DNA of 64,000 nucleotides from NCBI GenBank assembly GCA_951406725.2, contig OX597816.1, positions 139,500,001 to 139,564,000 of the forward strand, read 5' to 3'. Made by a program: the position numbers and the translations under genes. The notes under the pieces were generated by a model. That model had not been told where the DNA came from and ran no database searches. It was given only the letters and a program-made list of their open reading frames with translations. Of this stretch, positions 1-64,000 are shown in pieces; the stretch's first letter is position 1; each line of letters starts with the position of its first letter. Source of the DNA: Octopus vulgaris. Its lineage: Eukaryota.

Positions 1-1115
1 CTACCAAAGAGGAATGTCTCTGTCCTCATGCCTTTCAGCCTCGTCCACCAGACAACCTTTCACCACAGCCACCTAGCAAAGGCAAACTGTCTTACCTGCC
101 CGATTAAAGGAAGATGGTGGGGTAGTCATCACTATGGACCCGGCTGATAGGCGTAACCATCCCACACGCGACAGCATCTGTTCGACATACCCCCCACAAG
201 TCAGCAAAGCCCGGACACTGAACGAATGCGTGCAGAACGGTTTCGTTGTTCCGCAGGTACCTCGTAGAAACATGTCTGATAGCACATCCACACCCGTAAA
301 ATTTATCGCACACCAGTAGCGCCTCCACCCCACCCCGACAGCAATTGCCAGGCCAAGGCCAAGGGCATCTGGAAATTGTCAAACGGAAAAGTCCTCCGAA
401 ACACACTATCCAGTTCGTTTTCATCGACACCCAGATTCTCGTACTTACCCGCCACTAATTTTCTCTATATTATAAAAGTGTGTCAACCACCGATGCAATT
501 GCTCAACTCGTAAAAGAGTGTGAGCGCCTGACGACATTTTAGGTACCCGGCGTCCAGTCTCGGTCTTTCCTCCGCCCAGAACTGCAGCTTCCTCAAGGAG
601 AGAGAACTGTAGAAAGATGTGCTTCACAAACGGAACGCACACACGTTCACCTCTCAGAAATCGTTGCAGATGGTGCAACCTGAGCGCGTGGCTGCGCATC
701 AGGAGCCAGAGCATGCGTAAGCCGCTACGCATAGTTTGCTGGCAGCAGACTGAACCCCTGACCATTGAAACTAGGACAGGACACGATGTTCAGACAATAA
801 ACGATGTAAGCATTCACTACCTCACTACCGATCTTTTAAGGACAGCTTATTTTCTACCCATTTCTGAGCAAAGACTGGCCACCCTGTTTGTCACCTCATC
901 CCAATTCTTATCCACCCGAACTGACTCAACTAGACCGAAGCGGTTAGCTGCTTCGTCAGTCCAGCGGCATCAACCTTCCTCTCCAAGAGCCCAGCCACAA
1001 GCCCACTGACTTCGCGTCGATTTTGGCCCTTGCAACCAACTCGTATTGCTTTAAAGTAGTGCCGACCATGTATACTTCCAGACTTTGTTTTATTGTACAC
1101 CGTGGTTGAGTCCAT
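1..1115 (-). mobile_element. Degraded Tx1/L1-clade LINE ORF2 C-terminal half (end of RT, GGLG-like region, CCHC zinc knuckle)
   Basis: Frameshifted minus-strand peptides KSVGLWLGSWRGR, DKNWDEVTNRVASL, RSGLRMLWLLMRSHALRLHHLQRFL and RYLRNNETVLHAFVQCP (ETxxHxxxxC zf-RVT motif); homologous to the piece at 53053-53203. Confidence 0.8.
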
Positions 1116-1607
1116 AAAATAGGATTTGACTACACCTCCATTTAGAGCACAGTTTAAGTTATCTTTTCGTGGAAGAAGGTTTATGTTCCTATAACATTCG
1201 TTAAATCTGTAACCCTTTAAAATGGAAGATAAGAAAGCTCATTTTCAGCACTTGATGCTTTGGGAACCAGACAAAAATTGCTGCAGCTCGGCTGGGATGT
1301 GTAACCCCACCCTCTATATTCACCAGATATTGCTCTTTCGGATTTCCACTTATTCAAGTCTCCGCAGAATAGTCTTAATGGTAAACATTTCAATTCCTCA
1401 GATGACATAAAAATATACCTTGATTAATTCTTTGCCATGAAACCACCTCAATTCTGGGAAGAGAATGTTTTCAAGTTAAAGGAAAGATAGAGACGCATTG
1501 TGCAACAAAATGGTTCATATTTGGTTGATTAAAAATGTATTGGCAAGTATTTATTGACCTTTTTCTTTCCTTTAAAAATCGGCATGAACTTTCCGGACAA
1601 CCCAATA
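1116..1607 (+). mobile_element. Internally deleted mariner transposon
   Basis: Start MEDKKAHFQHLMLWE is fused directly to C-terminal PHPLYSPDIALSDFHLFKS...RIVQQNGSY (mariner YSPDLAP-D motif); ends in a TIR-like CATGAACTTTCCGGACAACCCAA followed by TA. Confidence 0.85.
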
Positions 1608-1725
1608 TTTTTTTTTTAATCATTTCAGTATGTGTAAACCCCAACAGTTTATGTTTTTCTTTGTATTGTTCCCCTCATCCTTCGCCCTGGGAACAAATAA
1701 AGAAATGATTATTGTTATTATTATT

Positions 1726-2085
1726 AAGGTGGCGAAAAGCTGTGAGCTGGTAGAATCGTTAGCACACTGGGTAAATGGCTTAGTGGCATTTTGTCCGACT
1801 TCAAATTTTGAGTTCAAATTCCGCCGAGGCCGAATTTGCCTTTCATCCATTAGGAGTCGAGAAAATAAGTACCAGTTAGCCACTGGTGTCGATGTAATTG
1901 ACTTATCCCCTCCTTTGAACTTGCTAGCCTTGTGTATAAAATTGAAACCATTATCATTATTTAGGTGGCGAGCGGGAAGAATCATTAGCACGCGGGACAA
2001 AATCTGATTGGAAATTCCGCCGAAGTTGACTCTGCTTTTAATCCCTTCGGAGTCGATAAAATGTGTACCAGTTAAGTAGTGGGAT
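1726..2085 (+). mobile_element. tRNA-derived SINE family A (one full and one partial copy)
   Basis: Head GGCGAGCTGG(C/T)AGAATCGTTAGCAC, B-box GAGTTCAAATTCC, conserved body GCCTTTCATCC..GTCGATAAAATAAGTACCAG; more than 12 copies in the window. Confidence 0.85.
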
Positions 2086-2086
2086 G

Positions 2087-2410
2087 TGGAGGCGCAATGG
2101 CCCAGTGTTTAGGGGAGCGGACTCGCGGTCGGAGGATTGCGGTTTCGATTCCCAGACCGGGCCTTGTGTGTGTTTATTGAGCGAAAACACCTAAAAGCTC
2201 CACGAGGTTCCGGCAGGGGGTGGTGGCGACCCCTGTTGTACTCTTTCGCCCCAACTTTCTCTCACTCTTTCTTCCTGTTTCTTGAGTAACGCTGTGATGG
2301 ACTGGCGTCCCGTCCAGCTGGAGGAGGAACACATACGTCACAGAAACCGGGAAACCGGGCCCATGAGCGTGGCTAGGCTTGAGAAGGGCGCATAAATAAA
2401 ATAAAAATAA
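2087..2410 (+). mobile_element. tRNA(Arg)-like SINE family C (octopus OR1-like), nested in a family A copy
   Basis: GGAGGCGCAATGGCCCAGTG..GGACTCGCGGTCGGAGG..GGTTTCGATTCCC tRNA-like head, A-rich tail; related copies on the minus strand at 30945-31198 and 40780-41089. Confidence 0.8.
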
Positions 2411-2962
2411 GCTGTGGGATAGATATCATCGGCTTCCACTCATCCCATAACTTAAAGAAGAAAAAATATTTCAGGTCTTGTTCCTGCAGTAGAAAAGATT
2501 ATAGCTATTATATCATTATATGATACAACAACAGCTGTATTACAAAGAAGATAGAAAAAAAACCTACTAAAATACCTCGACTATAAATTACACACATTGC
2601 ACTACTTTCAACTGAAGAAAGGTTATTGTTGCTGTTACTGCTGTTACTAATTCTGTGGGTGCTCTTGTTATTATTCTTGCTAATGTCATTACTGCTGATG
2701 TCTTCTCCGTTGATGTTGTTCTTATTGTCGTTCGTTTCGGTGTATATGGATATTTATTACATGCCTGTTTTAACAGTAACAGTAGTTTCTGATTTCTCTA
2801 TATCATCTTGGTAAACACACAAAAAGAAAATGTATCCAATTTCCTTCAAGACAATGAATTCTGTTGTGTGAAAGCTCGCTTAACGAGGTAGGCAATACAT
2901 ATTCATAGGTATGCACATAATGTATAATATGTATGCGTGTGTGTGTGGGGGGGTGGGGGGGT

Positions 2963-3580
2963 GAGGTAGCAGAATCGTTAGCATGCCGGGTAAAATGCTT
3001 AGCGGTATTTCGTCAGTCGCTACGTTCTGAGTTCAAATTCCGCCGAAGTCGACTTTGCCTTTCATCCTTTCGGGGTCGATTAAATAAGTACCAGTTATGC
3101 ACTGGGGTCGATATAATCAACTTAATCCGTTTGTCTGTCCTTGTTTGTCCTTTCTGTGAGTAGTAAAGAAATAGGTATTTTGCCAGTCATTACGTTCTGA
3201 GTTCAAATTCTGTCGATGTCGTCTTCACCTATCAACCTCTTGGAGTCGATAAAATAAGTACCAGTTGAGCACTGCGGTCGGTTTGTTCTACTTAGCCATC
3301 CCCCACCCCCCACCCCGAAATTGCTGATCCTTTGTCAAAATTTGATGCCAATCAGTGTATGCGTTTGTGTGATGACGGCGAGCTAGCAGAATCTTTAGCA
3401 CGCCAGGCAAAATGATTAGCGGTTTTCGTCCGTCTTTATGTTCTAAGTTCAAATTCCGCCGAAGTCGTCTTTTCCTTTCATCTTTTTGAGGTGGATAAAA
3501 TATACACCAGTTCAGCACTGAGGTCAGTGTAATCGACTTAACCTCCTCCCCCGAGGCTTTGCACTAAAATTTGAAACCAG
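2963..3580 (+). mobile_element. Three tandem SINE family A copies
   Basis: Repeated TACGTTCTGAGTTCAAATTC..GTCGATAAAATAAGTACCAG units. Confidence 0.85.
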
Positions 3581-3871
3581 TGTGTGCGTATGTGGTGTTC
3601 GTCTGTTTGTGTATGTGTGTACGTGCATAGGTAGCGATGGATTGACGCTAGATATGGCTAAGAAGTCATTATCGCGACTACAAAGTCCTGAACTCAATCC
3701 CATAACGTGGCAACATTGGCAAATGCCTTTTGACATAACTAGGCTCAATAAAAATCTGGTGAATGAAAGTGGGTGAACGGAAACAATGCGGAAGCCGTCG
3801 GATGGATCGCAACATCCTGAATTTCAAAGGTGCAACCTTATAGCAAAAAAGAAAATTTTAAATCATCATTA

Positions 3872-4212
3872 TCTGGCAGAATCGTTAGCAAGCTGGACGA
3901 AATGCTCAGCGGTATTTCATCTGCCGCTACGTTCTGAGTTCAAATTTCACTGAGGTCGACTTTGTCTTTCATCCTTTCGGGGTCGATTAAATAAGTACCA
4001 GTTACGCACTGGGGTCGATATAATCGACTTAATCCGTTTGTCTGTCCTTGTTTGTTCCCTCTGTGTTTAGCCCCTTGTGGGTAGTAAAGAAATAGAAATA
4101 GGTATTTCGCCTGTAGCTACGTTCTGAGTTCAAGTTCCACCGAGGTCGAGTTTGGCTTTCATTCTTTCGGGGTTGATAAATTAAGTACCAGTGAATCACT
4201 GGGGTCGATGTA
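3872..4212 (+). mobile_element. Two tandem SINE family A copies
   Basis: Same head and body motifs as the other family A copies. Confidence 0.85.
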
Positions 4213-4456
4213 AGAAGTACTCATCATGATATAATAAAAGGAAATAGTTACTCATAAATCAACATTTATGAAATATTGTCATGTATTTTTTAAAATTTTT
4301 TGTTTTTTAATTTTTTTTCAGTTATTGGACTGCGACCATGCTGGGGCACTTCCTTGAAAGATTTTAGTCGAAACAAACTACTTCAAGTAGCTATTTTTCC
4401 GGTTGACAAGCGGTGGTGCGAGACAAAAAAAAAACAAAAACAAAACAAAGGTACAG

Positions 4457-4860
4457 AGAGTTAGTTAATTTTTTTGACTGAAAAAGCAAGGCCATGTAGG
4501 GGGACATAGGGTTATGTACAGGGTGGTGTTCATGTAAAGAGTTCAAGCCACTTGTGGTCAAGGGAGACTTTGAACCGAGCGGTCGTCGGCATCTTCACCA
4601 TCTCGTCCGGCAGCTTATTCCACGGATCCGCAACCCGGACGGAGAAAACCCCTCTCCTTCGATTGAGATGAAATCGACGCAGATAGAGCTTTTCGGAGTG
4701 ACCCCGCAGTCGACGCTATGGAACAGGAGTGAAGAACAGCTCTTTCGAGAGGTTACACTTTCCGCTTATGATGTTGTGAGCAAGAATGAGATCACCACGG
4801 CGGCGTCGTTTTTCTAGAGAATAAAGGTCGAGCGTCTTCAGCCTTTCTTCATAAGACAAA
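4457..4860 (-). mobile_element. CR1-clade LINE 3' end
   Basis: Minus-strand YEERLKTLDLYSLEKRRRRGDLI...RLRGHSEKL...FSVRVADPWNKLP...FKVSLD, followed by a short 3'UTR and (TAAC)-like tail. Confidence 0.9.
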
Positions 4861-4897
4861 TATATGAGAGATATATGTATACATCTATGTGTGTGTG

Positions 4898-4932
<35 letters not shown>

Positions 4933-4964
4933 TATTGGGAAGCAAACTTCTTACCACACACGCG

Positions 4965-5011
<47 letters not shown>

Positions 5012-6088
5012 TCACTCAAGTTAGTACTTTTAATTTCATATTCCATATTTTGAAAAGAAAATATTCCTCGTTTTAATAACCTGTTATTCTCTAGTTGTAT
5101 ATCTGCTGACTTACGATTTGGTAATATATACTTGTAACGCATAGCTTCTTAGATTGTAAGCCAGGTTTCTAAACCGAATCAAGATTTTTCCTACATGTTT
5201 CTTCCCTATTGTTCTCAGCTTTTACACTTGAAAATTTATGAGAATCAACTGTCACATTTAGTTGAGTTCTATGGTTGAAGTTAACAATCTTAGATGAAAT
5301 ACAGTTGGGGTGCGATAGACCTATTACTTCCCATTGTTCTCTGACCTACATCCAGTTTTCCCATTCTGTTTTCCTTCTTTCTTTCGGCGCCGACGGAGGG
5401 AGCACTATATGCGAGAGACTATACGGCACTTATCATCTCTACTTGTCGAGTCTCTTTTACTCTTTCTTTTTCTCTCTTCTTTTTCTACCGGTCTTCTTGT
5501 AGTCAACAAAAGATGGATTTAACTACCTACAGAATGCATATCAGTACTGTGAATAGTCATTGTCTTACAATTTAAGAATAATTAATAATTATATTTTCGT
5601 TATCGTACTGTTTTGTTGTATGACTCCACAATGGGCCTTCAATTTTAGTTTATTATTTGATTTTTGATCTCTTGGAATACCAAAAACATTTCGGTAACAA
5701 AGATGGAAATTGAATCACCAAACAAATCGTTTTGAACTATTTCATTTCACTATACTCCATCTACATATTTTACGAGCTACACACAAACTTATATCAATAT
5801 CATTTTTTCCAATAGCACCACATGCGTCATGTTTCTCACCAGCAAGATATCACTAGCAGCGTATAGATCTTAGACTTCTATTCTTTATCTGTGTCATAAA
5901 GTATGATAAACTTAAAACCATAATTTAAAGTCAAACAGTTAAAACATTCATATTCTGACAAATATATCGAGTTGAGCAGTTTGCTTTTTTTTCTTTCTTC
6001 TTCTTAGAAACACTTAAATATTCCCTTCATATACAGGCATATCTTATCAAGACCAATGTGAACATAGATACGTATAGATACGCTGATA

Positions 6089-6270
6089 CATACGTATGAA
6101 CATACGCACACAAATAGATTCATATGTACACATGCAAACACTAAGACACAGATGTGTATATAGTGTATATGCGCATACATACGTATGAACATACGCACAC
6201 AAATAGATTCATACGTACACATGCAAACACTAAGACACAGATGTGTATATAGTGTATATGCGCATACATA
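6089..6270. repeat. Tandem duplication of an ~89-bp unit
   Basis: CATACGTATGAACATACGCACACAAATAGATTCAT...GTGTATATGCGCATA occurs twice head-to-tail. Confidence 0.85.
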
Positions 6271-6786
6271 CGCACATGCATACATACATTCATACTTTTC
6301 TGCTAGGACGTATGTGCATATGTATATGAAAGTCTGTTGTTATATAGGTATTAGGCGTATGTTCTTGTGTTTGTGTATCTATATGTGTATATAGGTGCGT
6401 GTATGTTCGCACGCGAATGTATGTGTGTGTATGTGTGTGTGTATGTATGTGCCTGTCTGTGTCTGTATATGTGTGCGTACGCGACTGGGAAGAATTGTGA
6501 TTACATATGTATGTGTGGTAATTTGCATTTAATTTTGTATTGTTTGCATGACTGAATATTTTTCTGTGAGAATGATGTATTTATCTCAATTAAATCTTAC
6601 GGCAAGAAATATTAAAGGATAATTATTATTTGTTGTCTGGTGTAGTTGACTATTTATTATTCCTATGTTATTTCTCTCCTGTTGCTAAAGAGCATATCAC
6701 ATAAATAGAACAAACGAGTGTAAATGTAGATATGAAATACTGATAACACTATCCGTGGCAATATATCACAATGTAGACGATGTATA

Positions 6787-6825
<39 letters not shown>

Positions 6826-6851
6826 TTCTACATGAATACATTTATATATAT

Positions 6852-6910
<59 letters not shown>

Positions 6911-7097
6911 CGTAGACACAGATGTGCATAAATTTAAACATATGTGCACACATGCGTATACATGCGTACTTAGACACACACATATATGTGCATATATATA
7001 TATGTATATATAGATAGGTATAATGTATGTATGTATATATATATATAAGCATGCACACAGACATAAACACACACATGCACTCACACACACGCGTATT

Positions 7098-7137
<40 letters not shown>

Positions 7138-7699
7138 TGTGTGTCTGTATGTGTGTATACATATATGTATATATAAATGTATGTATGTATGTATGTATGT
7201 ATGTATGTATGTATTATGAGAGAAAGAAAATGGAATTCACGAGACCCTTTATTATTCACTATGATCGTTTCGATCCATCATGCATCGGTGTCTCGTCGGT
7301 GAGATACTGTATAAACAGTATACTACGAGGTGTATACCCAAATTTTAAGATATATATATATATACATGTATATATGCAGTAGTGGCCACGATATACCGGT
7401 TCGTAATAACAAGTGTATTGAAATAGTTATTATTAAGATTAACAACACGTGGAAACTAGATATTATACACATATTTAGATGTATCTAATATCGATCTTTC
7501 GTGAAAATTTCAAGTGAATGGAATAAATATTTCGTAAGTAATGAGAAAATAAACAAACAATCCTCCAAGTTGCAGTTGCCAAAAGTTAAGGGTCACTTAG
7601 AAAAAATGAACTACTAACCGAGGTATATGTTGTTTAGAAGTCTGTTAATGGGCTAACATCTATTTCTTATGATCTTACATTATTGGAACATTCAACTGT

Positions 7700-8640
7700 C
7701 AACATGGCGGCTTGTGAGATACAACCGGTGTCCTGTGATTGAAAAGAAAGGATTGTGTGCTTTCACCAAGAGGGCAAGTCAAATTCTATGATAGCAACGA
7801 CTGTAGGAGAGTCTTGACGTGTTGTGCAACGAATTGTAACTCGTTTTAAGTCATCAGGATCGACAGATGCTAAACCCCAAACCGGTAGACCTCGTAAAAC
7901 TTCACCAAGACAGGATCGTATTATGGTTAGAATGTCACTGAAGGATAGGTTTAAGAGTGCTGCTGAGATATCCCGTGTGTTTAGCTCCGCTTCCGATGTC
8001 AACGTTTCACGCAAAATAGTTTCTCGAAGGTTACGAGGTTTTGGGTCATCAAAGAAACCTCTAATCTCAAAGAAGAATCAAAGAGCCCGTCTTCGTTTCG
8101 CTCACGATCATGTCGTTTGGACAGAAGATCAGTGGTCGCAGGTTCATTTTAGCGATGTTATTGAAGTTTAATGTGATTGGCTCCGATGGCGTAATGTATC
8201 TCCAACGAAGAAGTGATGAAAGGTTATCTTGTGCATGTATGAAGAAGACAGGGAAATATGGAAGAGGCAGTGTAATGGTATGGGGAGTGATCTCTGCTGC
8301 TGGTCCTGGTCCACTTATTCGCCTACAAGGGACTGTCAATGCTGAAATCTACAAGCAGATTCTTAGACAGCATGCCCTTCCACATCTCCAATCTTCGTCA
8401 GTTCAACCTCCTATGAGAGTCAAAGATTTTTTGAGTGATGATAGGGTTGATTTCATGGACTAGCCACCTTAAAGTCCCGATCTCAACCCTCTGGAAGATT
8501 ATTGGAGATGGGGTGCGAAGAACAAATTCAAAGAACCATGATGAACTCCGGGAATTATTGAAAAACGAATGGAATAATATTACTCCGTCATTTTGCAAGA
8601 AATTAATAAGAGCTCTTCGAGATAAAGTAAACTAGTACTA
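7700..8640 (+). mobile_element. Degenerate Tc1-family transposase (pseudogene)
   Basis: GRPRKTSPRQDR HTH linker, KKPLIS..RLRFA..W..VHFSD, GRGSVMVWGVISAAGPGPL, SPDLNP; broken by frameshifts and stops; TIRs not found. Confidence 0.9.
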
Positions 8641-8677
8641 TTTAGTGTACCAGTAACTAGTAGTCATAAATACTGAT

Positions 8678-8890
8678 TTCAAAATTTGCCACAAGGCCAG
8701 CAATTTCGGGGAAGGAAATGAGTCGATTACGTCGACATCAGTGTTAACTGGTACTTATTTTATTGACCCCGAAAGGATGAAAGACAAAGTCGACCTCGGA
8801 TGAAATTGAACTCAGAAGGTAAAGCTAGACGAAATGCCGCTAAGCATTTCCCCCGTTGTGCTAATGATTCAGCCAGCGCGCCACCTTATT
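8678..8890 (-). mobile_element. SINE family A
   Basis: Reverse complement of the family A head and body (CTGGTACTTATTTTATTGACCCCGAAAGGATGAAAG). Confidence 0.85.
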
Positions 8891-9384
8891 GTCGTCATAA
8901 AAATTCATTTATTATGAGTTGAGAATCTGTTGATTTCCAAGCAGTTCTCCATTAATATCCTTTGCTCTCTGGCCTTGGCTGAAATATTCACAACTACAAA
9001 GCAGAAGACTTCTATGGCTTTACGTGATTTTTCTGTCCCAAGCGTATTTCAGAATTTATAATTTCCACTTTGGGGAATTTTTAATGGGAATGTATGCTCG
9101 TTGGCATAAGTGTATGCATGAAATAATGTATGTATGTCATTATTTAGTTTTATTTCAAGATTTCATACTAACAGAGAAAGAGAGAGCGTATGAGAAGGGT
9201 TAACAACATCAACTGCGATCCTGTAGCAATGGAATCAATTGTGTGTCCCCGTTTATTTTAATTGCAATATATATAAGACAAAAAAAACCCAGAGAAGTTC
9301 ATATAAAACTCATGCTTGCCTTGTAACTGGCAAGTTTTTTATTAAACAAATGTTATATATTCATTAGGAGTTCAACACGCGACA

Positions 9385-9640
9385 GTATGTATGTATGTGT
9401 GTAAGTATGTATGTATGTATGTATGTATGTATGTATGTATGTATGTATGTATGTATGTATGTATGTATGTACGCATGTATGTATGTATGTATGTATGTAT
9501 GTATGTATGTATGTATGTACGCATGTATGTATGTATGTATGTATGTATGTATGTATGTATGTATGTATGTATGTATGTATGTATGTATGTATGTATGTAT
9601 GTATGTATGTATGTATGTATGTATGTATGTATGTATGTAT
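9385..9640. repeat. (TATG)n microsatellite
   Basis: Seen directly. Confidence 0.95.
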
Positions 9641-9900
9641 GAATTTGGAACTTGAGAAAAGTCTTGCATATTTTTACTGTCCCATTCACATATTGCACTT
9701 GTAATGTAGGAATTCTCTTTCTGAAAATCCCAGTTTATCCAGATTTTCCTTTGAGCATTTACTAACAAACCTATTGGTTCAATCTTTATTGGTATGAACA
9801 TGAATTCATAGTCTGGATATAGAAGCTGGAGGTTTCGAAGCAGTTGTCCATAGATACCCTATTTTTCTTCGATTTTCCATCTGCTCCAATAATTACCGGC
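9641..9900 (-). mobile_element. RLE-type (R4/Dong-like) LINE C-terminus joined to (CATA)n
   Basis: YGQLLRNLQLLYPDYEFMFIPI...LDKLGFS...[13 protein letters not shown]; same family as 61191-61458. Confidence 0.75.
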
Positions 9901-10006
9901 GTAACAGGCTGTTTCTCCTTATTTTGGCATGGATGATTATCTTTCATTTTATCCTTAACATTGTAACTGAACAATTGTTACAGAGCGCGCTTTCTTTACT
10001 CAACAC

Positions 10007-10208
10007 CAGTGGTTTTCAACCAGGGTGCCGCCAGTACAGTCGAGGGGTTCCGCAAGAAGTTACAAAACTGATAAGATCGGCAGTAATTTTCAATTCTCCT
10101 GTGCAGATATGTGTGCATAAGACTATTAAATTATTGCACAGGGGTTCTTCGAGCCAGTGGAATGTTTCCTTGGAGTTCCGCTCCAGCAAAAATGTTCAAA
10201 AAGCACTG
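10007..10208. mobile_element. hAT (Charlie-like) MITE 1
   Basis: TIRs CAGTGGTTTTCAAC / GTTCAAAAAGCACTG; flanking 8-mers CTCAACAC and CTCTACAC. Confidence 0.75.
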
Positions 10209-10216
10209 CTCTACAC

Positions 10217-10506
10217 CAATGCTTCCCAAACTATCTGATTTGCCGTACCGGCAGTTTTATTTCTCCCTAATGTGCCAGGGACCGGTAATATTTCTTAGTA
10301 ATATTAATTTATACCGGAAACAATATATATAATGAATACAATAAAAGTTGACAATTTTTTTATCTTATATTTATTTTGTAAACAAACAATACATTTAATA
10401 CATTACATATGCATTTTATAAGCATTTAATACGCATTTTATAATGTTTCATTCTTTTCTGGAAACTCGCCGCGTACCGGCACCGGTCAACACTTTGGGTA
10501 GCACTG
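10217..10506. mobile_element. hAT (Charlie-like) MITE 2
   Basis: TIRs CAATGCTTCCCAAA / TTTGGGTAGCACTG; flanking 8-mers CTCTACAC and CTCTATAC. Confidence 0.8.
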
Positions 10507-11052
10507 CTCTATACCACATCAATGTTTTGTACATAATGTCCATCTTGTACAGAGGCATTAACAACAACGTTGTAGTAGTATTCAGTGGTGAGTCTATATC
10601 CTCCACATCACTGTACCGTCTTATATTTCCATCTTTAAGAATTTGGCTTTCTTAGGTTTATATAAAGTGTTTAAACCGAAACTTACTTCGTCATATGTAG
10701 ATAATCTTGTGGTGACATATTCTGAGAACTGCTTTGTGGTGTGTGATCCATGTTCAGTGATAATTCCATAGAGTTTGCATCGATTCTCACACCTAGATGT
10801 TTTACCTGCTTCCTTACACCTTTTGTACCACAACTATTTGTTGTTATAGTGGTTATTTCCGGTCGCTGAGATTCAAAATCATTTCTTTCGATATGACTAC
10901 AAATGTTCTATTGTTGAGCCAAGATAAAGCGACTCTAGTGATCTATGTTACAACCACTATGAAGTTTGCTGCAAGCATAACCGAGCATGGTTGGCAGAGA
11001 AGCGAAGGCTTTCCGTCGAGTGTTCTATTGTGACAGAACTAGTCAACTTCCC

Positions 11053-13320
<2,268 letters not shown>

Positions 13321-14030
13321 AATGTATAGTAGTTGTTTCGTAATTGTGTTTGTCCATCTTTTACTTTGTATTCCTCTTCTTTCACTTTTACTTTCTTCTC
13401 TTCGATATATTTTGTTGTATTGTTTTACTATTAATGATTGAACGATCAGTTATTTATCGTCTGCTAAATGGAAAGTGGGCAACATTTCACCAAATGCAGA
13501 GGAAATAAGATGCAATAATAGACGGTGGAGATTGGGTTGGCGAGTAAATGATAGAAACGAAACATATTTCAAATAAATACATATATAAACGTTTCATTTA
13601 CCTGTTAAAATTGGGTGAAATATGATGAAAAAAAGCCGTTAAATGTTGAAAACTGATAAGGTAAACGTTCGTTGGTCTATTACGAAACAAAATATTAGTT
13701 ATTGATGTAAATAGAGAAACGATGGAAGCAGGAAGAGAGAAAGGGTTCGATGCAGGAAGAAATTGAGAGAGGCGAGGAGAGACATAGAAATAGAGGAGGA
13801 TAGAAAGAGGTAGTTACTAAGGCATAGAGATGGATATTAGAGTCAGAAAGTGCTATGCAAAAACCAAAATTGGTTAAAAGGGAAAAGTTAAAGAACAGAT
13901 GACACTAGAAAATCTGGCAACTTCGCGTGAAAATGCATCCATACGTACATACATACATACATTCGTGTATGTGTGTATATGTGCTTGTGCACATACTTGT
14001 GTGTGTGTACATATATATATATATATATAT

Positions 14031-14177
<147 letters not shown>

Positions 14178-14859
14178 TGTATGTATATACATATATATTT
14201 ACGTCTTTCTATATCAATATGCATATACATACAAACTTATTCATGCGATGTGAAAGGAAGGCAGGTGCACCGTCTTCGCCATCAGTCCTCAACCGCGCTT
14301 CTAGGGCTGCATGCAACCCTCGAAGTTTCTTCCTCTATAAATATAATGTTTCTTTAATTGACTTGCCTTTTATTTCTTGGTGCGCCCCATTCCCCATAAA
14401 AACCCAGGTCTTGGCTCTGTCTCGTACATGAAAAGCTTGAAAACCACAAGTCTGTCAACTTCACAGACCCACTAAGTCACCAGAGCTTGAATTTGCCGAT
14501 GTTTCGGTTAAACTGTTGTTGTAAGTTAATATCTGCAAGAAAGATGCTTACAATGCTAGGGAGTAGACGAATGAGTCGTACAAAGCCAATCGGTTCCAAG
14601 GAACACAGACCATTGTAGTATCGGTAGAATATGCATCATGAGGGGACAGCATGTTCGTGGAGTTGAGGCTGGAGAACAGCTGTGTATGATATTATGCTAA
14701 TCATCCTTATGTCTTTTTTTCTAACTATGGTCTTATGTTAATCAGTTGTGTGTGGTCATGGTCTGGATGTAATTTTATGATCAAAATAATAAGCCGAGTG
14801 GTCTTTTTTTGTGGAGTGCTATATATAAATATAAATATTATCAATTTAGCTAGGGATAT

Positions 14860-17240
14860 ACATCATCCATAACGTCACCTACGAATCATATCGTTGTCAT
14901 TTATATTCAGTTTCAGTTTCTATTGTGGGCAACTACATGAACAACCGTGAACAGGGAATTAATTTTGATGATATGCAATGGTTGTCACACTTTACGGCTT
15001 TACCTGCATCTTTATTACTTTTGTCCATCAGGTTGATGTTTCCTGTTCTTGGATTGCAAACGCATGCTCTTCAAAGTGGTAGGTAATAATCAGGCTATTC
15101 GGCCATTTTAAACTGATTTGATGATCGATGTTATAATCATCACAGTGCTTTCTACTAACATATCCATGCATAGTCTTCTGCTTATATAGGCTCACCCTTT
15201 CATCTGATGATATGTTGCGGTAGAGTCGTGCGACTTCTTTGGGCATGTATTCTAGGTTATCAGACAAGGAGTGTTGCTCAAGGAGCTGCCTTCCAACTCT
15301 TATGATGTTATCAGCTTCACGCATGCAAAGTTGGTCAAGGGATGCACTTCAACGCTTGGTGCTTAAAAGATGTTGCCGAAAGAATATGATGCTACATTCA
15401 AAGGCATTTTGGATAGATGTTAAGCCTCTGCCGCCTTGTTTTCGTTTTAGGTAGGGGCGGTCTACAACACTGTTTATATGGAAATTATGTGTGCTTGTTA
15501 GTATTTTTCGGGTTTTCACATCAATGGCTCGCATCTCATTAAGCATCCAATCAAGCAGCCCAAATGTTGGTATGAGTACTGGCACTGCAAACACATTGTG
15601 GGCCACTATTTTTTATTGAATGCAGTGAGTTCTGAGGTCCAGATTTTCTTTATTCAGCTGCAGTATTATTTACTGACACGTGTTTTGTTACAGGCGCCAC
15701 TGTAATATATATTTTTATCCACCCCTAGATACCTGTAACATTCTTCGTCAGATACGGGAGAAATAATCAAAATCATTAATAGAGATGTTACTAGTAGGTT
15801 TAAAATGTTCCCCCTTTTCACAACCATATAACAACATTTATCCTGACCAAACTCAAATCCTACATCCTTTGAGAATGTTGCAACTAGGTCAAGGCTCTTT
15901 TTCATCTCATGCATATTGTTTGCATAAAGTTTTAAGTCATCCACAAAGAAACAGTGTGTAATTTTGGTATTTCTGTTTTCTTGTAAACCAGAGAGATATC
16001 CTTCAGACTTCCTTAACATGAATGTCAAGGGGTTTACAGAAAGTATAAACAACGTCAAAGAGAGGCTGTCTCCTTGAAATATGCCTTTGCGATACTGTAT
16101 TCTATTGGTGATAATACAATCACTCTTTGTGTTTAATTTCAAGATGGTGGCTCACAATGAAGTCAGATCAGCTATGGCTTTGAGCATTCTCACTGGAACT
16201 TTAGCTACTTGAAGGGCTTCTATCATCCATGAGTGAGGAATAGAGTCAAAGGCTTTCTCGTAATCTAACCACATTAAATTTAGGTTCCTCCTCTGCTCTC
16301 GCACCTCTGACATCATAGTTTTGTTGATTAGCAGTTGCTCGGCACATTTCCAGACTCCCTCCTTTGTAGGTGCCTATTCTGCTGTGATAATGGTTTCACA
16401 ATGGTATTCGAGGAAGAGGTTTAAACATGCTGTATATATCTTATACATTAAGTTCTGGCAAGCAATTGACCGGTAGATTTTTGCCATGTCGGTGGTTCTG
16501 CATTTGGGGATCAAACTGGTCCCAATGAAAAGTTGCTGGCACAGATTGATAAGGTATGGTCGGTAGAATGTTAGCTTCTTATATCAATATCCAACAATCA
16601 ATTTCATCCTGGAATTTCTGGATCACAGTTGCAAGAATTTCACCGTCAATGTTGAGTCTTGGATGTAACGCAGGAGCAATAACTTTTTCAGATTTCTTCT
16701 AGCCACGGAGCATTTTGCTTAAATTCCTTCTCTTCACTCCAGATATTCCTCCAGAAAAAGTCTCTTCTCATGAAGGAGCTTCCGTGATATTTATTGCTCC
16801 TCCTCTCATGTCTCTGTATACTACTGTCTAGTTGCGTTTAAATTTTTTGTTTATTGTTCTTCTCTTGGTTATTCTCTATTGATGTCGGAGTTTTTCACTG
16901 ACAACTTTTAGCTCCTGCTAAAGTGAGTGCCCCCTTTTTACTGTCTCCAAACATCATTTCTAGCTCCTTCTTTACTTTCTGTTGGTGGGACGTATAGTGA
17001 TTTGCTTGTTTGCATGCAATAAGCACCATTACATGGTTGATGGTCTTCTGTAAACCAGTTATATTTTTATTCTGTCTTCAAAACCCATGATGGTACTTTC
17101 TTTGTTATTTCGGTTTTGTTTACTTTTGAATATCATTCATGTACTGTTTTAGTAGTAGCCAGCTCATATAGACAGGCGTTAATCTGCTAGTATGTGGGCT
17201 CATCACACTGTTGTAAAAACTCATCACCAATTTCGTTAAC
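14860..17240 (-). mobile_element. Degraded R4/Dong-like RLE non-LTR retrotransposon (RT region)
   Basis: YRSIACQNLMYK, LDYEKAFDSIPHSW, KGIFQGDSLS, THCFFVDDLKLYA, YRYLG, NVFAVPVLIPTFGLLDW, LKRKQGGRGL; many stops and frameshifts. Confidence 0.88.
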
Positions 17241-17379
17241 AGCTTTTAATACCGTATCTGGTGTTTTTTTTTACTTACTTTGGAAGTGAATTCTCTCTCC
17301 TCGAAAGAGTCCTTCAAAGCCAAAGTTATTTTCTCTCGGAAAATTTCATTAAGGGCACATTTCACCGGCATATAATCCT

Positions 17380-17448
<69 letters not shown>

Positions 17449-17607
17449 AATAATCGTTGTGGTTGTGCCGGCTATTTACCATAGTCGTATAAGGGGGACA
17501 GTGGTCAGTTTACTTGAGCCAGTAATGTAGCTTGGGTGGCAGGCACTACAGAATCTGTTGGAATGTCGCTAGCTGCGATACCAAGTATATGTAAGTATGT
17601 ATGTATG

Positions 17608-17639
<32 letters not shown>

Positions 17640-17830
17640 TGTATGTATGTATGTATGTATGTATGTATGCATGTATGTATGTATGTACGTATGTGTATGT
17701 ATGTATGTACGTATGTATATGTATGTATGTATGTATGTATGTGTATGCATGCATGTATGTATGAATGTATGTATGTATGTATGTATGTATGTATGTGTAC
17801 GTATGTGTGTGTACATGCGTGTGTGCTTGC
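17380..17830. repeat. (ACT)n and (TATG)n microsatellites
   Basis: Seen directly. Confidence 0.9.
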
Positions 17831-18205
17831 GTGTGTGTGTGTGTGTGAGTGTGCGTTCGCGAGTTCACATACATGTATTGTGTGTGTTGATGTATACATA
17901 CATTCATGCCTATCAATCAACTTAGACATTGCTTGTCCGTTTGTCTCATCTCTAGTTTTCATCAAATCTATCAGATTCATTCTTGTTGTACGTTGTCGTT
18001 CTCTCTTTTCCCTTTTCTTTTATTATTATTATTATTTTTTTTTTTTGTTGCAGTCTCTTGAAAACCAATTTCTCAATTTTTGTTTCGTCCACATACTCAC
18101 GTACACCCCATGGACGTGTACAGCCCAATATGATTTAAACAAGTTTAAGAACTTGTCAATTAAAACTATTCAGGCATTCCGTTTTCTTTCATCATCATCA
18201 TCATC

Positions 18206-18249
<44 letters not shown>

Positions 18250-18251
<2 letters not shown>

Positions 18252-18380
18252 GGTCACGCTCGCAAGAGGATTTCTTGATATCAGTGTTGTGGAGGGAGTA
18301 TGTGGACGCAGGGTTTTTTCTTCCAAAATGCATGGTGGTACACTTGTCCACAGCCAGTTTCAGTTGCCAGTCTGTGATCC
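18250..18380 (-). mobile_element. CR1-like RT C-terminal fragment
   Basis: WITDWQLKLAVDKCTTMHFGRKNPASTYSLHNTDIKKSSCERDL. Confidence 0.75.
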
Positions 18381-18674
18381 ATCATCATCATTGACGTATG
18401 GCCTAGTAGTTAGGGTACTGTACGCGCATATCTGTTCTTCGCTATTCTTAGTTCAGCTTCCTCGTTGGGATGTACTGCTCGTACACTGGGTTCTGTGCAT
18501 CTGTGCTTTTAGTTCCTTTGCTGCAACAGAACTTTTACCACAGTTGTATTGCGAAGTTTTCCTTCCATCACACCGATGTCACTGGATTAAGTTTGTTTTG
18601 TGGAGAGAGCTTCTTAGTGTACGTCCACGTTGTTATTTAGCCCGGAGCTATTATCATCATTATTATTATTATGG

Positions 18675-18725
<51 letters not shown>

Positions 18726-18728
18726 TTG

Positions 18729-18790
<62 letters not shown>

Positions 18791-18797
18791 GTTATTA

Positions 18798-19385
18798 TCG
18801 GCCCCGAAAGGATGAAAGGTAAAATCGACCTATGCGGGAATTTGAACTCCTAACGTAGAGCGACATGAATATCATTCATGTACTGTTTTAGTAGTAGCCA
18901 GCTCATATAGACAAGGGGACAAACAAGGACAGACAAACGGATTAAGTCGATTATATCGACCCCAGTGCGTAACTGGTACTTATTTAATCGACCCCGAAAG
19001 GATGAAAGGCAAAGTCGACCTCGGCGGAATTTGAACTAGGAACGTAACGACAGACGAAATACCACTAAACATTTCGTCAGGGTCGATAAACTGAGCACCA
19101 GTGACACTTCTTACCACAAAGCCACCAAAAACGTGATGCATTATGGAGGTGAACGCAGAATAGACAGACAGACAGTGTTTCGTCGTTAGCCCGCACGACG
19201 AAATGCTTAGCGATATTTCGTCTGTCGTTACGTTCTGAGTTCAACTTCTGTTGAGGTCGATTTTACCTTTACAAGGGTTTGGTCGACCAGGGACCATAAC
19301 AGAAGACACATGCCCAAGGTACCGCACAGTGGGTCTGAACCCGGAACCATGTGGTTGGGAAGCAAACTTCTTACCACAAAGCCAC
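18798..19385. mobile_element. Rearranged cluster of SINE family A and B fragments
   Basis: Family A minus-strand pieces at 18798-18860 and 18914-19080, a plus-strand piece near 19185, and a family B head (minus) at 19275-19385. Confidence 0.75.
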
Positions 19386-19456
19386 CTAAAACGTGATGCA
19401 TTATGAAGGTGAACGCAGAAATAGATAGATATAGATATATATATATATATATATAT

Positions 19457-19489
<33 letters not shown>

Positions 19490-19598
19490 CAGATAAAAAT
19501 AAGTCATATTTTGTGAGTGATTACTGATTCGCTTACAAAACACACGCATACCTACGTGCGGGCGCTCATTACTGGCTTTGTTAGGGCATAATTGTGTG

Positions 19599-19671
<73 letters not shown>

Positions 19672-19675
<4 letters not shown>

Positions 19676-19830
19676 GAGAATTCACAACAAAACAAAAGAC
19701 GAAGACAGGTGGTGTAGAAAACAAACCGATATATTAGTATAACGCTCGGGAATTGAAAAAGTCTTTAACGTTTCAAGCTTACGCTCTTCCACAGAAAGGA
19801 ACTCAGAAAGAAACATATATACCCTAACAG
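19672..19830 (-). mobile_element. Penelope-like terminal-repeat remnant in (TA)n with a degenerate hammerhead-like motif
   Basis: Minus strand CTTT-CTGTGGA-AGAGC GTAA GCTT-GAAACGTT-AAAG; flanked by TA repeats. Confidence 0.5.
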
Positions 19831-19849
19831 AGCCAGTATATATATATAT

Positions 19850-19897
<48 letters not shown>

Positions 19898-20004
19898 TTA
19901 TACACACATGTATATGCATGCACACTTACACATACATACATCCATACATACATACATACATACATACATACATACATACATACATACATACATACATACA
20001 TACA

Positions 20005-20036
<32 letters not shown>

Positions 20037-22504
20037 CATGCAAACATACATATGAAGAAAACAGTGTGAACGGTTTTCATTTAATGTCTGAAATTAAAAA
20101 AATGTTTTCGTGTGAAAAACCCTGGAAACAGTGAGTTAATATAAAAAAAAATATATATATAGCACATTGTAATAGCCTGCTCTGCAGCATAAACAGCGGC
20201 GAAACTATATAACAAATCATAGCTTTGATGTAAAGCTGTCGACCATCTCACAGCTGATCAGTTCGACATGTGTGACTACGATATCACAGTTGTGTTCTAA
20301 TGTCATGGGCTGTGTACTAAGAGCAAAGAGTCCAATTAAGCGTCTGAATAAATGTCTTAGGTTTTGATGTTCATGAGTGCATGGAAGAAAAAAACAAAAA
20401 AAAAACAAGAATGAAATGGAGAGGACGAAAGGGGGAGACAGAAAGAAAGAGAATGTGTGTATGTATAAAGCTGTATATGTGTGGAAGTACAGATCTTGTT
20501 CTATGAATTACTTACTAAAGCAATCATTTTAGACATAATTTCTTGCGCCAGTAATTTCTTTTATTCTCTTGGCATATTTATGGTCTAGTTCACCCACTAG
20601 AAATACTTGTAAGACGAGTTTAAGTGCCTTTCAATTAATCAATGTTTGTTGTCATTTTCTTTTCAAATACTAAATGACACTAGAAAGGAGACTACTCTTT
20701 TTACACTTCTTAAGATAAGACCATTATACGTATTATATATGTGTGTGTGAGAGAGGGTGAGTATGAGTGTGTGTACTGTGATATTGAGTATGCAATCATT
20801 CATTTGATATTGGCAAAGATATTGCAAATTTCAACTAAATGCATTCATTAACTAAGAAATTATATAGCTTTTGTTAAGACAAGAAACACATCAGAAGTGT
20901 ATGATTTCATAAAATCGTTATTAGTTACGGTATGCAAACAAAACTGATAGGATAAGCTGTGAAAATATAAGGACATACCTGTAAGGTATTGATGTTAAAG
21001 TAAGTTAGTCAAAGAAACACCTGAGAGGATTTCAAAAGTGGTTTTATTTATAAGTTGTTGTGTTGAAGTAAATGCCATTCACTGTGTTTGAATCCGTGAC
21101 AAACTTAAATATTTAATGCTTTTCTTATTCATTCAGTATGATTAGTGATGTTCTACAGCAACAAAGACACAGAACATAACTAGATCATAGCAAGAGTATT
21201 ATTCACAGAAACTTCACAAACAACGCACGTAGCAAACGCACAAACACACAAATATATAACCATCAAATACACCACTCTTCACATATCAATTAACCTCACC
21301 GAAATATACACCTCCAACATACCACTACAATACACAAATGACACGTACCCATTTATATATTAAGTTAACATTTACAATTAAGACATTCCGAGCATCAGAT
21401 GACCAAATCACATCACCAGCATGTAACTAAGAAGAAGAACTAACGAAGGGGTAATGAAAAGCTAACCAAGAGCTACTTGGTCATTTGATCTGTACAGCAG
21501 TAAAATCTCCCTCGAGCCATACCATACTGTTTTGAAAAAAGGGCATGTTATTTTTTTTCAAATAGAAAATGGAATGATTATGGCTGGAACTTTTCTCATC
21601 ATGAGTTTTCTCGGTCAGCGTTGCCTGGGTATTAAACAACATTGACAACAGCCGCCAGCACTCTGTACGCTAACATATATTCTACACACTCCCCTAGCTC
21701 TCCACACCGACACATTATATTATACACCAACTTAACATACAAAACCAGCAAGCACAGCTAACAGTAAAGAAACATTCTCAACTTTTTATATAAGCATGAT
21801 AAAGAGCCGAGACATACATGCAATAGCTTTCTTTTTACTTTATTTTATAACTTAATAATGCTCATCGAGATATATTTTAACTTCCATCCGACCGGGCTTT
21901 GATCAAATAAGCGCCAGTCATATATAAAGATGAATCATATCGACTAATTGCTTTTCTTAAATTTGTGATCTTGCGCTTACTTTCAAAATCGTTATAATTC
22001 GAGAGGGCTCGTCGACATCACAAATCTCTCTATATATAAACGGCATCTTCCTCCATGGCGGATGCGAAGAACTGGATAAATTGAGACAATGTTCGAACAT
22101 CTCTAATTCAATGATAGTCAGATATCAAAGTTAAATTCTGAATAGGCAAGGAGTTCAATGGATAAGCAAAACTATATTAGGGGATATTTGTCCAGATCCG
22201 CCATTCGAAATCTCTATTTCTTATGGACGCTAATGTCCTAATAAGGCATGGATTCAATTACATGATTTTCATTCTTTCTTGGTCTTGTTCTGCAGCATTG
22301 AATTCCTTATTATTGCAGTTTCTCAATTAAAACATTTTTTCTTAATATATCTTGGCAATAGTCAGAGTCCTCTACGAATATCTAAAATATGTTGACTCTT
22401 TACGAGCTCAAGCTATATATTTTTTAAAAAGTGACAATGACTCCGGAGGTTTGCCAAATCGTTCCCTTTACAATGCTTTTTTGCAATATTATACATGTAT
22501 ACAA

Positions 22505-22710
22505 AGGCGGTGAGTTGGCAGAACCGTAAGCACGCCTGGCAAAATGCTTAGTGGTCATTCGTCCGTTTTTACGTTCTGAGTTCAAATTCCGCCGAGATCG
22601 AATTTGCCTGTCTTCCTTTTGGAGTCGATAAAATAAGTATTGAGGTCAATGTAACCAACTAGCCCCCTCCCCCGAAATTGCTGGGCTCGTGCCAAAATCT
22701 GAAATCAATA
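22505..22710 (+). mobile_element. SINE family A
   Basis: Family head and body motifs. Confidence 0.85.
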
Positions 22711-23179
22711 TTATACATGTACATACACACATAAGCACACCCACGCGGGCATAGATACACATTCGCACGCGCGCATACACCTAACATATGTAAGTGTACA
22801 TACTTACTGTTGAGATTAAGAGTTACCGAAACATCTAGACGGATTGCAAGGTCAAATGTTCCATGCTCCTCTATGTAGTTAATTCAATGTTCATTCTTCC
22901 TGTTTATTTAATTCACACAGAGATAAAGTCAAAGAAGCAATTCTGTGTGTGTGTGTGTGTGCACACCCGTACCTTTCACCGATATATATCTTTAGTTCTT
23001 CAGGTTATAGTCAACAGGCATCAGAGAGGTTAATTGGAGAACATAGAGCTGTGGTAATACATTAATAAGTTGGTCTATAATTGAAGTTAATCAAGTCTTC
23101 TTTGTTAATCAAGTCTTCTTTATCTTCTTTGTCTGGTTATATATGTGTGTGTTAGTGTGTGTGTGTGTGTGTCTATGTC

Positions 23180-23241
<62 letters not shown>

Positions 23242-23898
23242 ATATTTGCATTTCTTTCCAGTATGTTATAAAAGTATGTGTTATAAACTGACTGGATACC
23301 CCTTCATTACTTGTTTATGGTTTTGTTCTATCATATATGCATATAATATGTATTTGAACCATTTTCAGAAAAATATAAATTTACAGTTCTATTCATTGAG
23401 TATAAAAAACTTAAATTATATGAATATAAAAAAAAATAAAATGTGAAACCGTTAAAAAATAATGTGTGTTCTACTTTTCATGGTGTTTGAAACCGTATTT
23501 TAACTATCATGGTCCAAAGTACATTATATATACAATGCCACCTAAAAAGAGATGAGTGTGAATGAGTTTGTGTGGGTGTTTGTATATAATCTGGTACGTA
23601 TGTGCATCAACTGTACTAGAGAGAGGAGAGAGAGAGTGAGAGAGAGAGAGAAAGAGAGAGACAGACAGAAATAGAGTACGACAGAGCAAGAAGGGGAGTG
23701 CATACTACGCCATTAAACTATCAGGCATTCTCCATCACATTTCTTGGATACACTCTGTCTTACGCCAGGTTCCTCGAAATCCAGACTAATATATTTTCGT
23801 GGAATGATTTGGCTTTGTGTGTGAATCTGTGTATGCATATATACGTGCTTATATGCAGGAGTTTGTATGAGTGTGTATTGTTAGGAGTGCATATTATA

Positions 23899-23900
23899 TC

Positions 23901-23966
<66 letters not shown>

Positions 23967-24741
23967 TTGTTACGTGGTAGCAGGGCGTCCAAGAAATAGC
24001 AGCCAAATCTTTCCTTTTGGGGGGAAAGTAGCCGTTTACGCATGATTTCGATGTCACATTCGTTGAAAGCATGCGAAATAACGTGGAAAAGAAAAAAAAA
24101 CAACACGAAACAAAACTCCGTTGGTGGGAAACTCCGAGATCCGTACCACCCCTCCCCACTTTCTTTTTCCGGAAGAAAGTGGCTTGCGGCGGGTTTGGAG
24201 GTGAGGTACGTTGAATGCACTTAAAAAAAACCTGTGGAAAAAAATTATTTCATACTGAAGTATGAACGAGTCCTTTATGAAATACTTACCGAAGATCGGG
24301 ACAGGTATGCGAATACAAGGATCAATGTAACTGATAAAGCAAGGGCTGAGCGTCTAGCGGAACAGAGGAGAAGAGACAGAAGAAGGAGAGATCAGGAATC
24401 GGACGCTCGGAGAGCTGAGCGTCTGGCGAAACAGCGGGAAAGAGACAAAATTAGGAGACGTCATGAATCGGATGCTCATATGAATACAAACGGAATAAAA
24501 CAAGTTTCGTGTAAATCGAACCACAGGTTACCGAAATACGCGGTTTTTTGGGGGTACCTTTATAAATAGCGAAACCGGCGTATAATAGGAAAAATGCTTT
24601 GAAAGTAAGGTACCATTGAAATGTAAATACACACGGAATAACAGAGGTTTCACGTAAATCGGACCACAGATTCCTGAGATACACGTTTTTTTTTCAGGTA
24701 CTATGAACTAGTGGTGACCGAATGGGTCACGGGTAGTCTAG
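23899..24741 (+). mobile_element. Non-autonomous Helitron with an Arg/Glu-rich repeat ORF remnant
   Basis: 3' hairpin GTGACC-gaatg-GGTCAC (24714-24730) followed by CTAG|T (24738-24742); candidate A|TC 5' end before the TA tract; ORF 24234-24569 has RAERLAEQRRRD/RAERLAKQRERD repeats resembling Helitron RepHel N-termini. Confidence 0.7.
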
Positions 24742-25648
24742 TATTACATATACTTTCAAACATAAGTATTTTGTTTTGACATAAACGACAATCTTAACAT
24801 AAGTTGTGCAAAGATGAAACGCGTTTAATAACTTGGTAATGAGCCTTTCTTTTACCGTTAATCATTTAGCCTTTAAACTGGTCGTATTCTACCTGTGCTA
24901 TGTTCACACGGTCAAGATCTGGTCTCTCACATTTATCCTACCATATTATTCTAAAAATATACAGTAACATCATCAACATCTGAAAGCTACAAGATAAAGC
25001 TTGGTCAATTCAAAACATTTGGTAGAATAATCTGAATGCTAAAGGGTTAGAGGAAAATAACAAGTTAAGAGCGGAGTGAGAGAACAATTTCGGACACTCA
25101 ACCGCCACTCAAGCAACAGTCTGACAAAAGATTGCAGATGGAAGAGGAATTGCAGTGGTCCCTAGTTGAGGAAGAGTGAACGAGGAAGAGTGAACGAGGA
25201 AGAGGGGCAGGTGAAAGTAAAGAGAGGGAGAATGCAATAGCGACTGTATAGACGTTACCAGTGCTTAGGTTTAATCTTCTTGTGTCTTCTTTTCTATTGT
25301 ACATTATGTTCGATTATGATGTGTAACATATTAACTATGCTTCCTCTAACGGCTTCAGGCACTTCAGCACTGATGAACTCCATACCTGGGGCATTATGGT
25401 TTCGTACTATTTATTGCATTTTCTATTTCTTCTGTTGTTATTTCTACGTGAGTGTCTACAGCAGATGGCTCATCTAGGATTAATTATATAGCCTCCGGAT
25501 TCTGTGGGAATTTAGCGTTACGATGTTGTTCAAAACTCTCCTTTCAGCATTGTTGTACTTCATCAGCAATGTTTGTTTGTCTTACAGTCTTTATCAGAGC
25601 TGATAAAGACAATAACACGTACATTTCACGTGCACATATATATGTGCT

Positions 25649-25687
<39 letters not shown>

Positions 25688-25759
25688 CGGTGCGTGCATG
25701 TGTATGTTCGTGCGAATAATAAAACAAAAAAGAGAGACACCGACCGTGCGGAGGTGAAG

Positions 25760-26320
25760 AACTGGAAAAATCTTCTTTCTATGCTTCAATCGCTATCAAA
25801 GGAGAGTAAAATACCCATGTTGTGGAAAGTCGAATACCATCTTGCTTCCTAACAAGGCTGATAAAAAAGATTTAAGATGCTATCGACCCCTATCCCTCTT
25901 GCACCACTTCTGTAAGCTGTTTACAAAAGGTCATAGCTGCCAGACTATCGAAATATGTCAATGACCATCAGCCGAGGTAGCAAGCAGCTTTCCGTCAGAC
26001 CCACGGTATGACCGATCACATTCTCTCTAATACAGCTCATAGAACAAACGAATGAAATAGAAGTCGCTTCTGTACGTCGCTTTCGTTGTTTACGAAAAGG
26101 CCTTTGATAGTGTCGAGATGGACACAGTACTGAGATCTCCGGAAATGCTAAGTGTCGATGCGCAATGCACCAAACTGCTGAGGGATTCAAACTTTGGGAT
26201 GCACCACGAATATTGCTTTGCTATCGCCATCAGTAAGACTTCCATTTAGGAAGGGCATCAAGCAAGAAGATACCATCTCTTCAAAGCTTTTCACCACACG
26301 CCCAGAAATGGTCATTAGTT
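25760..26320 (+). mobile_element. Degraded RTE-clade RT fragment
   Basis: DLRCYRPLSLL..KLFTK, QAAFR, TDHI, KAFDSVE, RKGIKQEDTISSKLF (compare GVRQGDTISPKLF). Confidence 0.75.
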
Positions 26321-26519
26321 CTGTAGCTCAATATCATAAGAAACGAAGTGGAGACTCTAGGGGTTATCGCTGTTCTGGAGGGAGAGTATTGGGAAGGAGT
26401 TTCTTGCTGTTTTATTCTGGAAGATAAAATGCATGGAGAATTAAAAGAAGAGAAACAAGTGGATCAGGTAGACCTGTTTTGGAGAAGTATAATATATATC
26501 AGTCTAGTAGCGGCACTTT

Positions 26520-26965
26520 TAGTCATATATGGGGCACCATAACCCACTCTAACAAAGAGGGTGTAGAAGGTTGGTCCGGGATTTTTTGAAGAAATTTGTC
26601 CAGTGAACATTTGAATTTTATGGGATCCGTTTCCGTTTTGACGTATTTTTGTAGTAGGCGGATAGCACGGGGGCCAAGTCTTAGATGGATTTTAAAATTG
26701 ATGCCAACATTATTTGTGCAATATTGATGCAATATTTTCGATATAACACAAATCATGTAGCGCTCCCGGCGGCTTTGGAGAGAGTAGAGATCGAGTTTTT
26801 GTAGTCGACCCCAATAATCAATGCCTCTCGTGCCGTCTATCTTTCTTGTTATGGACCTCTAGAGTGCTTCTACTTTCATAATGAGTTGCTTCGTATGGGG
26901 TAACAGTACTCAAGGTGGGGTCGGGCAAAAGTAGTGTAGAGAAAGATGATGGTGTAGGCAACTCT
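26520..26965 (-). mobile_element. CR1/L2-group LINE 3' coding end
   Basis: FARPHLEYC..., DYWGRLQKLDLYSLQSRRERY, FKCSLDKFLQKIPDQP. Confidence 0.8.
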
Positions 26966-27029
26966 AGACAGGTGTTATTGAGTTAGACATGGCCTGGGCC
27001 TATACTGGCCGAAATCTATCAAAGTTATC

Positions 27030-27144
<115 letters not shown>

Positions 27145-27159
27145 CATAAATACATACAC

Positions 27160-27327
27160 CACGGCGATCTTCTTTCAGTTTCCATCTACCAAATCCACTC
27201 ACAAAGCTTTAGTCAGCCAGAGGCTAGAGTGGCAGATACTTGCCCAAGGCACCACGCAGTGGGACAGAACCCGGGACCATGTGGGTGGGTCGCAATTTTT
27301 TTGCTACAAAGCTACGCCTGCGCCTGT
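27160..27327 (-). mobile_element. SINE family B (tRNA head + CORE-like CCTTGGGCAAGT)
   Basis: Reverse complement of the family B head seen at 59470. Confidence 0.8.
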
Positions 27328-27823
27328 ACGAAATATAATAATATAAAATTGCCAGAAAGAAGAAAGTCTATTATGGACTCTCTCGTCAAAAATGATGCGT
27401 TTTGGTATTGTTAAATACTATCAGATAGCTAGATCTGATTGAGAAGTTACGCAGGAAGGAGCTGTTTAATGGAAGATATGGTTATTTGCAAGATGTTGAT
27501 TGGACGCAATGAAAGAACGACGGTTATCAGTTAAGAAAATATAAAGTGTATGATAAATAACAAGATTTGAAATGACATTTGAATTAGTAGGTTGAGTTTC
27601 TGAGTGAGTTTTTTTTTTTTAGTATCTCTTTCTGTTTTTTCTTCTTGTTCTTTTGTTATGTTTTTCAACACGTGTGTATAAAGACCCATGGTAGAATTTG
27701 ATATCTATGATAACAGATACGGTCGTATTTCACTTGAACGTATTGACAACCTTTTTTACTTGATGTTGTTCATATTTGTATGAATTTGTATTTAGGGCTT
27801 TCTCCCTCCCTCCCTTTGTCTCC

Positions 27824-27858
<35 letters not shown>

Positions 27859-28033
27859 CCACTATCACTATTTCTATATCTCTATCTTTCTCTCTTTCTC
27901 TCTCTCCCTATACACACACAGTCATATATACACGTGTGTATATTCATATGTGTGTCTGTGTGCGTGTGTGCATGCGTGTGAGCGTCCGTGTGCGTGCGTG
28001 TGTGCGTGCGTGTGTGTGTGTGTGTGTGCGTGC

Positions 28034-28092
<59 letters not shown>

Positions 28093-28884
28093 TGTGTGTT
28101 TGTCGTTCTACTAGTGAGACACGGAGATGGATATGTTTTCGCCAAATTACTCTTATGCTCGAGTCCATCTGCTGCTAACTTAGGGGAAAATATGTTAATA
28201 AATCTTGATATATGAAACTTAAAATGACGACCATGGGGACTGGTAAGTGTTCGCAATCGGTGAAAAGATGATGATTTATATTTGTTTTCATTGCTATGGG
28301 TATGGTGGAGAGTAAAATGATAGGTTTGATGTCTTTAAAGGTCACACATTTCAAAAAGGTCATTGTTTGTATAGATTGGACAAATTTGTTCGCTTACATG
28401 TAGTTAACAGCAGTTTACAAAACAGGAAATATCAGTAGAACCATTTGAATATTTCAATGGTGTCGTCAAGAAATGTGGCAAATTTCCTTAATGGACTTAG
28501 AAAGAAGATAAAAAAGATAATTCAACTCTGAAACGGAAATATAAACTAAACAGATTTGTGTTCAATAGAATGGCTGAGCAAAAGATATCCTTCACAAGAG
28601 AAGCTACTGAAGTTTGTTATAACCTGTTTAATTAACCAGAAACTCTAGTAGTAAATTATTGGGTGGATGGAGTAGTTTGGGTATTACACTGTGTTACAAA
28701 TATTTTTTTTTCTTTTGGTCAGTAGGTGTTATTTCTTCTTTGCTTATATCTAGGAATCAGATGCAATGACTATTATTCTCTTCAAACTTTGCTTTTCGGA
28801 CCTAGACATCAGTGTTTTGAAACTGACCTATTTTCCATTACATTTCAGAGAGATTCAGCGCTGAGTTGCTGAAGCTGAAATATC

Positions 28885-29052
28885 GTTGTAGTAAATATTC
28901 TGCTTAATACCACAGATTTACTTGTCAGTTGCTTGACTTTAATCACTTGAGCGTGTCCCTTAATGGCTGACAATATATGTATCCCTAATCATGAGCAAGA
29001 GTAGTGGAAGAGCTTCATAGGAATGTGTTGAGAGGGATTCTTTGGGGTTTGA
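28885..29052 (-). repeat. Interspersed repeat family D fragment
   Basis: Reverse complement of the 3' part of 33918-34442. Confidence 0.75.
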
Positions 29053-30329
29053 ATGTAATAATAACAAAAGCAATGTTCGAAGGAAATAACCATTTTTCAT
29101 ACTTTATAGAGGTAAGCAAATAGGAAATAACAGTTACTACTCAAGGACAAAAATCATGTTACACAGCGTTATTGCTAATGCGTAACTGCATCATCGTCCC
29201 ATAGTTGAATTTAAATCAGTCCTCATCCAGTAGATATTTGACCAAAGGCGTTCCAACCGTAGCCATCTTATCTCAAGTTTAGAAATAATGTATTTAGGAC
29301 TACATTATTAATTATTTCCTTCTATTTTTAAGACGATAGGACTTACTATTCGTTGAATTAATGTAGAAATGGCTGTGTATGTCATAGGATCGTTCAGTCT
29401 TAACCTGCTTTTCATGGCGTGTGATACATTGTATGACAAGACAGGACCTTTAAATCACACATACAATCAACCAGGCGAGCTTCCACACAGTTTCCATTTA
29501 CACACTACCATTTGAAATTCTTGTGTTAACCCAACAGTAATGATAAAAGACATGTGCCACGCAATGCGATCGAACATTTCATTCTATTTTTAAGAGGATG
29601 GGACTTGATTCGAGACGTGTTTTCCTCAAACCAGGTAGCGGTAGATCTATATTCTATATGTACGAACATATACACACTATCACTGTCTCTAGCACATATT
29701 TATACGCGTACACACAAACATGTACACACACACACAGACCGGTGTGTGTTTTTGTTGAGTGGGTGGATGTGTATATATGTAAGCATATATTTATGTATGT
29801 GTATATAATTACGTATGGAGTACTGCCAGTTTCATAACGTTATGCAATAGCTTTTCGCCAGTACCGTCATTTCGTATTTTATGTACGACCGAAAACGAGG
29901 TTGATATATGAGTGGTTGGAAGTTATCTCTCCCTTCACTAGTTTTGAGGTATCTGGTATATTTTATGTCAAAGTATGGAGGCCGCCTTGTGTAGTGAATA
30001 AGTGTACTACTTTCGAATACAACAAAGATACTCAGGTATACACTCGCATACATAAGGATTTATGTGGATATCAGTATTTTTTACTCTGCATATTTTTGCT
30101 AATTACTATGATATGGCATTGTATTGGTTGTAAATAATATTGTCGTAAATTATACGGTCTCGGCTATTGTTATCATAATGGTACTTATATAAATTGTATT
30201 GTGATCAACCGTATCAGTTTGTATATAATTCTTTTGTCATACAAAACTATCCTCATAAATTGTATCGAAATAAATAGTATCTTTGTAATTTTTCTGGTTT
30301 TATTTTTCCTTGTTTTTTTGGGGTTTTTT

Positions 30330-30524
30330 TTTCAGTCATTAAACTGCGGCCATGCTGGCGCACAGTCTTGAAGAATTTAATTCGACCAAATCGACTCTAG
30401 TACTTTCTTTTCTAAGCCCAGTGCTATCGGTCGCTTTTGCTGAACCGATAGGCTACGAGCTCGTAACCACACCAACATCGGTTTCCAAGCGGTGGTAGGG
30501 AAAAATACAGACACATAAACACAT

Positions 30525-30592
<68 letters not shown>

Positions 30593-31198
30593 TTTATCTT
30601 TTTTTTACGTATTTCAGGCATTAAGTTGCGGCCATGCGGAGATACCGGCCTGAAGAATTTATAGTCGAATGATTCGACCTAAGCACTTTCTTTTTAGTTA
30701 AGCTTGGTACTTGTTCTCTTTTGCCGAACCGTTGAGTTACTGGGACATAAAAATACCAACGCCAGTTGTCAAGCGGTGGTGGAGGACAAAAGCAAACACA
30801 CACACGCACACATATATAAATGTATGTATATACACGAGTAAGTACATGAATGCAAACAAAGTGGAAAAAAATAGTACACGAATACCGACGAACGAGAAAG
30901 TGAAACTTTAATAAAAAGGTATATATATATATATATTGTTGTTTGTTCCTTCTCGAGCCACGTCTGGCTCATAGGGTCGATTTCCCGGTTTCCTTGGCGG
31001 TCCGTCGCAGGTGAGCTGCAAGATGCAGGAGGAAAGAGTGAGAGAAAGAGTCAGCAGAAGTTCGGCATTACTTTCTGCCGGAGCCGCGTGGAGCTTAGGC
31101 GTTTCGCTCATAAACACACACATAGCCCGGTCTGGGATTCGAACCCGCGATCCCTCGATCGCGAGTCAGCTGGTCTAACCCCTAGGCCATGTGCCTCC

Positions 31199-31230
<32 letters not shown>

Positions 31231-31465
31231 TTCTCGCTCTCACTCTTTCTCTCTCTCTCTCTCTCTCTCTATGTATATATATATACACACACACACACAC
31301 ATACATATATGACGGATTTCTTCCATTTTCTGTCTACGAAATTCTCTCACAAGGCTCTCGTTGGACCGAGGTTAGAGACCCAAGGTGCCACGTAGTAGAT
31401 AGAACTAAACATAGAGCCACGTTGTTGGGAAGCAAACTAATTCCCACAGACCCGGCCTGTGCCTA
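30330..31465 (-). mobile_element. SINE cluster (family B tails, family C copy at 30945-31198, family B head)
   Basis: Matches other copies in the window. Confidence 0.75.
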
Positions 31466-31953
31466 AGTATATTTTTGATAAATCGTTTTGTCATAAGTAA
31501 ATAGTGGGTCCACATCGATTTCACCGATAGGCGTTGAGTTTTTTTTTTTCTTACTTAACTGAACTAACAACTCGTTGAATTAATGTAGAAATGGCTGTAT
31601 ATACCATAAACTCGTTCAATCTTAACCTAATTTTCATGGGGTGTGACTCATAGTGTAATAAGACAGTTCCTTTAAATTACAAATAAAGCCTATCCGTTAG
31701 ATTCTACACAGTTTCCATCTACATACTGCCATTTGTAATTCTTGTGTTAATCCAACAGTAATGATAAAAGACATATGCCACGCAATGTGACCGAACATGG
31801 GATCTCATGATTATGGATCAAACTTCTCAACTATTAGACCAGGTTTCGTCTATATTGTCATATATATTTTCTTTATTTATTTTACGTCTTGCGGTTATTG
31901 GACAGCGGTAGTCATTCGGTGGTAGGGGTCAAATACAAAGATACTCACAAATG

Positions 31954-31999
<46 letters not shown>

Positions 32000-32152
32000 C
32001 GTAAGGGGTATTAGCCATTGGGGTGGGGTGGGGTGTTACTGATGCTTTTAGCCCCAGGCGATCAACGTCACCAGAAGGACTTTAGACACTATCTCAGTGC
32101 CCTTGTGTTATTTGCAAAGGGAGGTCATCCTCCCTCGAAGACCCGAGTACTA

Positions 32153-32197
32153 CATACGGACTATAGTTTCAAGGTAATTGCCTCTCGTCAACGCATG
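32153..32197 (-). ncRNA. Minimal type I hammerhead ribozyme (left arm)
   Basis: Exact reverse complement of 32388-32432. Confidence 0.7.
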
Positions 32198-32387
32198 GTA
32201 AGCACCGGTCTTCGATGAAGGAGTCCCCTTGCAAATAATATATAACGTTTTTCACAGTAACCACTGTCACTGATGTAGAAAAACTGTCTGAAAACAATAA
32301 TAAATCTCTGAACGAGATATAAACAGTAACAGTAAAACGTTATATATTATTTGCAAGGGGACTCCTTCATCGAAGACCGGTGCTTAC

Positions 32388-32432
32388 CATGCGTTGACGA
32401 GAGGCAATTACCTTGAAACTATAGTCCGTATG
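32388..32432 (+). ncRNA. Minimal type I hammerhead ribozyme (right arm)
   Basis: Stem I CATGCG / core TTGACGA / stem II GAGG-caatta-CCTT / GAAA / C-TATA-G / TC^ / stem I' CGTATG; predicted cleavage after C32426. Confidence 0.7.
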
Positions 32433-32647
32433 TAGTACTCGGGTCTTCAAGGGAGGATGACCTCCCTTTGCAAATAACACAAGGGCACTGAGATAGTGTC
32501 TAAAGTCCTTCCGGTGACGTTGATCGCCTGGGGCTAAAAGCATCAGTAACACCCCACCCCACCCCAGTGGCTAGCCACATTCAGGTGGCTAATACCCCTT
32601 ACGTTGTCGAGCGGTTACTGTTTATATCTCTTCAGAGATTTATTATT

Positions 32648-32707
<60 letters not shown>

Positions 32708-32746
32708 AGAGAGACATACACTCACACACTCACACACACACACACA

Positions 32747-32907
32747 CGGCGAGTTCCTTTCAGTTTCCATCTATCAAACGCATTCACAAGGCATTGATCT
32801 GCTCGGGGCTGTAGTAAAATATTCTTGCCCAGAGTGCTACGTAATAGGACTGAACCTAAAACTACATAGTTGAGGAGAATGCTTCTAACCACACAACCAC
32901 GCCTATA
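32747..32907 (-). mobile_element. SINE family B (degraded)
   Basis: Family B motifs. Confidence 0.7.
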
Positions 32908-33154
32908 GGTTTGTGACTGTGATGGATCTTCTTGATATAAATACATATTTTGTAAAGAGCTTTGTCCATAAGGACTATTTGCATAAATCATATTGTGATA
33001 ATTAAGATTGTCAAAAGCTCGAAACTTCACACGTCTAACTCCACTAAGCAAATAAATTTGCTGACAACGGCAAATTCTCAAAGATCCTGCTGTCAGAGAC
33101 TACCATAATAGTAGTAGTAATAGCAACAGCAACAGCAAGAGCAGCAGTAGCAGC

Positions 33155-33365
33155 GCATGAGCTGGGTGAATTGGGAGCACGCCGGGCAAAATGCTTAACA
33201 GCATTTCGCTCTTCATTACGTTCTGTGTTCAAATTCTGCCGGAAGTTAACTTTGCCTTTCATTCGTTTCGGGGTCGATAAAATAAGAACTACTTGATCAT
33301 CTGCATCGATGTAATCGACTTGCCCACTCCTCCGAAATTGCTAGCCTTGTGCCAAAATTTAAAAT
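33155..33365 (+). mobile_element. SINE family A
   Basis: Family motifs. Confidence 0.8.
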
Positions 33366-33377
33366 TATTATTATTAT

Positions 33378-34442
33378 TGAGTGAGAGAGCAGTGCATGCC
33401 ATCAAAGTGACACTTCGTAAAATATACGAAGCCCAGTTTATCCATCATGACTACTCGTCCGATAAGAGTATACCAGGCACATGCATTACAACCATATGTG
33501 CGCGACATGGTGATCTCATATCAAGATTAATGACATATTACGTTGCAGGTGGGGCCCAGTTAGAATTTTCTTCAGGTCAAATAGCCAATCCTACTCAAAT
33601 AGTCCTTGAATAAGGGTTGTTTAAGGATGTTGAAAAAAGACCCATACTTCCAGACGTGAATTATTCAAACTCCAAAGAGTTCCTCTTAACACATGGGTAT
33701 GATGCCACCACTACTATCTCTGCTTCTGATCAGAGATGCACATTTCGTCAGCCACCAAAGGACATGCTCAACTGGTTACGGTCAAACAACTGACAAGCAA
33801 ATCTGTGGTATTGAGTAGAGTGTTAGGGGTCGATGTAACTGCCTATCCCTCTCTTCCAAATTTCAGGCCTTGTGCCGATATTAGAAAGGACTATTATTAT
33901 TATTATTCGTTCTTTTATGCCATTAAAGTGACACTGGGGTGAAATATACGAAGCCCAGTATACCCATCATGACTACCCGTCTGAGAAGGGTACACCAGAG
34001 ATATGCATCACAACCATATGTGTGCGACATTGGGATCTCATATCAAGAAAAACAGCACATGACCTTGCAGGTGGGGGCCCAGTTAGAATTTTCTTCAGTT
34101 CGAGTATCCCATCCCGCTCAAAATATCCTTGAATAACGGTTGTTTAAGGATGTTGAACAAAACACTCGTGTTTCCAAAGGTGAATTATCCAAACCCCAAA
34201 GAATTCCTCTCAACACATGGCTATGATGCACATCCACTACTTCTGCTCGTGATCAGAGATGCACATATCATCAACCACTAAGGGACATGCTCAAGCAACT
34301 GACAAGCAAATCTGTGGTATTGAGCAGAATATTTGCTGTAGCCCATCTTTTAAACCAAGACAAAACAATGTACATGATAACACTTCCAATCCGTTAAGAT
34401 CAGAAGCCATGGAAGCCAATGCCTGGTAATGCATCAGGGCAT
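33378..34442 (+). repeat. Two tandem copies of interspersed repeat family D (~450-530 bp, class uncertain)
   Basis: 33378-33820 and 33918-34442 are homologous (AATATACGAAGCCCAG..GGGGCCCAGTTAGAATTTTCTTCAG..GCAAATCTGTGGTATTGAG); further copies at 47592-47870 and 28885-29052; usually next to ATT repeats. Confidence 0.85.
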
Positions 34443-34505
34443 TTATTATTATTATTATTGTTATTATTATTATTGTTGTTGTTGTTGTTGTTGTTGTCAG
34501 TAGTT

Positions 34506-34720
34506 AAGGCGGCGAGTCGGCAGAATAGTTAGCACGTTGCACGAAATGTTTAGCGGTATTACGCCCGTCGCTACGTTGTGAGTTCAAATTCCGTCGTGAC
34601 TTTGCTTTCCATCCTTTCGGAGTCGATAATTTAAGTACCAGTGAATCACTTGGGTCGATGTAACCGACTAGTTTCCTCCCCTCCAGAAAATCAGGACTTG
34701 TGCCTTTAGAAGAAAGGATT
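34506..34720 (+). mobile_element. SINE family A
   Basis: Family motifs. Confidence 0.8.
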
Positions 34721-34741
34721 ATTATTATCAGCAGCAGCAGC

Positions 34742-34808
<67 letters not shown>

Positions 34809-35147
34809 AAATAATTAAGCGAAGAAAAGCAAAAATGATGATGACGACGACGATGAGGAGGAGACCAGGAAGATTTTAAGGAAGGGGCGGACAACGACGG
34901 CGACAAAGACCACCACCACCACCACAACAACAATAATGACATCGAAGGGCTCGATGGAAGACTCTGATATCATAGTAGTGACAATAAATAGTTTCAGGAA
35001 ACGATGACACGATATGCTGACACGAAATGAAGAAGAAATCAGACCACAATAGTCAAGTAAAAGAAAAGAAAGCAAAAAAAAAAAAAAAAATTTACAGTAA
35101 GTTAAATTAGAACGTTTGAAATGTTGACCTCAATCTGTGAAGAGAGG

Positions 35148-35204
<57 letters not shown>

Positions 35205-35571
35205 TAGCGTTGTGCTTGCAACAAAGAGGGCGTGGTACTTGTCTAATAAAACATATAAGGGATGGGTGGAAGGTTAAACCGTTCTCAAGCTCCTCTTAAA
35301 GACAAAAGAACATGTTATTGTCGACTCGGCAATCAAAAAGGCTGACTATTATAAACAACGCCATTGTCTTTTTCTGATTTTGTTTAAAAAAAAAAAAACA
35401 TCATTAAAACGAAATGTAAAAATAAAAAAAACAACATACGTATGTGTTTGTGAGTGTTTTGTGTGTGTGTGTCTGCATGTGTGTGTGTGTGCGCGCGCGC
35501 GCGCGCGTGCGTGTGTGTGTTTGCATATTTTCATGTATATATAAATATATATATATATATATGTATATATG

Positions 35572-35618
<47 letters not shown>

Positions 35619-35630
35619 TCTTGGTTCTAG

Positions 35631-35671
<41 letters not shown>

Positions 35672-35687
35672 TGATTCTTGGTTCTAG

Positions 35688-35789
<102 letters not shown>

Positions 35790-36406
35790 TTTATATATAT
35801 ATATACATATATATATACATTTATGTATGTATGCGTATGTGTATATATATGTATGTAATTATATGTATGCATGTATGTGTACATGCATCCATGTATGTAT
35901 GTGGGTATATATGTATATATGTATGTATGAATGTATGTATAGCAATAACTAGAGCCAAGATTCATAAATAAAAATTTCCCCAAATTACCGGGGCAAGTAA
36001 CTAAATCAATAAATAAGGGAGTAGAAGGGTATAGAAATAGAGATATGAAACAAGTCGGCAGTGTTTTATTGATAATAACTTCCGGTTAAGTCAGCAACAG
36101 CGTCCGCTATATTACAAGGGAAAAAAGAGACAAGAGAAATTTGATATCTCCCTTTGATATTGTGGTTTATTGCAGTTGACTGACATTGTCATCACTTGTA
36201 TTGGAAACAAATGCGACAGGATGGTTGGCTGCCTACCCCGTTTGGAACATTAAAACTGACGCGTATTAAAGTGCAAGCATCTCGCATGACTGTGCGGGTA
36301 TATAATAGATGCGTACATGCGTATGTACGTACATAAATGCATACGTACATACATTCATGCATACAAGCATAGATACATATATGCATACACATATGCATAT
36401 CTATTT

Positions 36407-36467
<61 letters not shown>

Positions 36468-36989
36468 GAGCATATTGGCAGGCAGGTTGAGATGAGGGCA
36501 GTAACTATATTTGATCGAGGATCTACTTAATGAAGGGGTGCTAACATTTATACAGTGTGCATACACAGCTCCAGGCATATAAATCTTCACACACACACGC
36601 ACACACACACACAGACACACAGACACACACACAGACACACACACACACACACACACACCTTAAGAGACATGTCTACAAATGTATACATCGCATAGTCAGT
36701 ACTGAAGGCGGTGATACAAAAATAATTTTCTGTAACTAAACACCTTTAAACTTCGTATACTGGTAGAATGCGTCACATAAAACATCTCTTACTCTTGGCG
36801 TTGTAGAGAAAATTCTGTGTTTTGGAAGTTATTTTTTGTTAAAGTTGTCGTATTTTGGTAATTTCAACCAATCAATGACGTGTATTCAGCTGAATAAAAC
36901 TACTGCAGTTGTTTGTCAACAACTTCCGGCGGTGTATATTTCATTTGTTACTGTTATTCAGTTGAATAAAATAACTGAAGAAAATAATG

Positions 36990-38949
36990 CGGGAGTGCTA
37001 AAGTAGTAGTAGGGTGTTAAATGGTCAAGTGCCCCGAAAGTGACTTGTGGATGGTAGTAGTGATTGAATTCTCGAGATATCTCTTTTGAATGTATTGTTT
37101 ATAATATTTGCGTAGGTGTTATTCTAAACAGCAGTAGGAAGGAAGTGGCAGAGAGGAAGAAGACGAAGAAGGAGACAGAATGATAAGAGAATGCAGGATG
37201 GTAGGATAGTAGTAGGATGTTAAATTGTCAAGTGAGCTAAAAGAGATCCGTTGTGGAGTATAACAGTGATTGGGGCTGTTTTTAATGAATTCTTGGGTAT
37301 CTCTTTTGAATGTGCCATTCTTAATATTTGCGTGTGTGTTTATTCTCAGGTCGTGGCGGATATATCATTTGTTGTGGATGCGTTCAAAAGGGGTTTGTAT
37401 TTTGTAATAAAGAGGGGCTCTTTACTAATTCGTTGGCTACAGGTTGTATCATCTCTGAATTGATAGAGGGGAAAAATTCTGAAGCTTGGATTTTTGTTAT
37501 TGGCGCAAATGTAGATGTGTTGGCTGAATGCTATTTTTCTGGGGGTTTTTTTGAATTTTGATCTGGGATCTGTGCAAAACCATCCTTTACGTAGACTGTT
37601 TTTTGTTTGGCCTAAGTATTGTTCTTGACATCCAGAGTAGGTTAGTGTGTATATCAGGTTCTCCGAAGCACATGTGAAGCTGCTTTTCACTGTGAAACGT
37701 TGTCCCTGTTTGAAGGAGAACACTGATCCCTCACTTAAATCGACACATATCTCACAGTCTTCCACGTTTTTTTACTGACGGTTTTAGTGCTGTTGTTGAG
37801 CGTATTCGGGCTTGTGTTAGGAGACTTTCCATAGATTTGGGCTGTCTCTTGCTTTTTATCATGGTGTGTGGATTAAGTTCATTCTGTGGGCCTTTCTTAG
37901 CAGGGGAATGTTTTGAAGGATGGTGTCGAAGGCTTCGTTGTTAAGAGGGTTGTGTGTAGAGATATATGGTAGGGATTTTGGTTGTAAATCCTTCTTTAAT
38001 TTAGGATGTCTGAGTCCGTGGATGTTGAGTTGTAGAGCAAGTTGAAAGCCTATGTCAATTAGTGAAGGTGGGTAGTTCCTGATGATGAGTGTATCATTTA
38101 GTTCATGTAGTCGTGTGTCCCTGGTGCTTGCATTAGAAACTATAGTACATATCCTTTTTGCTTGGTTGAAGGGAATATTCATTCTGGTGTGTCTGGGATG
38201 GCATGAGTTGAACGGTAGATATTGCTTGGAGTTCGTGGGCTTATATCATATATCTGTCTCTATTACGTTGTTAGATTTCTTAAATAGGATGTCAAGGAAG
38301 GGAAGTTGTTGATGGCTATATTCCATCGGGAATTGAATGTTTACGTCAAGTCCATTTATAAGTACTTGAATTTTTTAAAGTTTCTCTATACTTTCATGCC
38401 AAAGAATGAAACTGTCATCCATGTATCTCTTCCAGTGATTTTTCTATGTAGAGAGAGAATGGGCTGCCGTATTTTTCTAGAACCATACGATAAAGACTAA
38501 TTTCTAGATATCTCATGACTAGGTTGGCAAAAGAGGGGGCCATTCCCGTACCCATTGCAGTCCCCGATTTTTGTCGATAGAAGTTGTCTTTGAAGACGAA
38601 GTAGTTATTCTCCAAGATAAATTTTAACCCTTCTATCACGAATTCTCTTTTGATACGATGTGGGAGTTCGTTGTCGTAATTCTCTAACCAGAATTGAATT
38701 GCCTCTATGTCTAGGTTGTGGGGGATATTGGAATAGAGGTTGACTACATCGAAGGATACAAATAGGGTGGTTTTGTTTATTGTTTCAGGAAGGTGATTGA
38801 GCATATCCAGGTCGTCCCTTATGTAGCTTTTGACATGCTTGAGGAATGGTTTTAAGAGGGTATCTAAAAAGTTACTGAGGCGGTGGGTTTCGCATGCGGG
38901 ACTTGCTATTATAGGTCTCAATTTGAGGTCATTAGGAGGAGAGACTTTC

Positions 38950-38951
<2 letters not shown>
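36990..38951 (-). mobile_element. Penelope-like element (RT + GIY-YIG endonuclease), 5'-truncated and frameshifted
   Basis: LRPIIAS, SFDVVNLYSNIP, YRQKSGTAMGT.MAPSFANL, LPFLDI, CEIC linker, FTCASENLIYTL..CQEQYLGQT (GIY-YIG); ~200-bp tandem duplication in the 3' region (37005-37330). Confidence 0.92.
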
Positions 38952-39035
<84 letters not shown>

Positions 39036-40330
39036 GCGTATATTTAATGTGTGGAGTTTTAGAAGAGGGGTTTATTTTAAGGAGAACTCGTTTTATGTCT
39101 CCATCAAAATATAGCAATAGGTGGAATTAAACTTTATGTAATTCATTAAAGAATTCGTTAGAAGTATTAATCTCTTTTGACTAAAAATAATGCTTATCCA
39201 GTCTGAAATTAGTCCCAGCTGTCTGAAGACATGGCTGGCTTGATACCACATGTTTACAAAACATTATTTATTAAATCTTCATTTTGATATAGTCTTCTTT
39301 AATTTTGAAAATATTTTGACATATTGCCTCTTGAACTTGCTTCAACTTCTTACTTTAAAGCATTATGTTACATGAGAGAAATAGAAGAAAGAATCGTAAA
39401 TATTTAATTTAAAAAAAAACTATACTCGTAAATTAAACTCCTTCCGTTGAAAAAAAATTAAAGCAAAAATACTTAAGCAAATTGTATGTTAAAGAGATTT
39501 AAATTTGATTTATATGACAAAATATAATTTATAAATGTAATTTATAAACTGATATATTACTAGTGTTGATCATACAATGTAAATATACCTCGCACATACG
39601 TTTTTCATCTATCATAAAATCCTTAATATATTTTATTTCCTAAATTATTATCTTAAGTATTACCAAATCATTCCCTCCCTAGAACAACATTGTTCAGGAG
39701 TTTCTTTCAAAACCGCTTTCACATCAAAGAATATTCATCGAGAATTTAAATTAAACATCAACTGCACTAAAGCCTTTCAACAGAGGCAGATCCCACGAGT
39801 ACACGAGTTCTTAGACTCAAAGGCTTCGGCCTTTCACCCAAGACACATACATTAGAAATTAAGTAATACAATGCTGAGTCGTTTACAGCGAAGGGAAAAA
39901 GGATATTGAAATGAAATAAGCATAAATCTCTCCAGTTAACAACAATAATTTCTGTGTAAAGAAAATTTAATATTTTCTTCCAGAGAATAGTTATAATAAA
40001 ACTGGAAGGCTGGGTAATGTTTATGTGGGCGTCCGTTCGGTTTCATATTTTATTATTATAAGAATATAAATCTGTTTCCTTACGAAAGAGTGTGTGCATG
40101 TGTGTAAATATGTGCAAGTGCCTTCCCTGCCTATATTTCTGCATATATCTCTTGTATGGTAATTCATCTGTTTGTTTTAACAGTCACATTCAGCCCAAGC
40201 TGCAGCAGATACTTCGGCTATGAGGTTATTTGTATTGTCTAGGCTGAGTATCACGGGATACAAAATCTTGTTTCGGGAGGCTTGCATTACACACACACAT
40301 ATCCACGTGTGTATATATATATATATATAT

Positions 40331-40495
40331 ATAAAGTTAATCCAAACAAGAAAACACAGAAAAAAAAGAGAAAAAAACACAGCAACGCGAGGACGTTGAA
40401 CAATTAAAGTATTATTGACGCTCAGATGTATATATATATACACACATACACCCCTAGACCCCCTACACACACATACACAAATACACACACACACG

Positions 40496-40557
<62 letters not shown>

Positions 40558-40772
40558 AAATGTGACCGCGTGTGTACCGTTGGCGATTTTTTTCCTCCGT
40601 CTTCCCTTCTTTGGATCTTTCCTTTTCCTATGTTTCTGACAAAGAGCTCCGCTCAAAACTTTAAGCCCTCCTTTTTTCCTTCTTTCCTGAGTGTCCAATA
40701 ATACTATACTTGTGCCACGTCCTCGCGTTGTTGTGTTTTCTCTTTGTGTTTTCATGTTTGGATTAACTTTAT
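40331..40772. mobile_element. Inverted pair of Penelope-like terminal repeats in (TA)n
   Basis: 40331-40425 is an imperfect reverse complement of 40687-40772; degenerate hammerhead-like CTGACAA-AGAGC TCC GCTC-AAAAC at 40636. Confidence 0.55.
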
Positions 40773-40779
40773 ATATATA

Positions 40780-41089
40780 TCACGTGATCTAGTGACCGAC
40801 CAGGCTATCAGATGTTGTTACACATCGCTGGTCACAATGCGCTTCGCATTGTTTTAGCCTTCAAATGACGCCACCCCGCTGGCTAAGCGAGCAGGCCAAC
40901 AGAAGAAAGAGTGAGAGAAAGTTGCGGCGAAAGAGTACAGCAGGGAACGCCACCACCCCCTGCCGGAGCTTCGTGGAGCTTTTTAGGTGTTTTCGCTCAA
41001 TAAACACTCACAACGCCCGGTCTGGGAATCGAAACCGCGATCCTACGACCGCGAGTCCGCTGCCCTAACCACTGGGGCATTGCGCCTCC
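40780..41089 (-). mobile_element. SINE family C
   Basis: Reverse complement of the tRNA-like head at 2087. Confidence 0.85.
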
Positions 41090-41095
41090 ACACAC

Positions 41096-41133
<38 letters not shown>

Positions 41134-41135
41134 AT

Positions 41136-41206
<71 letters not shown>

Positions 41207-41497
41207 TAAATATATACCTATATATACGTGTGTGTGTATGTGGATTTTGTAAGCATACACAAATATGTATATTATATGAGAGTGTGAGGTATATATATTT
41301 TTCAGTTTATCGAGCTACAATATGGGAAAACATTACAACCCTCTGCGCCAATAAACTACTGTTGCTCTTCAGACTTATTTCTTATAACTGCTCGAAGCTT
41401 ATTGATTTCCTACAGTTGGATCCTTGGATCTTACATGTACTTATCATTATATAAAAATAATATTTGCGCCACGACCAATGTGGAAAACCGGCTGTAC

Positions 41498-41635
<138 letters not shown>

Positions 41636-41646
41636 TTATCTATCTA

Positions 41647-42252
41647 CCATAGTAACGAAGCTAAAGCATGCAAAGTGAAGCCGCTTGCCAAAAATTGACC
41701 TTGGACTGTGCTGTGCATGTGCACTAAGTTTTAACTTTGTAGCTCACTTCTGCTGTTTACTGCAGTCCTCAGACGAAACGTTTGTAGCGTGTAATCGTCG
41801 TATTGACCATGAAAGAGGAAGTTGTCATGGCGACACCTGCTCTGAGGCCTATGCAATGTTGCAGAAAGTGTATGGAGAGGAGTGTATGAGCCACACACAA
41901 GTCGACGAGTGGTTCAGACGTTTCCAAAATGGCAGAAAAAATGCTGATATTGACGAACGCTCTAGGAGACCCGCAACCAGCAGAACTGAGATGTGCGTGC
42001 AGCTGTGTGGGGAAATCGCTGAATCACCATCCATGAGTTATCAGGGTATGTACAGATTAGTTGTGGCTCAGTTCAGTCTATTATCACTGAAGTTTTAAGT
42101 ATGAGACGCGTGTTTGCCAAGTTTGTGCCAAAACTTGATACAGATTCTCATGCACAACAGAGTTCAATGTAAATCTGTGACAGGCAGCTTCGATCTGCAT
42201 TCTTTAGTTTCGTTACTATGGCAACAGTCCGGATACTCATTGATCAGACAAC

Positions 42253-42258
<6 letters not shown>
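41647..42258 (+). mobile_element. Internally deleted mariner
   Basis: SEAYAMLQKVYGEECMSHTQVDEWFRRFQNGR..DERSRRP N-terminal HTH; inverted subterminal CCATAGTAACGAAGCTAAAG / CTTTAGTTTCGTTACTATGG; right end followed by TA. Confidence 0.85.
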
Positions 42259-42310
<52 letters not shown>

Positions 42311-42330
42311 GCAGAGAGAGAGAGTGAGAG

Positions 42331-42378
<48 letters not shown>

Positions 42379-42931
42379 CGTGTGTGGATGCACGTATGAA
42401 TATATGTAATACACATACACACACATACACACATTAAACGAATATAATTTTGGAAAAATACTTCAGGGTGGGTGGGCAGTAGCATGTATTTGACCATCAA
42501 CGATTATTAGAAGTATGATAATTATCACACAAGATAAATACATGATTATTGTGAGCTTAATGTAAACTACCTTGGCCATAAATATGTTCCACCCCTTTTC
42601 CATCCCTCTGTTTTCACCTCAGCTATTTCTAACATGTTTTTTTTTTTCTGAGAAAACAAGGTTTTCTTCAAGTGAATGAAGAATAAAATTTGATATTTAG
42701 AATTTTTCTTACAAAATAATGCATATTGACGCTCTCACCTCGGAGCCAGTTGAGACAGTAACTGGAAGGACAAATCCGTAATTGCTTTAGTACGTTTGTG
42801 AGTGTCCATACATACTGTTAGTGCAGAGATGTACTACCCCCGACTCTAACTTGGTGCCTTTGTTATTAAAATACCTTGATTTTATTGTATCCTGAAGATT
42901 TTATACACACACACACACACATACACACATA

Positions 42932-42963
<32 letters not shown>

Positions 42964-44199
42964 TACACACTACACATACATATTTCAGATGTGATGTTTT
43001 ATTCGACGTTGACATACCACAAATACATTACTATATATATATATATATATATATATATGCATGTGTGTGTGTCTGTGCGTGAGCATGCGTATGTATATTT
43101 TGGCAAGTAGGTATGTTGGTGTGTAGGTAGGTTTGGCTTCAAAAGAAAGTAGAGTACAAATTAGGATTACCAGAAGAAAGAATGAAGTTTAAAAGAGTCG
43201 GAAGAAGAAAAAAGAAACGTATTTTAATTTAGTATTGTCAGTGTGATATGTTTGAGTGTGTTAGGCACAGCATATCAACAACATCCCACAAGTCACACTT
43301 TTTCCCATTAAGAGGCACCTCTTTAGTTCAAATTGATAGCAGATGTTTCACTACGGACAACTTTGAACCAGACTGCGGATATATCTACATCTGCTAATAA
43401 ATAGCTTCTGTGTGCGTGTATGCGCCGATGGTTTGTGAGTGTATCTCAAGGCTTGTGTTTGCTGTATGTCTATGGCTGGGAATGTATGAGTGACTGGGTT
43501 TTATGTTCATATATGTATGTATGAGTAGGTGTATGTATATGTGTATGTGTATGTGGGTGTGTTTGCATATGTGTGTGCGTGCTTGTATTGTGCGTGAATG
43601 TACGAGCTTACCTCTTGACAGCGCTTTATCAGAACTACTAACAAACAGACAAAAATATTTCGCAGTTGCGTGAACCTGAGTATTGCCGTGTAGTTAACAA
43701 AGAACGCGAACAAGGGTTCCGTTATACACAATTCCAGGTAATTATTTTTACCCAGGTATTCGCAAAGATATAAGCTTTTTTTTTTTGACTCCCGCAAATA
43801 TTTCCGGTCCTGTATTGATCACAGTACGACCTTTGACGGATCAAGATGAACCAAGATGGATCAAGACGGACCAACATACTCGATTCCAAGCAGATGCATA
43901 TAACTATTTGAGCAACACTTCCCTCAGTATTTGACACCGACATGACATCTGTTTGTGAGTAGCGTCATGTCGGAGATGAAGTTTGTCACCGCTCTACAAG
44001 CTTATTGCAGAATTTTACTATTCCAATTTTCTTCTTAATTAGTATTTAGTTGTTTACGCGGGTTTATGCCTATCTCCACTTACCTTTGTCCTTATATGTT
44101 CCTAAGTGTTATTTAAGGCCCTTGCGGGCAATAATGACTCTATTACTATTATTTTCTCTTTATCACAGATTTTGTTGGAGCTCCTTGAGTCTTGCATGC

Positions 44200-44448
44200 G
44201 TAGCGGGCTTGCTACCTGCAGCCTACGGTACCATGCTATTCGTTCTTTTCAGCTATCTAATACTTTTTTTTATTATTCTGGCTGTGCCAAGGAGGCACTG
44301 TAACAGTTCTATTCGGCACTCTGTTCCAATTTCCTTTCTATTCCCCTTGATGCTTTCTGATACTGTTCCCAAGATCCCAACAACAATTGGCACTATATTC
44401 ATCTTCTTCATTTTCCATAGCCGTGCTACTTCGTACATAAGAGGATTG

Positions 44449-44519
<71 letters not shown>

Positions 44520-45915
44520 ATCTATCTATCTATCTTTTCGCCTTCCTTCTTGACTATTCGTGTGTCAAAGGGGCATGCAACGTCAACTATACAGCATATG
44601 TGGTGCACCTTGTTTACTACCACTAGGTCTAATCTGTTGTGCTCTAGCATCTGATCTGCTTGGATAAGGAAATCCCAGAGGATTTTGCTAGTCTCCGACT
44701 CTGTCACTCTCTGTAGTTTGTGCTCCTACCACGTTTTGCCTCTCTCTAGCCCCCATTTTTCGTACAATTTCTAATGTAACATTCGCTACATGGTTGTGTC
44801 GCCACAACTTGTAGTGGTTTGGGGCAAGTCTAGGGCATTCGTTCGTGATATGGGCATTGGTTTCATCCACTCTATTGCAGATGCGGCACAGCGGAGACAC
44901 TTGCTCAGGGTGACCCTTCTGCACGTGACCAGAGCTTTGTCCTACGCTGCCCGTATAGTGGTCTCGATCTCTCTTTTTAGGGATCCTTTCATCAGCCAAC
45001 CCCACCTATTTTTCCAGCAACTTCTGTTGTGGCTACATGGAATTGATTGTGTAGTCCGTTCCTGCGTAATTCTTTTTCGTTTTCCCTTTTTTTCTCTGCT
45101 CTCAATAATCCCTCATTCCTAACTGTCGCTAGCAAGGTTTCCTTACTTTGGGCTAGGAATCTCATTAAGCTCTCGAGTTCGATCCGCGCGCAGTCTTCCA
45201 CACTTATCAGTCCCTTTCCTCCCTTTGCTCTCTTCATGTTTTGGCGATCAGTGTCTGCACGTCCATACATCGTTAGGTGCTTTCTTGACTTCCTGTTCAT
45301 CACCTTTAGCTCCTCCTCTGTCCACTTCAGGAATCCAGCGCCATACCGAACTACTGCGACTACGTATGAGTTTATTGCCGAAATTATGTTTCTGGCATTC
45401 AACTTTGAAGCCAATATTTTTCTCACTCACCGTAGGTACTCTCTTATTTGTCTATTCCCTTATGTCGTAGTGTTTTATTTCATCTACCTCAAGTATTCCC
45501 AGGTATTTATAGCTGGAGTGAGGTTGAACTGCCTTAATCATTTCACCACTTAGCAACCATATGCCTTCTCTCCTGACAAGCTTTCCTCGTCTAATCACCA
45601 TTGTACCACATTTTGAGAGTTCAAACTCCATCTCGATATCATTGGAGAAAATCTGCACAGACTGCACTAGGCTGTCCAGTTCTGCCTCAGTTTTTGTGAA
45701 TAGCTTCAGATCACCCATGAATAGAAAGTGGTTCAGTTTTCCTTTACCTCTTCCCGGATCATACTCACCTTTGTTTTCTATAGTATTTCACTCAGCATGA
45801 ATATCAATGGGGGCCATTGTCCTCCTGGAAGATTCCTCTCCTGATTTTCACCCCTCCCAGTATTTGCTTCCTTGCTGTCAATTCCGTTCTCCAGTGTTTC
45901 ATGCTATTCCATGTA
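44200..45915 (-). mobile_element. R4/Dong-like RLE LINE 3' half (RT end, CCHC, RLE), degraded
   Basis: GDLKLF, YKYLG, KLNARNIISAIN, GGKGLISVEDC, CRIC..DET.AHITNEC, RHNHVA, ILWDF..NRLDLVVV..IVDVACP, IVPIVVGILG. Confidence 0.9.
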
Positions 45916-45929
45916 ATATATTATTATTA

Positions 45930-46904
<975 letters not shown>

Positions 46905-46994
46905 TATTATTATTATTATTATCATTATTATTATTGTCATTATTATTATTATTATTATCATTATTATTATTATCAGTAGTAGTAGTAGTAGCAA

Positions 46995-47057
<63 letters not shown>

Positions 47058-47159
47058 TATTATTATTATCATCATTATTACTATTATTATTACTATTATT
47101 ATTATTATTACTATTATTATTATTATTACTATTATTATTACTATTATTATTATTATTAC

Positions 47160-47205
<46 letters not shown>

Positions 47206-47326
47206 ACTATTATTATTATTATTACTATTATTATTATTATTATCATCATTATTACTATTATTATTACTATTATTATTGCTATTATTATTAGTATTATTAT
47301 TATATTATTATTACTATTATTATTAC

Positions 47327-47381
<55 letters not shown>

Positions 47382-47503
47382 GTATGGAAAGTGTTCTGCG
47401 TAGGATGTGTGCAGTGCCTAGTAGTGCAATTTTCTGTATGTTTTAGAGACACGTTGTCATCAGCAGGTATTGATACATCAATTAGAAAGCATTTTTTTTC
47501 TTC

Positions 47504-47588
<85 letters not shown>

Positions 47589-47885
47589 CAATGAGAGAAC
47601 TGCATGCCATCATGATGATACTGGAGTACAAATATACGAAGCCCAATATACCCGTCATGACTACCTGACTGATAATGATACACCAGGCACATGCACCACG
47701 ATCATATGTTCACGACATTATGATCTCATATCAAGATAAACATCACATGACTTTGCAGGTGGGCCCAGTTAGATTATTCTTCAGGTTGAGCAGCCTGTCC
47801 CGCTCAAATGGTCCTTGAATAAGGGTTGTTTAAGGATGTTGAACGAAGCATCCATGTGTCCGGAGGGCATTCATTACTATTATTA

Positions 47886-47964
<79 letters not shown>

Positions 47965-47993
47965 TATTGTTATTATTGTTATTATTGTTATTA

Positions 47994-48092
<99 letters not shown>
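46905..48092. repeat. Long (ATT)n/(GTT)n arrays containing a deleted Dong piece (47381-47503) and a family D piece (47592-47870)
   Basis: Seen directly. Confidence 0.9.
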
Positions 48093-48338
48093 GCACGCAC
48101 GCACGCCAAACAAAATGCTTATTAGTATTTCGTGGCATGTGTGTGTGTGTGTGTGTGTGTGTTAATGTATGTGTATGTACGTGTGTGAGTATGTATATAT
48201 TTACGCACATACACAGATATATGCACAGACAACAGACAGAAAGACAAGCAGACAGACACTCAGGCAGACAGATACTCAGGCAGACAGACATTCAAGCAGA
48301 CAGACACTCAGGCAGACAGACAGACAGATCGATCGATC

Positions 48339-48407
<69 letters not shown>

Positions 48408-50919
48408 ACAATAACGAGGTCAATTCATTTTGGTAGGTTTCGCGAGACGCTTTTGGATTTTCTTGATATCCGTTCTAGGCATATTCAAGAATGGGTTGTT
48501 TGCGTCTAATATTAAAAAATGTAGATATGAAGAGTAGTCCCAATATTCAAAGTCTCAGATAAAACCAAAAAACCTAATAAATATTTGTCATGCTGACTTC
48601 ATCGTCTACGCCATGTATGTACTTGCGCAGCTTATTCAGTCACACCACAGCCTCTACATATATTTGCTGAAGCTCACGTGCCTGTTTCGTTTTTAGTTGT
48701 AAGCACAAAGGTCTTGTCGTTGATGATGTTCTGTATTTCTGTTCAATCCTGTTCAAGCGGATCCTTGGCATATTCGTAGTTGGTCGAACGTATGAATTTG
48801 AACAAAAAAAATCCATCGGTATGCAATTACCATACATCGACCTTGTTGAAGGTCCAGTGCACCCCATTAGCGACGGGCATGTTAGTCAGACTTTAAAAAA
48901 GTATTGCGGGAAGATTTCTGTAAACTGTATTTTCTAAATTCGAAGGTGCACCATTAAATAATAAGGGGGCAGTGCCGTCCAGTGCACTCTATTAGTGACG
49001 GGCATGTTAGTCAGATATCAAGAAATGTAATGCAGGAAGATTTGAATAGTGAGGGAGCAGTGCCGTCTTGTGTCCAGCCCACCCACCTTAGCGACGGGCA
49101 TGTTTGACATGGAGCGATTTATTTATACACCTTGAAGAAATCTACTCGTTTCTATTTCGTCGGTTTAAGATAGCAGTAAAACTTACCAAGTAACGAGGAT
49201 TTCAGTATCCTGCATTACAGGTTTCATCTTTTAGTTACCCTCCGTTTTTATCGCATTTAAACTGTAAATCATCCGCTTGATTCGTCTTGCCCTTTCAATT
49301 GTCATTCATGTACCCGACTCTTCACAAATTATCAAATGGTTTTCTTCAGAATTTAATGTCCAGTATTGAATCTAAACATGTTTTGCCTTGGAATAATGTT
49401 TAAACTTATCTTAAGACAGGAAATGACATGGTTGACAAAACATTACTGGTTTATATAAAGTCGACTGCTAATGTTGATACTGATTCTCGACTTGCTAGTC
49501 GTCTCTGGCAATTATAATTTTCTTTATTTCAATCATATCATAGCCCTTTGCGTTAGAGCTTCTGATATTTGCCGTTTGAGGATCTGAGATGTTTTATGAT
49601 ATGTCACATCATTCAATTAGTGAAAAGGTTTTGATGGCTTGCCTTTGAACTCGGTTCATTTGAAATAAATCTTGTTTACAGCTCAGAAACGCAATATCAC
49701 ATTATCACATACTTCAAATATGGGCTGACTATTGACTTATATAAACAAGATATTATACTCTTGTATCTTCTTACAAAATTCCTTTTATCAAACCCAATTA
49801 TTGGTTAGATTTTTTTTCACTTCTTCCACAGCTGTTACCAAGTGTTTATATGAAACTTGGAGTCATTATGTATTGTCTCTTTCTATTTCTTAAACATGCA
49901 CATGTTTAGAAACACACATGCGCACAAGAGCAAAGAAAAGTGTTGACACGTGTATACCGACATGCATATATGTAGATATGTAGTTTTTGTTTTGTGTTGT
50001 GTGTGTGTGTATGCATCTGTGTGTGAGTAGGCATATATGTATATATATACATGCAAAGGGATAAGGACATAGAGATATACAAATATTTATGGATTTTTAC
50101 GCACACACACATACATACATACGTATATATGTGTGCGTGTGTATGTATGTATGTATATGTAAATGTATGTATGTTTATGTATGTATATATTTTGTTATAC
50201 TTGTACGGAATATACTGAAGTATTAGAAGAGAAAATGAGAATTTTCAGAAGTATATATATATAATCTTCAGTAGACTAAATTACCACGTGTGAAAACTGT
50301 GCGCAAAGTATATGAAATATGCGTCAATTTACAAATATATATAAATGTGAGTTTGTGTGTGTGTGTCTGTGTGTGTAGGGATGTATGTGTATGCGTATGC
50401 CTTTGTGTGTGCATACAAAATGATATATACTTACAAGTAGAATTGTTTAACATGAATGTTCACATATGGGAATCGGATGCATTGAAATCGGGTATATATA
50501 TATGTAATACAAAATGGGACAAGAACGCAAAAGATCCGGACAACTAGGTGATACAAAAAAGGGACAACAAAACATCCAGATACAAAAAAACAAGGACGGG
50601 TCAGTCGAAGCTTTCTATCCTCAGTCAAGAACCAGATCATCATCGCATTTTCGGCTGATTAATCTTGAGATTGCTCCAATCTGGCCAGCCCCAAGGAAAA
50701 ACTAAGCTAAGAACATTAGATTCCTTGGAACAAAGTATCGAATGTATACAAAAACAAGGATGGAAAAACAGACAATGTTGCATAAATATAAATACAATAA
50801 AAATAATAACAGGATATAACAACAGGTGTCTTTCGACAGGGAACGAATTGAATTGAGCTGGCGCGTGTGGAAATGAAGCTTTACGGCAGAGATACAATAT
50901 ATGTATATCTTAATTTTTT

Positions 50920-51245
50920 TCAACCATTTGACTGCAGACATGCTGGAGCACCGCCTTTAGTCGAACAAATCAACCCCAGGACTTATTCCTTGTTGCCCAG
51001 GTACTTATTCTATCGGTCTCATTTGCCGAACTGCTGGGCTACGGAGACGTAAACAAACAAGCATAGGTTACCAAGCGATGGAGGGGGTGGACAAACACAG
51101 ACACACAACCCCCCCAGTCACAAATCTTTGGGCGTCCCGAGGCTAGAGTAGAAGACTCTTGCCCAATGTGCCACGCAGTGGGACTGAACCCGGAGCCATA
51201 TGGTTGGTAAGCAAGCTAATAACTACACAGTCACTCCTACGCCTA
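50920..51245 (-). mobile_element. SINE family B
   Basis: Head and tail motifs. Confidence 0.8.
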
Positions 51246-51552
51246 TATATATATTTTTTCAATTTATATTATTATATATATGTGTATGTATATGTATATA
51301 TATATATATATATATTATTCAAAACACTGATTCGGAATCTGCGCTCCGCATCAAATTGTTTTGAATAATACATGTAACTCCCAATAAATGTGTTTGAGTG
51401 CCCTGTCTTTCCTTCGTCCACTCACTCATACGCGCGCACACACACACATACACACATATACACATACATATTTATATATATATATATATATACACATATA
51501 TACACACACATTCATATGTATATATATGTGCATATATGAATATACATATATA

Positions 51553-51912
<360 letters not shown>

Positions 51913-52536
51913 GTATATATGTGTGTGTACACGTATATAAAAAGTATGTGCATGTAACTATGTATACGTGTGCGAATGTGTATGTAGGTGTGTATATATG
52001 TGTATGCGTGCCTCCGTGCGCGGATGTGTGTTAGTGCGCGCGCATGTCCCTGTCTTTATCGGACCGACTATCTATCAAATTCACTCAAATGTTAAACAAC
52101 GTTTGCAGAGCAAAGCCATATCTGTCATGAGCCGGCAATCTGACTACTGATGTCGACTCGAATTTCCGATAATTTGACAGCGTGACACGGGTATCTCTGC
52201 ACTGGCACATCCGTCACCAAGAACCCAGTTACCAACACAGAAAAAAGCCAATGTAAAAAATAACAAAACATTTTATTAATAACTATTAATTGTCGGTCCT
52301 AAGTTGTATATCGAGGCAATTTTGGGATCTACAAAGGATGCTTACAACCAGAATGATTCAGGGAATAAATGGCTATATATTTACTCTCATAAACGCAGTC
52401 AAATGAGAGGAAAGAAGGAAAAAAGACAAAGCGGAATAAACAAATAAATAAAAAGACAGAGGGAGCCCAGAATATATTGACAGATAAGTCGATACATCGA
52501 CTCATTGATAGATAGGTAGATAGATAGATAGATAGA

Positions 52537-53203
52537 TCTTTATTAGCCACACAGGGCTGCACACAGATAGAACAAATTACAAGGTAGAGCTTTTCTTTTG
52601 AAGGTTTAAGAAAAAAAAAAAAAAAAAAGGAAGGGGAGTTTCGATCAAAAGGGATCGTAAAAGGAAGAAAGAGGACAAAAAAAGGGGTTTAAAAAAAAGG
52701 GGGGAGGAAAAAAATTGATCAATAGGGATCGTTATCACAGAAATGTCAATATGAAGTGTAAAGGGGAGGACAGGTGAGGTTTACCCGTGCAAAGAAAAGC
52801 CTACGGAAAAGACCACGGTAACCTCGGTCAATGATGTCACATTTTATATTTCTTTTTTTTTTTTGCAAATAAGCAACTCTCTGTTTTCGATTTCTGGGTT
52901 CATAGGACTATGCTCAAGGTGGCTTCGTCATTCATACGTGCCATTCTTGCTACATTCACCCATCTTTTTTAAAACATTCGCTAGACAAAACTTGCCTCTC
53001 TACTCTCACTTTCCTTTTCAAGTGGTACTTGAAGAAGTTGATGAGAGATTGACCGCAGCTCGTCTCCATGACCGAACTGCAGTCGTGGATCAAAAAGAGG
53101 CCGAGGAAGGGCGAATGGCACCGCGAGTGTCGCGTTGAGATGCGGTCAGAGCGACGAAACCGTTCTGCACGCACTCGTTCAGTGTCCAACAATTTCCGAC
53201 CTG
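52537..53203 (-). mobile_element. Tx1-like LINE 3' end with an inverted 5' segment, flanked by (GATA)n
   Basis: Minus strand: GQSLINFFKYHLKRKVRVERQVLSSECFKK, 3'UTR, AATAAA, (ATCT)n. Plus strand 53053-53203: PQLVSMTELQSWIKKRPRKGEWHRECRV and RCGQSDETVLHALVQCPTISDL. Confidence 0.85.
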
Positions 53204-53267
<64 letters not shown>

Positions 53268-53402
53268 GATGGATAGATAGATAGATAAATAAATAACTAG
53301 ATAGATAGATAAATGGATAGAGAAAGAAAGATAGATAGATAGATATATAGATAGATAGATAGATAGATAACTATATATATATATATATATATATAGACAG
53401 AC

Positions 53403-53469
<67 letters not shown>

Positions 53470-53527
53470 GAAAGATCGAACCGAAAACTGAGACAGGCAT
53501 GGACAGATAACAGTGTATGTCTATCTG

Positions 53528-53578
<51 letters not shown>

Positions 53579-53583
53579 GTCTA

Positions 53584-53619
<36 letters not shown>

Positions 53620-53790
53620 CATATATATAACAACTTGCAGTGCCCTGGACTTCATAATGGAATGTGAGACAGATATATACATAGATACACATAGTCTCTC
53701 TCTATCTCTATCTCTCTCTTTCACTCTCTCTCTTTATCTATGTATATACACACACACATATATACATACACATATACATATATAAAGAAT

Positions 53791-53839
<49 letters not shown>

Positions 53840-53843
<4 letters not shown>

Positions 53844-54240
53844 CTTTTATTTGTCTCAGTCATTTGGCTGCGGCACTGCTAGAGCACCGCCTTGAAGTGT
53901 TTTTTAGTGGAACAAATCGATTCCGCGACTTATGTTTTGTTTTAAGCCTAGTACTTATTCTATCGGTGTATTTTGCTGAACTGCTAAGTTACGGGGACAT
54001 AAACACAAGAACACTGGTTGTCAAGCGGTGATGAGGGGGACAAACAAAGACACAAAGACACGCAAACACACACACACATACGATGGTCTTCTTTCAGTTT
54101 CCGTCTACTAAATCCACTCATAAGGCTTAGGTCAGCCTGAGGCTATAGCAGAAAACACTTGCCCAAGATGCCACGCAGTGGAACTGAACCCAAAACCATG
54201 TGGTTGGGAAGCAAGCTTCTTACCACACAGCCTCGCCTGC
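53840..54240 (-). mobile_element. SINE family B, full bipartite copy
   Basis: tRNA/CORE-like head, internal (CA)n, tail module. Confidence 0.85.
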
Positions 54241-54289
<49 letters not shown>

Positions 54290-54539
54290 TGTGTGTGTAT
54301 GTGTGTGTATGTGTGTGTGTGTGGTGTGTACGTGTGTGTGTGTGTGTATGTAGATTATTTTCGCTGTTGTAGCTTAATGTTGGTGGAAATGGTTTTGAAG
54401 GTAGCAGTGCTTTAAAACGACGAGACTAGTACTTGAATTGTAGTATTATTGTTTATAGCGACAGTCTTGTTTCAGTGGTGTCTGTGATATTGTAATGGCC
54501 GTGGTCTCGGTGATAGTGTCAAATTTGCTGAGGAAGGGA

Positions 54540-55000
54540 TCATGGCTGTGTGACTAACAAGCCAGCTTTGCAACCACGTGCTTTCGAGTTCACTCCTACT
54601 GTGTTCCACTTTGGGCAAGTGTCTTCTACTATAGCCGCGGGGCCATCAATGCCTCGTGAGTGAATTTGGTTAATGAAAACAGTGTGGAAACCCATCGTAG
54701 CTATAAACGTGTGGCTTTCTGTCGGTGCTTGCCTCCCACCATCGCTTGACAACCGGCGTTGGCTTGTCTACCCCCTCGTAACTTGGCGGTTCCGCAAAAG
54801 ACATCGATAGCATAAGTACCAGACCTTATATATATACATCTATATATATATACATCTCTTTGTTGTCTCCACCACCTGTCTTCGCCTTTTTTTGTGTGAA
54901 TTCCCCCCTTACATATATATATATATATATACAGGGGTAGATCTGTTCGACTAATTCCTTCAGCATACCCTAGCATAGCCGCAGTCCAATAACTGAAACT
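54540..55000 (+). mobile_element. SINE family B, degraded, with an internal TA-flanked insert
   Basis: Head and tail motifs; the insert at 54850-54910 resembles the reverse complement of the start of 19672. Confidence 0.7.
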
Positions 55001-55150
55001 TGAGGCGGCGGTGTTGGTGGTAGTGGTAGTAGTGGCAATAGAAATGATGGTGGTGGTGGTGGTGGTGGTTGACGTCATCTGGTAGTAGTGGTAGTGATGG
55101 TGTTGCTGGTGGTGGTAGTAGTTGTAGTAATAGTGTTGGTGATGTTGGTA

Positions 55151-55199
<49 letters not shown>

Positions 55200-56575
55200 C
55201 TGTTGTTGTTGTTATTGTAGTTGTTTAGCCACAGGTCGGCCCCGACCAGTCGAACTTATGATCGATAGCATTCTAATCGTTACAAACCATCCTGAATTTT
55301 CTCTCAGGTACCAATGTTCACACACTGGTCAATACTTTCTCCAAGGTATCCTATTTTGTTGTTGCTATTGTTGTTGATTTTGCAATTCTGGACCGTTGGT
55401 CTGAGGGATATTTGACTGCTATGCTTAGGCAGCACGAGTAACAACGTTGAGACTCATTCGTTGGCTCGAGGCATTAGATGTTGTTTTGTTACTAATGCTT
55501 GTTCTTGTTGTTGGAGTCGATTCTGGCGATGGTGGTGGAGGTGGTGGTCGTGGTCATGTTGTTGTTCTTTTGTTTCAGCTGCTAGTATTGTGGCTGCTTG
55601 TGCCATTTTTATTGTTGTTGTTATTGTCGTTGTTGTTTCCGTAGAGTTAATGATTGAGACATGTCTCGGCAGCCATGTTGTTATTGTCTGTCATCACATC
55701 AGTCAGCTAGGGCTACCAGCAGCTTTCTCCTTGGATATATATCTCCTTCCCTACCCCGCTTACAAACATTATTTTGTCTTGTTTCTTCGTTTTTTTTATT
55801 TTTATTTTTTTCAATATCCTCTCTCGACGAACCGTGAAAGATTTATGGCCGACGCTCTGTTATTATTACACGGGAAGTGGGCGGCGGATCAACAGAATCA
55901 ATGGCGTGTCAAAGTAAAAGGCTTAATGGTTTTTTATTTACTTCGCTTTTACATTCCGAGTTCAAATCCAACTGAGATCGTATTTTCCTTTCATCCTTGC
56001 AGGATTGATAAATGAGTCCTAGTCAAGTATTATGACCTTGGGTCTGTGTAAGAAATCATTATTACAGAAGCATAGACCCTGTGCAGAGACCGTAGAGTAG
56101 CGAACTAAAGATTTCGTTGTGCGATATTTCGTTACGTCCTTCATGCTTGTATAAATACCAGTTGAAATATGTATAGAGCTGATACGTCTGACACAAAGCC
56201 CAGTTCAACACCAGACCCGTATAACGAAACCTCATAGTGGTCGGTGGACGTGTAAGAAACAGCAGCAACATATTCTTCAAATATTACTTTGCAGATTTCT
56301 AACAAATCTTTCTTTTACTTGTTTCATTCTTTAGACTGCTGCTATGTTGGGTCGTGAAGGGTTTAGTCGAACAAATCCACGGCACAATTTTTGGTGAACC
56401 TCTAAGTTACGGGGAAGTAAACAAATTGACATCGGTTGTCAAGTGGTTATGGTGGACAAACACTAAAACGCTCGCGCACGCACTCTCACGCACATATACA
56501 CACACGCACAGACACACACACCTATACACATATACATTTACATTTATATATATACATTAAATTAATAATTATATA

Positions 56576-56629
<54 letters not shown>

Positions 56630-56707
56630 TTCTAGTTTCAGCTCAGAGCTGCGGCCATGCTGATGCACCGCCGTTATATATATATATATATATATATAAT
56701 ATTTTAA

Positions 56708-57142
56708 GGGAGAAAGTCAAAACAAGCCTTATCTCCTCCATATTGAATTAATGTGCAAACATTACGAAGCTACCGAAACAATTCCATAAATACATACAAT
56801 TGAAAGCGGCTGGTGAGAAGATATTTAAAGAAAGACTCCACATTAATTGCGAATTAGCTAATTTCAAGATTAAAATCTTAAATATATTTTCTTATATCTT
56901 CAGCGTAATATATGTATTTAAAAAATACAAACAAGTGTTAATACATACCCGTAACAAAGCGAGTTTGCACGTCTATGCACAAACACTTGCAAGTATAGAT
57001 TCGAAAAAGTCAGATTAAAATCCTCCCATGACGACCTCATATATTTATATCAAAAATAGGATTGCAAAAAATGTGGGTTCTTGATGAGGAGTAAAAATAT
57101 AACACTAATATTTTATTTATTTATTTGTTTTGACTTTCTCGC
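56708..57142. mobile_element. Putative Kolobok-like MITE
   Basis: TTAA|GGGAGAAAGTCAAAACAA ... TTGTTTTGACTTTCTCGC|TAA inverted termini. Confidence 0.5.
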
Positions 57143-57169
57143 TAACGTCTTCCGTAGTATTATATAAAA

Positions 57170-57582
57170 ATAAAAGACAGAAAGGATTCTAAAGCCATTC
57201 ATGATGGCTTCAAGAAAATGTATGGTCCTGAAGACCACGGTGTTACTCCTATTTTTTCATCGAATAGAGAGACACTATTGACTGACAAATCTAACATCCT
57301 GAAGTGATGGAAAGCTCACTTTGAAGCCGTGTTGAACTCCACCTCAGTCACTAATGATGACGTCATATTATCTATTCCACAGCACACTGAAATACCGGAA
57401 CTGTCTCTGTAGCCAACCTTCCTGGAAGTGGTAAACTCTATTTAACAGATCTCTTCTGGTAAAGCAGCTGGCAGGGTTGCTGTCCCTCCTGAAATCTACA
57501 AGTATGGTGGACAGAAGCTTTTTAAGAAACTGCATGACCTCTTCATAAACACCTGGATGGTAGGCCGTGTACCATAGGACTT
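57170..57582 (+). mobile_element. RTE/BovB-like LINE fragment (linker to RT N-terminus)
   Basis: LLTDKSNILK*WKAHFEAVLN...PTFLEVVNSI*QISSGKAAG..PPEIYKYGG..LHDLF..W..GRVP*DF. Confidence 0.85.
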
Positions 57583-57800
57583 CTGTCCTTGTTTTTTCTC
57601 TCTGTGTTTAACCCCTTGTGGGTAGTAAAGATATAGGTATTTCGTCCTTCTTCACGTTCTGAGTTCAAATTCCGCCGAGGTCGACTTTGCTTTTCCTCCT
57701 TTCGGGGTTGATAAATTAAGTACCAATCAAGTACTGGCGTCGTTGTAATCGATTAGACCTCTCCCTCAAAATTTCAGGCCTCGTGACTTTAGTACAAATG
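57583..57800 (+). mobile_element. SINE family A
   Basis: Family motifs. Confidence 0.8.
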
Positions 57801-58149
57801 ATTATTACCACCATCATAATAATCATACTATGCAATAATATGCGGAACCTTGGTTCCTTTCTTTGGGGAAAGAAATATTGTAGGTGGTCTCCCACGCCTT
57901 TCAATAATGAGGGGAGCCAAGACTGACTTCAGTATACTTAAAAAGAACTTTATTTTACCAGTCTGGATGATGTAAAGCAAAATTGATTTTGATATGATTG
58001 GAACTTGGTATTATTTTTACCATAAAGAGCCGGAACGAATAATATACGGTATTTATCCAACTCTCTATCATTTCTACAAATCACCCACACACTATATGAA
58101 CAACTCACAGTCAGCCGAAATAACACCAACAATTAAATAACAAAAGTAT

Positions 58150-59045
58150 AGGCGCAGGAGCGGCTGTGTGGTTAGTAGCTTGCTTACCAGCCACATGGTT
58201 CCGTATTCAGTCCCACTACGTGGCACCTTGGGCAAGCGTCTTCTACTATAGCCTCGGCCGACCAAAGTCTTATGAGTGGATTTGGTAGACGGAGTCTGAA
58301 AGAAGCCTGTCTCCTGTCCCTCTTTTAAGCCGTTCTCTCAAAGCGTTCAAAATAATTTTTCCTTTCGTTCCGGCTTAACAGCCCTTACCGTTTGTTTTTA
58401 CTGTGTTATTCTCCTTGTCCTGTCTTTTACTGTTTTTAATTGTATTACTCTTATTGTCTTGGTTTGTTTTCACTGTCCTGTTCTTGTTACCACTTTTACC
58501 CCTCCGCAAAAAATACCAAATTTTATTTAATTTGCTTTGCGGGAAGGACTGTTTCAACGAAGACGTGTCTTTCCCTTACCTTCGAAACACGGAGTAGACG
58601 AAGCAGGGACAGCTAAAGAAGGGGAATATTCCTTGTGTTGTATGTCTTGTACTCTGTTTTTTCGTTGTTTGAAAAAAGTCCGTTTCCATGGTTTTGTTTT
58701 TAGGTTTTCGTTTCTCATTGTGTTCGACGTTTTTTGGGGCGTCCTGTACCCATATATCCATGTATATATACATATAGATGCAGGTATGTACACATATGTA
58801 TGCACATATGCATATGTTTTATTTATTATTTTGTTATTTTATATATATATATATACATACATACACATGTGTGTGTGTACTTGTACGTCTGTGTTTGCCC
58901 CCACCATCGCTTGACAACCGATGCTGGTGTGTTTACATCCCCGTAAATCAGCGGTTTGGCAAAAGTGATCGATAGAATAAGTACTAGGCTTACAAAGAAT
59001 AAGTCCTGGGGTCGATTTGAAACAAATAACTGAAACAAATAAAAG
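58150..59045 (+). mobile_element. SINE family B split by an ~430-bp T-rich insert
   Basis: Head at 58150-58310, tail at 58880-59045, unrelated sequence at 58315-58750. Confidence 0.7.
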
Positions 59046-59469
59046 AATAAACATAAAGTGTAACAAAAGATAAATAACTAAACCATGAAAAAGATAAAGC
59101 AGGCAAACATTTGTATCTAATGACAACAATAAAACAGTATATACTAGCACCATCACTACCACTAACAATAAAAATGAACCACTACTCCATATGTCACGAT
59201 AACAACACTGAATAATTTACAAACACTGTAGCACCAAGTATATATCCTTATAAAGTACTGCAGCAAAAGTAAGTCAACTTAAAAACACTCAAAGAATGCA
59301 AGAAGAAAAGGAAAATATGCACCAATTACTTAGAGCACTATTTTGGCACCATCAGACACCCCAAAATCAATAGGGATATCTAATAACTTTATAGCTTCAT
59401 ACATTCAACACACATAGAAGACAAATGTATAGAAAATTGTACACGCTCACATCATTCACGTGTTGTAAA

Positions 59470-59885
59470 CATGCGCAAGAGTGGCTGTGTGGTAAGTAGC
59501 TTGCTTACCAATCACATGTTTCCGGGTTCAGTCCTACTGCGTAGCACCTTGGGCAAGTGTCTTCTACTATAGCCTCGTGCCGACCAAGGCTTTGTGAGTG
59601 GATTTAGTAGACGGAAACTGAAAGAAGCCCGTCGATATATATATATATATATATGTGTTTGTATGTATATGTTTGTGTATCTGTGTTTGTCCCCCAACAT
59701 CGCTTGAAAACCCATGCTTGTGTGTTTACGTCCCCGTCATTTAGCGGTTCGGCAAGAGAGACCGATAGAATAAGTACTAGGCTTACAAAGAATAAGTCAT
59801 GGGGGCGGTTTGCTCGACTAAAGGCGGTGCTCCAGCATGGCAGCAGTCAAATGACTGGAACAAAAAAAGGAATAAAAAGAAAAGA
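59470..59885 (+). mobile_element. SINE family B, full bipartite copy
   Basis: TGGCTGTGTGGTAAGTAGCTTGCTTACC..CCGGGTTCAGTCC..CCTTGGGCAAGTGTCTTC, internal TA/TG repeat, tail ..CGATAGAATAAGTACTAGGC..CAGCATGG. Confidence 0.88.
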
Positions 59886-60356
59886 AACAAAAGGATGCAT
59901 TCTGGAAAGAAACACAGGTACTACATTTGGATAACAAACTGAACCAACGATGATGTCCAGATAATGTATTGGGTCCTATAGGGACTAAACCAGTCCTACC
60001 CGGACCACCACTCTTTCCAGAACAAGCCACAATACACTGATCAGCTGGACAACGAAATAAAAATACTAAAGATGAAAAAAATCACCTGGCTTTGTGTGAG
60101 GAGCAGCGTTTATTGTCACAGTGTTTATTCCCCCAACCTACACCACCACAACAACCAAATTTACTGCACCATATGCAAGATAACCCCAAGATAACCCCCA
60201 GACAATTACAAAACTCCAGGACACTACTACAGCAATATTCTAAAATTGCCGTCTCCCTCACCCACCATGAACAAAAACAGAAACCAAAGCACATATACAT
60301 GCAGAAATAGCAACAACATCGATAGACTCACCGGCCCCCAAATACTGTCGTACGAA

Positions 60357-60855
60357 ATACGAGGGTGAGCTGAAAAATTCACAGGCTCTATGTCGGCGTG
60401 GTGTCAGAGCTGTGAAATCTTGTATACATTAACTTCAGCTATTTTTTATTAATAATTGCAGAGTTTTTTTTTCAGGTAAACTGATATCTGACAGTTCAAA
60501 GAAGACTTCAAAAGTAACTCGTATCGACTTCTCTTGTCACCATGGTGTTATCAAGTACCTGCAGAAAAATAGTTTAACCCCCGAGGACATTCATGCTGAT
60601 ATGGTTGCTACATTAGGAGATGACTCCAGCTTTGTCAGTTGTGCAAAAGTGGGAAGCTGAATTTAGGAGAGGAAGGGAGTGTCTTGAAGATGAGCCAAGG
60701 TTTGGATGTCCTGCAACTGCCACCACCAAGGAAAGCATTGATCGTGTTCACCACATGGTGATATATTACAGGCTATTCACTATACATCAAACAACCCATG
60801 CTATTAGCACATCCCGTAAGAGAGTTCAGAATATTCTGCATAATGAACTTGTGAG
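60357..60855 (+). mobile_element. Mariner 5' half
   Basis: TA|CGAGGGTGAGCTGAAAA terminus; VIKYLQK..IHADMVATLGD..ALSVVQKWEAEFRRGRECLEDEPRFGCP. Confidence 0.85.
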
Positions 60856-61093
60856 ATACACAGAACTATTATGACTATTCCTGTTTTTACACTTTGGTAA
60901 GAAAAACGAATTGATATTGTAGTAAAAAGTGAGTCTCTAACTTTATTTTTGATATTCGCAATGACTCCACTAATTTTTTTTATTCGAGCAACTGTTATTT
61001 CAATTGTCTCTTCAGTCAACTGTTGTGCATTAACTTTATTTTCAACAACCGTTTTTGCTCAGCTATCTGCATTACACACACACACACACATAC

Positions 61094-61177
<84 letters not shown>

Positions 61178-61190
61178 GCATACATACATA

Positions 61191-61458
61191 TTCATAGCAG
61201 TAATAATTGGAGCACTACTAAATGCTTAAAGGAGAATCTGGATAAACTGGGATTTTCAGAAAGAGAAACTGACCGGCTTATTCGTACATTACAAGTGCAA
61301 TCTGTGAGTGGAACAGTAAAAATATGCAAGACTTTTCTCAAGTTCCAAATGTGAATTTGTCTGTGTTAACTACATCTCAAAGATAGAGCCTCGTATCTTT
61401 GTTGGAAACCGGCTCCCTCCTCAGTGGGAGATTTATAATAATTAAAAATTAGAAGAGA
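61191..61458 (+). mobile_element. 5'-truncated RLE LINE 3' end flanked by CATACATA
   Basis: [36 protein letters not shown] plus 3'UTR; CATACATAC on both sides. Confidence 0.8.
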
Positions 61459-62899
61459 CATACATACTGTGTGTATACGTATACATATACACATATAAAT
61501 GATATAAACATATACACGTAATTAGTTCTGAATTAATTAGTTACTATAAATTTATTTCAGATAAGCCATGCCCACACCCTGTATTATCACCAATACCGCC
61601 ATAATTGATTTTAATCACTCCAACTCCACTACTAAAGATATGCTAGACATCGGAGTCAAAACACCTTCAAATTTCATTCAAACGGCTTAAAAAGTGGGAA
61701 CACAATGGAAAATTTTGTGCTAAATACAGTATGTCTTAAATAATAGACAGGATTTTCGCAGATGGTATGTGCTTGATTATAGGTATACTCGATTCGGGGC
61801 AAAACAGCATAAACAACAGCGAAAATAACACTATTAATACCACCTTCATTCAATGTGTAACAAGGACACAGCTTTCAGCAGTAACATCCTTGTTTTTTTT
61901 TTCATCATAGACAAGGCTAATACCACTGTAACAACTACCACCTATACAATAGAGAAGTCTAATATCACTGTCATTACCACAAGCACCACAACTACTACCA
62001 CAGCCTATGAGCACCGCTACCATCATTATTACTACAACCACCATCACTACCAATTCTGCCAATTATAGTCTTCTGAATGTACGTCAGGAGAAAAGATACG
62101 TTACGCGAGGAGTAAGAAACAGAAAGAAAGCAAAATATCAAATGAAGGAGAAAAAGAGAGAAAGGGGAGGATAAAACAGAAAAAGAGATGAAGAAAGGAA
62201 GTAAAGAAAAAAATGAAGAAAAGAAGGAACGAAGAAAATGTAGGAAGAATGAAAAGAATGAAAGAATAAGAAATGGGAGTGGAAGTTGCGGTAACAACAA
62301 CGAAAAAGAACTCGTTAATATAATAATTCTAAATATCAAAGGAAATTAAAACTGCAGGCCATCTGTTCTCATTAGCTTTGATTTCATCCTATTTATTCTT
62401 CACGGCCGCCCCCCTCTGTTATATAACACTACCCGCACATACTTTTTAATAGTGGTAAGTGCACTTATGATTGTTATTCGTATAAGGGCGGGTAATTGAC
62501 AGAATGGGCAGGTCGTCGAATGTGATTAAATTCCTTGTGGTATCTCTGGTTCACGTCTCTTTTACGTTTTGAGGCCCAGTTTGTCTTTTGTACTCCTGCG
62601 ATCGATGAAATAACGTAACAATCAGGCCTTTTCGTAAACGACATAAAAATATTGAGTGATGTCTTGAAGTATCATAAAGCAGGCTGCATATGGAAGACTA
62701 TTTTCATCGATATGTGTATTAACTAACTCCCTGTCTCACAAACACATACAACTATACATACCGGTTATAACATCCTGGGGCCTTTCCTACCTATGTTTTG
62801 TGAAAGTTCTTCAAGGCGCAGAACTGAGCAAAGATATTGCTGTTACACACACACACACACACACACACATATGTATGTATATTTATACATATGTGTATG

Positions 62900-62949
<50 letters not shown>

Positions 62950-63199
62950 GTGCGATCCGAAAAATCCTGGCATAGAAAGTTAGTAGGCTTCAAACGTACA
63001 CACAGCTAATACAGGTGACAAAAAAGTTGACAATATACGATAGAGCTTAATAACTGTCATATGTATACACTTTGCCCTATATTGAAATAAATGGAAAGCT
63101 AAGTCACTATACACCTCACTGATTAGTAACCATAGTTGTTAAATATGCGAATAGAAACCCACGAATGGGAAAATTAAACATATGAGTCATAGAGAAACA

Positions 63200-63365
63200 A
63201 TGTTATGTAACAAACATTGTTTACAATATTTACATTTGACGGATATTTGTCCTCATCTTGTTTGTTGTTAATACAACGTTTTGGCTGATATACCCTACAG
63301 CCTTCATTTCTTGGGGAAATTTCGAACCTGGGTTCTCATTCCTAAGGTATTTTTCGATGTTATTA
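63200..63365 (-). mobile_element. Penelope-like terminal-repeat remnant with a decayed hammerhead-like motif
   Basis: Minus strand ATGA-AGGCTG tagggtatat CAGCC-AAAACGTTG. Confidence 0.45.
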
Positions 63366-63520
63366 TTACAGGGTCTTTTGACAAATTCCGTAGTCGACAG
63401 CTTCTCTAATCGACCCTGGTCACGTACATGAAGCCGATTTTATAGGCTGTTCCCTCCTGCCAAAATGTATGATGGTGCACCTGGGATGAAAAACAGATTC
63501 ATTTTTCATGCATGCATGCA

Positions 63521-63567
<47 letters not shown>

Positions 63568-63699
63568 TGTATGCATGTATGTATGTATGTATGTATGTAT
63601 GCATGTATGTATGTATGTGTGTGTGTGTGTGAGTGTTTGTATATAGCTTTAATGTCGATTTTCTGTAAATTTTAAATAAACTAAACGACATTTCGTCGG

Positions 63700-63995
63700 T
63701 TACGACGACGATTGTTCCAGCTGATCTGATCATCGAAACAGCCTGTTCGTGAAATTAACGTGCAAGTGGTTGAGCACTCCATATTCAAGAATACTTTTAA
63801 TGCAGTTCTCAGGGAGATTCGGCGAGACACAGAATGTGAGAAAGTTGGCTATTTAGAAATACAGGTACTACTCATTTTTGCTAGCTGTGTGGATCGGAGC
63901 AACGTGAATTAAAACGTCTTGCTCAAGGACACAACGCGCCAACGGGAATCGAACTGATGACCATGCGATCGTGAGCCAAATACCCTTATCACTCG
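63700..63995 (-). mobile_element. CORE-type tRNA SINE (OR2-like), degraded
   Basis: Minus-strand B-box TTCGATTCCCG followed by GTGTCCTTGAGCAAGAC. Confidence 0.65.
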
Positions 63996-64000
63996 CGTGT

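Follow-up and report, generated by a model that had tools for sequence, protein, structure and literature searches.

A 355-nt hammerhead-bearing repeat family of Octopus vulgaris and its two-armed insertions

Non-LTR retrozymes of metazoans are an element class that is already known, with sizes of 350-390 bp in mussel and about 330-350 nt in axolotl (PMC7229834; Li, Clavereau and Pollet 2026, 10.64898/2026.07.22.740005). Their movement by Penelope-like elements (PLEs) through RNA circles was earlier proposed from co-occurrence and terminal-repeat similarity. For PLEs themselves, the one-sided tail of genomic copies has been described (PMC8557442, PMC3846280), and in PMC11167929 a PLE protein with a predicted dimeric form cleaves both strands, extends both, and begins copying at two internal sites, the interval between which is the tail. 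Our literature search did not turn up retrozymes from an octopus-like animal.

We analyzed a 64,000-nt stretch of the Octopus vulgaris genome (contig OX597816.1, positions 139,500,001 to 139,564,000; hereafter, the window) and compared the repeat that it contains with these systems. Like metazoan retrozymes (Cervera and de la Pena 2020, PMC7229834), the repeat has a non-coding tandem unit of 355 nt, a GC content of <45%, and one type I hammerhead per unit; target duplications of >4 bp and co-occurrence with PLEs are common to both, and the short palindromic helix III is as in the dimer-dependent forms of amphibian retrozymes. Unlike metazoan retrozymes, it carries U3·G8 and G10.1·U11.1 in place of C3-G8 and G-C, and it occurs as short dispersed two-armed insertions. 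Circles, cleavage, and expression have been demonstrated for the coral, mussel, and axolotl retrozymes, whereas this family is known from genome sequence. Like EN+ PLEs (Craig et al. 2021, PMC8557442; Arkhipova et al. 2013, PMC3846280; Frangieh et al. 2024, PMC11167929), the family has 5' truncation, partial tandems, an inverted 5'-truncated copy, a tail at one end, AT or (TA)n targets, target duplications (about 8-10 bp in PLEs), a hammerhead in the repeat, and two start sites. Unlike EN+ PLEs, it has no ORF, and its tail is 46 nt rather than 30-40; its terminal repeats also have no sequence match to those of the autonomous PLE families sampled in the genome.

The hammerhead and the insertion in the window

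A sequence-only reading of the window had proposed a type I hammerhead at the coordinates given in Table 1, and all of its coordinates hold when the sequence is read again. The core boxes (positions 3-9, GAAA, and NUH) are linked by three helices: a 6-bp stem I (CATGCG/CGTATG), a 4-bp stem II (GAGG/CCTT) with a loop of 6 nt, and a 2-bp stem III (A-U/C-G) with the palindrome ACUAUAGU. The core reads UUGACGA, with U at position 3 as had been claimed, and is followed by the GAAA box; a GUC places the predicted cut after C32426. The G10.1·U11.1 pair, also a wobble, had been overlooked. The motif had also been labelled minimal, but in the terms used by PMC4209133, a 6-bp helix I, a 4-bp helix II, and a short palindromic helix III make up the canonical metazoan type I form, which is expected to act as a dimer. 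A hammerhead descriptor matched this site and the left-arm copy (Table 1), nothing else in the window, and nothing in 300 shuffled windows. An Rfam scan of 30000-35000 gave no hammerhead match down to E 10.

Stem I extends as described, with TTATTTGCAA beginning at 32347 and TTGCAAATAA finishing at 32477. A 151-nt rod folds at -55.3 kcal/mol (z -5.5), which none of 200 shuffles equalled, and the long rod folds in five of five family representatives whose arm sequences differ (z -5.2 to -6.4, single folds). RNAalifold applied to eight rods recovered the inner rod and helix II and missed the outer arms, which the single folds recovered.

Table 1. Features of the two-armed insertion and its hammerheads, in window coordinates
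Feature	Position	Strand	Basis or remark
(TA)n target, left flank	31964-31998		sequence
Left arm	31999-32330	-	unit positions 318 to 355, then 1 to 309; outer (3') end at S1
Type I hammerhead, left-arm copy	32153-32197	-	sequence identity, descriptor match
Head-to-head junction of both 5' ends	32331-32333		3 extra bases inside a short duplicated 6-mer
Right arm	32334-32650	+	unit positions 42 to 355; outer (3') end at S2
Extended stem I rod, 131 nt, hammerhead-capped	32347-32477	+	folding
Type I hammerhead	32388-32432	+	palindromic helix III; wobbles at U3·G8 and G10.1·U11.1; cleavage predicted after 32426
Short hairpin 14 nt upstream of S1 (S1 = 32605)	32572-32591	+	folding, sequence
Tail between S1 and S2	32606-32650	+	this end only; second small hairpin inside; 46 nt in the family unit
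(TA)n target, right flank	32651-32704		sequence

The hammerhead had been described as present on both strands. The two copies are indeed identical, but the source of the minus-strand copy is an inverted repeat (240 nt, 99%), and the antisense strand of the unit has no hammerhead core; the second copy belongs to the inverted arm of one insertion and there is no antisense ribozyme. The insertion spans 31999-32650 inside a (TA)n run. Of the unit, 347 positions are represented in its left arm, which ends at unit position 309 (S1), and 315 in its right arm, which ends at 355 (S2). At 32012-32030, the left arm is without the 18-nt hairpin that adjoins S1, a loss that occurred between two 6-nt direct repeats and that may reflect a slip early in cDNA synthesis. 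Because each strand carries only one hammerhead, the locus cannot form a cis dimer, and it is probably not a working source. A read-through transcript of the locus would be expected to pair both arms into long double-stranded RNA. Elsewhere in the window, two sets of paired dispersed repeats that are 80-90% identical (29341-29577 with 31563-31798, and 33417-33824 with 33939-34333) are probably short interspersed elements.

The repeat family and its wobble core

We defined the unit from tandem copies as 355 nt with 44% GC. Our search of the genome (2.8 Gb, 227 contigs) returned at least 125 matches from the 40 candidates scored of 2475, many of them at 94-97%, and the exact 33-nt ribozyme stretch had at least 223 matches, compared to none for the control; the family consists of several hundred scattered copies of a protein-free repeat. 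Units are tandemly arrayed elsewhere in the genome, reaching 3.5 units among the loci examined, so the arrangement that characterizes non-LTR retrozymes (low-GC tandem units of ~150-450 bp, each with a type I hammerhead) occurs there and not as tandem hammerheads at the window locus. Unit ends are tandem or TA-flanked, with no LTR and presumably no PBS or PPT. Sister families have units of 354-360 nt with about 70-77% identity. The circular fold of the unit only mildly beats shuffles (z -2.4). The copy number, tandem arrays, and stem covariation that the sequence-only reading had proposed to look for were all found in the genome search and, with the mostly palindromic helix III and the PLE-type insertions described below, bear out its suggestion of a retrozyme/pLTR-type family. 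On the features that can be tested in sequence, the family is a metazoan non-LTR retrozyme, apparently mobilised in the manner of PLEs.

Contigs from four runs that we guessed to be RNA cover parts of the unit, thinly and without shared starts or ends, although such contigs cannot show strand, ends, or circles. An RNA-editing footprint was considered and rejected, given that locus-private A>G changes (25) are not in excess of T>C changes (29) in the ribozyme sense. Several copies have unusual structures. At L022 640-1110 (-), the unit is scrambled and interrupted by numerous short insertions that are copies of other stretches of it, and L042 3072-3119 and L233 1549-1643 are ~50-nt hammerhead-only pieces fused near the predicted cut to the 3' end of another PLE family, the same sequence as in L083; these fusions are possibly template switches between two RNAs. 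At L056 (about 7300-7700), a short element whose ends may be Helitron-like bears ~63 nt of the start-site region of family C.

Comparison of sister families indicates that the hammerhead is real, as both its stems and its 3-8 pair covary. In an alignment of 11 rows (10 distinct) from six groups, 95% of 142 cells are paired, and two-sided changes occur in 9 of the 15 pairs of the hammerhead helices across the 10 distinct rows. None of 500 shuffles matched the covariation score; because the rows are related, we treat this count as support rather than as a probability. The 3-8 pair is C-G in five rows, U-A in four, and U-G in one. It is Watson-Crick in sister families D and E (C3-G8) and C (U3-A8) and a wobble in the family of the window. 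Helix III varies among families; it is palindromic in A, C, D, E, and the L080 motif and near-palindromic in one further subfamily, with a wobble in one E row and one C row. The L080 motif (11-64 (+)) is another short hammerhead repeat, with a U3-A8 core and a different flank, and probably represents a further retrozyme family.

Pattern matches in the loop-GGCA group carry U at position 3 in 416 cases, compared to 7 with C, 4 with G, and 4 with A. We built a tree of 50 rows with the core left out (7 of 57 chosen loci yielded no usable row), in which U3·G8 appears in two places: the group of the window, and a subfamily that is sister to D beyond a branch of 0.35 with support of 100/100. Because the root of the tree is not fixed, we claim no direction of core change. 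Conservation of the core within the family (0.6% vs 3.5%) is biased by the selection of copies by pattern and was set aside. Changes at the 3-8 pair are shared with published core variants: U3-A8 cores have been reported (Perreault et al. 2011, PMC3088659; PMC4209133), and the core of family C is of this kind, while a natural U3/G8 core is cited as a variant from salterns (PMC7151607). The saltern core also has an insertion; unlike it, the U3·G8 pair here is uncompensated, stands without an insertion, and predominates in an expansion of several subfamilies (416 vs 7).

Our literature search found no measured cleavage rate for a plain U3·G8 core. Given that the active core has a Watson-Crick C3-G8 pair (PMC3884650, PMC8495972), the wobble would be expected to slow cleavage, and we think that the ribozyme probably still cleaves at a useful rate. 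The strongest competing explanation is that it is a dead passenger, in which U3·G8 and G10.1·U11.1 stop cleavage and copying proceeds from uncut multimeric array transcripts, with no circle. This is consistent with the absence of any inner end at the ribozyme cut site (0 of 104 arms), with the Watson-Crick C3-G8 pair of the active core (PMC3884650, PMC3088659), and with the report in PMC11167929 that ribozyme mutants left PLE insertion unimpaired in vitro. We nevertheless regard it as unlikely. The U3·G8 core is found on well-supported branches in different parts of the tree, among them the subfamily sister to the C3-G8 family D; the helix III loop and helix I of that subfamily differ and yet their pairing is kept; and the saltern example is a natural one.

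Insertion anatomy, shared haplotypes, and a candidate enzyme

We mapped 103 insertions at 99 loci, which had been selected either for the best BLAST scores or for an exact pattern match on the first chromosomes; loci that overlapped, and repeats within L043 and L044, were removed beforehand. Head-to-head arms were present in 52 of the 103, and tail-to-tail arms in none. There are two fixed 3' ends, S1 and S2, which lie 46 nt apart in the unit. When both ends of a two-armed insertion could be classified, one was S1 and the other S2 in 39 of 42 cases (p 6e-9 vs 50%), with like ends in the other 3; an end elsewhere was seen in 10 of the 52. Two of these loci, L030 and L208, resemble one duplicated insertion, and counting them once gives 38 mixed of 41. 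One-armed copies finish at S1 or S2 in 46 of 51 cases. Sister families C and D have mixed ends at 11 of 16 and 15 of 15 two-armed loci, respectively, and like ends at none. TA runs flank 29 of the 52 two-armed insertions, and target duplications of 9-16 nt are present at 10 of 23 non-TA two-armed loci, compared to 7 of 506 mismatched flank pairs. Pieces cross the ribozyme cut site in 124 of 165 cases, and 43 of 104 arms are longer than one unit. Overall, the insertions bear the footprint of PLEs, with 5' truncation, an inverted upstream copy, a tail at one end, an AT-rich target, and target duplication.

Alternatively, the inverted arm could result if one cDNA folded back and primed itself, or if an antisense template were copied, as proposed for rotifer Penelope, where head-to-head repeats with junction palindromes are taken as self-priming (PMC3846280). 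We examined 34 simple mixed-end loci, setting 5 complex ones aside. One arm could sit inside the other at 23 of these, as fold-back would allow, but at the remaining 11, including the window locus, neither arm is contained in the other, which contradicts fold-back there. In addition, only 2 of the 34 loci have inner ends no more than 20 nt apart, and the outer ends of both arms are fixed, directly adjoining the target or its duplication; fold-back is therefore improbable. Junctions overlap by 1-14 nt at 19 of the 34 loci.

The arms of a locus share haplotypes. At segregating sites, the arm-versus-arm difference was 2.3% and 4.2%, compared to 10.3% and 22.5% for pairs permuted within subfamily. 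Subfamilies were mixed between arms at none of 44 clearly assigned loci, and common-allele differences were 0.40% within loci and 3.31% between loci. We relied on segregating sites because the median divergence from the nearest other locus (1.1%) is lower than that between arms (2.2%), so that plain identity is no proof of a common template. The 51 within-locus differences at common family alleles are clustered in L227, L235, and L244, which hints that some templates were mixed. Sharing of haplotypes between arms would also be expected if two RNAs came from a single donor locus.

A GIY-YIG search identified an abundant element with a 781-aa RT plus GIY-YIG frame, TA targets, two 3' ends that lie 38 nt apart (16 and 9 ends), and a U3-A8 hammerhead-like motif of its own. 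A cysteine motif precedes its nuclease, as in Neptune-type clades (PMC8557442), a likeness by motif rather than by tree. This 781-aa family is young, and its copies (L155 768-4468 (+), L152 2245-4587 (+)) have a separate upstream frame of ~479 aa with no clear Pfam match. A PLE of the 781-aa type would be a plausible partner in kind; its 38-nt tail differs from the 46 nt of the retrozyme. Among the 50 GIY-YIG loci compared (of 6136 first-look candidates), no terminal sequence matched between the retrozyme and an autonomous PLE, and the terminal repeat of the 781-aa element gave no match, nor did those of other families read by eye. Cross-mobilisation between PLE types was not observed in a rotifer, according to PMC3846280. 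Retrozyme-like sequences beside PLE loci L160, L165, and L171 were considered as shared termini and rejected as separate insertions that are neighbours by chance. Same-strand retrozyme pairs 1.4-13 kb apart were likewise rejected as an autonomous element: no PLE ORF lies between them, and they are local duplications or flank LINE-type ORFs. The window also contains a broken RT/GIY-YIG Penelope-like fragment (37379-38951 (-)), which starts at a (TA)n run, has 51-76% amino-acid identity to the 781-aa family, and lies ~5 kb from the retrozyme with no shared terminus seen.

The pieces could also be detached pLTRs of 5'-truncated autonomous Penelope copies rather than an independent non-autonomous family, in keeping with ends and targets that are the same as those of PLEs and with the location of such hammerheads in pLTRs (PMC4209133). 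We consider this very improbable, given that copies continue upstream of the hammerhead into another unit and not into an ORF, that arrays of 354-360-nt units exist, and that no RT/EN frame is joined to the unit in any of the loci scanned. A further idea, that a viroid-like ambisense RNA with a ribozyme in each polarity was copied into the genome, has almost nothing to recommend it: hammerheads can be read on both strands of the locus and the unit is fairly self-paired (64%), but the two motifs are one sequence within an inverted repeat, the lack of a core on the antisense strand of the unit refutes the idea as stated, and the family bears retrotransposon insertion marks.

Proposed mechanism and significance

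We are fairly confident that the window locus holds a 355-nt non-coding retrozyme inserted as two arms, likely written in trans by a PLE reverse transcriptase with a GIY-YIG endonuclease. A tandem array would be transcribed, and its hammerheads would pair through the palindromic helix III and then cut slowly, with the U3·G8 core, into units that may be circularised. The enzyme would cut AT-rich DNA with a stagger of about 9-16 nt, after which each DNA 3' end would prime cDNA on one hammerhead-sense RNA, at S1 and at S2, respectively, 46 nt apart. Both cDNAs would run through the ribozyme site, and their ends would then be joined, often at microhomologies of 1-7 nt. The outward-facing 3' ends of both arms are as expected if the 3' end of each strand primes on ribozyme-sense RNA. 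Because arms can be longer than the unit, the template must be a circle or an uncut multimer; we rate the circle slightly above even odds and the multimer slightly below.

The use of one site per arm, together with shared haplotypes, suggests that both primings occur on one RNA in one complex. As a more specific and more tentative version of this mechanism, to which we give somewhat less than an even chance, a dimeric PLE-type enzyme would hold both ends of the staggered cut while two reverse transcriptases start on one small circular RNA at hairpin-marked sites 46 nt apart. The tail and the inverted arm would then be products of a single twin-priming event, in a lineage that has spread with an uncompensated U3·G8 core. 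Several published results count against the proposed mechanism as a whole: PMC11167929 reports no strand difference in start site in vitro and no effect of ribozyme mutants on insertion, and dimers of frog retrozymes cleaved in one of nine cases (Li et al. 2026). In our own data, the loci with like ends, those with an end elsewhere, the few that look mixed, the modest circular fold, and the lack of a matching PLE terminus among the loci compared weigh in the same direction. We did not find the two-strand, two-site reading in a literature search that covered papers outside subscription.

The family supplies countable insertion footprints, in the form of one arm per start site, shared haplotypes, and duplicated targets, and these tie the two start sites of the PLE enzyme in vitro to the one-sided tail in genomes. 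Its wobble core, alongside sisters with C3-G8 and U3-A8, constitutes a ready series for asking how much cleavage the element needs. If the twin-priming and U3·G8 reading is true, the family would be a natural test of the need for self-cleavage and circles in retrozyme mobility.
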